DNA from: Squalus acanthias | Taxonomy: Eukaryota | Assembly (NCBI GenBank): GCA_030390025.1 | Contig: CM059432.1 | Location: 33,916,001-33,980,000 of the forward strand | Length of the DNA stretch: 64,000 nucleotides | Reading direction: 5' to 3' | Part shown: piece after piece, positions 1-64,000 of the stretch | How positions within the stretch are numbered: position 1 is the first letter of the stretch | How the letters are laid out: the number at the start of each line of letters is the position of its first letter | Position numbers and translations under genes: made by a program | The notes under the pieces: generated by a model | What the model was told of the DNA's origin: nothing | Database searches by the model: none | What the model saw: only the letters and a program-made list of their open reading frames with translations

Positions 1-3000
1 TCCGTACACAAACACTGCATCACTGAATCCTCTTCATTAATATATCAGTACATTCACACTCCATCACTGCAATCCATTAATTAATATATCAGGAAACTCG
101 CAGTCCATCACTGTATCATCTTATTTAAAATATCAATACACACACACTCCATACCTGCAAGCTCTTCATTCATGTAACAGTACACTCACACTCCATCAAT
201 GCATCATCTAAATTAATATATCAGTAGACACACACTCCATCACTGCAACCTGTTAATTAATCTATCTGCAGACTCAAACTCCATCACTGCTTCCTCTTAA
301 TTAATATATCAGTACACACACACTCCATCACTGCATCCTCTTAATTAATATATCAGTACACACACACTGCATCACTGCTCCATCTTAATTAATATATCAG
401 CGCACACAAACTCCATCACTGCATCCTCTTAATTAATATATCAGCACACTCAAACTCCATCACTGCATCTTCTTTATTAATACATCAGCACACTCAAACT
501 CCATCACTGCATCCTCTTAATTAATATATCAGTACACACACACTCCATCACTGCATCCCATTAATTAATATATCAGAACACACACACTCCATCACTGCAT
601 TCTCTTAATTAATATATCAGTACACACACAGTGCATCACTGCATCCTCTTAATTAATATATCAGTACACACACACTCCATCACTGCATCCTCTTACTTAA
701 TATATCAGTACACACAAACTGCATCACTGCATCCTCTTAATTAATATATCAGTACACACACACTCCATCAAAGCATCCTCTTAATTAATATATCAGTACA
801 CACACACTCCATCACAGCATCCTCTTAATTAATATATCATTACACACACAGTGCATCACTGCATCCTCTTAATTAATATATCAGTACACACACAGTGCAT
901 CACTGCATCCTCTTAATTAATATATCAGAACACACACAGTCCATCACTGCATCCTCTTAATTATTATATCAGTACACACACACTCCATCACTGCATCCTC
1001 TTAATTAATATATCAGCACACATACACTCCATCACATCAACCTGTTAATTAATCTATCAGAACACACACACTGCATCACTGCACCATCTTAATTAATATA
1101 TCAGCACACTCAAACTCCATCACTGCATCCTGTTAATTAATATATCAGCACACTCAAATTCCATCACTGCATCCTCTTAATACATCAGCACACTCAAACT
1201 CCATCACTGCATCCTCTTAATTAATATATCAGCGCACTCAAACTCCATCACTGCATCCTCTTAATTAATATATCAGCACACTCAAACTCCATCACTGCAT
1301 CTTCTTAATTAATACATCAGCACACTCAAACTCCATCGCTGCATCCTCTTAATTAATATATCAGAACACACACACTCTATCACTGCATCCTCTTAATTAA
1401 TATATCAGTACACACACACAGTGCATCACTGCATCCTCTTAATTAATATATCAGTACACACACACTCCATCACTGCATCCCATTAATTAATATATCAGAA
1501 AACACACACTCCATCACTGCATCCTCTTAATTAATATATCAGTACACACACAGTGCATCACTGCATCCTCTTAATTAATATATCAGTACACACACACTCC
1601 ATCACTGAATCCCATTAATTATTATATCAGTACACACACACTCCATCACTGCATCCTCTTAATTAATATCAGTATTCATACACTCCATCACTGCATCCTC
1701 TTAATTAATATATAAGTACACACACACTCCTTCACTGCATTCTCTTCATTAATATATCAGTACACACAAACTCCATCACTGCATCCTCTTAATTAATATT
1801 TAATTACACTCACACTCCATCACTGCATCCCCTCAATTAATCTTTCCATACACACACACTCCATCACTGCATCCTCATAATTAATCTTTCCGTACACACG
1901 CACTCCATCACTGCATCCTCTTAATTAATATATCAGTACACACACACTCCATCACTGCATCCCCTTAATTAATATATCAGTACACACACACTCCATCACT
2001 GCATCCCTTAATTAATATATCAGTACACTCATACTCCATCACTGCATCCTCTTAATTAATATATCAGTACACACACACTCCATCACTGCATCCTCTTAAT
2101 TAATATATCAGAACACACACACTCCATCACTGCATCCTCTTAATTAATATATCAGTACACACACACTCCATCACTGCATCCTCTTAATTAATATATCAGT
2201 AGACACACACTCTCTCACTGGATCCTCTTAATTAATATATCAGTACACTCACACTCCATTACTGCATCCTCTTAATTAATATATCAGTACACACACACTC
2301 CATCACTGCATCCTCTTAATTAATATATCAGTACACACACACTCTCTCACTGGATCCTCTTAATTAATATATCAGTACACTCACACTCCATCACTGCATC
2401 ATCTTAATTAATATATCAATACAAACACACTCCTTCACTGCATCTCATTAATTAATATATCAGTACACACACACTCCATCACTGCATCATCTTAATTAAT
2501 ATATCAGTACACACACACTCCATCACTGCATCCCCTTAATTAATATATCAGTACACACACACTCCATCACTGCATCTCATTAATTAATATATCAGTACAC
2601 ACTCACTCCATCACTGCATCCTCTTAATTAATATATCAGTACACACACACTCCATCACTGCATCCTCTTAATTAATATATCAGTACACACACACTCCATC
2701 ACTGCATCCTCTTAATTAATATATCAGTACACATACACTCCATCACTGCATCCTCTTTATTTATATATCAGTACACACACATTCCATCACTGCCTCCTGT
2801 TCATTAATATATCCGTACACAAACACTGCATCACTGAATCCTCTTCATTAATATATCAGTACATTCACACTCCATCACTGCAATCCATTAATTAATATAT
2901 CAGGAAACTCGCAGTCCATCACTGTATCATCTTATTTAAAATATCAATACACACACACTCCATACCTGCAAGCTCTTCATTCATGTAACAGTACACTCAC

Positions 3001-6000
3001 ACTCCATCAATGCATCATCTAAATTAATATATCAGTAGACACACACTCCATCACTGCAACCTGTTAATTAATCTATCTGCAGACTCAAACTCCATCACTG
3101 CTTCCTCTTAATTAATATATCAGTACACACACACTCCATCACTGCATCCTCTTAATTAATATATCAGTACACACACACTGCATCACTGCTCCATCTTAAT
3201 TAATATATCAGCGCACACAAACTCCATCACTGCATCCTCTTAATTAATATATCAGCACACTCAAACTCCATCACTGCATCTTCTTTATTAATACATCAGC
3301 ACACTCAAACTCCATCACTGCATCCTCTTAATTAATATATCAGTACACACACACTCCATCACTGCATCCCATTAATTAATATATCAGAACACACACACTC
3401 CATCACTGCATTCTCTTAATTAATATATCAGTACACACACAGTGCATCACTGCATCCTCTTAATTAATATATCAGTACACACACACTCCATCACTGCATC
3501 CTCTTACTTAATATATCAGTACACACAAACTGCATCACTGCATCCTCTTAATTAATATATCAGTACACACACACTCCATCAAAGCATCCTCTTAATTAAT
3601 ATATCAGTACACACACACTCCATCACAGCATCCTCTTAATTAATATATCAGTACACACACAGTGCATCACTGCATCCTCTTAATTAATATATCAGAACAC
3701 ACACACTCCATCACTGCATCCTATTATTTAATATATCAGTACACACACACTCCATCACTGCATCCTCTTAATTAATATATAAGTACACTCACACTCCATC
3801 ACTGCATCCTCTTAATTAATATTTAATTACACTCACACTCCATCACTGCATCCTCATAAATAATCTTTCCGTACACACGCACTCCATCACTGCATCCCCT
3901 TAATTAATATATCAGTACACACACACTCCATCACTGCATCCCCTTAATTAATCTTTACCTACACACACACTCCATCACTGCTTCCTCTTAATTAATATAT
4001 CAGTACACACACACTCCATCACTGCATCCTCTTAATTAATATGTCAGAACACACACACTCCATCACTGCATCCTCTTAATTAATATATCAGTACAGCCGC
4101 ACTCCATCACTGCAACCCCTTAATTAATATATCAGTACACTCATACTCCATCACTGCATCCTCTTAATTAATATATCAGTACACACACACTCCATCACTG
4201 CATCATCTTAATTAATATATCAGTACACACACACTCCATCACTGCATCCCCTTAATTAATATATCAGTACACACACACTCCATCACTGCATCTCATTAAT
4301 TAATATATCAGTACACACACTCCATCACTGCATCTCCTTAATTAATATATCAGCACACACACACTCCATTACTGCATCTCCTTACTGAATATATCAGTAC
4401 ACACACACTCCATCACTGCATCCTCCTAATTAATCTTTCCGTACACACGCACTCCATCAGTGCATCCTCCTAATTAATATATCAGTACACACACACTCCA
4501 TCACTGCATCCCCTTAATTAATATATCAGTACACACACACTCCATCACTGCATCCTCTTAATTAATATATCAGAACCAACACACTCCATCACTGCATCCT
4601 CTTAATTAATATATCAGAACACACACACTCCATCACTGCATCCTCTTAATTAATATATCAGAACACACACACTCCATCACTGCTACCTCTTAATTAATAT
4701 ATCAGTACACTCATACTCCATCACTGCAACCTCTTAATTAATATATCAGTACACACACATCCATCACTGCATCCTCTTAATTAATATATCAGAACACACA
4801 CACTCCATCACTGCATCCTCTTAATTAATATATCAGTACACACACACTCCATCACTGCATCCTCTTAATTAATATATCAGTAGACACACACTCTCACTGG
4901 ATCACAATAATTAATATATCAGTACACACACACTCCATCACTGCATCATCTTAATTAATATATCAGTACACACACACTCCATCACTGCATCCCCTTAATT
5001 AATATATCAGTACAAACACACTCCATCACTGCATCTCATTAATGAATATATCAGTACACACACTCCATCACTGCATCCTCTTAATTATTATATCAGTACA
5101 CACACACTCCATCACTGCATCCCCTTAATTAATATATCAGTACACTCACACTCCATTACTGCAACTTCTTAATTAATATATCAGTACACTCACACTCCAT
5201 TACTGCAACTTCTTAATTAATATATCAGTACACTCAAACTCCATTACTGCAACTTCTTAATTGATATATCAGTACACTCACATTCCATCACTGCATCCGC
5301 TTAATTAATATATCAGTACACACAACCTCCATCACTGCATCCTCTTAATTAATATATCAGAACACACACACTCCATCACTGCATCCTCTTAATTAATATA
5401 TCAGAACACACACACTCCATCACTGCATCCTCTTAATTAATATATCAGAACACACACACTCCATCACTGCATCCTCTTAATTAATATATCAGAACACACA
5501 CACACTCCATCACTGCATCCTCTTAATTAATATATCAGTACACTCGCACTCCATCACTGCATCCCCTTAATTAATATATCAGTACACTCATACTCCATCA
5601 CTGCATCCTCTTAATTAATATATCAGAACACACACACTCCATCACTGCATCCTCTTAATTAATATATCAGAACACACACACTCCATCACTGCATCCCCTT
5701 AATTAATATATCAGTACACTCATACTCCATCACTGCATCCTCTTAATTAATATATCAGTACACACACACTCCATCACTGCATCCTCTTAATTAATATATC
5801 AGAACACACACACTCCATCACTGCATCCTCTTAATTAATATATCAGTACACACGCACTCCATCACTGCATCCTCTTAATTAATATATCAGTAGACACACA
5901 CTCTCTCATTGGATCCTCTTAATTAATATATCAGTACACTCACACTCCATCACTGCATCATCTTAATTAATATATCAGTACACCCACACTCCATCACTGC

Positions 6001-9000
6001 ATCCTCTTAATTAATATATCAGTACACACACACTCCATCACTGCATCACATTAATTAATATATAAGTACACACACACTCCATCACTGCATCATCTTAATT
6101 AATATATCAGTACACACACACTCCATCACTGCATCATCTTAATTAATATATCAGTACACACACGCTCCATCACTGCATCCCCTTAATTATTATATCAGTA
6201 CTCTCACACTCCATCACTGCATCCTCTTAATTAATATATCAGTACACACACACTCCATCACTGCATCCTCTTCATTAATATATCAGTACACACACACTCC
6301 ATCACTGCATCGTCTTAATTAATATATCAGTAAACTCACACTCCATCACTGCATCCTCTTTATTAATATATCAGTACACACAACCTCCATCACTGCATCC
6401 TCTTAATTAATATATCAGTACACTCACACTCCATCACTGCATCCTCTTAATTAATATATCAGTACACACACACTCCATCACTGCATCCCCTTAATTAATA
6501 TATCAGTACACACAACCTCCATCACTGCATCCTCTTAATTAATATATCAGTACACACACACTCCATCACTGCATCCTCTTAATTAATATATCAGTAGACA
6601 CACACTCTCTCACTGGATCCTCTTAATTAATATATCAGTACACTCACACTCCATCACTGCATCATCTTAATTAATATATCAGTACACCCACACTCCATCA
6701 CTGCATCCTCTTAATTATTATATCAGTACACTCACACTCCATCACTGCATCCCCTTAATTAATAAATCAGTACACACACACACCATCCCCTTAATTATTA
6801 TATCAGTACACTCACACTCCATCACTGCATCCCCTTAATTAATAAATCAGTACACTCACACTCCATCACTGCATCCTCTTAATTAATATATCAGTACACA
6901 CACACTCCATCACTGCATCATCTTAATTAATATATCAGTACACACACACTCCATCACTGCATCCCCTTAATTAATATATCAGTACACACACACTCCATCA
7001 CTGCATCTCATTAATTAATATATCAGTACACACACTCCATCACTGCATCTCCTTAATTAAAATATCAGCACACACACACTCCATCACAGCATCCTCTTAA
7101 TTAATATATCAGTACACACACACTCCATCACTGCATCCTCTTAATTAATATATCAGAACACACACTCCATCACTGCATCCTCTTAATTAATATATAAGTA
7201 CACACACACTCCATCACTGCATCCTCTTAATTAATATTTAATTACACTCACACTCCATCACTGCATCCTCATAATTAATCTTTCCGTACACACGCACTCC
7301 ATCACTGCATCCCCTTAATTAATATATCAGTACACACACACTCCATCACTGCATCCCCTTAATTAATCTTTACCTACACACACACTCCATCACTGCTTCC
7401 TCTTAATTAATATATCAGTACACACACACTCCATCACTGCATCCTCTTAATTAATATATCAGAACACACACACTCCATCACTGCATCCTCTTAATTAATA
7501 TGTCAGAACACACACACTCCATCACTGCATCATCTTAATTAATATATCAGTACACACACACTCCATCACTGCATCCCCTTAATTAATATATCAGTACAAA
7601 CACACTCCATCACTGCATCTCATTAATTAATATATCAGTACACACACTCCATCACTGCATCCTCTTAATTATTATATCAGTACACACACACTCCATCACT
7701 GCATCCCCTTAATTAATATATCAGTACACTCACACTCCATTACTGCAACTTCTTAATTACTATATCAGTACACTCACACTCCATTACTGCAACTTCTTAA
7801 TTAATATATCAGTACACACACACTCCATCACTGCATCTCATTAATTAATATATCAGTACACACACTCCATCACTGCATCTCCTTAATTAAAATATCAGCA
7901 CACACACACTCCATCACAGCATCCTCTTAATTAATATATCAGTACACACACACTCCATCACTGCATCCTCTTAATTAATATATCAGAACACACACTCCAT
8001 CACTGCATCCTATTATTTAATATATCAGTACACACACACTCCATCACTGCATCCTCTTAATTAATATATAAGTACACACACACTCCATCACTGCATCCTC
8101 TTAATTAATATTTAATTACACTCACACTCCATCACTGCATCCTCATAATTAATCTTTCCGTACACACGCACTCCATCACTGCATCCCCTTAATTAATATA
8201 TCAGTACACACACACTCCATCACTGCATCCCCTTAATTAATCTTTACCTACACACACACTCCATCACTGCTTCCTCTTAATTAATATATCAGTACACACA
8301 CACTCCATCACTGCATCCTCTTAATTAATATATCAGAACACACACACTCCATCACTGCATCCTCTTAATTAATATGTCAGAACACACACACTCCATCACT
8401 GCATCATCTTAATTAATATATCAGTACACACACACTCCATCACTGCATCCCCTTAATTAATATATCAGTACAAACACACTCCATCACTGCATCTCATTAA
8501 TTAATATATCAGTACACACACTCCATCACTGCATCCTCTTAATTATTATATCAGTACACACACACTCCATCACTGCATCCCCTTAATTAATATATCAGTA
8601 CACTCACACTCCATTACTGCAACTTCTTAATTACTATATCAGTACACTCACACTCCATTACTGCAACTTCTTAATTAATATATCAGTACACTCAAACTCC
8701 ATTACTGCAACTTCTTAATTGATATATCAGAACACTCACATTCCATCACTGCATCCGCTTAATTAATATATCAGTACACACAACCTCCATCACTGCATCC
8801 TCTTAATTAATATATCAGAACACACACACTCCATCACTGCATCCTCTTAATTAATATATCAGAACACACACACTCCATCACTGCATCCTCTTAATTAATA
8901 TATCAGAACACACACACTCCATCACTGCATCCTCTTAATTAATATATCAGTACACTCGCACTCCATCACTGCATCCCCTTAATTAATATATCAGTACACT

Positions 9001-12000
9001 CATACTCCATCACTGCATCCTCTTAATTAATATATCAGAACACACACACTCCATCACTGCATCCTCTTAATTAATATATCAGAACACACACACTCCATCA
9101 CTGCATCCCCTTAATTAATATATCAGTACACTCATACTCCATCACTGCATCCTCTTAATTAATATATCAGTACACACACACTCCATCACTGCATCCTCTT
9201 AATTAATATATCAGAACACACACACTCCATCACTGCATCCTCTTAATTAATATATCAGTACACACACACTCCATCACTGCATCCTCTTAATTAATATATC
9301 AGTAGACACACACTCTCTCATTGGATCCTCTTAATTAATATATCAGTACACTCACACTCCATCACTGCATCATCTTAATTAATATATCAGTACACCCACA
9401 CTCCATCACTGCATCCTCTTAATTAATATATCAGTACACACACACTCCATCACTGCATCACATTAATTAATATATCAGTACACACACACTCCATCACTGC
9501 ATCATCTTAATTAATATATCAGTACACACACACTCCATCACTGCATCATCTTAATTAATATATCAGTACACACACGCTCCATCACTGCATCCCCTTAATT
9601 ATTATATCAGTACTCTCACACTCCATCACTGCATCCTCTTAATTAATATATCAGTACACACACACTCCATCACTGCATCCTCTTCATTAATATATCAGTA
9701 CACACACACTCCATCACTGCATCGTCTTAATTAATATATCAGTAAACTCACACTCCATCACTGCATCCTCTTAATTAATATACCAGTACACACAACCTCC
9801 ATCACTGCATCCTCTTAATTAATATATCAGTACACTCACACTCCATCACTGCATCCTCTTAATTAATATATCAGTACACACACACTCCATCACTGCATCC
9901 CCTTAATTAATATATCAGTACACACAACCTCCATCACTGCATCCTCTTAATTAATATATCAGTACACACACACTCCATCACTGCATCCTCTTAATTAATA
10001 TATCAGTAGACACACACTCTCTCACTGGATCCTCTTAATTAATATATCAGTACACTCACACTCCATCACTGCATCATCTTAATTAATATATCAGTACACC
10101 CACACTCCATCACTGCATCCTCTTAATTATTATATCAGTACACTCACACTCCATCACTGCATCCCCTTAATTAATAAATCAGTACACACACACACCATCC
10201 CCTTAATTATTATATCAGTACACTCACACTCCATCACTGCATCCCCTTAATTAATAAATCAGTACACACACACTCCATCACTGCATCCTCTTAATTAATA
10301 TATCAGTACACACACACTCCATCACTGCATCATCTTAATTAATATATCAGTACACACACACTCCATCACTGCATCCCCTTAATTAATATATCAGTACACA
10401 CACACTCCATCACTGCATCTCATTAATTAATATATCAGTGCACACACTCCATCACTGCATCTCCTTAATTAATATATCAGCACACACACACTCCATTACT
10501 GCATCTCCTTACTGAATATATCAGTACACACACACTCCATCACTGCATCATCTTAATTAATATATCAGTACACACACGCTCCATCACTGCATCCTCTTAA
10601 TTATTATATCAGTACACTCACACTCCATCACTGCATCCCCTTAATTAATAAATCAGTACACACACACACCATCCCCTTAATTATTATATCAGTACACTCA
10701 CACTCCATCACTGCATCATCTTAATTAATATATCAGTACACCCACACTCCATCACTGCATCCTCTTAATTAATATATCAGTACACACACACTCCATCACT
10801 GCATCATCTTAATTAATATATCAGTACACACACGCTCCATCACTGCATCCCCTTAATTATTATATCAGTACTCTCACACTCCATCACTGCATCCTCTTAA
10901 TTAATATATCAGTACACACACACTCCATCACTGCATCCTCTTCATTAATATATCAGTACACACACACTCCATCACTGCATCGTCTTAATTAATATATCAG
11001 TAAACTCACACTCCATCACTGCATCCTCTTAATTAATATATCAGTACACACAACCTCCATCACTGCATCCTCTTAATTAATATATCAGTACACTCACACT
11101 CCATCACTGCATCCTCTTAATTAATATATCAGTACACACACACTCCATCACTGCAGCCCCTTAATTAATATATCAGTACACACAACCTCCATCACTGCAT
11201 CCTCTGAATTAATATATCAGTACACACACACTCCATCACTGCATCCTCTTAATTAATATATCAGTAGACACACACTCTCTCACTGGATCCTCTTAATTAA
11301 TATATCAGTACACTCACACTCCATCACTGCATCATCTTAATTAATATATCAGTACAGCCACACTCCATCACTGCATCCTCTTAATTATTATATGAGTACA
11401 CTCACACTCCATCACTGCATCCCCTTAATTAATAAATCAGTACACACACACACCATCCCCTTAATTATTATATCAGTACACTCACACTCCATCACTGCAT
11501 CCCCTTAATTAATAAATCAGTACACTCACACTCCATCACTGCATCCTCTTAATTAATATATCAGTACACTCACACTCCATCACTGCATCCTCTTAATTAA
11601 TATATTATTACACTCACACTCCATCGCTGTAGCCCCTTAATTAATATATCAGTACACTCACACTCCATCACTGCATCCTCTTAATTAATATATCAGTTCA
11701 CACACACTCCATCACTGCATCCACTTAATTAATATATCAGTACACACACATTCTCCATCACTGCATCCACTTAATTAATATATCAGTACACTCACACTCC
11801 ATCACTGCATCCTCTTAATTAATATATCAGTACACACACACTCCATCAGGGCATCCACTTAATTAATATATCAGTACACACACACTCCATCACTGCATCC
11901 ACTTAATTAATATATCAGTACACTCACACTCCATCACTGCATCCACTTAATTAATATATCAGTACACTCACACTCCATCACTGCATCCTCTTAATTAATA

Positions 12001-15000
12001 TATCAGTACACACACACTCCATCACTGCATCCACTTAATTAAGATATCAGTACACACACACTCCATCACTGCATCCACTTAATTAATATATCAGTACGCA
12101 CACACTCCATCACTGCATCCTCTTAATTAATATATCAGTACACTCACACTCCATCACTGCATCCTCTTAATTAATATATCAGTACACACACACTCCATCA
12201 CTGCATCCTCTTAATTATTATATCAGTACACTCACACTCCATCACTGCATCCAATCAATATATCATTACACTCACACTCCATCACTGCATCCTCTTAATT
12301 AATATATCAGTACACTCACACTCCATCACTGCATCCTCTTAATTAATATATCAGTACACACACACTCCATCACTGCATCCACTTAATTAAGATATCAGTA
12401 CACACACACTCCATCACTGCATCCACTTAATTAATATATCAGTACGCACACACTCCATCACTGCATCCTCTTAATTAATATATCAGTACACTCACACTCC
12501 ATCACTGCATCCTCTTAATTAATATATCAGTACACACACACTCCATCACTGCATCCTCTTAATTATTATATCAGTACACTCACACTCCATCACTGCATCC
12601 AATCAATATATCATTACACTCACACTCCATCACTGCATCCTCTTAATTAATATATCAGTACACTCACACTCCATCACTGCATCCTCTTAATTAATATATC
12701 AGTACACACACACTCCATCACTGCATCCACTTAATTAATATATCAGAACACACACACTCCATCACTGCATCCTCTTAATTAATATATCAGAACACACACA
12801 CTCCATCACTGCATCCCCTTAATTAATATATCAGTACACTCATACTCCATCACTGCATCCTCTTAATTAATATATCAGTACACACACACTCCATCACTGC
12901 ATCCCCTTAATTAATATATCAGTACACACAACCTCCATCACTGCATCCTCTTAATTAATATATCAGTACACACACACTCCATCACTGCATCCTCTTAATT
13001 AATATATCAGTAGACACACACTCTCTCACTGGATCCTCTTAATTAATATATCAGTACACTCACACTCCATCACTGCATCATCTTAATTAATATATCAGTA
13101 CACCCACACTCCATCACTGCATCCTCTTAATTATTATATCAGTACACTCACACTTCCATCACTGCATCCCCTTAATTAATAAATCAGTACACACACACAC
13201 CATCCCCTTAATTATTATATCAGTACACTCACACTCCATCACTGCATCCCTTAATTAATAAATCAGTACACACACACTCCATCACTGCATCCTCTTAATT
13301 AATATATCAGTACACTCACACTCCATCACTGCATCCTCTTAATTAATATATTATTACACTCACACTCCATCGCTGTAGCCCCTTAATTAATATATCAGTA
13401 CACTCACACTCCATCACTGCATCCTCTTAATTAATATATCAGTTCACACACACTCCATCACTGCATCCACTTAATTAATATATCAGTACACACACATTCT
13501 CCATCACTGCATCCACTTAATTAATATATCAGTACACTCACACTCCATCACTGCATCCTCTTAATTAATATATCAGTACACACACACTCCATCACTGCAT
13601 CCACTTAATTAATATATCAGTACACACACACTCCATCACTGCATCCACTTAATTAATATATCAGTACACTCACACTCCATCACTGCATCCACTTAATTAA
13701 TATATCAGTACACTCACACTCCATCACTGCATCCTCTTAATTAATATATCAGTACACACACACTCCATCACTGCATCCACTTAATTAAGATATCAGTACA
13801 CACACACTCCATCACTGCATCCACTTAATTAATATATCAGTACGCACACACTCCATCACTGCATCCTCTTAATTAATATATCAGTACACTCACACTCCAT
13901 CACTGCATCCTCTTAATTAATATATCAGTACACACACACTCCATCACTGCATCCTCTTAATTATTATATCAGTACACTCACACTCCATCACTGCATCCAA
14001 TCAATATATCATTACACTCACACTCCATCACTGCATCCTCTTAATTAATATATCAGTACACTCACACTCCATCACTGCATCCTCTTAATTAATATATCAG
14101 TACACACACACTCCATCACTGCATCCACTTAATTAATATATCAGAACACACACACTCCATCACTGCATCCTCTTAATTAATATATCAGAACACACACACT
14201 CCATCACTGCATCCACTTAATTAATATATCAGTACACTCACACTCCATCACTGCATCCACTTAATTAATATATCAGTACACTCACACTCCATCACTGCAT
14301 CCTCTTAATTAATATATCAGTACACACACACTCCATCACTGCATCCACTTAATTAAGATATCAGTACACACACACTCCATCACTGCATCCACTTAATTAA
14401 TATATCAGTACGCACACACTCCATCACTGCATCCTCTTAATTAATATATCAGTACACTCACACTCCATCACTGCATCCTCTTAATTAATATATCAGTACA
14501 CACACACTCCATCACTGCATCCTCTTAATTATTATATCAGTACACTCACACTCCATCACTGCATTGCCTTAATTAATATATCATTACACTCACACTCCAT
14601 CACTGCATCCTCTTAATTAATATATCAGTACACTCACACTCCATCACTGCATCCTCTTAATTAATATATCAGTACACACACACTCCATCACTGCATCCAC
14701 TTAATTAATATATCAGAACACACACACTCCATCACTGCATCCTCTTAATTAATATATCAGCACACACACACTCCATCACTGCATCCCTTAATTAATATAT
14801 CAGTACACTCACACTCCATCACTGCATCCTCTTAATTAATATATCAGTACACACACACTCCATCACTGCATCCCTTAATTAATATATCAGTACACACACA
14901 CTCCATCACTGCATCCTCTTAATTAATATATCAGTACACACACACTCCATCACTGCATCCTCTTAATTAATATATCAGTAGACACACACTCTCATCACTG

Positions 15001-18000
15001 GATCCTCTTAATTAATATATCACTACACTCACACTTCATCACTGCACCATCATCTTTAATATAACAGTACACTCACACTCCATCACTGCATCCTCTTAAT
15101 TATTATATCAGTACACTCACATTCCATCACTGCATCCCCTTAATTAATAAATCAGTACACACACACACCATCCCCTTAATTATTATATCAGTACACTCAC
15201 ACTCCATCACTGCATCCCCTTAATTAATAAATCAGTACACACACACTCCATCACTGCATCCTCTTAATTAATATATTATTACACTCACACTCCATCGCTG
15301 TAGCCCCTTAATTAATATATCAGTACACTCACACTCCATCACTGCATCCTCTTAATTAATATATCAGTACACTCACACTCCATCACTGCATCCTCTTAAT
15401 TAATATATCAGTACACACACACTCCATCACTGCATCCACTTAATTAATATATCAGAACACACACACTCCATCACTGCATCCTCTTAATTAATATATCAGA
15501 ACAGACACACTCCATCACTGCATCCCCTTAATTAATATATCAGTACACTCATACTCCATCACTGCATCCTCTTAATTAATATATCAGTACACACACACTC
15601 CATCACTGCATCCCCTTAATTAATATATCAGTACACACAACCTCCATCACTGCATCCTCTTAATTAATATATCAGTACACACACACTCCATCACTGCATC
15701 CTCTTAATTAATATATCAGTAGACACACACTCTCTCACTGGATCCTCTTAATTAATATATCAGTACACTCACACTCCATCACTGCATCATCTTAATTAAT
15801 ATATCAGTACACCCACACTCCATCACTGCATCCTCTTAATTATTATATCAGTACACTCACATTCCATCACTGCATCCCCTTAATTAATAAATCAGTACAC
15901 ACACACACCATCCCCTTAATTATTATATCAGTACACTCACACTCCATCACTGCATCCCCTTAATTAATAAATCAGTACACACACACTCCATCACTGCATC
16001 CTCTTAATTAATATATTATTACACTCACACTCCATCGCTGTAGCCCCTTAATTAATATATCAGTACACTCACACTCCATCACTGCATCCTCTTAATTAAT
16101 ATATCAGTACACTCACACTCCATCACTGCATCCTCTTAATTAATATATCAGTACACACACACTCCATCACTGCATCCACTTAATTAATATATCAGAACAC
16201 ACACACTCCATCACTGCATCCTCTTAATTAATATATCAGAACACACACACTCCATCACTGCATCCCCTTAATTAATATATCAGTACACTCATACTCCATC
16301 ACTGCATCCTCTTAATTAATATATCAGTACACACACACTCCATCACTGCATCCCCTTAATTAATATATCAGTACACACAACCTCCATCACTGCATCCTCT
16401 TAATTAATATATCAGTACACACACACTCCATCACTGCATCCTCTTAATTAATATATCAGTAGACACACACTCTCTCACTGGATCCTCTTAATTAATATAT
16501 CAGTACACTCACACTCCATCACTGCATCATCTTAATTAATATATCAGTACACCCACACTCCATCACTGCATCCTCTTAATTATTATATCAGTACACTCAC
16601 ATTCCATCACTGCATCCCCTTAATTAATAAATCAGTACACACACACACCATCCCCTTAATTATTATATCAGTACACTCACACTCCATCACTGCATCCCCT
16701 TAATTAATAAATCAGTACACACACACTCCATCACTGCATCCTCTTAATTAATATATTATTACACTCACACTCCATCGCTGTAGCCCCTTAATTAATATAT
16801 CAGTACACTCACACTCCATCACTGCATCCTCTTAATTAATATATCAGTTCACACACACTCCATCACTGCATCCACTTAATTAATATATCAGTACACACAC
16901 ATTCTCCATCACTGCATCCACTTAATTAATATATCAGTACACTCACACTCCATCACTGCATCCTCTTAATTAATATATCAGTACACACACACTCCATCAC
17001 TGCATCCACTTAATTAATATATCAGTACACACACACTCCATCACTGCATCCACTTAATTAATATATCAGTACACTCACACTCCATCACTGCATCCACTTA
17101 ATTAATATATCAGTACACTCACACTCCATCACTGCATCCTCTTAATTAATATATCAGTACACACACACTCCATCACTGCATCCACTTAATTAAGATATCA
17201 GTACACACACACTCCATCACTGCATCCACTTAATTAATATATCAGTACACACACACTCCATCACTGCATCCTCTTAATTAATATATCAGTACACTCACAC
17301 TCCATCACTGCATCCTCTTAATTAATATATCAGTACACACACACTCCATCACTGCATCCTCTTAATTATTATATCAGTACACTCACACTCCATCACTGCA
17401 TCCAATCAATATATCATTACACTCACACTCCATCACTGCATCCTCTTAATTAATATATCAGTACACTCACACTCCATCACTGCATCCTCTTAATTAATAT
17501 ATCAGTACACACACACTCCATCACTGCATCCACTTAATTAATATATCAGAACACACACACTCCATCACTGCATCCTCTTAATTAATATATCAGAACACAC
17601 ACACTCCATCACTGCATCCCCTTAATTAATATATCAGTACACTCATACTCCATCACTGCATCCTCTTAATTAATATATCAGTACACACACACTCCATCAC
17701 TGCATCCTCTTAATTAATATATCAGAACACACACACTCCATCACTGCATCCTCTTAATTAATATATCAGTACACACACACTCCATCACTGCATCCTCTTA
17801 ATTAATATATCAGTAGACACACACTCTCTCACTGATCCTCTTAATTAATATATCAGTACACTCACACTCCATCACTGCATCCTCTTAATTAATATATCAG
17901 TACACCCACACTCCATCACTGCATCCTCTTAATTAATATATCAGTACACACACACTCCATCACTGCATCACATTAATTAATATATCAGTACACACACACG

Positions 18001-21000
18001 CCATCACTGCATCATCTTAATTAATATATCAGTACACACACACTCCATCACTGCATCATCTTAATTAATATATCAGTACACACACGCTCCATCACTGCAT
18101 CCCCTTAATTATTATATCAGTACTCTCACACTCCATCACTGCATCCTCTTAATTAATATATCAGTACACACACACTCCATCACTGCATCCTCTTCATTAA
18201 TATATCAGTACACACACACTCCATCACTGCATCGTCTTAATTAATATATCAGTAAACTCACACTCCATCACTGCATCCCCTTAATTAATATATCAGTACA
18301 CTCACACTCCATCACTGCATCCCCTTAATTAATAAATCAGTACACTCACACTCCATCACTGCATCCTCTTAATTAATATATCAGTACACTCACACTCCAT
18401 CACTGCATCCTCTTAATTAATATATTATTACACTCACACTCCATCGCTGTAGCCCCTTAATTAATATATCAGTACACTCACACTCCATCACTGCATCCTC
18501 TTAATTAATATATCAGTTCACACACACTCCATCACTGCATCCACTTAATTAATATATCAGTACACACACATTCTCCATCACTGCATCCACTTAATTAATA
18601 TATCAGTACACTCACACTCCATCACTGCATCATCTTAATTAATATATCAGTACACACACACTCCATCACTGCATCCACTTAATTAATATATCAGTACACA
18701 CATACTCCATCACTGCATCCACTTAATTAATATATCAGTACACTCACACTCCATCACTGCATCCACTTAATTAATATATCAGTACACTCACACTCCATCA
18801 CTGCATCCTCTTAATTAATATATCAGTACACACACACTCCATCACTGCATCCACTTAATTAAGATATCAGTACACACACACTCCATCACTGCATCCACTT
18901 AATTAATATATCAGTACGCACACACTCCATCACTGCATCCTCTTAATTAATATATCAGTACACTCACACTCCATCACTGCATCCTCTTAATTAATATATC
19001 AGTACACACACACTCCATCACTGCATCCTCTTAATTATTATATCAGTACACTCACACTCCATCACTGCATCCTCTTAATTAATATATCAGTACACTCACA
19101 CTCCATCACTGTATCCCCTTACTTATTATATCAGTACACACACACTCCATCACTGCATCCCCTTAATTAATATATCAGTACACACACACACCATCACTGT
19201 ATCCCCTTAATTAATATATCAGTACACACACATTCCATCACTGCATCCCCTTAATTAATATATCAGTACACACACACTCCATCACTGCATCCATTTAATT
19301 ATTATATCAGTACACACACAATCCATCACTGCATCCACTTAATTAATATATCAGTACACACACACACCATCACTGCATCCCCTTAATTAATATATCAGTA
19401 CACTCACACTCCATCACTGCATCCCCTTAATTAATATATCAGTACACTCACACTCCATCACTGCATCCCCTTAATTAATATATCAGTACACTGACACGCC
19501 ATCACTGCATCCCCTTAATTAATATATCAGTACACTCACACTCCATCACTGCATCCTCTTAATTAATATATCAGTTCACACACACTCCATCACTGTATCC
19601 CCTTAATTAAAATATCAGTACAAACACACTCCATCACTGCATCCCCTTAATTAATATATCAGTACACACACACTCCATCACTGCATCCCCTTAATTAATA
19701 TATCAGTACACACACACACCATCACTACATCCTCTTAATTAATATATCAGTACACACACACTCCATCACTGCATCCCCTTAATTAATATATCAGAACACA
19801 CACACTCCATCACTGCATCCTCTTAATTATTATATCAGTACACTCACACTCCATCACTGCATCCAATCAATGTATCATTACACTCACACTCCATCACTGC
19901 ATCCTCTTAATTAATATATCAGTACACACACACTCCATCACTGCATCCACTTAATTAATATATCAGTACACTCACACTCCATCACTGCATCCCCTTAATT
20001 AATATATCAGTACACTCACACTCCATCACTGCATCCCCTTAATTAATATATCAGTACACTCACACTCCATCACTGCATCTCCTTAATTAATATATCAGCA
20101 CACACACACTCCATTACTGCATCTCCTTACTGAATATATCAGTACACACACACTTCATCACTGCAACCTCTTAATTAATATATCAGTACACACACACTCC
20201 ATCACTGCATCCTCTTAATTAATATATCAGAACACACACACTCCATCACTGCATCCCCTTAATTAATATATCAGTGCACACACACTCCATCACTGCATCA
20301 TCTTAATTAATATATCAGAACTCACACACTCCATCACTGCATCATCTTAATTAATATATCAGAACTCACACACTCCATCACTGCATCATCTTAATTAATA
20401 TATCAGTACACTCACACTCCATCACTGCATCCCCTTAATTAATATATCAGTACACACACACTCCATCGCTGCATCCCCTTAATTAATATATCAGTACACT
20501 CACACTCCAGCACTGCGTCCTCTTAATTAATATATCAGTACACACACACTCCATCACTGCATCCCCTTAATTAATATATCAGTACACACTTACTCCATCA
20601 CTGCATCCCCTTAATTAATATATCAGTACACTCACACTCCAGCACTGCGTCCTCTTAATTAATATATCAGTGCACACACACTCCATCACTGCATCCCCTT
20701 AATTAATATATCAGTACACACACACTCCATCACTGCATCCCCTTAATTAATATATCAGTACACTCACACTCCATCACTGCATCCCCTTAATTAATATATC
20801 AGTACACTCACACTCCATCACTGCATCCCCTTAATTAATATATCAGTACACACACACTCCATCACTGCATCCTCTTAATTAATATATCAGTGCACACACA
20901 CTCCATCACTGCATCCTCTTATTAATGTATCAGTACACACACACTCCATCACTGCATCCTCTTAATTAATGTATCAGTACACAGACACTCCATCACTGCA

Positions 21001-21230
21001 TCCTCTTAATTAATGTATCAGTACACACACACTCCATCACTGCATCCCCTTAATCAATATATCAGTTCACTCACAGTCCATCACTGCATCCTCTTAATTA
21101 ATATATCAGAACACACACACTCCATCACTGCATCCCCTTAATCAATATATCAGTTCAGTCACACTCCATCACTGCATCATCTTCATTAAAATATCAGTAG
21201 ACACACATTCCATCACTGCATACTCTTCCT
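1..21230. repeat. 44-bp tandem satellite array, about 480 monomers, consensus CACTCCATCACTGCATCCTCTTAATTAATATATCAGTACACACA; continues beyond the left window edge
   Basis: TTAATATATCAG recurs at 301 and 345 (period 44) and throughout. Monomers degenerate from about 20900 and end near 21230. The ORF track is empty here. Confidence 0.97.
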
Positions 21231-21399
21231 TTTTATAATCAGAATTGAAATTCTGAAATTGCCATCTTCGGATTAGAATTTATGTTCTCTTGATTATTTG
21301 TGCAGTGGCATAACCACTGCACCTCCGTAGAGGAGTACAATAAATGACAGCCAAGCCAGCCTTGCCCACATCCCAAGAAGTGACAAAAACTGATACCTA

Positions 21400-21564
21400 A
21401 TTTATCTGGGTTATGAGGAGAGGGTGTGAATGTTTAATTTCAGGGACGATTTTATTCAATTCTCAAGGATTCTTCAAGGAATAGAGGAAACAAACCCCGA
21501 TAACATGTTTGAGATGGCCACATTCTCTAGGCTCATGGGACACAGGTTATGCGTAGAAGAGCAT
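21400..21564 (+). mobile_element. Old CR1 LINE ORF2 C-terminal fragment
   Basis: Translation GYEER...RDDFIQFSRILQG...RLMGHRL resembles the CR1 YEERL...RGDLI...RGH motifs. Confidence 0.55.
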
Positions 21565-23588
21565 GGGGTTAAATTGGCTAACCCCCGAAAACGGGCATGG
21601 GGATCGCAGTACGCAATTAACCTGTTCCCGTTAAATTTGTGCTGCCTGCTGTTTTAATTGATTGCTGCATGCAGCCAGCGCTACCTGTTCTGTTCATTGG
21701 CTGCATGCATCAGCAACGGGCTCGATATTGCGAGTGGCTTGCACTACTTAAAGGCAGCCTGCACCTCGTAAAGGGATTGCTAGAAGTGGTGGGAGCTTTT
21801 TGAAAACTGAATCTGGGCTGTGATACTTTGAGGAATGGCTGAACATGCGAGAGATTGAGCACCAAGATTTTCCGACAATGCCCGAGCAGTCTTGGTGCAA
21901 GACATACATAAGAACCTAAGAACATAAGAAATAGGAGCAAGAGTAGGCCATTCGGCCCTTCGAGCCTGCTCCGCCATTCAATGAGATCATGGCTGATCTT
22001 CTGCATCAATTCCATTCACCGGCCCTATCGCCATATCCCTTGATGCCCTTACCAGTCAGAAATCTATCGACTTCTGTTTTGAATATACCCAATGACTGAG
22101 CCTCCACAGGCCTCTGGGGTAGAGAATTCCAAAGCTTCACCACCCTCTGTGTGAAGAAATTTCTTCTCATCTCAGTCCTGAATGGCCTACCCTTTATCCT
22201 GAGGCTGTGGCCCCTGGTTCTAGACTCCCCAGCCAAGGGAAACATTCTCCCAGCATCCACCCTATCAAGCCCTGTAATGATTTTGTATGCTTCAATGAGA
22301 TCCCTCTCATTCTTCTGAATTCAAGAGAATACAGGCCTAGTTTACTCAATCTCTTCTCATACGACAGTCCCGCCATCCCAGGAATCCTTAGGTAATGAGA
22401 TCAAAATTGTACACAGTACTCCAGGTGTGGTCTGACCAAGGCCCTATATAATTGGAGTAAGACTTCTTTACTCCTGTACTCAAATCCTCTTGTAATGAAG
22501 GCCAGCATACCATTTGCCTTCCTAATGGCTTGCTGCACCTGCACATTCACTTTCAGTGATTCATGTACAAGGGCACCCAGGACCCTTTGAGCATCTGCAT
22601 TCCCCAATCTTTCACCATGTAGGAAATACTCTGCCTTTCTGTTTTTTCTATCAAAGTGGGTAACTTCACATTTATCCACATTATATTCCGTCTGCCATGT
22701 TCTCGCCCACTCACTGAGCCTGTCGAGATCCCCTTGCAACCTCTTCACATCCTCTTCACAACTGACACTGCCACCTAGCTTTGTATCATCAGCAAATTTG
22801 GAAATGTTACATTTAGTCCCCTCATCCAAATCATTGATATAGATTGCGAATAGCTGGGGCCCAAGGGCTCCTTGAGGTACCCCACTAGTCACAGCCTGCC
22901 ATCCTGAAAAAGACCCGTTTATCCCTACTCTTTGTTTTCTGTCTGTTAACCAATTCTCAATCCATGCTAGTATATTACCCCCAATTCCATGTGCCCTAAT
23001 TTTGTTCACCAACCTCTTGTGTGGGACCTTATCGAAGGCCTTCTGAAAATCCAAATACACCACATCTACTGGTTCCCCTTTGTCTACTCCACTAGTTATA
23101 TCCTCAAAGAACTCCAATAGGTTTGTCAAACAGGATTTCCCTTTCATAAATCCATGTTGACTCTGCCCAATCTTACTATTAGTTTTTAAGTGCCCAGTTA
23201 TTGCAGCCATTATAATAGATTCCAGATTTTTCCCAACTACTGATGTGACGCTAACAGGTCTGTAGTTCCCCGTTTTCTCTCTCCCTCCTTTCTTAAATAG
23301 CAGGGTTACATTTGCTATCCTCCAATCTGCAGGAACCATTCCAGAATCTATAGAATTTTGGAAGATGACAACCAATGCGTCCACTATACCAATGGCCAAA
23401 TCTTTCAAAGCCCTAGGATGTAGGTCATCCGTTCCTTGGGATTTATCGACTTTTAGTCCCATTAATTTTGCTAGTACTGTTTTATTACTAATAATAATTT
23501 CTTTAAGTTCCTCATTCTCACCACACCCTTGGTTTTCTCGTATTTCTGGGAGGTTTTCTGTGTCTTCCTCCGTGAAGACAGAAACAGA

Positions 23589-24481
23589 GGGGGAGAAATT
23601 CAGTATCGCCCCATTTGGGGCGCAATTATCGGCCGGGCACAAAGATTAGCGCCTGGCGCTAATTATCGCCACTGACTGCAAACTTGACTTTTATCGCCCC
23701 TGGAGGTGATTGCAACGCTAAATCAGGCGCTTCACACCTGTCTTAAGGTGCAAAGGCCGAGGAGCGAGGCGCTACCTCAGAGCGCTGGCGAAGCTCATGT
23801 AATGTCAGTCAGCAATGGAACACACACACAATGGCACGGGCCAGTTCTTAAAGGGGATGGTTAATCTTGCTTTCCATCCACATCCTGCTCATTGCAGCCT
23901 TGAATCTCGGCCTGGAGAGACCTGCACATCAAATCTGCTGGAAAGAACAATGGAGAGTACCAGGCAAAGAGCTCAGAGTGCAGCCCCCACAGTCTCTTCT
24001 AAATCGATACAAGGAATGGCAAATCAAAATGAACCTGCAAAGTGCTGCTCAGTCCCCGAAACTCCTTCACACAACGTTGAATCTCTCCAGAAGTCTCTCC
24101 CTCTCTCTCTCAGAATGCGTAGTTCAAAAATGGCACCAACAATAAAAGGCAGGAAGCGGTCACCTTTAAATAGCGCTCCCCCTTTCCCTTCATGACTGCA
24201 GAACGCTCCCCTCAACCTGTCGTTGCTAGCGTCAGGCGGTAAGGCAGAGGGCGCCACTCAATATCCGCTCCGGGGCGATACCGGGGCGTTGCGTACTCGA
24301 CTGACGTCACGATCTGCTGGTGCAGGAGATCGTGGCAGTAGTGTTTAGCGCCGCCGCAAAATGTCTAGTTAATTTTGCGAGCGGCGCAAACTTCGCCGCG
24401 CCTGGGCGCCAGATGCTTTGCGCCCCATTAGTGCCCTCTTAAGGCGCTAACGGGAGGCGCAACCAACTGAATTTTTCCCCC
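23589..24481. mobile_element. Harbinger-A-family MITE, copy 1 (893 bp)
   Basis: TIRs GGGGGAGAAATTCAG / CTGAATTTTTCCCCC with flanks AGA/AAA. It interrupts CR1 codons NKYF|VSVFTEED. Near-identical core to copies 2 and 3. Confidence 0.93.
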
Positions 24482-24761
24482 AAAGTATTTATTTAATTTC
24501 GCTGCCATTTCTTCATTCCCCATTATAAATTCTCCCGTCTCTGACTGTAAAGGACCTACATTTACCTTCGCCAGTCTTTTCCTTTTCACATACCTATAGC
24601 AGCTTTTACAATCCATTTTTATATATTATAGTTTGTGCTCATATTCCATTTTCCCTTTCTTTATCAATTTCTTGGTCCCCCTTTGCTGATTTCTAAAAAG
24701 ATCCCAATCCTCAGGCTGATCACTTTTTCTGGCAACTTTATAAGCTTCCTCCTTTGACTTT

Positions 24762-25652
24762 GGGGGAGAAATTCAGTATCGCCCCATTTGGGGCGCAATT
24801 ATCGGCCGGGCACAAAGATTAGCGCCTAGCACTAATTATCGCCACCAACTGCAAACTTGACTTTTATTGCCCCTGGAGGTGATTGGAGCACTAAATCAGA
24901 CGCTTCACACCTGTCTTAAGGCGCAAAGGCCGAGGAGTGAGGCGCTACCTCAGAGCGCTGGCAAAGCTCATGTAATGTCAGTCAGCAATGGAACACACAC
25001 ACAATGGCACGGGCCAGTTCTTAAAGGGGATGGTTAATCTCACTTTCCATCCACATCCTGCTAATTGCAGCCTTGAATCTCGGCCTGGAGAGACCTGCAC
25101 ATCAAATCTGCTGGAAAGAACAATGGAGAGTACCAGGCAAAGAGCTCAGAGTGCAGCCCCCACAGTCTCTTCTAAATCGATACAAGGAATGGCAAATCAA
25201 AATGAACCTGCAAAGTGCTGCTCAGTACCCAAAACTCCTTCACACAACGTTGAAACTCTCCAGAAGTCTCTCTCTCTCTCTCTGAATGCGTAGTTCAAAA
25301 ATGGCACCAACAATAAAAGGCAGGAAGCGGTCACCTTTAACTAGCGCTCCCCCTTTCCCTTCATGACTGCAGAACGCTCCACTCAAACTGTCGTTGCTAG
25401 CGTCAGGCGGTAAGGCAGGGGGCGCAACTCAATATCCGCTCCGGGGCGATACCGGGGCGTTGCGCACTCGACTGACGTCATGATCTGCCGGCGCAGGAGA
25501 TCGTGGCGGTAGTGTTTTGCGCCGCCGCAAAATGTCTAGTTAATTTCGCGAGCGGCGCAAACTTCGCCACGCCTGGGCGCTAGATGCTTTGCGCCCCATT
25601 AGCGCCCTCTTAAGGCGCTAACGGGAGGCGCAACCAACTGAATTTTTCCCCC
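24762..25652. mobile_element. Harbinger-A-family MITE, copy 2 (891 bp)
   Basis: Same TIRs and body as copy 1, same orientation. Flanks TTT/AAT give no clean TSD. Confidence 0.93.
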
Positions 25653-28387
25653 AATTTCTTTTGTTAGCCATGGTTGGATCACTTTTCCTTTTGGGTTTTT
25701 ATGCCCTAGAGGAATATATGTTTGTTTCAAATTATGCATTATTTCCTTGAATGTTAGCCATTGTATGTCCACCTTCATACCTTTTAGTGTAGTCTCCCAA
25801 TCTACCATGGCCAACTTGTCCCTCATTCCCTTGTAGTTTCCTCTGTTTAGATTGAAGACCTTAGTTTCAGATTGGACTACATCACTCTCAAACTTAATGT
25901 AAAATTCAATCATATTATGGTCACGTGTCCCTGAAGGCCCCTTTACCACAAGATTATTGATTAGCCCTTTCTCATTACACAGTACCAGATCCAGAATAGT
26001 CTGTTCCCTGGTTGGTTCCTCCACATACTGATGCAGGAAACCATCTCGCATGCATTCCAAGAATTCGTCCTCCGCACCATTAGTGGTAATTTGATTTGCC
26101 CAGTCAATATGTAGATTAAACTCCCCCATGATTACCGTATTGCCCTTGTTACATGCACTTCTAATTTCTTGATTGATACTGTGCCCTACATTACCACTAC
26201 TGTTTGGTGGCCTATACACAACTCCCACCAATGTTTTCCTCCCTTTGCTGTTTCTTAGCTCCACCCAAACTGATTCCAGTTCTACATCACGATCTGCCGA
26301 GCCAAGATCTTTTATCTCTACCGTACCGATCTCATCCCTTATTAACAGAGCTATGCCACCTCCTTTTCCTTTTTGTCTGTCCTTCCTAAATGTTGAGTAC
26401 CCTGGAACATTCAGTTCCCAGCTTTGGTTACCCTGCAACCATGTCTCTGTAATGGCAATTACATCATACCCATTTACTTCTATTTGTGCCATTAATTCAT
26501 CCACTTTGTTGCGAATGCTACATGCATTTAGATAAAGTGCCTTCAAATTTGCCTGTTTAATATTTTTCTGCGCTTTGACCCTCTTTACTGTTGGCCTGTT
26601 TACGTTTACGTGAAGAGGAGAGACATCCTGTATCCGCAGTGGGGCAGGAGGTCCTCGAGACATATGCTCAGGAGGTAGTGGGAAGAAGTAGTGGCAGAGG
26701 TCAATGCCAGGAGTGGAGCTCCAAGAACATGGATGGGGTGCAGGAAGAAGTTTAACGATCTGGCATGAGTTGTCAAGGAGAGTGAGTTCATCTTCAAATG
26801 GCATTTCCTACCAACTGCACCAGTAGCCTCATCCACTGCTCAATTCATTACATCCCCATCACCCACCTACCAACAAGCTCTATCAATCAGTACTCAACTC
26901 TTCAATCATATACTTTACCTCACCCTCACACGCTTAGCACTGTTGAAAGCCTCACACCCACAACTCACAGCTTGCACACACTGGCAGCTATTCAACCACG
27001 ACAGCCACATCATCCAAACATATTGCAGGACATTCATTGACACACTTCCCTCTTTCTTGCAGGAGAAGGTGGTGCATAACAGGAGGCAGCAGGAAGGAAC
27101 TGGAGAAGGACAGGCGTGCCTGCATGTTTTAACCCCCATGGAGTAAACAGTGCTGGCCATCATGGGACGGGCCATTGCTGAGGTCATGGCCACTTGAGGG
27201 ATTGCTGATGAGGATATCTGCATACCAAAACCTCCTTCTCTCTTCCTACTTCACCCTCATCCCACAATCTCTTCTGACTCACAAGTTGCAGATGGTGTAA
27301 GCACACACTCAAAACAACCCAACCCTTGTCCCTTTTTCATTTCAAATACCCAAGAACTGGAACCTTCCCAGTCAGAGGAAGAGGAAGAAGCCAGTGAAGG
27401 TGAAGACACACTGTCACGATCTTACACTTGCAGCCACCAGATCAGAGACTGACACTGTGCATATTTTAGAGGCTAGGATGGAGTAGGGAGTGAGTAGTTG
27501 TGAGACACCAGGCACAAGTGCTCAGGAACCAGTGTCGGGGGAAAGGATAGCGCAGGTACCAGCTCGCCAGAGGCACACTAGCTCTGCTGCAGAGGTGACA
27601 GATGAAGACTTTGATGGACGAGGCTACAAAAGAACGCTGATGGGTGTATGTAACAAAATGCTTATGGTACTGGAAAGCCTACCAGAAAGCCTGTGCACAA
27701 TGTCAAGGAGCATGGAGGAGTTCAGCACCAACTTGGAACAGGGCTTTGCGCAGAGCTTGGAGCCCATCCTTTCCAACATGAAATGGGTGGTCACCTCCAT
27801 CAGCACACCTGTGGAACCTATCATGATGCAAGGACTGATGGCCGATGTCACAGCTTCTATTGCAGCACAATAGACTGCTGCCATCATGGCTCTGGATACC
27901 ACTGTTCAAAGGAGCTTCCAGGCTTCACAGCAGTCCATCAATCTGTTCTCCAATAGAGCAATAGGATTGCTAAGGCGCCACCCCGGGAGAGAGGCAGTGA
28001 CTACAGTGAACACAAACCCGCTGTCCTCCCTTAGGATGAGTGCCTCAATGAGTGCAGATCGGAACAGAGTGTTAAGCTGCGAGTTTGGTGAGTGAGGGAG
28101 TAAATCTTAAAGGTTAATCTCTTATTTTTATAAATTCTAGTCTTGTGTGCATGCAATTAGCATTTAAATTTACTGTTTCAAGTTTTAAGTTTCTTCCAGG
28201 CTTGGGCAGGGCTAAGCAAGCTCTGTGCTGGAGAGCAGGTGAGAGTACTTAATTAATTAAGTGGTCTAATCAGGTTCTGTAACTGCCAGAGAGCTCACTT
28301 ATTTAAATCTCAGCAGTATAAATAAGGGAGGCTAGAGTGCAGTTTGTCACAGAGTGCAGATCGGAACAGAGTGTTAAGCTGCGAGTT

Positions 28388-28500
28388 GAGTGAGTGAGTG
28401 AGTGAGTGAGTGAGTGAGTGAGTGAGTGAGTGAGTGAGTGAGTGAGTGAGTGAGTGAGTGAGTGAGTGAGTGAGTGAGTGAGTGAGTGAGTGAGTGAGTG
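28388..28500 (+). repeat. (GAGT)n microsatellite, about 28 units, inside the CR1 5' UTR
   Basis: Directly visible. It explains the spurious SLTH-repeat ORFs. Confidence 0.97.
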
Positions 28501-28727
28501 GTTCCTTTCTTTTTCCATCTTTGTCAGCTTCCACGAGAGCAGGAGCTAAAAAGTTGCACAAGAGGGGACAGAGAACCAGCGGTGAGTATTTCTACAGTAT
28601 TTCTACATTCTTGTCATTAAAGTAAAAGTAAGGTCTCTAGTTTAGAGTAACTAGTGTTTAAAGGGAAGTAAGGTCCCTAGTATATTTAATATTCTTTAAT
28701 TTAAAGGGAGTAAATTAAGTGTAGGAC

Positions 28728-29679
28728 ATGGCAGGGCAGCTCGGCAGTGTGGAGTGCTCCTCCTGCGCTATGTTGGAAGTCAGGGACAATTTAGGTGTCC
28801 AGGGTGAACACATGTGCAGGAAGTGTCTCCGGCTGCAGCTACTCGAAATCCACGTTTCGGAGCTGGAGCTGTGGCTGGAGTCACTGTGGAGCATCCACGA
28901 AGCTGAGATCTTCGTGGATAGCACGTTTAACAAGGCTGGTCACATCGCAGGAAAAGAGTGCACAGGCAGACAGGGAATGGGTGACCACCAGACAGAGTAA
29001 AAGAACTAGGAAGGTAGTGCAGAAGTCCCCTGCGTCCATCTCCCTCTCTGACAGATTTTCCATTTTGGATACTGATGGGGGAGATAGTTTCTCAGGGGAA
29101 TGCAGCAAGAGCCAAGTCCATGGCACTACAAGTGGCTCAGCTGCACAGGAGGGGAGGAAAAAGAGTGGGAGAGCAATAGTGATAGGGGTTTCTATCGTAA
29201 GGGGAACAGATAGATGTTTCTGTGGCCACAGACGTGACTCCAGGATGGTATGTTGCCTCCCTGGTGCCAGGGTCAAGGATGTCACTGAACGGCTGCAGGG
29301 CATTCTGAAGGGGGAGGGCGAACAGTCAGAGGTCGTAGTTCACATTGGTACCAACGACATGGGTAGAAAGAGGGATGAGGTCATGCAACAAGAATTTAGG
29401 GAGCTAGGTAGCAGATTAAAAAGCAGGACCTCAAAGGTTGTAATCTCTGGATTACTCCCGGTGCCACGTGCTAGTGCATATAGGAATAGGAGGATAGAGC
29501 AGATGAATGCGTGGCTAAAGAGTTGGTGCAGGAGGGAGGGCTTTAGTTTCCTGGATCACTGGGTCTGCTTCTGGGGAAAGTGGGACCTGTACAAGTCTGA
29601 TGGATTGCACCTGAACCGGAACGGGACCAACATCCTTGCGGGGAGGTTTGCTAGTACTGTTGGGGGGGGTTTAAACTAA
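28728..29679 (+). pseudogene. CR1 ORF1: N-terminal Cys cluster (CSSC...CRKC) and SGNH/GDSL-like esterase domain; one frameshift near 28935
   Basis: ORFs 28728-29000 and 28795-29679 carry IG(D/V)SIVR, HIGTND and DGLHLN. The minus-strand copy reads through the frameshift (FNKVVTSQ). Confidence 0.9.
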
Positions 29680-32604
29680 CTTGGCAGGGGGATGGGATAT
29701 GGAGTGGAGCTATAGTAGGGGGTGATGCACAGCCAAATATAGAGGAAAAAACAAGTCAGCCTGGAAGGCAGGGCAAATATGTAACGGCACAAGGGAGTAT
29801 GGCAAGGCTGGTTGGCATTTATTTTAATGCAAGGAGTCTTGCGAGTAAGACAGATGAATTGAAGGTGTTGATGAACACATGGGAGTATGATATTGTTGCT
29901 ATCACAGAGACATGGTTGAGGGTGGGGCAGGACTGGCAGCTCAATATTTCGGGGTATAGGATCTTCAGGCGAGACAGAGGGGGGGTGTAAAAGAGGAGGG
30001 GGTGTCGCAATATTAATCAAGGAGTCAATTACTGCTGTAAGGAGGGTTGATATCTTAGCAGGTTCCTCTAATGAGGCCATATGGGTAGAACTTAAGAACA
30101 AAAAGGGGGCATGCACTTTGCTGGGAGTGTACTATAGGCCTCCAAACAGTCAGGGGGAGATAGAGGAACAGATATGTAAGCAAATCTCAGAGAAGTGTAG
30201 AAATAATAGGGTAATAATAGTAGGGGATTTCAACTTCCCCAATATTAGCTGGGATAGTCAGAGTGTGAAAGGCTTAGAGGGTGCAGAATTCTTAAAGTGC
30301 ATCCAGGAGAGCTTTTTGAGCCAGCATGTAGAAAGTCCTATAAGAGAGGGGGCGGTACTGGACCTAATTCTAGGGAATGTAGCCGGGCAAGTGGTAGAAG
30401 TGTTAGTAGGAGAGCATTTTGGTGACAGTGACCATAATTCGATGAGATTTAAGGTAATCATGGAAAAGGACAAAGATGGACCGGAAATAAAGGTTCTAAA
30501 TTGGGGGAAGGCCGATTTTAATATGATAAGGCAGGATCTGGCCAAAGTGGACTGGGATCAGCTACTTGTAGGAAAATCCACATCAGAGCAGTGGGAGTCT
30601 TTCAGAAAGGAAATAGAGAGAGAACAAAGGCAACATGTTCCCGTAAAGGTCAAGGGTGGGACCACCAAGCCCAGGGAATCCTGGATGTCAAGGGATATAC
30701 GAGAATGGATTAGGAAAAAAAGGGAGGCTTTTGGCAGATACAAAGGACTAAAAACAGTGGAAGCCCTAGAGGAGTATAGAAAGTGCAGGGGGGTACTTAA
30801 AGAAATTAGGAGAGCAAAGAGGGGGCATGAAATAACACTGGTGGGCAAAATAAAGGAAAATCCCAAGGTGTTTTATAAGTATATTAAGGGCAAGAGGATA
30901 ACCAGGGAAAGAGTATGGCCCATTAGGAACCAAAGTGGCAATCTGTGTGTAGAGCCAGAAGATGTAGGCGGGATTTTAAATGAATATTTTGCATCTGTGT
31001 TCACTATGGAGAAGGACGATGTAGGCATAGAAATCAGGCAGGGGGATTGTGATATACTTGAATAAATTAGTATTGAGAAGGAGGAGGTACTAGCGGTTTT
31101 AGCAGGCTTAAAATTGGATAAATCCCCAGGCCCAGACGAGATGTATCCCAGGCTGCTGTGTGAGGCAAGGGAGGAGATTGCAGGGGCTCTGACACAAATT
31201 CAGAACCTCTCTGGCCACAGGGGAGGTGCCAGAGGACTGGAGGACAGCTAACGTAGTATCATTATTCAAGAAGGGTAGTAGGGATAAAACAGGGATTTAC
31301 AGGCCAGTGAGCATAACATCAGTGGTAGGGAAATTATTGGAAAAAATTCTGAGGGACAGAATTAGTCTCCACTTGGAGAGGCAAGGACTAATCAAGGATA
31401 GTCAGCATGGCTTTGTCAGGGGAGATCATGTCTAACCAATTTGAATGAATTTTTCGAGGGGGTGACTAGGTGTGTGGATGAGGGTTGTGCAGTTGATGTA
31501 GTCTACATGGACTTCAGTAAGGCTTTTGAAAAAGTCCCACATGGGAGACTGGTCAAGAAGGTAAGAGCCCATGGGATCCAGGGCAATTTGGCACATTGGA
31601 TCCAAAATTGGCTTAGTGGCAGGAGGTAGAGGGTGATGGTCGATTGTTTTTGTGACTGGAAGCCTGTGTCCAGTGGTGTACCGCAGGGATTGGTGCTGGG
31701 TCCCTTGCTGTTTGTAGTGTACATTAATGATTTAGATATGAATGTAGGAGGTATGATCAGTAAGTTCACAGATGACACAAAAATTGGTGGAGTGGTAAAT
31801 AGCGAGGAGGGAAGCCTCAGGCTACAGGACGATATAGACGGGTTGGTCAGAATGGCAGAACAGCGGCAAATGGAATTTAACCCTGAAAAGTGTGAGGTGA
31901 TGCATTTTGGGAGGACTAACAAGGCAAGGGAATACACAATGAATGGTAGGACCCTAGGAAGGACAGTGGATCAGAGGGACCTTGGTGTGCATATACATAG
32001 ATCCCTGAAGGCAGCAGGACAGATAGATAAGGTGGTTAAAAAGGCATATGGGATACTTACCTTCATTAGCCGAGGCATAGAATATAAGAGCAGGGAGGTT
32101 ATGATGGAGCTGTATAAAACATTAGTTAGGCCACAGCTGGAATACTGTGTGCAGTTCTAGTCGCCACACTATAGGAAGGATGTGATTGCATTGGAGAGGG
32201 TGCAGAGGAGATTCACCAGGATGTTACCTGGGCTGGAGCGCTTCAGCTATGAAGAGAGACTGGACAGGCTGGGGTTGTTTTCCTTAGAGCAGAGAAGGCT
32301 GAGGGGGGACCTGATTGAGGTGTACAAAATTATGAGGGGCATAGATAGGGTAGATAGAAAGGAACTTTTCCCCTTAGTAGAGGGGTCAATAACCAGGGGG
32401 CATAGTTTCAAGGTAAGGGGCAGGAGGTTTAGAGGGGATTTGAGGAAAATCTTTTTCACCCAGAGGGTGGTTGGAATCTGGAACTCACTGCCTGAAAGGG
32501 TGGTAGAGGCAGGAACCCTCCCAACATTCAAGAAGCATTTAGATGAGTACTTGAAACGCCATAGCATACAAGGCTACGGACCAAGTGCTGGAAAATGGGA
32601 TTAG
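29670..32604 (+). pseudogene. CR1 ORF2 (endonuclease plus reverse transcriptase), disrupted by several stops and frameshifts
   Basis: YFNARSL, AITETWL, GVYYRPP, GDFNFP, SDHN, MDFSKAF, GVPQG, KFTDDTK and RGHSFK across ORFs from 29799 to 32604. Confidence 0.92.
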
Positions 32605-32676
32605 AATAGACAGGGCTTGATGGCCGGCGCGGACATGATGGGCCGAAGGGCCTCTTTCTGTGCTGTATAACTCTAT

Positions 32677-33568
32677 GGGGGAAAAATTAGGTCGCGCCCC
32701 ATTTGGGGCGCAAATATCGTCTGGACGCAAATATTAGCGCCTGGCGCTAATTATCGCCACTGACTGGAAACTTCACTTTTACCGCCCCGGGAGGTGATTG
32801 GAGCGCTAAATCAGGCGCTGCACACCTGTCTTAAGGCGCAAAGGCCAAGGAGTGAGGCGCTAACTCAGAGCGCTGGCGAAGCTCATGCAATGTCAGTCAG
32901 CAATGGAACACACACACAATGGCACGGGCCAGTTCTTAAAGGGGATGGTTAATCTTGCTTTCCATCCACATCCTGTTCATTGCAGCCTTGAATCTCGGCC
33001 TGGAGAGACTTGCACATCAAATGTGCTGGAAAGAACAATGGAGAGTACCAGGCAAAGAGCTCAGAGTGCAGCTCCCACAGTCTCTGCTAAATCGATACAA
33101 GGAATGGCAAATCAAAATGAACCTGCAAAGTGCTGCTCAGTACCCAAAACTCCTTCACACAACGTTGAATCTCTCCAGAAGTTTCTCCCTCTCTCTCTCA
33201 GAATGCGTAGTTCAAAAATGCCACCAACAATAAAAGGCAGGAAGCGGTCACCTTTAAATAGCGCTCCCCCTTTCCCTTAATGACTGCAGAACGCTCCCCT
33301 CAACCTGTCGTTGCTAGCGTCAGGCGGTAAGGCAGGGGGCGCCACTCAATTTCCGCTCCGGGGCGCCACAAGGGCGTTGCACCATGGAATGATGTCACAA
33401 TCTGCGCGCGCAGGTGGTCGCAGCGGTAAAGTTTAGCGCCGGGCACAATGTCTAGTTAAGTTCCCGAGCGGCACAAACATCGCTGCGCCCGGGCGTTAGC
33501 GGCTTTGCGCCCCATTAGCGCCCTCTTAAGGCGCTAACGGGAGGCGCAACCAACTGAATTTTTACCCC
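32677..33568. mobile_element. Harbinger-A-family MITE, copy 3 (892 bp), inserted in the CR1 tail
   Basis: TIRs GGGGGAAAAATT / AATTTTTACCCC with flanks TAT/CAT. Its ends are the reverse complement of the element A ends. Confidence 0.93.
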
Positions 33569-34120
33569 CATGACTCTATGGGCTGGATTTTGCCAGGCCC
33601 GAGGAGGAGGGAATGGAGGCGTGTGTGGTGTTAAAATAGCAAAATGGCGGGCGGGCCCGACCCCGCCTCCATCCCGCCTCCGAGCAATTTTCCCCAATGC
33701 GTGGTTTTTGATCCCGTCTCCGTCCCGCCTCCAAGAGGTGGGATAGGACTTTAAGGGGTAAAAATTCACTTGGTTGCGCCTCCCGTTAGCGCCTTAAGAG
33801 GGCGCTAATGGGGCGTTAAGCCGCTAACGCCCGGGCGCAGCGATGTTTGCGTCGCTCGAGAACTTAACTTGAGATTGTGCGGCGGCGCTAAAACTTACCG
33901 CTGCGACCACCTGCGCGCGCAGATTATGACGTCATTCCATGGTGCAACGCCCTTGGGGCGCCCCGGAGCGGAAATTGAGTGGCGCCCCCTGCCTTACCGC
34001 CTGGCGCTTCCAACGACCGGAAGACTGGAACGCTATCAATCGCTGTGGGGCTGGGGGGGGCGCTATTTAAAGGGGGCCTCTTCCTGTCTTTTATTGTTGG
34101 TCGACATTTATGCACCACTC

Positions 34121-34122
<2 letters not shown>

Positions 34123-34161
<39 letters not shown>
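34123..34161 (+). repeat. (AG)n microsatellite in the transposase A leader
   Basis: Directly visible. A shorter (CT)n equivalent is present in the MITEs. Confidence 0.9.
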
Positions 34162-34164
<3 letters not shown>

Positions 34165-34264
34165 CTACATTGACTCAACGCTTTGTGAGGTAGTTTTGCC
34201 TATTCATCCTAACTTTGTTGCTACTTTAGTTGCTGTCCCTCATTACTTTTCTGGCGAAGAGAAT

Positions 34265-35421
34265 ATGGGGGCTGCACTGATTGGGGGCGTCGTCCTGCTC
34301 CAGCTGAATCGGAGGATACAGAGACGCAGACAGAGAGTGGCAATGATGGCCAGACGGAGGAGGGCCATCAGGCGCATGTACAGGAGAGCTTACCCTCCCA
34401 GGGTATATCGTGAACAGCTCGCCTACATCCATATGTCCGAGGAGCTGTGTTTACGAAGGCTGCGATTCAGCAAGGAGGTGGTCACTGAGCTCTGCCAGCT
34501 GCTGCAGCCAGATCTGCAGCCTCAGCTGAGGTCCAGGACGTCTCTGTCGGTGGCAGTGAAGGTCACAGTGGCTTTGAACTTCTACGCCACTGGCTCATTC
34601 CAAGCTGCTGTTGGGGACCTTGCCAATATCTCCCAGTTTGCGGTGCATCGCTGCATCCGGCAGGTCACCAATGCCCTCTTCAGAAGGAGACGAGAGTTCA
34701 TCTCTTTCCCTATGACCCCAGACAAGCAGCGTGACCGTGCTCTGGGCTTTGCGAGGGTAGCGGGCTTCCCCATGGAGCAGGGCGCCATTGACTGCACGCA
34801 TGTGGCTTTGCGTGCTCCGCGTGAGAATGCAGAGGAATTCAGGAACAGAAAGGGGTTCCATTCCTTGAATGTCCAGTTGGTCTGTGACCACAGACAGGTG
34901 ATACTCGCTGTCATTGCCCACTATCCTGGCAGCTGCCACGATGCTTTTATCCTGCGCCAGACTACTGTGGCAGAAGTTTGAGGCACCGCATCAGCCAGTT
35001 GGTTGGCTTCTCGGGGACAAGGGGTACGCATTGAGCACCTGGCTGATGACACCGCTCCGTACGCCAAACACCCCTGCTGAGCTGCGGTACAATGAAAGCC
35101 ATCAAGCAACCAGGAACATTATTGAGCGCACAATCGGCGTGCTGAAACAACGGTTCCGCTGTCTGGACCATTCCGAGGAGCCCTGCAGTACTCGCTGAGC
35201 AAGTATCGAACTTCGTAGTCGTGTGCTGCATGTTGCACAACATGGCAATCCTCAGGACCCAGCCAATGCCACCAGGCCTTGTAGCACCACCAGAGGAGGA
35301 GGAGGAAGAGGAGGAAGAGGACGAGGACGATGATCATCAGCAGCACCAAGGCGGGAGGGCGGCCCACAATGGTCAAACTGCAAGGGCCGTCCGTCAACGA
35401 CTAATAGCAAGCCGCTTCTAG
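34265..35421 (+). pseudogene. Harbinger A DDE transposase (HARBI1-like family), frameshifted near 34978 and 35178-35198
   Basis: [79 protein letters not shown] and an acidic tail. Confidence 0.93.
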
Positions 35422-35834
35422 GGCCCCTGCCATTGCTACCAACATTAATCAACCCAGCACGCAACCCCTAAGCCAGGGCGGCCCACAATGGTCAAACTGC
35501 AAGGGCCGTCCGTCAACGACTAATAGCAAGCCGCTTCTAGGGCCCCTGCCATTGCTACCAACATTAATCAACCCAGCACGCAACCCCTAAGCCGGCCAAG
35601 GCACCAATAATTCCAACCACCAGCCATGTATATTTTGAATACAGAAACTTATTTATTTTACAAACTCTGTGTGTGTCAATTCCTCATGACAAACTCATAG
35701 AAATAAACACAAAAAAACAGTCAATAACATAACTGGTTCTCACAACCTGGAGATAATGTCCAAAACACTAAACAAAAGTTGGACCATGAACCTCGACCTT
35801 TAATAAAAAAATGACCAGCATTTTGTTACACCTC

Positions 35835-37655
35835 CTACTTTTTGCCCTTCGAGGGTGATCTCCTTCCCTTGCGCACTTCCCCCCTTCTAACCCTACTGCT
35901 CCTCCGTAATGGGACCTCAGTGGCTGCAGCAAGGCTGGTGGAAGGCTGCTGCTCGTCAGACCCTGACACTGCAGATGCCCCTGAAGGACAGCCTCGACCA
36001 CTTCTGGGCCTGGAGGGCCCGGCTGCAGACTGCACCAACTCTGCATGGGCGGCAGCAGTCTGTCCTACAGGCGGTGGCAAGTGCAGTGGAGAAGTGACAG
36101 TGTTGGCAGCAGGAATGCTGTCATCGAGAGAGAGGACAGCAACTCCCTGCTCGCCCGACACACTGGCACTCCCACGGGGCAGCACTTCAGCATCCGGAGC
36201 AATCTGCCGGAGAACAGATTGCTGGCCTGCTGCGGCGCGGTGACAGCCCCGGGGACATGTGCACGAACCATCGAGGTTGGCAGCAGTCTGTGCTCGCGTG
36301 GCCTCCATCTGAGTCTGTATGAGAGCAGTCAGAGATGGGATCACGGCAGCCAGTGACTGAATTGCAGCACTAAGCGTTAGTGTGGCATCCGCCTGTGCTA
36401 CAGCGAAGTGCTCCACACTCCTTGCCAGTGACTCAATGCATTCGGGCACCCTTCCCACTGCACCCATGAGCTCAGTGTGCATGCCCACCGCCTGGGTGTT
36501 CATTTCTGCAATCAGCCGCTCCTCCTCTGCGTCCATTGCAGTAGGAGTGTCTGGCATACTCTCCCTCTGGGGAGAAGGCCCCCGTTCTTCCCTACCCCCC
36601 CCATGGTGTTGCTGCAGCCCGCTGGGTCCTGGAGCTTCACCCTCATCAGCCCCTTCCCCCCTGCTCCCCTCCGGGGAAGGCGTGTTCCCAGTGTGGGCAT
36701 GGGCTTTCTCGGGAGAGGGTGGCACTGATGCTCTGGCTTCCTCTTCCTCCTCAGCTGCAGCATCACTCCCAGTGGCAGCTTCAGGGCCCGTCTCCTCAGC
36801 TGGTGAATCACCATCTGAAAGCAGGGAGGTACAAGAGTGGCTTTAGCGTGAGGACAGGGTGGCAGTAAGGGAGGAATAAGTGCAGCGAGTTAGCAAGTTG
36901 GATTGAAAGTGTCAAAGGCTGGTGTTGTGAGGGACAAGTGGAAGGACAGAGGACAAAAAGGTGATGACCTTACCATTGCTGTCCAGAACGGGGTCGGCGT
37001 CTCCAGTGGCGACGGGACCGATCACCCGGCTTGCCACAATCCTGTGGACGCGCTCCTCAAGATCGCTGAGGGGTTGCAGCTGAGGCCGCCCGCCACCTGT
37101 CCGTTGCTGCTGTCTCCTATTATGAGCCAGCTTAGCCTGCAAGAAAAAGGACAGCATCTGAGTAAATATACAGCCATGGTCTTGCCTGATGTGCCTCCCA
37201 TAGGTGAATAGCCCTTACTGGATGCAGCCATGGTCTTGCCTGATGTGCCTCCCATAGGTGAATAGCCCTTACTGTATGCAAAGTGTGGAATGTGTGTGTG
37301 TGTGTTTGATGAAAGGGCCATAGGTGTTGGATGAGTGTTGTGCATTGTGGTTTTAAGACCCTCTGGCCATAGAGTGAGGTTGAGATGGAGGGATGGAGAG
37401 GTATTGAGAAAAAGCCACTCACCCTGACGACCCGAGTGAGGTCGTTGAACTTTGTGGCATTGAGTATGGGTCCTGGGCACCATGCTCCTGGAGGAGACGC
37501 TCTGAGCCACCTCCCTCCACACTCTTCTGAACTCGCGTGGCAAAGGCCTCCTGCCACTCTCAGGGAACAGCATACATCGTCTGCGCTCCACTGCGCCAAC
37601 CAGAGCATCCAAGGCCCGCTCGGTGAAGCGATGAGCGCGTTCTCACCCTCTCCAT
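35835..37655 (-). pseudogene. Harbinger A Myb/SANT-like protein, three exons (37655-37423, 37136-36974, 36814-35835), with frameshifts in exon 1
   Basis: RFTERALDALV...W.EVAQSV...RT..QC.K-KFNDL. GT-AG sites (AGG|GTGAGT, TTGCAG|GCT, ATG|GTAAG, TTTCAG|AT) keep the frame into ORF 35835-36725. Confidence 0.85.
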
Positions 37656-38369
37656 GCTTGGCAGCAAAATGGATTCACAGGTCTCTCCAGGCTGAGATTC
37701 AAGGCTGCAATGAGCAGGGTGTGGCTGGGGAGCAAGTGGCCCCCCCCGCTTTAAGAAGTGTCCGGCGCCAGTGTGTCTGTGTTCCCTCGCTAACTGGCAG
37801 CAGCTGCGCTGCGCTCGCGTGCTGAGTTAGCGCCTCACTCCTTGGCCTTTGCGCCTTAAGACAGGTGTGCAGCGCCTGCTTTAGCGCTCCACTCACCTCC
37901 CGGGGCGGTAAAAGTGAAGTTTCCTGTCAGTGCCGATAATTAGTGCCAGGCGCTAATATTTGCGTCCAGACGATATTTGCGCCCCAAATGGGGCGCGACC
38001 TAATTTCTACCCCTAAGGCCCTTAACAACCACTTAATTGCCTCTATAATCCCATTTTGAGAGGCCTTTCCGATTTTAACACTTTTCCCACGTGATGCACG
38101 CCTCCTCTGAAACACGATGGTGAAACCTGGCGGTAGCAGAATTCGATCGCTGACTATCAGCTGCAGCACCACCATTAAAAAGGAGATTTCATCAATCATC
38201 ATTTGCAGGTGGCAGAACTTTGTTGTCTCAGGTCTGGGGGAACTTTTAACAGGCATGACCATTGCTGTGGAAGTTTGGAGCCTGACACCCATCTCCAGTG
38301 TGACCTCCTGGGAAACCCCTCTCCCCACCTTGAATGAGCGCTTCCTCAACTGAGGCATATACCAGAAGC

Positions 38370-39617
38370 ATGGGAACCATTTATTTCCTTTCCTCCTGAA
38401 CATCAGATGAGGACGAACACCAGCCACGGCAGCAGCAGAACCCTGAACACCAGCAGCACCAACTGCAGGAGCAACAGCAGGAGCTCCAAGCTGCTGCTCA
38501 CCCACCTGAAGCTGCACAGGCCAGAAGGTGCCAGCGCATGGAAGCACGTCAGCACAGGAGATACCCCCAAAACAGGGTCAACAGACAGAGGATCAGCTAC
38601 CTCAGCATGACTGAGCAGCAGTGCCAAAGGCGGCTACGACTTTTGCGAGAGATAGTGGGTGACATCTGCGCAATGGTGCAGCAAGACCTGGAGCCCAGAG
38701 GAGCAGGTGGACACCCCTTACCAGTGCCCGTCAAAGTCACCACTGCTCTCAACTTTTTTGCCTCAGGCTCATTCCAGGGATCAGCAGCAGACATCAGCGG
38801 CATCTCCCAGGCGGCCGCACACACTTGCATCACGCAGGTAACCGATGCCCTCTTTGCCATCGCGCACAATCACATCCATTTCTCCAAGGATCAAGCCAGT
38901 GTAACTGCGCGGGCGGTTGGGTTTGACAATCTGGCAGGCTTTCCCAGGGTGCAGGGCGTCGTTGACTGCACACATGTGGCCCTTAAGGCACCCCATCACA
39001 ATCCATGTATTTTTGTCAACCGCAAGGGCTTCCACTCCCTCAACGTACAGCTGGTGTGTGACCACAAGAAGGAAATTTTGCATGTTTGCGCCAAGTACCC
39101 TGGCAGTTGCCATGACTCCTTCATCCTGCGCCAGTCTAGTGTGCCTCCGCTCTTCAGTCCGCCAGACCAACTTCACGGATGGCTACTTGGAGACAAGGGC
39201 TATCCCCTGAAGACGTGGCTAATGACGCCGTTTAGGAGCCCATCCAACGAAGCTGAGGAGCGCTACAACTACAGCCACATTTCCACCTGATCCATAATCG
39301 AGCAAACCATCGGCTTGCTGAAGATGCGCTTCAGATGCCTGGATAGATCAGGTGGAGCCCTGCAATACTCAGCAGCCAGGGTCTCCAGAATCGTTGTGGC
39401 TTGCTGTGCACTTCACATGGCACAGCGTCATGGCTTGCAGATTCCTGAGGACCAAGTGGCTCCTCACATATCCTCCTCAGATGAGGAGGAGGAGGAGGAG
39501 GAGGAGGAGGGCGAAAACGCTCATCTTGCAGAGGCGCATCAACCAGCGGCAGCAGTATGCGAGAACATTGCTGCCCGGGATGCAAGGAATGCACTCATCT
39601 TGGCCAGATTTGCTTAG
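38370..39617 (+). pseudogene. Harbinger B DDE transposase, single reading frame with two in-frame TGA stops (38397, 39288)
   Basis: ATG 38370 is in frame with ORFs 38538-39290 and 39315-39617. Motifs GVVDCTH, NRKGFHS, PGSCHDS, LGDKGY and IEQTIGLLKMRFRCL. Confidence 0.93.
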
Positions 39618-39874
39618 CCTAGCCAATCAAGCACTTTTGCCTCGCAGCTTCTTACCAGAGCATCGACAATGGCCAAGAACCAGCTGAATCCTAGCACTCT
39701 GACCACCATACTGACAATTGCAAGTCATCCTAAGCCCTCAATGTGGAAGTCCCATTAGCGATATGACACACGCCACAACTGCAACAGTTGCCATCAGAAT
39801 TTTTATTTACAGTCACCAACTGATGGCTTTTCAACATTAAACATCACATTTCACCCAAGTGACTACCCTTGTGA

Positions 39875-41883
39875 CTATTTGTGCAGTATCCTTCTCTTAC
39901 ACGTGCTCCTACATGGTGGTTCCCCCTTGGCATCAGCAGATGTGGAGGCCCCTTGCTCACTTTCTTGCTGCTCGTGTCTCGACACCTTTGGCGGGCGTCC
40001 TCTGGGGTTGCGAACCTGTGCGGGCTCGGCAACAGTCTGCTGCTCCTGCGGCTGTGCAGGGGTTGAGACGCCAATCTCAGTTGGGTGGGGACTCTGGTGG
40101 GGCTCTGACCGAGGGCTTTGCAGTGGCATGGACGTGTGAGCGCTTGGAGAGGAGCCCCCACTTCCTTGTTCTCTGCCACCAACATCCCTCTCATGGGTCA
40201 GTCCCACCTCAGAGCTAGCAAGTGGCTTGACAGCACCTTGCTGCACTTCAGGGGGGCCATGAGGACTCGGTTCTGTACTGGAAGTCCTACTCCCGAGGAC
40301 TTGCATGAAGGTCTAGTTTGTATGCTCAATAGCTGACCATCGCTCCTCAAGAGATGTAATTCTATTCTGAACAATTACAATGTTTTCCATACCCTGGCGA
40401 CTAAGCTCCTCCATGGACGTAGACATCCTCTCCTCTACCATAGCCATCCTTCCTCTATGGTAGCCAGCCTCACCATGGATGTAGCCATCCCTTCCACGGA
40501 GGTTGCCATCCTTTCCGTGGTGATGCGTTCATGCGCCAATGACTCCACAAAGGCTCTGCTCATGTTCGCGATGGACTCCTCCATTCGCTCCACACTCACA
40601 GCGACCCTGGAGACAAAACCTGCCAGAGACTCCTGCACCTGTTCCTGGAGTTCCAGCACCGCTGTTCTTCTGGATGGACCCAGAGGCAGAGGGTCGACAT
40701 GCAGCTGAGCCGAGCTGGGAGAGTCCTGCACCCTCTGACTAGGATTCTCCACTGCTGTCCCTGTCTCCACCATCTGCTGATGCTCACTTGTGAGCTGTGA
40801 TACACCAGGTGACAACACTACTCTCTCTCACGATGGTCCCACCGAGGTGTGTGTGTCTGCGCTGGTGCTGTGTTGGCTGAATTCTGCTGACGCTGCGCCC
40901 TCAGAGGTTGCAGCTTCCTCTGAGGAGTCTGGAGGCTCAGGCTGGTCCTCCTGGATAGTGGGGACGGGTGCTTGCGATGGTCCTGTGGGGGGAGTAAAGG
41001 AAAGAGTCAGAGATGTGAGGCCAAGGTTACATGCACAGTGCATATTGCAGATGGTCAGAAGTCCATCTGTTAGAGCTTCAGAATCATTATCAGCGACTCA
41101 TGCAATGTCAATGAGAGAGAGATGAAAACTCTTCTGTCACCAGCTTGCTCTGATGCACCCATCTGTCCGTCCCCCACTTGCGCATCGTCCTCGATTCCCA
41201 CGATCACCAGGGCCGCCTCCTCCCAGGGGGTGAGCTGGGCTACTGAGGGTGGCCCTCCTCCTGTCCTTGCTCTTTCCCTCTTATTGTGAGCTCTGTTTTC
41301 CTGCAATGAGGGAGACAAGTGGAGTTTGAGTGAGAATGAAGGAGTGAGTGTAGAGAATCCATAGCATACATGCTTAGAAGGAGTCAAAGATGGAGTGAGG
41401 TGGCAGGACCAAGGGCCCTCCCTGTGTGTTGTAAGTTGTTTTCATAGCATCACAGTGATGGGGAGTGTGAGGGCTGCATAGTCGAATAGTTAGGTGAATG
41501 TGAACATACAGAGAGAGGGATTGGGTAAGGGTGCAGGGATGTCAGTGTCAAGTGGGATGTGGAGGAAGAGATTGCTAAAGCTGAGTGCTGGTGAGGAGAG
41601 GCAATGGGGATCAGATTGAGGGTGATGGGAAAGTCATACTCACTTTTCCAGTGCGCAGAAGGTCATGAAACCTCTTCCTGCACTGAAGCCAGGTTCTGCG
41701 GATCAGCGACAACGAGTTGACCTCCTGTGCCACCTGGACCCACACAGCCTTCGTCTGCTGGGGAGGCTTCTTCCTCCCTGAAGAAGGGAAGAGCACCTCC
41801 TTATTAACTCTTGCTCCCTCCACCAAAGCTTGCAGGGCGACGTCATCAAATCTGGGAGCAGACTTAGGTTTCCTGCTGCTCAT
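39875..41883 (-). pseudogene. Harbinger B Myb/SANT-like protein, three exons (41883-41644, 41300-41141, 40982-39875), with stops and a frameshift in exon 3
   Basis: APRFDDVALQALV...WVQVAQEVN...RTWLQCRKRFHDL|GTGAGT. Exon 2 ENRAHNKRERARTGGG. Intron positions and phases match element A. Confidence 0.87.
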
Positions 41884-42174
41884 TTTGCCTCCAGGTCCCT
41901 CTCACAGCAAAGGACAAAAGGTTGGCAGTCTGCAGAAGAAGCAAGGCTTCTTGCAGACCTTAAATGCAGCAGCAATGATGACGTCATCGGAGGCGACTTT
42001 CAGACTGACAAAACTAATTGGGCCATGGGTTCCCACACGCTGGAACTCAAGTGCTCAATTCGGGGAAACTCTAATAATTCTCCCACTGCGACTTGGAGTC
42101 GGGTGGCTAACACGAAAAGCAGATTAAACGACCCCAGCCCGCCCCAATGACAAAATCGAGCCCAATGACTCTAT

Positions 42175-44693
42175 TAACATCCAGGGTTCCCTGGACATGT
42201 TGGTCTCACCCTTGACCTTTACTGGAACATGTTGGCGCTGTACTCTCTCTATTTCCTTTCTGAATGACTTCCACTGCTCTGATGTGAATTTTCCTACAAG
42301 TAGCTGATCCCAGTCCACTTTGGCCAGATCCTGCCTTATCATATTAAAATCAGCCTTCCCCCAATTTAGAACATTTATTTCCGGTCCATCTTTGTCCTTT
42401 TCCATGACTATCTTAAATCTCACCGAATTATGGTCACTGTCACCAAAATGCTCTCCTACTAACACTTCTACCACTTGCCCGGCTACATTCCCTAGAATTA
42501 CATCCAGTACCGCCCCCTCTCGTGTAGGACTTTCTACATGCTGGCTCAAAAAGCTCTCCTGGATGCACTTTAAGAATTCGGCACCCTCTAAGCCTTTTAC
42601 ACTCTGACTATCCTAGTTAATATTGGGGAAGTTGAAATCCCCTACTATTATTACCCTATTATTTCTACACTTCTCTGAGATTTGCTTACATATTTGTTCC
42701 TCTATCTCCCCCTGACTGCTTGGGGGCCTATAGTACACACCCAGCAAAGTGCTTGCCCCCTTTTTGGTTTTAAGTTCTACCCATATGGCCTCATTAGAGG
42801 AACCTGCTAAGATATCATCCCTCCTTACTGCAGTAATTGACTCCTTGATTAATATTGCGACACTCCCTCCTCTTTTACACCCCCCTCTGTCTCGCCTGAA
42901 GATTCTATACCCTGCAATATTGAGTTGCCAGTCCTGCCCCTCCCTCAACCACGTCTCTGTGATAGCAATAATATCATACTCTCATCAACACCTTCAATTC
43001 ATCTGCCTTACTCGCAAGACTCCTTGCATTAAAATAAATGCCATCCAGCCTTGCCATACTCCCTTGTGCCGTTACATATTTGCTCTGCCTTCCAGACTGA
43101 CTTGTATTTTCCTCTATACTTGGCTGTGCATCATCCCCTACTATAGCTCCACTCCGTATCCCATCCCCCTGCCAAGTTAGTTTAAACCCCCCCCCAGCAC
43201 TAGCAAACCTCCCGCAAGGATGTTGGTCCCTTAAGGTTCAGGTGCAACCCGTCCGACTTTACAGGTCCCACCTTCCCCAGAAGCCGACCCAGTGATCCAG
43301 GAAACTAAAGCCCTCCCTCCTGCACCAACTCTTTAGCCAGGCATTCATCTGCTCTATCCTCCTATTCCTATACTCACCAGCACATGGCACCAGGAGTAAT
43401 CCAGAGATTACAACCTCTGCTTTTTAATCTGCTACCTAGCTCCCTAAATTCTTGTTGCAGGACCTCATCCCTCTTTCTACCCATGTCATTGGTACCAATG
43501 TGAACCACGACCTCTGACTGTTCGCCCTCCCCCTTCAGAATGCCCTGCAGCCATTCAGTGACATCCTTGACCCTGGCACCAGGGAGGCAACATACCATCC
43601 TGGAGTCACGTCTGCGGCCACAGAAACATCTATTTGTTCCCCTTACGATAGAATCCCCTAGCACTATTGCTCTCCCATTCTTTTTCCTCCTCTCCTGTGC
43701 AGCTGAGCCACTCATAGTGCCACGGACTTGGCTCTTGCTGCATTCCCCTGAGAAACCATCTCCCCCATCAGTATCCAAATTGGAAAATCTGTCGAGAGGG
43801 GAGATGGACCCAGGGGACTTCTGCACTACCTTCCTAGTTCTTTTACTCTGTCTGGCGGTCACCCATTCCCTGTCTGCCTGTGCACTCTTTACCTGCGATG
43901 TGACCACCTTGTTAAACGTGCTATCCATGAAGATTTCAGCTTCGTGGATGCTCCACAGTGACTCCAGCCACAGCTCCAGCTCCAAAACGCAGATTTCGAG
44001 TAGCTGCAGCTGGAGCCACTTCCTGCACATGTGTTCGCCCTGGACACCTAAAGTGTCCCTGACTTCCCACATAGCACAGGAGGAGCACTCCACACTGCCG
44101 AGCTGCCCTGCCATGTCCTACCCTTAATTTACTCCCTTTAAATTAAAGAATATTAAATACACTAGGGACCTTATTTTCCTTTAAACACTACTTACTCTAA
44201 ACTAGAGACCTTACTTTTACTTTAATGACTGGAATGTAGAAATACTGTAGAAATACTCACCACTGGTTCTCTGTCCCCTCTTGTGCAGCTTTTTAGCTCC
44301 TGATCTCCTGGAAGCTGACAAAGATGGAAAAAGAAAGGAACACCGCCACTCACCAAACTCATAGCTTAACACTCTGTTCCAATCTACACTCTGTGACAAA
44401 CTGCACTCTAGCCTCCCTTATTTATACTGCTGAGATTTAAATAATTGAACTCTCTGGCAGTTACAGAACCAGATTAGACCACTTAATTAATTAAGTACTC
44501 TCACCTGCTCTCCAGCACAGAGCTTGCTTAGCCCTGCCCAAGCCTGGAAGAAACTTAAAACTTGAAACAGTAAATTTAAATACTAATTGCAAGCACACAA
44601 GACTAGAATTTATAAAAATAAGAGATTAACCTTTAAGATTTACTCCCTCACTCACCAAACTCGCAGCTTAACACTCTGTTCCGATCTGCACTC
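42175..44693 (-). mobile_element. CR1 LINE of the same family as 28050-32676, with 5' UTR, ORF1 and EN intact but 3'-truncated
   Basis: ORFs 43374-44114, 42613-42948 and 42124-42549 are near-identical to the + copy proteins. Homology stops at REPWM, equivalent to about 30690. Confidence 0.94.
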
Positions 44694-44714
44694 TATTCTA
44701 TGATTCTATGATTC

Positions 44715-44840
44715 GTCTTGCTCAGATCCAAAATGGATGACCTCACGTTGAACTCTATCTGCCAGAGTGCTGCCTGCTCACTTAGTCTGTCTACGTCCCT
44801 TTGTACCTCCCTGCTCCCATCTACAGAACTTACTGTGCAG
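44715..44840 (-). mobile_element. Old CR1 RT fragment, preceded by an orphan + strand (ATTCTATG)n tail at 44694-44714
   Basis: VSSVDGSREVQRDVDRLSEQAALWQIEFNV. Confidence 0.65.
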
Positions 44841-45424
44841 TGGTGGGTCAGATACAGCATGCGACAGCTGCAGACTAAATAAAGCTCTTGATACATACAC
44901 GCTCTGCATGATTAGGCCTGTCACTTAGAGCTGCCCATTCAGCTCCAATTATTCCTGCGCACCAATACCCTAACATGTAGGTTGCCCATAAATGGACAAG
45001 CAGCGGAAAGCTGACCAGTGCATTGTAATTTGTTAAATCCCCTACACTGATTCCGGCAGGCACTTGGGGGTCCCCAAGCCTCTGGTCTGCCAAGCTGCTG
45101 CTAAGCTTTTGGGATTTGGGTAAGTGGAGAGTGTCTCTAATGGAAGGACAATATCTATATCGGGCAAACAAAAACTCTACTCACTTAGTTGGCTTCTGTT
45201 GTGGAGCCTCGGCCACCGGTAGCGACCACCAATGCTGGAACAGCTCTGATTTCCCCCTCTCCCCCCATTTCTTTCTTCTCTCCAAAGAAAGCATTTGCAA
45301 ATCCTACAGCTTGGAGTGAAGAGGCTGTGAAGGATGAAAGAGAAATATAGAAAACAGAAAGAGGGAGAAAAATAGAGCAAGACATGGATGGGAGAGAATA
45401 ACAAAATACATTAATACCACTTAG

Positions 45425-45960
45425 CCATCTCTTTTTGCCTGGATGACCTAGCCTCCTAGACCCTGGCACCAGGGAGGCAACATACCATCCTGGAGTCACG
45501 TCTGCGGCCGCAGAAACGCCTGTCTGCACCCCTCACTATTGAGTCTCCTACCACTATTGCCCTTCCACTCTTACTCCTCCCACCTTGTGCAGCTGAGCCA
45601 CCCACAGTGCCGTGAACTTGGCTCTGGCTGCACTCCCCAGAGGAACCGTCACTTTCACCGTTTTCCAACACAGAAAAACGGTTGTTGAGTGAGATGCACT
45701 CTGGGGCTTTCCTGACTACCTGCCTGCCCCCCCTTCTTCTGACTGGTGGTCACCCATTCCCTCTCTGGCTGCACTTTCTTAAGCTGCGAGGTGACCACAT
45801 CTAAAAATGTGCTATCCACGTAACTCTCAGCCTCGCGGATACACCGCAGTGCCTCCAGCTGACGCTCGAGTTCCGAAAACCAGATCTCAAGTTGGCCAAA
45901 CCGTTGGCACTTACTGCACATGTGGTCATCCTGACTGCAAGACACCTCACACCTTGCACA
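45425..45960 (-). mobile_element. CR1 ORF1 fragment of a diverged subfamily
   Basis: HMCSKC...ELERQLEALR and GRAIVVGDSIVRGADRRFCG...CCLPGARV. Confidence 0.85.
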
Positions 45961-46149
45961 CAATGACAGCTATTCAACTATGGCAAGCACAAGGGTCATT
46001 AGTTATTAGAATGAATGTGATATGTGTAATATGTTTATTAATGGAGTTTGCAATATTTTGAGGTCTCTCTCATTCCACCTTTGCGGACAGGAAGACGCTG
46101 TGATTTGGCATGACACAGGGATGGTATGATGGGGATCTGGTGAGCAAAA

Positions 46150-46940
46150 GGGATCTGGGGTTTAAGTCATCCTGGTGTGAGGCTGGAGGTCTGTTTGGAG
46201 GAGGTGCCAGTGTTCTGTGACCGCCGCCTTGGTGATGCAGAGCCATCTAATACATTGCTCCTTGCTTAATTGAAGGTAGCAGACGTGCTATCGGAATACG
46301 CTCAGAAGGTAAGGCCTCCTGGTGAGAGCCCTGATGTCCCTCCTCACCCCTCTGTGCACATGTTCCTGCATTTCTTGCTGCCTACGCTCCCTACTCCATA
46401 CATCCTGGAGGGCGAGGTGGCATGCTAGTACAGCCCCCATTAATGTTGTCAAGTGTAGCAGTTTGAATCTTTGAACAATAAATGTAGCTACTTTGTAGTT
46501 GCCAGAAGACTGCTGATACAAAAGAAGCTTGAAATTACTCATAGAAACTGTTCAGTGGCTGAAACTGACAAGAAACCACTGAAACTATCCTGCCCTGACA
46601 GCTGGGAGTGATTAATGCTGATGATTTAAATAACGTCGCTGGAGCCAGCTTCCTGGAGCTGCATGCCAGCTCTCCCTGTCGCTGTCTGGTCGAGGCACTA
46701 AGGTAAGTGGCGACAATGAATTTTCTAGATCAGGCGGTCAGTGAGCGTTGCATGCTCACTGACGTCACGAACTGTTTGCCGTTGAAGTCCCCGGTGGTAC
46801 CTCATACTGACGGCGCAACGGGGGTGCCAAATTTGCCATGCGGCGTTGGATTCGCCTTGCCCCAGCGCTACTGCATCAGCGCTGTGTTACTGCCATCTGC
46901 TGGCACTAACGGGAGGAGCTAAAGTACTGAATTTTTCCCC
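46150..46940 (-). mobile_element. Harbinger D fragment: TIR end plus decayed transposase N-terminus (ATG at 46440)
   Basis: CTGAATTTTTCCCC ends at 46940. MGAVLACHL...RRPY..VFR parallels transposase A MGAALIG...RRAYPPRVYR. Confidence 0.65.
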
Positions 46941-47595
46941 TATGTCTCTTGCTAATTTACTCTCATATTCTTTTTTCACATTCCTTATCAATTTCTTGGT
47001 CCTCCTTTGCTGAATTATAAAATCCTCCCAATCCTCAGGCTTACTACTTTTTTTGGCAACATTATAAGCCTCTTCCTTTGATCTAATACTATCTTTAACT
47101 TCTCTTGTTAGCCACGGTTGGACCAGTTTTCCTGTGGGGTTTTTGTGCCTTAAAGGAATGTATATTTGTTGTAAATTATGTATTAACTCTTTAAATGCTA
47201 GCCATTGCTTGTCTACCATCATACCTTTTAATGTAGGTTCCCAATCTACCTTAGCCAACTCGCCCCTCATACCTATGTAATTTGCTTTGTTTAGATTTAA
47301 GACCCTAGTTTCAGACTTAACTAAATCGCTTCCAAACTCAATATAAAATTCTCTCATATTATGGTCACTCTTCCCTAAAGGCCCCTTTACTACAAGGTTA
47401 TTAATTAACCCTTTCTCATTGCACAATACTAGATCTAAAATAACTTGTTCCCTAGTTGATTCGTCAACATACTGATCCAGAAAACTATCTTGTATACATT
47501 CCACGAACTCATACTCCACACTATTACTGCAAGTTTGGTTTGCCCAGTCTATATGTAGATTAAAGTCCCCCATGATTACTGTATTACCCTTGTTA
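46941..47595 (-). mobile_element. CR1 ORF2 endonuclease fragment
   Basis: ORF 46887-47573: MGDFNLHIDW...LDLVLCN...SDHN...PWLT. Confidence 0.9.
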
Positions 47596-48019
47596 CCTCT
47601 TTACCTACACATCAGAGAACCTGGGTGTAGCCCTCTGCCTCTGTGCAGTCATTATCAGTGTTTGCAGCACTCCAATGTTGTAGTGCACTGGCAGCACTAT
47701 GTTAGATTAAACTTCAAATGTAATGTGGCCATGGTCCCTTTAAAGATCCTGGTTGAAAATGCGTCATGAATGACATCACCAGACCCGCTCCATCTAATTG
47801 GGCCATGAAACACGCTGGGCAGGCTTAATAGGCCCCATTAAGGTAAGTTCATTTTCAACAGCAGGATGGAGCCAGCAGCAAGTTCATGATTCGCCACGGA
47901 CACCGCTTGCACTGGACCCACCGAAGTAGGTAAAATTCCAGCCATAGAGGTCAGAGTGGGAGTGGGACGGAGAATAAAAATGATAGGCAACCGGAAGCTT
48001 GGGGTCACACTTGCGGCCA

Positions 48020-50005
48020 TTGTCTGCTTGGACTTCCAAAAAGCTTTTGACAAAGTACCTCACAAAAATCTTCACTACAAGACCAAAGCCTCTGGTATTA
48101 GGGGTAATATATTGAGATGGATTGAGAACTGGCTGGAAGGCAGTAGGCAGAAGCAAGTTATAGATGGATTTGGAAAGCGGCCACCAGTGGCGTCCCACAT
48201 GGATCGGTGTTGGGACTGTTACGCTTTACTATTTTTATTAATGATCTAGATGTAGTTGTTGGGGGCATGATTTGCAAATTTGCAGATGGTATGTAGATTT
48301 GTGTGATTGTTAGGACTGTAGACAATGCTCGACTGCTTCAGGCAGATCTTGACATGCTGGGAGATTGGGCTCGTGACTGGCAAATGATGTTTAACTTGGA
48401 TAAGTGCAGTGTTTTGCATGTGGGAAGGGTGAATGCTCAAAATACATAGGGGGAATAATTCGGTTGCTTTGCGCCTCCCGTTAGCGCCCTAAGAGGGAAA
48501 TTCAGCGGGAGGTTAGCGGCGGCGGCAACCGGTAACTCACCGTGGCGCTGGGCTGCTGTCCGCAGTGCCCCGCTCGCGCCTCGGCCGCGATCTTTCGGAG
48601 CGCCCCCTGACTTACTGCCGGACACTATGTCCGACGGGGTCAGGGGGGCCTACCTACGGCCGGGGAGGCACTATTTAAAGGCGAGGTGCGGGGCGGCCAT
48701 TTTTGTTGCTGGCCACCTGCCAGCACCTGCCTCCGCTCCCATCCGCGGCCTCCTTACCCGCCCCTCCCCGCGGAGTGCCGGCTGCTTGAGTGCCGGGCTC
48801 TTTTGCCAGCACTCCCGATCCCCGGGGACCCAGCTGGGCCCTGGGTCACACTGCGCAAGACCCCTCCCCTTTAAGAAGGGGAAGAAGGCCTGCAATACCG
48901 CGGCGCGACATGCCGCGGCACATGGCGCTGCGGCACGTAGCACCGCGATATTCCCTCGCAGCGCCCCAAGAGGGTAACGGGGCGCTTCCAGTAGCACCCC
49001 ACTACCCTCTTGGGGCGCTACCACTCAATTTCCATTGCGGGGGCACTAATGTTTCCGGGGTAGCGCCCCAGCGAAGTTAGCATCCCAAAGGGGGCGCTAC
49101 TCAATTTTTAGCCCATACACCCTTCAGGGAAAAGCATTGAAGCATATGGAGAAAGGATGAGATCTGGGCATTCTAAATGTTCATGAGCAATGCCATGAAG
49201 CGATAGCTAGAGTGAACAGGGAGTTGGGGTGCATTTATAGGACAATTGACTATAAGACAAAGCATACTATTTTGTCCTTGTACAAGACCTTGGACAGGCC
49301 TCAGTTAGAATACTGTGTCCAGTATTGCTCTCCTCACATGGTAGGTGATATTGAAGCTTTGAAAATAGTGCAGTGGAGAGCAACTAGATTAGTTCCCAGT
49401 TGAAAGCATCTTAGTTATCAAGATAGGCTAAAAGAGCTGGGACTCTTCACTTTAGAGAAGCGTAGACTTAGGGTTGATCTGATCGAGTTTTATAAGAGGA
49501 TGAAGAAATTTCGAGTTTAAGTTCGTTCCAATTAAATAGGTTAAGGAGGACCAGGGGGTCACAATTTCAAGATATTTAAGGCTTAAGGCTAGAACTAGGT
49601 TAGATGTCAGGATGTGGTTCCTTTCCCAGAGAATAGTGGACCTTTGGAACAGGCTGCCGGCTCATGCGGTGAATGCCAATTCGTTGAATTACTTCAAGTG
49701 AGAGCTGGGCCTGTTTCTGGCTGGGGCGGAGACCACCTCATACAGAAGGTAGGTACTGCAGGGAATTCAGCGCCAGAATAATCTCCTGAACTAGCTTCGA
49801 TCACCTAGGGATATCGGGGAGGAATTTCCCAGATTTTCTTTTCCCCAAATTGGTTTGGGTTTTTATCTGCTTTTCTGCAGATAACATGGTTTTGGGTAGG
49901 GTGGGGACTGTATATATTGTGATACACAAGGTATCAGAATTGCAGGGGACAGCTGGATGGACCAGATGGTCTTTTCCTCTCCATCATTGTTCATGTGTTC
50001 GTATA
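48020..50005 (+). mobile_element. Old CR1 RT, C-terminus and 3' UTR, interrupted by a MITE
   Basis: LDFQKAFDKVPH, KFAD, LYKTLDRPQLEYCVQ and [10 protein letters not shown]. Confidence 0.85.
48449..49114. mobile_element. GC-rich Harbinger-type MITE (666 bp)
   Basis: TIRs GGGGGAATAATT / AATTTTTAGCCC with perfect ATA TSD. The subterminal GGTTGC..GCGCCTCCCGTTAGCGCC is shared with element A. Confidence 0.85.
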
Positions 50006-50014
50006 TTATAAAAA

Positions 50015-51285
50015 AGTTATAGAGGCTCTGGTGAAGGTGCAAAAAGGATTTACAAGGATGATCCCAGAACTGAGAGGTTATACCTATCAGGAAAGATTGA
50101 ACAATCTGGAGCTCTTTTCTGTAGAAAGGAGAAGACTGAGGGGGTGACCTGATAGAGATCTATAAGTTTATGAAAGGTTTTGATAGGGTAGATTTGGAGA
50201 AGATGGGCAGGATTTTCCAATCGGAGGCTTCCTGCGTGCGAATGCCTCCGATCTGGAAAAATCTACGAACTTACCCTGCTGGCTCCGTGGGTCCCGAAAC
50301 TTCCGCTCCTGGGCCTCTCCTGGTGCGCGCGCGCAGAGACCCAGGTATCCCAGAGGCGCAGGTGGTTCGCAAGTGTCCCTGGGATCACGTGGGCCATGGG
50401 GAACCAATCAAAGAAGGGAATCCCCCTTCACACTTTTGACAGGTCTCTCCGCATATATCTGTCAAAAGTATGAATGGGGATCACTCAAAAAATACACTAA
50501 AACGTTAAATAAATTTTTTTTAAATCACGTATTTAAAATGAGTTAAAATTACATTAAATTAAATATTTTAAACAAAAATTTAATTTTTTGAAAAAAATAA
50601 TTCAAGTTTTTTACGGGGCTAAAAATAAACTTACCTTTTTTTAAAGTATTTTAAAATTACAAATGAGTGAAATAAAATTATTTTTTTACTTTTTTAAAGG
50701 CTTTTGCTGGTAAAAGCAGGCCTTACGCTTTACTGCTTTTACCAGGCGTAAGATTTATAAAGGTTTTCAGCGGTGGGAGGTTGTGCAGAAAGCGGAACTC
50801 TCCACCCGCAGAGGCCCTTCTCCCGGGCAGGCGGAGGATCTGTCAAGAGAACAGATCGGAAGTGCCGGTTTTCAGCGCATGCGCTCCGCACTTGCGAGGC
50901 CCCTATGGGTGTGTACACACCTTGTACACACCTGTGAGGGTCGGAAAATACGGGCCGATATTTCCAATTGTGGGGGAGATCAAAACTGAGGGCTATAAAT
51001 ATAAGGTAGTCACTAATAAATCCAATAGGGAGTTCAGCAGAAACCTCTTTACCCAGTGAGTGTTTAGAATGTTGAACACGCTGCCACAAGGAATAGTTGA
51101 GGTGAGTAGCATAGCTGCATTTAAGGGGAAGCTCGATAAATGCATGAGGGAGAAAGGAATAGACGGTTATGCTGATAGGGTTAGATGAAGAGAGGTGCGA
51201 GGAGGCTTATGTGGAGCATAAACACTGGCATAGGCAAGTTGGGCTGAATGGCCTGTTTCTGTGCTGTAAATTCTATGTCATTCTA
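50015..51285 (+). mobile_element. CR1 3' end with tail, interrupted by a MITE
   Basis: FTRMIPELRG.TYQERL..LELFSVERRRLRGDLIE, followed by a TTCTATG tail. Confidence 0.85.
50205..50956. mobile_element. Harbinger-type MITE (752 bp) with AT-rich core
   Basis: Imperfect TIRs GGGCAGGATTTTCC / GGAAAATACGGGCC with GAT TSD. Removing it restores CR1 EKIFPIVG. Confidence 0.8.
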
Positions 51286-51289
51286 TGTG

Positions 51290-51705
51290 TAAACTTGACT
51301 TGTATTTCCTTGAGTTTAGAAAGCTGAGGGGTGATTTAATCAAGGTATTTAAAATGATAAAGGGATTCAATATAGTAGATACAGAGAAACTATTTTCTCT
51401 GGTGGGGGAATTCAGAATTAGAGCAAACAATCTTAAAATTCGAGCTAGGCCGTTCAGGAGTGAAATCAGGAAGCACTTTTTCACACAAAGGGTGGTGGAA
51501 ATCTGGAACTCTCCCCCCCCATAATGGCTGTGGATGGTGGGACAATTGAAATTTTCAAGACTGAGATCGATAGATTTTTGTTGGGTAAGGGTATCAAGGG
51601 ATATAGAGCAACGGCGGGTAAATGGAGTTGTGGTACAGATCAGCCTTGATCTAATTGAATGACGGAAAAGGCTAGAGGGGCTGAGTGGCCTACTCCAATT
51701 CCTTT
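51290..51705 (+). mobile_element. CR1 3' fragment
   Basis: LYFLEFRKLRGDLIKVFK...FFTQRVVEIWNS. The 3' UTR resembles that of 21904-22100. Confidence 0.85.
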
Positions 51706-52086
51706 GACTAAAAATTTGAAACTTAGCGTTTTTTAATTCCAAGTGTAATGTTGCAGCTTCTGTCATCAGAAAGTAGACAGGCCTCCTTGCGTAGAAATGC
51801 AGTTGGCATGGCAATAGCTAAGACTGCTCTAATCTCTTGCACAAAGCTCACTACCTGCTGTGTTCCTTCGATATACTCGGTATAATATTGCCTCATACAA
51901 CACAGACATTCCTAACTTGATGGCTTAACCCTTAAAATATCCGTTGCTGCTTTGTGCTGTAACTGTATGGAGTTCCTGTTTAGTCAGCAGCTTAAGGCTT
52001 TTCTTGTCAATATTTGACTCACGTACAGAGTCCCTTTGCTGCTGCTGGTCCATCACCCTTCCTTTTTTTACGTGTCCCGATTCTAA

Positions 52087-53165
52087 AGCCCCGATTTTAA
52101 CTCGGGGTGAAAGTTCAGTACGGTGACCGCAGCACGTGCAGCAGGCTGCTTCAACTTGCCGACGCAAGACCTGGGCCATTTTAACTCCCGCGCCTCGTTA
52201 CCATAGTCCAGGTCCAGCCCCCTCCCAAACCCGGCAGGGCTGATGACGTGGAGACCGGTGGGTAGGCGTGGTATCGAGGTGGGAGGAGGCCGCCGACAGG
52301 AACAACAACAACTTGCGTTTATATAGCGCCCTTAACATACTGAAACGTCCCAAGGCGCTTCACAGGCGCGTTATCAAAAAAACAAAATTTGACACCGAGA
52401 CATGTAAGGAGATGTTACGGCAGATGACCAAAAGCTTGGACAAAGAGGTATGTTGTAAGGAGCGTCTGAAAGGAAGAAAGAGAGGTAGCGAGGCAGAGAG
52501 ATTTAGGGAGGGAATTCCAGAGACCTGCGGGAATGGTGTCCGGCAGGCAGGTGAGTGCGCCGTGCGGGGAGGTCGACAGGCGAGCGCGGTCGGGAGAGAG
52601 GAGGCTCACGGTTTCCTTTCAGGCCTGGAGGAGCACTCCTGCTCTTCCTGGCCACAAGGAAACAATTTAAAAAAATGTATTCACCTTCCCGGCCCTCTTC
52701 TGGGCCTGCTCCTGCACGGCAGGATTTTTCCTGTCAAGGCCGACATCGGGCGCTGAATGTGTGGCACAAGGTTTAAATGGTGTTGGGGTCTATGACATAG
52801 GAAATGCTAGGCGAAAAAATACCAAGGTTCATCTAGTTTGCCTTCTGCCATCTTGGTAGTCGCACAATGTAATGATAATTAAGTTGTTGACTAATTATGG
52901 TAATCAGTCTCTATAAAATAGTCTACAAAAGACCCAGAGATGATGTCATCAGACCCCGAATCTTACATCTCAATGAGGCCCTTGCCTGTCTGGGATGAGG
53001 GCCTCCGATATTTTCCAAAAAGCGCCTGTTAAAATGGCGTGAGTGCAGCGTGAAGAAAGTGAGTCGCATGCTGTCATGATTTTAAACGACCCCCAACCGC
53101 TCCTCCACTCCCTCCCGCATGCCTCGATCTCATCAGGCGCGGGGTAGGGGTTTAAAGTCGGAGCT
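52087..53165. mobile_element. Probable Harbinger-type non-autonomous element containing an L2-type 3' end (52300-52520, minus strand)
   Basis: TIRs AGCCCCGATTTTAA / TTAAAGTCGGAGCT with flanks TAA/TAT. Internal (AAC)n plus TTGCGTTTATATAGCGCC tail. Confidence 0.6.
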
Positions 53166-54151
53166 TATATTTGTTCTTGTCGATCTCTACAAGTCTCTCA
53201 ATGGCATCATCTCAGTCTATTTCTGCAACTTCCTCCAGCCCTGCCTCTCACAACAGGTCTTCTGAGTCTGTCACACTGCACACCTCTCCCCCATTGTCCG
53301 GTTCACCATCGGCCAACAGTGCCCCGCCCTTTGGATTTGTCTCTGTAACCCTCTCCACCGTGCTTCAACTCTCCCCACCTTCGAAAGCCTCCTGTAAACA
53401 TTCCTCTTCGATTCTGCTTTCAGTCACGTCCCCACTCCCCCTCCCAATCCCAATTCTCGCTTAGTGTTCGAGTCCCTCCCCACAACATTAAAGGCGTAAT
53501 ATAATGGTAAGTCACTCTTTCTCTCACAGCAACAAGTGTGCGTCTTTCTCTCCCCGGGGGGGAGGTGGGGTGGAAGCAACTGCTCCAATCACTATGTGTA
53601 GCAACACCGAAAACATGCTTGTGAATATACACATCAAGAACCAATGGTATTGGAAAGATTTCAGCGGCTCCTTCCCCCTCTCCTCCCTCCCCTCACACCT
53701 GCTGCAGTGAAATCAGAAGGAAGAAGACTCTGTTGTGGTCCCACTCGCTGGTGGGCTGAGCTCATTCTGACACTGCGGGGGGTGGGCGAAGGCTCTCAAT
53801 CTAAGTGCCTGCTTCAAGGAAAGAACGGTAACTCTACAGACAGCTCCCTGAAGAACATTCTGGATTATGTGATAATTTTGATAAATTAGCCTCTTTTAAA
53901 AAAACATTAATTTCGGCCAGGTTTCAATGCGTGTGTTTGTCAAATATTTTTCACATTAACACCACAATGACCCAAACGTGACTGCGTCCAGCATCTTGTC
54001 ACCAGACGGTAAGTGTGATCCCAGTCCAGTTCTCATATGGTCATTGAATTCTTGTTTTTTTTTATTTTTAAATGTTCTCGCCTCCACTCCTGAAGATGCT
54101 GACTCTCGCTGGGTTATTGTATCCTGAAGTCTCGTAGCCCACCTCAGATAT

Positions 54152-54430
54152 TAGCCTTGGCTCAGTGTTAGCACTCTCTGCCTCTGAGTCAGAGGGTGGT
54201 GGGTTCAAGCCCCCACTCCAGAGATGTGAGCACATAATCCAGGCTGACGCTCCAGTGCAGTACTGAGGGAGTGCTGCACTGTCAGAGGTGCCAGCTTTCA
54301 GATAAGACATTAAACCAAGGCCCTGTCTACCCTCTCAGGTGGATGTAAGAGATCCCATGACACTAATTGGAGAAGAGCAGAGGACTTTGGGATGTCATGA
54401 AAGGCACTATATAAATGCAGGTCCTTTACT
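54152..54430 (+). mobile_element. tRNA-derived Deu-domain SINE (SacSINE1-like), internally deleted
   Basis: A box TGGCTCAGTG, B box GGTTCAAGCCC, Deu core GTGGATGTAAGAGATCCCATG and an L2-like tail CTATATAAATGCA. Confidence 0.8.
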
Positions 54431-55563
54431 CATTTTTTTCATCCAATCGGCTATTCTTCATGTGTGAGTTAGACAACGAGGGAAATAATTTTAATCTAAC
54501 GCACCCGGCAGGACACTGAGGATCAAACCGGCTGCCCATTTTACACTCCACCCGATTTTACTTCCCATTGACTTCATTAGAGTGTAAAATCGGTGTAAAG
54601 GTTAGGTTAAAATTGCCCTGAGTATCGGAAGGCTATGCAGATGTCAAGGAGTGTGCTGTAGCAGGGCCTGATCCTGTCCTTACCTTGCCCACACACGTAC
54701 ATGCAGACTTTCCAACAGGAGACATTGGCAAGTATAGCGGGAACCTTCTTTAAAAGGAGATTCTATTGTGAGATGTTTTAAAGGGCCTTTTAAACGCTCT
54801 TTCAAAGAGGTCTTGATGACGAGCTCCCCTTTACAATTCCACGAGCAGCATCATCTCCAGTACCTGAGTCGAATTGCGATTATTCATGTGTGAGCTGCGA
54901 CAGACTATTTAACCATAGAGGGCATCACAGCTGAGCCTGCTGTCTACCTCCCCTGGCTTCCACACATAAACACTTCCAGTAGGGGTCAGGAGATAATGAC
55001 AAGGAGCAGGCTGACTTTACATTGATTCATTCAAATGCAAATTAGATAGATTTCTTTCAGAAAATAACATTTTGGGATACAGTATATGAGTAATTTGAGA
55101 CATGACAGCTGGTAAGTGTAGCCTGCTTGGGAGGAACAGGTGACTTTGAAGCTATGGTTCCCAAAACTCTCCACCAATGGGGTTTTCCTCGTGTCATTCT
55201 GGGTCTGTTGTCGAATAATTGATAGTGATTGATTGCTATGATTAGTCAACAACTCCATTATCATTGTATCATGTGACTACCAGGATGATAGAAGGCGAAC
55301 TAGATGGACCTTGGTCTTACTCCGCCTAGCATTTCCTATGTTCCGACAGTTCCCTAACCCATGGGTTGAGGCAGCCAATTAAATAGCAGCAACAACAAGC
55401 ATTTATTTAGCGCCTTTAATAAAGCAAAACATCCCAAGGCACTTCACAGGAGCATTATCAAACAAAATTTGACACTGAGCCACATAAGGAGGTATTAGAA
55501 ATAAAAACAGAAAATGCTGGAAATACTCAGCAGGTCAGGCAGCATCTGCGGAGAGAGAAACAG

Positions 55564-55600
55564 GGTTAACGTTTCAGGTCGATGACCTTTCGTCAGAACC
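55564..55600 (-). ncRNA. Minimal type I hammerhead-ribozyme-like motif in the Penelope terminus
   Basis: Minus strand reads GGUU-CUGACGA-A-AGGUC-AUC-GACCU-GAAAC-GU-U-AACC: stem I GGUU/AACC, stem II AGGUC/GACCU, palindromic stem III ACGU. Confidence 0.75.
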
Positions 55601-55842
55601 GGAAAAAGTTAGAGATGTAACAGGTTTTAAGCAAGTGCAGAGGGAGGGAAAGGGGGCAGGGGAGGAAAGAACAAAAGGAAAGGTCTGTGATAGGATGGAA
55701 GGCAGGAGAGATTAAATGACAACAGGGATGATGGTGCAAGCAAAAGGGAGTGGTAATGGAACAAGAAACAAAAGATGGGTTTAGAGGAGTGTAAATGGCA
55801 ACAGAAAAATCATTATCAGCACCTGCTGTCCGAAAAAATGGG

Positions 55843-56050
55843 CAAATGTGAGAAGTCGCACAACACCAGGTAAAAGTCCAACAGCTTTATTTGAAATCAC
55901 AAGCTTTCGGAGCACTGCTCCTTCGTCACCTGACAAAGGAGCAGCGCTCCGAAAGCTTGTGATTTCAAATAAAGCTGTTGGTCTATAACCTGGTGTTGTG
56001 CGACTTCTCACATTTGTCCACCCCAGTCCAACACCAGCATCTCCACATCA
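55843..56050 (+). mobile_element. 208-bp non-coding palindromic insertion with a hammerhead-like motif and 12-bp TSD
   Basis: Inverted repeat 55843-56016. TSD CGAAAAAATGGG at 55831-42 and 56051-62. Confidence 0.85.
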
Positions 56051-58049
56051 CGAAAAAATGGGAGCAGCGGTTATGATCTGAAATTGTTGAACTCGATTTT
56101 GAGTCCGGAAGGCTGTAAAGTGCCTAATCGAAAGATGAGATGCTGTTCCTCGAGCTTCACTAGAACATCATAGGAGGCCGAGGAGAGAGAGGTCAGAGTG
56201 GGAGTGGAGCAGAGAATTAAAGTGACAGGCGACCGGAAGCTCAGGGTCACGCTTGCGGACTGAACGGAGGTGTTCCACAAAGCGATCGCCCAATCTGCGT
56301 TTGGTCTCCCCAATGTAGAGGAGACCGCATCGAGGGCAGCAAATACAGTATACTGAATTGCAATAAGTACAAGTAAATCGCTGTTTCACCTGGAGGGAGT
56401 GTTTGGGGCCCTGGACGATGAGAAGGGAGGAGGTAAAAGGGCAGGTGTTGCATCTCCTGCGCTTGCACGGGAAGGTGCCGAGGGAAGGGGAGCAGGTGTT
56501 GAGGGTGGTTGAAGAGTGGACCAGGGTGTCACGGAGGGAGCAGTCCCTTCGGAATGCTGAAAGGGGAGGGGAAGATGTGTTTAATGGTGGCATCATGCTG
56601 GAGGTGGCGGAAATGGTGGAGGATAATCCGTTGAATGTGGAGGCTGGTGGAGTGGAAGGTGAAGACAAGGGGAACCCTATTGTGGTTCTGGGAGGGAGGG
56701 GAAGACGTGAGAGCAGAAGTGCAGGAAATGGGTTGGAGATATTAGGTCAGGTGACTAAAAGCATTGTCAAAGAGGTAAGTTTTAAGGAGTGTGTTGAAGG
56801 AGGAGAGAGAAGTAGAGACGGAGAGGTTTAGAGAGGGAATTCCAGAGTTTAGGGCCTAGGCAGCTGAAGGCAAAGCCGCCAATGGTGGAGCGATTAAAAT
56901 CGGGGATACACAAGAGGCCAGAATTGGAGGAGTGCAGATATCTTGGAGGGTTGCAGGGCTGGAGGAGGTTACAGAGATAGGGAGTGGCGGAGCCGTGAAG
57001 GGATTTGAAAACAAGGATGAGAATTTTAAAATCGAGGTGCTGCCGGACCAGGAACCAATGTAGGTCAGCGATGATGTGTGAACGGGACTTGGTGCGGGTC
57101 AGGAGGTAACAAAGGCATGGATCAGAGTTTCAGCAGCAAATGAGCTGACGCAGGGGTGAAGATGGGCAATTATAATGCACTTACCACTATCCCAGCTCAT
57201 ATCAGCCAACGCAGGGATGAAATCTGGGCTCTATGTGGTGTGTATATCTCAGGCACACTGAAATACCTGGTGAGATTCCCTCCTTAATTCCGCTGCTAAG
57301 TGTCCTTATTTCAGAATGCACTTGCCCGTTGTCCGGGCTTTCGTATGCTCATCTGTTGCTATGGCACTAGCTTAAGGATCAGACCAAGGCGGTGCCCCTC
57401 ACAGCCAAACTCATAATTCTAGATCTTTCTTTCCGTGAACCCTTGTGCCATGCTGGCAGCCATTGATAGGAATTGGGTAGGAATTAGACTTGAATGGCGG
57501 ATGTGGTTGTCCGTATATAATCAGATTTATTACAGCCTTAATTGACATATTACTAAAAGGGTCAGTGAGGGGGATCACACACGTATGGCACCAATCCTCA
57601 CACCAATAGTATTTGATTTTCAAAATAAACTTACTAAGATCATCCACAAAGAATTGTCCCAATTTATTGAGTGCCAATACCATGCTTAAAAGATTTACTT
57701 AAGGAACGCTTAATTGCTTGAAAGAGAGAGAGATACAATACAATTAATGCTTCTCTTGTTCTGTTCTGTTAGCAACTCCTAAGTGGAAGGTGGTTGCAGG
57801 ATAACACCAAGCAAGTGGTGGCACCAGTTTTAATCTCGGCCAGCGTTACAATGTGCAAAGACACCATCTTGTTCATTGTCCTCTGAGTGCTCACACGCTG
57901 TGCTGCAGTCAGTAGGAACACTCTGCCATTTTGACGATGGTTTTGAGATGTCGTGCAGTGCCTCGATGTGGGGACCAATCTAACTGTTCCGACTAATGAC
58001 ACCTTCTCCTTCCTTATCTGCTGAAAGCACCAACTATTGCTGGGGTTTT

Positions 58050-58478
58050 GAATCACATGGCACAGAAGGAGGCCATTCAGCCCAGTGTGCCTGTGCCGGC
58101 TCTTTGAAAGAGCTATCCAATTAGTCTCACTCGACCGCTCGTTCCCCGTAGCCCAGCAACTTTCTCCTTTTCAAGTATCTATCCACTTCCCTTTTGAAAG
58201 TTATTATTGAGTCTGCTTCCACCACCCTTTCAGGCAGTGCATTCCAGATCATAAAAATTTGCTGCCTAAAAAAAATTCTCCTCATCTCCCCTCTGGTTCC
58301 TTTGCCAATTATCTTAAATCTGTGTCCTCTGGTTACCGACCCTCCTGCCAATGAAAACAGTTTCTCCTTATTTACTCTATCAAAACCTCTCATCATTTTG
58401 AACATCTCTATTAAATCTCCCTTTAAGATTCTCTGCTCGAAGGAGAACAACCCCAGCTTCTCTAGTCACTCCACATAA
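58050..58478 (-). mobile_element. CR1 3' end
   Basis: FSFEQRILKGDLIEMFKMMRGFDRV...TRGHRFK...WNALP. Confidence 0.85.
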
Positions 58479-59664
58479 CTGTGCCCTCCGACAACTCAAC
58501 CCAGGTGGCCATTTTGTATGTGTGGCCCTTCTGTAGGAGGCATCACAGCTGAGCCTGATTACCAACACCACCTCAGCCAGTGCCCACACACTTGCCCTTC
58601 CCAGCAGCTGTCGCTGAAGAGCGATGGTAAGCGATATCCCTGGCTGATTTTTCCTGTCCTAGTCCAGGGACACTGAGGCAAATTGAAGCACCCCCTCCAT
58701 TGCTTCCCTAACTACGACCTAACGACACCTGCTGGAAGTTGGCACTGGGTGAGAAGGTGATCAGGCTCCGTTACAATACCCCTCAGGGAAGGATAGTCTG
58801 CTTAAACTCATTGTTACAGTTCACATTTGAATAATAGCCACTTAGGTACGGTGCCATGGTGCCCATGGAACTATACAAACACACGGAAAATGTCAGACAG
58901 GATAATAAGACCAGCTGGTCCCATCTAGCCTGTCCCATACAGTAATGATGCCTGATGTATCACAATACAAGCATTAGCCCACTCTTGGGGAGAGGAAGGT
59001 TGGAGAGAAAAAACCCATAACTATTAACTAGAGAGTCTCCTCGCAACTTGCCACAGCTACCACTTAATGCTTACACTTTAAATTGCAGACTTCTGCAATG
59101 CAGAAGCCAGGTACTCATACAAATATTCACAGCCCTCTAAACCAGAAAATATCAAACTACTTGATTCTTCTTCCCATTCTCCCATAGGTGTATATGCCGG
59201 TAATTTCCTCGGGGGTGGGGTGGGTCTCCCTCACCGTAAGTTTGGCAGTAACCCCGTGTACACGCGTAAACAGTGGTGGAGAGGGAGCAACCCTGAGGAA
59301 ATTCACCCCCAACCCATAATTAAGTGGTAACAAGGTGGGGAATGTGTGGGAGGAGGTGAAAAGAAGAGTGACAATGGACAGACAGCTGCAGAATGTAGCA
59401 GTGGGGACAGAGCAATGGCAAAAGCCTTGGGCCATCAGTGCCCATCTTGGTTATGATTTCAAGGTTGATCCCACGATAATGTGTTGAGGAACAATTAGGC
59501 ATCGTTGACTCAGAGGGAATGTTTATTGAGCTCACTGGCAACGGCCATCCTTTTGTGGAGGTTGGAGATTTCATCAGCAAAGACTTCACTTGTCCATTTA
59601 CCCTTGTTAGAGACTTAAAGCCAATCATCCATTTAGGTCAAGACTGTCGTCCATCCTACAGCGG

Positions 59665-60285
59665 GAAAGAACAAATTTGCATTTATATAGCATCTTATTT
59701 AACATCCTGAGGGATGTCCCAAAGTGCTTTACCAATTGTTACTTTTGAGGTGCAATCACTGTTGTTATGTAGGCAAACCTAGCAGCCAATAAGGTTCCAC
59801 AAACAGCAGATGGATGAACCTGTTGTTGGTGAGGGATGAATGATGGCCAAGCCACCAGGAGGACTCCCTGCTCGTTTTCAAATCGTGCCATGAAACATCT
59901 CAGGGGAAAAATTGGGTTGCTTTGCGCCTTCCGTTAACGCCCTAAGAGTGCGCTAACGGGGCGCAAAGCAACTCGCACCCGGGGGCAGCGCCGCCCACGC
60001 CTCCCGCGAAATTCAGCGGGAGGTTAGCGGCGGCGTTAACCAGTAGCATCCCGTGGCGCTGTGCCGCCGGCGATGACGCCCCAAACGGGGTGCTACTCAA
60101 TTTTTAGCCCCTTGTGTCCACCTGAACAGGCAGGCTCTCGATTTAACTTCTCATCTGAAAGATAGCACCTCCAGCAATCCTGTACTGAGGTTTCAACCTA
60201 GATTAAGTGCTCACGTCCTCAGTGGTATTTGATCCACCAGCCTTCTGATTTAGAGACGACAGTGCTACCAACCAAGCCAAGCTGG
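59665..60285 (-). mobile_element. Decayed Deu-domain SINE interrupted by a 209-bp mini-MITE (59902-60110)
   Basis: Reverse-complement similarity to 60718-61160. The MITE ends AGGGGAAAAATT / AATTTTTAGCCC match the 48449 family; flanks CTC/CTT. Confidence 0.7.
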
Positions 60286-60717
60286 CAGTACTTTCTCAAC
60301 TGGTCTCAAACAAGGATGTAGTCAACAGAGAATGTGGAAATACACAGCAGGTCTGGCACCATCTGTTAAGAGAAAAACAGCTTAATGTTTCAGGCCCAGA
60401 TCTTTTGTCATGACAGTTGATCACTCTTTGATTTAAATTTTTATCACCATTTATGGTCAATGGAAAGGAAACCGGGCTGGGTGTAAAGACGGATGGCCGA
60501 TTCACTATTGCCCATTTATCATCCAGCGATTAAAATTAAAATGACCTCCTTTGTGTGAAGATGAACTTATTGCCATTCAACAGACAGCGTAACCACCAGC
60601 AGCATCCGACCCAGTGGGTCCGGGGAATATTTGATCAACAAAAATGGAGAGATTTCATGATAGTGCACATTGTACATAGCCTATTGCTGCCTTTAATGGG
60701 CTTGAAGGTTTGTGTGT

Positions 60718-61165
60718 CAGCCATGGCTCAATGGGTAGCACTCTCGCCTCTGAGTCAGAAGGCTGTGGATTTAAGCACCCCTTTAGAGACTCGAACACAA
60801 AATCTAGATTGACACCTCAGTGCAGTGCTGAGGGAGTGCTGCACTGTCAGAGGTGCCATCTTTTGGATGTGACGTTAAACCGAGACCCAGTCTGCCCTCT
60901 CAGGTGGATGTAAAAGATCCCGTGGCATTATTTCAAAGAACAGCACGGGAGCTCTCCCAGGTGCCCTGGCTAATATTTACCCCTCGACCAACATCACTAA
61001 AACAAATTATCTGGTCATTATCACATTGCCATTTGTGGAACCTTGCTGTGCGCAAATTGTTTACCACATTTCCTTTTGACTACACTTCAAAAGTATTCAC
61101 TGGCTATTAAGCGCTTTGGGACGTCCTGAGGTCGTGAAAGAGGCTATATATTGCAAGTACTTTAT
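60718..61165 (+). mobile_element. Full-length tRNA-derived Deu-domain SINE (SacSINE1-like)
   Basis: tRNA-like head, Deu domain GTAAAAGATCCCGTGGCA...TATCTGGTCATTATCACATTGC..TTTGTGG...TTGCTGTGCGCAAATTG, and tail AAGCGCTTTGGGACGTCC...CTATAT. Confidence 0.85.
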
Positions 61166-61609
61166 TTTTGCTTGTTCTGTGTTTACTTATGCTCCTATAT
61201 TTTTATGTTCTCTTGAGACTCATTCACCTGGCCTTCTGGTTGACAGGTGAGTAATTTTATACTTTGTTCTTAGACAATTGCCAAAAACTAATTCAAAATT
61301 TCCAGAAAACATCTACATATAACTGCATGGGTTGTTTTGGTTTCTTTCAAAGATTGGAGAACAATCGAGAGGAGTGGGGATCTCCGGAGAGTATAACTCA
61401 TTACATTACATATCTCTGCTCTGTACACCATGTGCATGAACAGGCACACGCCCAGTCATTATAATGTAGTACACAAGCGTCTAGACAACAGACACCTGGG
61501 TGCAATTAGCTCTTGCCGTCTAAACTGGATAAATGGGGTCATATGACACAATTTCTCTTAGTTTCAGGGTCTGGCAAGTGCTTGGGTAGGGAGCAGCCAG
61601 AACAATGAT

Positions 61610-61920
61610 TATGAATTTATGAATCCCCACAGTGCAGATAGAGGCCATTTCGGCCCATCGAGCCTGCACCGACACATATCCCACCCTATCCCCGTAACCC
61701 CACGTATTTAATCCCCCCAACACTAAGGGTCAATTTATCATAGCCAAATCAACCTAACCCGCACATCTTTGGACTGTGGGAGGAAACCGGAGCACCCAGA
61801 GGAAACCCACGCAGACACGGGGAGAATGTGCAAACTCCACACAGACAGTCACCCGTGGCCGGATTCGAACCCGGGTCTCTGGCGTTGTGAGGCAACAGTG
61901 CTAACCACTATGCCACCGTG
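61610..61920 (-). mobile_element. HE1-type V-SINE (tRNA head, V domain, CR1-derived 3' end)
   Basis: Minus strand: GGTGGCATAGTGG (A box), GGTTCGAATCC (B box) and V domain GTGTGGAGTTTGCACATTCTCCCCGTGTCTGCGTGGGTTTCCTC...TTTCCTCCCACAGTCCAAAGA. Confidence 0.88.
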
Positions 61921-62999
61921 TTAAGATAAATCTCTCACTTGCAGCATTTATTGTCTCTCTCTCTATTTTATCAAGACATTTCCTCACTAGTTCCTCTAAA
62001 TTGACAACACACCGTCCAAATGTTCTTCCTGCTTCCTCCGTTATCACTGTGCTGAAATCAAGAATCATTGTATTGTCTCCTATAATCAGTGGATGCGAAT
62101 TCGAAGTCCAGGTGAATGAGGGTCAAAATTCAGAAATGATCACAAGGTTGCCAGATGGGTTGAGATGAAAAAGATCATTTTTGGCCCAATTGATCTCATC
62201 TTCCAGGATGCCAAACCCATCATCTTCCCATCGAACTATATCTTAACGAGGTCACAAGATGGATTCAGATGAAGAAGGCTATTTCACTCTTTCGAAAGCG
62301 AGCTCGAAGTTCTGGGAGCTTGATGCATGGGGAATCCTGGGTACAGATCGAACCCCTTGGGACAGTGTGGTATGAGAACGTTGGTTTGGGATTATGGCCT
62401 TCAATAGAAAATTTGAGAGTTAACACTGGTCTGCACAAATTACTATCTTTGTCAGATAATTATTTACAATTCTTCTTGAGGTGTCAGAATTGGCCCTCAT
62501 TTTCCTCCAGACTCACAGAGAAGAAAGTTATCCATCTGATTCACAGCTGTTCTCACAGCTGTTTGGATTACAAAAAAGGAACCAGCACAGATAAGTTAAA
62601 TATTTGTAAGCACGTGAGAACATTATGGAATTCTTTAAGAAACAATACATTTGAAGGTGCTTCCTCCCTCACAGTCCCAGTTTCCTTCAGGAATCCCAAC
62701 GGATTGGACAGGCTAGGGTGGGATTGTTGTCAATCTTGTACCCGCAGTACATGATAAAGTCTGCTAACTAGGTTAGCCAGGGTGATATTTGAGCTAAAAC
62801 CAGAACAGTGCTTCAAGTTAAACTGTGACAGTAGGCTGAGGTGGGGGGAGGGGGCACAAGTTCCCAAACTGGGGCAGGGCAAATGACATCTTCTGTGACA
62901 GTGACCATGGTGTATTTTTCCTCCTCATCCTCCTCACCCTCCCTGCAGTCCCTGCACAGTTCACTGTACCATCCTCCTCCAATGCCTCTCCTCTGTTGT

Positions 63000-63760
63000 T
63001 CTGCTCAGTGGGACTGCCCTCACATAGATCGATTCTTACCTATCCAGTCGTAGCCAGAGTATTTCTAGCAATGGCTTCTCTTCCCGCCCCTGCACCATTA
63101 CCTCTGGCGTCCCCAAGGACCTGTCCTTGGGCCCTTCGATTTCTTCCTCTACCTGCTGCCTCTTGGCAACATAATCCTGACATTGGGGTCAGCTTTCACA
63201 TGTACACTAATGACACACAGCTCTACCTCGCCACCACTTCTCTCGACCCCTCCACGACCTCTGTGCTGTCAGACTGTTTGTCTGACATCCAGTCTTAGAT
63301 GAGCTACAATTTTCTGCAACTAAACTTTGAGAAGGCCGAAACACTTGGCTTCAGCCCTGTCATATACTTTGTACAAATCTCCACAAATTCCATCCCCCTT
63401 CCTGGCCGCTGTTTCATGCTGGGTCAGACTGTTCGCAACCTAGGCATCCTAATCAGCCCTGAGCTGAATTTATGCCCCTATATCCTGTCCATGATAAAGA
63501 CCGCCTACTTCCATCTCCGTAATATCAACGCCTTCACCCCTTCCTCAGTCTTTCTCACCTCCAGTCTTGACTATTCCAATGCTCTTCTGGGCAACCTCCC
63601 ACCCTCCATAAAGATCAGCTCATTCAAAATTCTACTGCCCGTATCCTAACCTGCACCAAGTCCCAGTCACCCATCACCTCTGTCCTCACTGAACTACATT
63701 GGCTCTTGGTCCACAAATGCCTCAAATTTAAATTGCTAATCTTTCTGCTTAAATACCCTC
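63000..63760 (+). mobile_element. Decayed L2-clade LINE RT fragment
   Basis: GVPQGPVLGP, GVSFHMYTNDTQLYL, LSDCLSDIQS*MSYNFLQLN, VRNLG and LDYSNALL. Confidence 0.85.
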
Positions 63761-64000
63761 ATGGTTGTGTGCTCATGCTTGCTCAAGAGCAGCATATCAC
63801 AACCACTGCATTAATGCTCCAACCAGACACTAGAGTCTGTGGGCATTCGCAGGGGTTTTATGGAATTTTTCTTCATTTGTTCCTGGGATGTGGGTGTCAC
63901 TGGCAAGGCCAGCATTTATTACCCATCCCTAATTGGCCTTGACAAGATGGTGGTGAGCAGCCTTGTTGAACCGTTGCAGTTCGTGTGGTGAAGGTACACC

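Follow-up and report, generated by a model that had tools for sequence, protein, structure and literature searches.

A conserved candidate −1 frameshift site at the ORF1/ORF2 junction of esterase-type CR1 LINEs

How ORF2 is translated from a bicistronic LINE RNA is described as an open question (PMC3708506), and the LINE cases studied so far rely on re-initiation. A CR1 LINE in a 64,000-nt stretch of Squalus acanthias DNA, the whole of which is referred to here as the window, raises this question for the CR1 group, which dominates among the retrotransposons of most vertebrates (PMC13343379). ORF1 of this element ends on a heptamer of the slippery type, and the sequence-only reading proposed that ribosomes shift there into the −1 frame and continue into the endonuclease. 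The data presented here make it probable that −1 programmed ribosomal frameshifting (PRF) at the end of ORF1 accounts for at least part of the ORF2 expression of esterase-type CR1 LINEs. The literature that was searched, with older CR1 papers outside its reach, holds no report of such frameshifting for CR1.

The window contains two CR1 copies, both decayed (Table 1). The start assigned to copy 1 is the point where its self-alignment with copy 2 begins in the window. Pfam matches in copy 1 follow the order GDSL, Exo_endo_phos, RVT_1; the ORF1 esterase matches Lipase_GDSL_2 (E 5e-14), and its best solved relative is 4c1b_A (E 7e-40). In copy 1, decay is evident from a single extra base near 28936 that interrupts ORF1, a single extra base near 29979 in ORF2, and a GVS motif instead of GDS. 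Poly-A is absent from the 3′ end, where a single short terminal unit at ~32670–77 presumably matches the CR1 tail. Two features of the vertebrate canonical CR1 are present, an SGNH esterase in ORF1 and an ORF2 with APE followed by RT, and in trees built from the esterase only the window protein clusters with shark and ray proteins (support 94/99). The element is an esterase-type CR1 LINE of cartilaginous fish. The same domain order of esterase, APE and RT is found in the vertebrate canonical CR1, described as two separate ORFs, and in the element of the ZfL2-1 esterase (PDB 4c1b).

Table 1. Positions in the window of the two CR1 copies and of the elements of the ORF1/ORF2 junction
Feature	Position	Strand	Description
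CR1 LINE copy 1	28050..32677	+	Near full-length, decayed: 5′UTR, esterase ORF1, APE-RT ORF2, short 3′UTR
ORF1	28728..29679	+	Cys-motif N-terminus and SGNH esterase; C-terminal end G-L-N-stop
Slippery heptamer U_UUA_AAC	29670..29676	+	X_XXY_YYZ register of the ORF1 frame
ORF1 stop TAA	29677..29679	+	Directly 3′ of the heptamer; TAG or TGA in relatives
Linker	29677..29798	+	Free of stops in the −1 frame only; 4 ATGs in other frames ahead of the first in-frame one
G-rich box GGGGG-AT-GGG	29687..29696	+	Starts 11 nt after the heptamer; candidate stimulator
First in-frame ORF2 ATG	29799..29801	+	A at −3, G at +4; start under a re-initiation model
ORF2 remnants	29799..32604	+	APE endonuclease, then reverse transcriptase; frameshifts and stops present
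CR1 copy 2	42174..44693	−	~95% identical to copy 1; ORF2 cut
Heptamer and stop, copy 2	43177..43186	−	Heptamer 43186–43180

The coordinates and frames that had been read at the junction were confirmed: ORF1 ends GGT TTA AAC TAA with the heptamer in register, and the −1 frame is open from 29655 to 29990, reads ..GFKLTWQGDG.. and reaches its first ATG at codon 44, after which the endonuclease begins. Within the linker, frames −1, 0 and +1 contain 0, 4 and 1 stops. Copy 2 had been cited as an independent instance of the same junction. The junction is indeed the same there, but the copies differ by only 111 substitutions in 2167 aligned bases (5.1%), a divergence at which identity over 10 bases has P=0.59, and copy 2 was rejected as independent support. 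Canonical heptamers by themselves are frequent in the window (3.1 per kb), and a single open 40-codon linker has P ~0.08 in shuffles. Since the copies are not independent, heptamers are frequent and the linker could arise by chance at that rate, the window alone is weak evidence. Raw-read sequencing runs gave 8 and 0 reads, with 0 over the junction.

The junction is more than a chance arrangement because it is conserved across distant lineages. Of 17 informative loci, i.e., related loci in which the ORF1 end and an endonuclease downstream are both present, 13 have a slippery heptamer at the ORF1 end: U_UUA_AAC in 11, G_UUA_AAC in one and G_GGA_AAC in another. Any such heptamer has a 9% background within 37 nt. 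The bird loci are related and represent a single lineage between them. Three further loci, which end before the endonuclease, also have the heptamer. Of 83 ORF1 homologs with the DGxH motif, from sharks to birds, 74 have L-N as their last residues, although the residues ahead of these vary. FKL lies upstream of the endonuclease in 33 of 112 ORF2 proteins, mostly from stork and also from ibis, crane, godwit, pintail and alligator, one being a gene-model artefact. A further set of 147 representative proteins, with a locatable endonuclease motif in 112, added little, as only a few extend to the junction. The four informative loci that lack it belong to other esterase lineages, with ORF2 in the frame of ORF1, and it is likewise missing from L2-like esterase loci. 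A stop adjoins the heptamer in 13 of 16 heptamer-bearing loci and is missing in the other 3. L040 has the heptamer in register, yet its −1 frame stays open for only 5 codons and leads to no endonuclease; L053 is out of frame. It had been suggested that stops or an altered frame offset in the family would speak against frameshifting; neither was seen across the relatives, and distant CR1 lineages retain the heptamer, its register and an open −1 frame, with the conservation falling on synonymous positions. The CR1 consensus table of PMC13343379, read over the first 400 nt of each row, lists 23 matches to the motif, 17 of which lie at the ORF1 end by reading of the rows. When the table was searched for further heptamer variants, with up to 6 places listed per term, the only one at an ORF1 end among the matches listed was TTTAAAC followed by TGA or TGT. 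Scans of viral contigs confirmed 0 of 13 stretches for the esterase and gave no CR1 among the 80 loci listed for the heptamer-G pattern, and none of 5 loci from GTDB genomes has the CR1 junction.

The variant heptamers are themselves known shift sites: PMC5009743 counts U_UUA_AAC and G_GGA_AAC among the heptamers most prone to shifting and gives G_UU(A) for equine arteritis virus. At L004, a Leu-to-Gly change leaves an ORF1 end of G-N while G_GGA_AAC keeps the slip pattern, ahead of a −1 frame open for 930 codons; this pattern-preserving change comes from one contig only. At L002, G_UUA_AAC precedes a −1 frame open for 973 codons, and the weakened re-pairing in the P site expected of this variant counts against frameshifting. 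The placement of L002, L004 and L023 is unstable, differing between two tree builds.

Two features of canonical −1 PRF are present at the CR1 junction, an X_XXY_YYZ heptamer in the zero frame and a downstream ORF open in the −1 frame. In a departure from retroviral gag-pol and nidovirus ORF1a/1b, no conserved stem-loop or pseudoknot was found 5–9 nt downstream in CR1, which has a G-rich box at +11 instead. The absence of an evident pseudoknot agrees with the sequence-only reading; tests of local folding, long-range duplexes and quadruplexes gave no common stimulator. The G-rich tract noted there is present, with the correction that the tract itself is conserved in position: 11 of 15 sequences have a run of at least 4 G beginning at +11, 3 have it at +8, +10 or +13, and 1 has none. 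It is missing from some consensus rows in the table of PMC13343379. Folding of the 100 nt after the heptamer gave results no better than shuffles for 10 of 12 junctions, no long-range pairing partner of the junction recurs at a homologous place, and minimum-energy folding predicted a quadruplex for only 4 of 18. In L023, where alone among the loci the G box is missing, a hairpin begins at +11 (z −3.4). Rather than forming a pseudoknot, the box most likely binds a protein or is weakly structured, and it may act as a stimulator together with the adjoining stop.

The principal alternative is termination followed by re-initiation, as in SART1 or L1, with the heptamer, stop and G box serving as the termination/re-initiation signal, restart at a nearby ATG or non-AUG codon, and no fusion protein. 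Re-initiation is documented for SART1 (PMC3708506), and AUG-independent initiation is favored for mammalian LINEs (PMC5009743); like CR1, these elements have a bicistronic RNA and require ORF2 at a low level, but they make a separate ORF2p by one route or the other (PMC3708506, PMC5009743). That no classical frameshift stimulator was found at the junctions fits such a mechanism, as do the favorable context of the window ATG and several bird-type loci that have an ATG at codon 4–5, just past the stop, with no out-of-frame ATG earlier (in-frame ATGs at codon 4–5 occur in L005, L009, L011, L015 and L026). However, the overlapping stop-start of SART1 is absent: the in-frame ATG of the window lies 120 nt downstream, and across loci the first one falls anywhere from codon 4 to codon 90. 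In 12 of 13 loci, and in both window copies, no stop interrupts the −1 linker, with shuffle P for openness to the first Met of 0/400 (L004), 0.018 (L006), 0.043 (L023), 0.083 (window), 0.14 (L002) and 0.75 (L001), and re-initiation does not predict an open frame upstream of ATGs as distant as codons 44–90. As many as 6 ATGs in other frames come before the in-frame one, and there are 4–6 of them in the window, L004 and L030. Every locus with a sufficiently long stretch but one has an in-frame ATG ahead of the endonuclease; the exception, the sturgeon-type L001, has its first ATG inside the endonuclease and none before the endonuclease motif. Re-initiation predicts neither this arrangement nor the XXX-YYY pattern with its G_GGA_AAC variant, and L023 keeps heptamer, hairpin and open frame without an adjoining stop. 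As the full explanation re-initiation is unlikely; a usable ATG is nonetheless present in most families, and ribosomes restarting at downstream ATGs may contribute in addition to frameshifting.

The heptamer might instead be a by-product of constraint on the protein, either on a Leu-Asn C-terminus or on an F-K-L-x-x-x-G peptide in the −1 frame. LN is the end of 81 of 120 homologs listed, and K2 and L3 do not vary in the alignment of the −1 frame. In contrast to what such constraint would produce, the codons are fixed at synonymous positions: TTA makes up 13% of Leu codons, P(T_TTA_AAC given x-L-N) is 0.016, and 0 of 30 other L-N pairs are encoded in this way. Moreover, L004 swaps the residue yet retains the slip pattern, and the final L-N residues lie past the last helix of the predicted structure in a tail modeled as unstructured (pLDDT <50). 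A test of the residue before LN (2/81) was not discriminating, as positions −6 and −7 are equally low. Conservation of a −1 peptide across the stop would itself require translation through the junction, and we consider protein constraint a very improbable source of the motif. Equally little credence can be given to a spliced RNA that supplies ORF2, with the AG of a TAG stop or a nearby site as acceptor and donors in ORF1 or the 5′UTR. While automated bird gene models splice into the junction and donor-like sites are present in the 5′UTR, a simple pattern scan near the junction found no acceptor-like site, and the stop-codon AG is not kept, since TAA serves as the stop in the window and across nearly all the depth of run X1, while L030 and one consensus row have TGA. 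It has also been considered that the heptamer and G box form an RNA or DNA signal unrelated to decoding, for packaging, RNP assembly or transcriptional slippage. The G box, which has no pairing partner and might bind a protein, and a G8 run 5′ of the heptamer in the window are compatible with such a signal. However, across lineages the motif holds to its codon register and the −1 offset stays fixed, and conservation does not extend to the G run upstream (29666 G>A is common, and the bases 5′ of the heptamer vary), which leaves this a scarcely credible explanation.

Frameshifting is the reading best supported by the cross-lineage heptamer, its register and the open −1 frame, from which we infer slippage, the fusion product and its ratio. 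Most ribosomes would decode UUA AAC, terminate at the next codon and release ORF1p. A minority would slip back one base, with tRNA-Leu and tRNA-Asn shifting in tandem to UUU AAA; the stop would then be out of frame, and these ribosomes would continue through the linker, the endonuclease and the RT. The predicted product is a low-abundance ORF1p-ORF2p (esterase-endonuclease-RT) fusion, analogous to Gag-Pol. Matches to natural in-frame esterase-EN-RT proteins proved to be spliced gene models of decayed copies rather than natural fusions.

There are parallels with retroviral gag-pol and nidovirus ORF1a/1b, which use the same heptamers (U_UUA_AAC, G_GGA_AAC and G_UUA_AAC) in register (PMC5009743); there too, a structural ORF ends at the site and the enzyme ORF lies at −1. 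CR1 differs in being a non-LTR element without a protease. The +11 position of the G run resembles the spacing of the downstream element in arterivirus −2/−1 and cardiovirus −1 frameshifting (11–14 nt; PMC5009743), although the arterivirus case requires nsp1beta and a poly(C)-binding protein, and the CR1 box is G-rich instead. Frameshifting is stated to be necessary in other non-LTR elements, Dictyostelium TRE5-A and TRE3-A (L1 clade) and Drosophila HeT-A (PMC5911963, PMC5009743). These belong to other clades and lack an esterase, and the accounts of them in those sources describe no heptamer conserved across distant hosts. The main text of a 2026 survey (PMC13343379) contains 0 occurrences of frameshift, slippery or translation.

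A broader and more tentative proposal is that recoding yields an ORF1p-ORF2p polyprotein throughout the esterase LINEs, with the esterase joined to the endonuclease/RT in the way that Gag is joined to Pol. Canonical CR1 would rely on an ancient −1 frameshift with a structure-free, protein-assisted G-rich box as its stimulator, and other esterase lineages on in-frame UGA readthrough, as would apply to L022, L031, L052 and probably L039 and L044; L028 has no stop at all. We regard this extension as possible, with the balance tilted against it.

The slippery site is kept in CR1 of sharks, fish, reptiles and birds. If it functions as proposed, canonical CR1 would follow the retroviral gag-pol strategy, and its real ORF2 product would bear the esterase. 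ORF2 annotations that begin at the first ATG would then be wrong or incomplete, and the design of CR1 retrotransposition constructs and of screens for "intact copies" would change. CR1 would also add one more deeply conserved metazoan case of −1 PRF, with an unusual stimulator.

Evidence for −1 programmed ribosomal frameshifting between CR1 ORF1 (esterase) and ORF2 (endonuclease-RT) bears on the CR1 family and not on the two copies in the window, because both are decayed. The window is vertebrate DNA in which a satellite of 21 kb precedes nested transposon fragments, and its closest named ORF1 homologs are from sharks and rays. In copy 1, the slippery heptamer U_UUA_AAC, the ORF1 stop, the open −1 frame and the first ATG are all as the sequence-only reading described. 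That reading also took copy 2 as independent support; this did not hold, as the copies differ by 5.1% and ten shared bases have P=0.59. Since the window has 3.1 canonical heptamers per kb, the copies are so similar, and the open −1 linker has a shuffle P of ~0.08, the window taken alone is weak evidence for a frameshift signal. Donor-like words similar to those in the copy 1 5'UTR also occur in the 5' ends of published shark CR1, and the CR1 5'UTR may be spliced.

Features of the window and of related same-frame loci
Feature	Position	Strand	Remarks
Satellite array	4-21227		44-bp unit, ~485 copies, 91% matches
Older CR1 ORF2	22009-26600	−	35-55% identical; no ORF1 junction present; split by two ~900-bp insertion copies near 23590 and 24760 (by eye)
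CR1 LINE copy 1, near full-length	28050-32677	+	SGNH esterase ORF1, APE endonuclease, RT
52-bp unit, copy 1 5'UTR	28050, 28352		Present twice
Splice-donor-like sites, copy 1 5'UTR	28088, 28239, 28582	+	Three sites
Pyrimidine tracts with terminal AG, copy 1 5'UTR	near 28199, 28528		By eye
(TGAG)28 expansion, copy 1 5'UTR	28387-28500		Missing from copy 2
Open −1 frame	29655-29990
Heptamer, in register	29670-76
ORF1 stop	29677-79
First ATG	29799
DDE_Tnp_4 transposases, weak Myb/SANT match	33809-34981, 38400-39290, 37022-37642	+, +, −	PIF/Harbinger-like DNA transposons
CR1 copy 2	44693-42174	−
Short tandem repeat	~44695-44712		Adjoins 5' end of copy 2; resembles tail of opposite-strand CR1
ORF1 N-terminal half, more distant CR1 subfamily	45454-45933	−	75% identical; ends short of junction
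Esterase retroelements, ORF2 in ORF1's frame behind TGA	L031:1682, L052:1326, L022:758, L039:744, L044:1642
Same-frame esterase retroelement without any stop	L028:3023-4005

Stronger evidence came from contig scans, which gave 74 esterase-bearing loci; the contig stops short of the ORF1 end in 28, leaving 46, 17 with a downstream endonuclease and 29 with none. A heptamer lies at the ORF1 end in 13 of the 17 (background chance of any such heptamer in 37 nt: 0.09), and in 12 of these 13 the −1 frame is open from heptamer to endonuclease, so the junction alignment proposed in the sequence-only reading came out in its favour. Twelve heptamers came from the scan and that of L053 lies just beyond the stretch it searched; eleven are TTTAAAC, and two are variants, GTTAAAC in L002 and GGGAAAC in L004, with −1 open frames of 973 and 930 codons. 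L004, known from a single contig, is the most telling case: an ORF1 residue is changed to Gly and the X_XXY_YYZ pattern is retained. L002, L004 and L023 fall outside a supported vertebrate clade in one tree, a placement that a second tree did not resolve. The four loci lacking a heptamer (L022, L031, L052 and L028) have ORF2 in ORF1's frame and are separate from the CR1 rows in the esterase tree. Among the 29, three (L010, L013, L024) are truncated CR1 ends that stop short of the endonuclease and carry TTTAAAC, L040 has TTTAAAC in register yet a closed −1 frame, and the remainder are uninformative.

Published consensus sequences carry the motif at the ORF1 end in 17 of 23 matches by our reading of PMC13343379 Supplementary Table 2 (first 400 bases per row), a count by motif position, not by frame, and without a denominator, as the motif was itself the search query. 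In the PogVit row, the heptamer is followed by TGA. Rows with the motif at the ORF1 end include AllMis, CroPor, AmiCal, AquCat, CalMil, HypSab, LatCha, PriPec, ScyCan, SquAca and AldAff, labels that we take to denote crocodilians, bowfin, frog, chimaera, rays, coelacanth and sharks. Within-family variation was read from contigs aligned to 29450-29990 (6048 from sequencing run X1, 229 from X15), which lose rare variants; two raw-read runs had no junction coverage. None of the 40 variant rows listed, of 94, falls at 29670-75, and C>T at 29676 (0.3% of depth in X1, 45% in X15) keeps the pattern valid. TAG accounts for 62% of X15 depth at the stop codon. In X1 no indels are listed, and in X15 deletions surround the ATG of one contig; a sister subfamily in X15 diverges only beyond 29697, past the G-rich run (G box).

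Conservation of the junction could reflect constraint on the protein, and the ORF1 C-terminus is indeed conserved: among 120 listed homologs (sharks, rays, chimaera, frogs, turtles, sturgeon, hummingbird and unnamed records), 81 end in Leu-Asn, including 74 of the 83 with a DGxH motif. The preceding residues vary widely, and an AlphaFold model places the three C-terminal residues beyond the last helix, at pLDDT below 50. Codon usage in the same ORFs (TTA, 13% of Leu codons; AAC, 92/215 Asn codons; T, 27.5% of third positions) gives P=0.016 per lineage for T_TTA_AAC, which occurs at 0/30 other Leu-Asn pairs; three further lineages (sturgeon-type L001, the bird group and L023) give ~4e-6, assuming synonymous-site saturation. 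Protein constraint is thus rated very improbable. Two homologs with natural indels continue in the −1 frame (..FKLIWQGDG and ..FKLDRLGG), and of 112 ORF2 proteins whose endonuclease motif could be located, 33 have FKL upstream of it, mostly stork gene models from a single genome, with others from ibis, crane, godwit, pintail and alligator; one of the 33 is an artefact. A frog ORF1 ends RRALN and ORF2-frame proteins read QEGVKL, which would imply G_UUA_AAC if both belong to one family. Many bird gene models are chimeras with a splice into the ORF1/ORF2 junction. Two shark-type ORF1 proteins, P0007 and P0075, carry Pseudomonas and Proteus names, probably through contamination.

Re-initiation may contribute to ORF2 production in most families. 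In the window the first in-frame ATG is codon 44; five bird-type loci have it at codon 4-5, others at 19-90, and in L001 it comes only after the endonuclease's first motif. As many as six ATGs in other frames lie ahead of it (the window has four). This variability argues against one conserved ATG start, and re-initiation as the sole route seems unlikely. Supply of ORF2 by splicing is given scant probability. Equally slight is the chance that heptamer and G box form a non-decoding signal.

The G box is a candidate stimulator of frameshifting. A run of at least four Gs starts at +11 in 11/15 sequences; three others have it at +8, +10 and +13, and L023 lacks it (background per 4-nt window: 0.003-0.037). 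The constraint on the box looks nucleotide-level, given the varied amino acids (K, R, Q, L, S or V) encoded by the codon ahead of the run; binding of the box by a protein is purely hypothetical.

The box lies about as far downstream as the elements behind the 11-14 nt spacers in arterivirus and cardiovirus frameshifting, going by the part of PMC5009743 covered. The sequence-only reading saw no clear downstream pseudoknot, and local folds are no better than shuffles in 10/12 junctions, the exceptions being L023 (hairpin from +11, z −3.4) and L009 (z −2.3). No distant pairing partner of the box recurred among the loci examined, and a quadruplex is the predicted fold in 4/18 sequences. The stop directly follows the heptamer in 13/16 loci.

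The same-frame TGA loci are candidates for stop-codon readthrough. UGA-CUA is a readthrough context; L052 and L044 have TGA-CTA, and L039 has TGA-CTG. In L031 the frame stays open as far as the endonuclease and has no Met ahead of that domain's first motif, and a second stop occurs in L022.

Frameshifts are stated for Dictyostelium TRE5-A/TRE3-A (PMC5911963) and HeT-A (PMC5009743), and a +1 shift or readthrough has been suggested for Paramecium elements, in the portions covered of a literature base that also includes PMC11835228, PMC13343379, PMC3708506, PMC3905857, PMC4120745, PMC5405496, PMC7175516 and PMC2734521. No paper on frameshifting in CR1 was found there, and "CR1" is absent from the first 300,000 of 449,034 characters of PMC5009743; since the first accounts of CR1 and the notes in Repbase, outside this scope, may mention the overlap, novelty is probable, not certain.

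Judged by comparison among loci, the junction signal is real and deeply conserved, and it is probably a −1 programmed frameshift. It would work like gag-pol frameshifting; it differs from the canonical −1 cassette in that tests did not bear out nearby RNA structure, making it a variant of the gag-pol-type cassette and not a member. The best-supported reading, which we consider likely, is that a minority of ribosomes would undergo tandem −1 slippage on the heptamer, yielding an esterase-EN-RT fusion, with ATG-initiated ORF2p possibly made alongside it.

Follow-up and report, generated by a model that had tools for sequence, protein, structure and literature searches.

Insertions of Penelope-like retrotransposons (PLEs) are described as being often preceded by an inverted, 5'-truncated copy of the element and as bearing a tail of 30-40 bp at one end (PMC8557442). 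In Adineta vaga, for example, one copy with a 31-bp tail adjoins an inverted repeat and is flanked by a target-site duplication (TSD) of 9 bp; TSDs at others measure 8-10 bp, and head-to-head placement is the usual arrangement (PMC3846280). For PAc, a Poseidon-type PLE of Anolis carolinensis, the tail has been placed between two start sites of reverse transcription; the PAc protein nicks and extends both strands, its main template in vitro is uncleaved RNA, and ORF coordinates of 111-118 nt for the main start and of 26 for the cut set the two 85-92 nt apart; the inversions are left without an explanation in that report (PMC11167929). The minimal hammerhead ribozymes of these elements are said to require a second copy of the same polarity, as a dimer, and to cleave weakly, and opposite-strand pairs of hammerheads are recorded 100-700 bp apart in PLEs (PMC4209133). 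Metazoan retrozymes, a further class of hammerhead-bearing sequence, are reported as tandem direct repeats (PMC7229834; bioRxiv 10.64898/2026.07.22.740005).

Here we describe a hairpin-forming insertion in a window of 64,000 nt (the whole stretch of DNA analysed). We argue that it is very probably a single, extremely 5'-truncated insertion of a high-copy Penelope-like retrotransposon, its palindrome having been made during integration, and that it is best read as an ordinary PLE stump of a known class rather than as a separate element.

Architecture of the hairpin

The components of the insertion are as follows, the assignments to a PLE terminal repeat (pLTR) being putative.

55831-55842, plus strand: left copy of the 12-bp TSD (exact direct repeat; empty-site contigs)
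55843-55928, minus strand: putative inverted, tail-less, 5'-truncated copy of the pLTR end (81 of 86 positions equal to the sense arm)
55926-55930, plus strand: centre junction, a 3-nt microhomology (55926-55928) common to both arms and then a 2-nt spacer (read from the sequence)
55926-55962, plus strand: minimal type I hammerhead motif (motif scan, fold of the isolated 37-mer, landmarks)
55929-56016, plus strand: putative sense copy of the pLTR end (contig depth)
56017-56050, plus strand: AC-rich putative PLE tail of 34 nt (27 of 34 bases A or C; recurrent ends in other copies)
56051-56062, plus strand: right copy of the 12-bp TSD (exact direct repeat; empty-site contigs)

The initial annotation had reported a 174-bp inverted repeat with a 34-bp tail, and our measurements agree: the paired arms (55843-55928 and 55931-56016, 86 nt each) show 5 mismatches over their 86 positions, of which 2 are transitions and 3 transversions, and with the spacer of 2 nt between them they make up 174 bp. 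Computed folding of the RNA gives -154.5 kcal/mol, compared with an average of -51.9 for shuffled sequences (z = -23.4), and 0 of 200 shuffles folded as well. The inverted arm extends from the tail boundary to just inside the hammerhead core, keeping G8; C3 and the 5' strand of stem I are absent. These absences had been taken for a loss suffered by the mirror arm, and a G indeed stands at the C3 position, but the cause is the truncation point of that copy, not mutation: the arm is without C3 and stem I because the inverted copy was truncated there. At two other centre junctions (see below) the inverted arm may run into the stem I strand, from which we infer that 55926-55929 probably represent the family's own stem I strand.

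Within the tail, a 9-base pairing is possible with 55990-55998. For the tail segment 56025-56037, the upstream part of the repeat (55976-55998) offers a choice of two 9-base partners, one of them present only in the letters of the mirror arm, and such pairing may form the AC-rich stem-loop where reverse transcription of PLEs begins.

A short, palindromic, TSD-bounded and high-copy sequence could also be a MITE or foldback element derived from a DNA transposon, its hammerhead-like string having arisen by chance. The inverted repeats, however, are not terminal, since 34 nt at the right end are unpaired and the two termini lack complementarity, and a 12-bp TSD is, to our knowledge, atypical of the common cut-and-paste superfamilies. 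Moreover, fixed 3' ends combined with variable 5' ends point to reverse transcription, and the layout of the motif equals that of the hammerhead in a neighbouring PLE (both documented below). A DNA-transposon origin is in our judgement highly improbable.

Empty sites and the nested host

For the comparison with contigs and reads, 4 of 24 public runs were compared with 55500-56400 at 85% likeness; run X23 comes from another organism and supplied 31 reads only, and run X24 gave 0 reads. Among the best-supported 15 of 191 joint rows, 3 skip the entire element: one leads from 55830 to 56051 (220 bases skipped, 12 letters fitting either side; 2 contigs of run X5), one from 55831 to 56052 (2 contigs of run X5 and 1 of run X15), and one skips 219 bases (2 contigs of run X15). 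The letters shared at these skips number 10-12 across runs X5 and X15. The contigs are paralogous host copies without the insertion, and because they skip exactly 220 bases with 12 shared letters, the exact 12-bp repeat at 55831-55842 and 56051-56062, for which chance at the given place would be 1.4e-7 under the local base composition, is a true TSD, as had been claimed for it.

The sequence that received the hairpin is itself a PLE, of a different family, with the following landmarks.

55488-55498, plus strand: left copy of the host's 11-bp TSD (right copy at 56735-56745, 1 mismatch), inside an older LINE
55499-56734, minus strand: the host PLE, 5'-truncated and from a different family (GIY-YIG end, protein relatives, alignment, family ends)
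55564-55600, minus strand: the host PLE's own minimal hammerhead motif (motif scan, 0 mismatches in the core)

The stop codon of the host PLE lies at 56071-56073 and its 3' end near 55501-55505, and the hairpin was inserted 8 nt past the stop codon. Pfam matches its GIY-YIG frame weakly (E = 0.0024, short of the curated cut-off), and among the best 3 of 8 protein matches identity to ray and shark proteins is 60-63%, two of these carrying PF26215; these relatives suggest a cartilaginous fish as the source of the window. In the alignment the protein carries a CX4CxxC linker, a mark of Neptune and Nematis PLEs (PMC8557442), by which the host is classed, from its sequence, as Neptune-type. Insertion into another PLE is common to the hairpin and to published complex PLE insertions (PMC8557442, PMC3846280). 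The host hammerhead has an intact core, and its layout is equal to that of the hairpin's hammerhead.

Both flanks of the host align to an uninterrupted LINE copy at 52298-52522, in which the site is present once, and overlap there at 52408-52417; this copy serves as the empty site for the host PLE. The region 55488-56745 therefore shows three levels of nesting, an older LINE holding a truncated Neptune-type PLE (11-bp TSD) that in turn holds the hairpin stump (12-bp TSD). The older LINE appears L2-like. Fold-back at the hammerhead is seen in the host family too, in a strand-change joint at 55564/55599 (depth 305), and for 244 X5 contigs the alignment breaks off at 55599. A mismatch of the window at 55600 may shift the latter break point, the alternative being subfamily divergence upstream.

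A high-copy family with fixed outer ends and variable centres

In run X5 the summed contig depth, which is no copy number, reaches ~4e6 over 55965-56026 and ~7e5 over the tail, and is 6e3-3e4 at host positions 55748-55840. Such depths show a very large family, a highly abundant repeat whose 3' end the hairpin represents. The tail, initially called unique, is single inside the insertion, but the contigs identify it as the normal 3' end of that high-copy family. Three reads of the other organism (run X23) end exactly at 56050, and 2 X5 contigs run from 56050 into host sequence elsewhere; because of these latter joints, the hairpin family must have entered copies of the host family more than once. 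In those 2 contigs the position joined to 56050 is 55558, in the 3' end of the host family.

The tail's inner boundary shows in joints at 56013, 56014 and 56016. Among the best-supported rows, outer ends thus recur at 56050 and 56013-56016 while the centres vary, and this combination of fixed 3' ends with variable 5' truncation is a feature of PLE insertions. At least 7 other centre junctions were found, 5 in the best-supported 15 of 191 joint rows and 2 in the best 12 of 76 rows of a second table.

Other centre junctions: 55899 to 55975; 55902 to 55946; 55904 to 56006; 55926 to 56014 (strand change)
Other centre junctions, continued: 55928 to 56016; 55908 to 55998; 55869 to 56004

Each of these is a single contig, and for the 5 from the joint table the short side measures 21-36 letters at 85% likeness; the listing covers departures from straight alignment, so that copies with the window's own centre, which align straight, fall outside it. 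Some of the junctions could reflect either assembly of the palindrome or later central deletions. In two, however, the inverted arm reaches 1-3 nt further upstream than in the window copy, and because it there includes C3, and may continue into stem I, these two cannot be deletions of the window copy's centre. The contig letters of one copy with another junction show an intact hammerhead core.

As to where the inverted arms stop, 3 of the 7 junctions do so at the 5' edge of the hammerhead (55930-55933) and 3 within 5 nt of the predicted cut (55954-55960), and one of the 7 arms could end exactly at that cut. The ribozyme may shape where the cDNA stops, the rows being few and pre-selected.

A rival reading is a fixed, non-autonomous hairpin-plus-tail subfamily, in which PLE proteins would re-insert whole transcripts of fold-back stumps, this very centre included, and the junction would be inherited. 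Of the alternatives it comes nearest to the initial annotation, minus active cleavage. Some other junctions have an X5 depth of 130-330, and because this exceeds the 12-20 of several long flank-bearing contigs, they could occur in several copies; PLE proteins are, furthermore, described as able to move pLTR-flanked sequence in trans (PMC3846280). Multi-copy junctions are nevertheless also explicable by segmental duplication or by riding inside other elements. The at least 7 other centres, two of which extend beyond that of the window copy, speak against a fixed unit, and one integration event is enough to yield a tail-less arm on one side together with a TSD. An RNA hairpin of 86 bp would, in addition, bury the sequence adjoining the start sites. 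On balance we regard re-mobilised stumps as improbable; if they were real, they would constitute an inverted-repeat family distinct from the tandem retrozymes, whose centre would be fixed by a stop at the hammerhead's 5' edge.

BLAST within the 64,000-nt window matched the element only to itself and its mirror, with no second copy, and no ORF for reverse transcriptase or GIY-YIG was tied to the terminal repeat, the adjacent GIY-YIG frame being that of the host PLE. Literature searches returned, by title, no description of the hairpin family from sharks and nothing relevant on named hairpin-tail non-autonomous PLE families; Repbase or Dfam may catalogue the family. None of the 8 candidates for a 47-residue frame across the hairpin, and none among 1.84 billion representatives, shares the junction, a result of little weight. 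A 20-base motif of the element had 0 stretches in viral contigs. Two metagenome contigs carrying the 20-base motif were set aside as chance matches, being GC-rich (64-67%) and devoid of similarity beyond the 20-mer, as were 46 viral-contig loci retrieved with a looser gapped pattern, 0 of 46 of which match the element at E up to 1.

Hammerhead motifs and their predicted burial

A motif scan of the window, allowing at most 1 mismatch in the core and requiring 4 or more pairs in stem II, found 6 matches: the two hairpin arms, the host PLE motif and three others. The motif at 55926-55962 has the letters given in the initial annotation, and comprises a stem I of 4 bp, an extra base before a 5-bp stem II, a palindromic stem III of 4 nt, and U17; its predicted cut falls after 55958, and stems I and II form in the computed fold of the isolated 37-mer. 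Its identification as a minimal hammerhead of Penelope type was sound, the layout being that of the neighbouring PLE's motif and of the PLE consensus: metazoan PLE minimal hammerheads share with it a short stem I, the extra base before stem II, G10.1-C11.1 and a palindromic 15.2-16.2, whereas C3 with A8, U17 and two abutting motifs set the hairpin apart (PMC4209133). In the core, A at 55935 replaces G8, and C3 is unchanged, so that the substitution is uncompensated; the 2'-OH of G8 is the proposed general acid of the hammerhead (PMC6155905). A hammerhead family did not emerge from Rfam, where none was present among 17 matches at E up to 10, the best being microRNA hairpin models below their gathering scores.

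There is one motif per strand, and the two abut. With ~100 nt of flank, an equilibrium computation assigns a pair probability of 0.0 to stems I and II of the plus-strand motif and likewise to stem II of the mirror motif on the minus strand, and a mean of 0.93 to the long hairpin on the plus strand. The earlier suspicion that this copy is inactive thus appears well founded: with A at position 8, no partner on the same strand and stems predicted to be buried in the hairpin, it is very likely catalytically dead. The hammerhead is probably an ordinary passenger of the PLE terminal repeat.

This bears on a more far-reaching proposal of the initial annotation, namely that two inverted ribozyme units make up a retrozyme-like element and that its ancestor could self-cleave in both polarities; replication would on that reading have gone through small or circular RNAs. 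In its favour, both strands carry a hammerhead motif, the core is intact in another copy, and retrozymes have been linked to PLE terminal repeats (bioRxiv 10.64898/2026.07.22.740005); like the hairpin, metazoan non-LTR retrozymes are described as non-coding, hammerhead-bearing, related to PLE terminal repeats and flanked by TSDs of >4 bp (PMC7229834; bioRxiv 10.64898/2026.07.22.740005). They consist, however, of tandem direct units bounded by same-strand ribozymes, with circular RNAs, whereas the hairpin is a single inverted pair with its ribozymes buried in the computed fold, and the locus holds no tandem direct array. Ancestral cleavage in both polarities is not borne out by the computed pairing, which leaves the hammerhead stems at 0.0 in either transcript, nor by the single motif per strand, in a type for which a dimer is needed (PMC4209133). 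With the arms placed head to head, transcription from either side makes the antisense arm first, and co-transcriptional folding would thus presumably not help. Furthermore, the ends of the unit lie 92 and 58 nt from the cut site and not at the cut, other copies have different centres, and an inverted copy with a tail is the published layout of PLE insertions. We therefore retain from the earlier interpretation the mobile insertion, the true TSD and the Penelope-type hammerhead, and consider a distinct two-unit retrozyme extremely unlikely.

Probable integration as a truncated PLE

The truncated-PLE explanation, by contrast, accounts for the hairpin within a known class. Its PLE parentage is an assignment by architecture, in analogy with described elements. 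Endonuclease-bearing (EN+) PLE insertions have, like the hairpin, a head-to-head inverted copy at the 5' end (PMC8557442, PMC3846280); a tail is present on one side only, of 34 nt in the hairpin and 31 nt in Pen2a_Av, and the TSD of 12 bp compares with 8-10 bp in Adineta vaga copies (PMC3846280). Inverted copy, tail and TSD together being the published form of a PLE insertion, mobilisation by Penelope proteins, as first proposed for this locus, is most likely correct. The hairpin departs from published PLE insertions in comprising only ~120 nt of terminal repeat and no ORF, and in coming from a cartilaginous fish. With PAc it shares an AC-rich tail, and its tail end lies 92 nt past the predicted cut, where the PAc start of reverse transcription lies 85-92 nt past the cut; the PAc ORF starts inside the hammerhead (PMC11167929), whereas the sense arm of the hairpin has a stop codon in the one frame translated.

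On this basis a two-primer route can be envisaged. The PLE endonuclease would nick both strands 12 bp apart, and the uncleaved element RNA would serve as template for reverse transcription from two PLE start sites, the right-hand nick priming cDNA at the end of the tail (56050) and the left-hand nick at its inner boundary (56016). Both cDNAs would stop at the 5' edge of the hammerhead and be joined via the 3-nt microhomology, and repair would yield the 12-bp TSD. Because both arms cross the predicted cut site, the template would have been uncleaved, or re-ligated. At the left junction, pairing is possible between the final 4 bases of the target and the first 4 of the tail (3 Watson-Crick pairs and 1 G-U). 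We favour this route, with some reserve, as the source of the inverted copy. Fold-back self-priming, which has been proposed for PLE insertions (PMC3846280), is a less likely though credible alternative; the near-symmetric centre fits it as well as it fits two primers, but fold-back does not readily give an inverted arm longer than the sense arm, as is the case at several junctions, unless later deletions are invoked. Other routes are less likely still.

By itself the locus is of little consequence, a dead stump left by an insertion of a known class. What it offers is an observation on PLE integration, which is still unsettled. If the two-primer reading holds, the two outer ends would mark both start sites of reverse transcription, and the centre would exemplify joining by microhomology. 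The passage of both arms across the ribozyme cut site agrees with the uncleaved-RNA template found in vitro (PMC11167929). In a family of such high copy number, a census of centre junctions could separate two-primer from fold-back priming and show whether the hammerhead sets the stop of reverse transcription.

Other features of the window

The first third of the window is occupied by a satellite array of a 44-bp unit (4-21227; ~485 copies, 91% matches). Harbinger-type transposase frames are found at 33809-39290, with a DDE_Tnp_4 match (E = 5e-13) for 33809-34978 and a similar frame at 38400-39290; related ends of this region are repeated at 23589-25655 and 32673-34143. Tandem duplications, a perfect one of 119 bp and a near-perfect one of 54 bp, lie at 35356-35593 and 37171-37280. 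Frames at 28795-31065 presumably represent a CR1-type ORF1 with endonuclease, and two LINE copies, 94-97% identical, are present in opposite orientation at 28050-30691 and 42174-44694.
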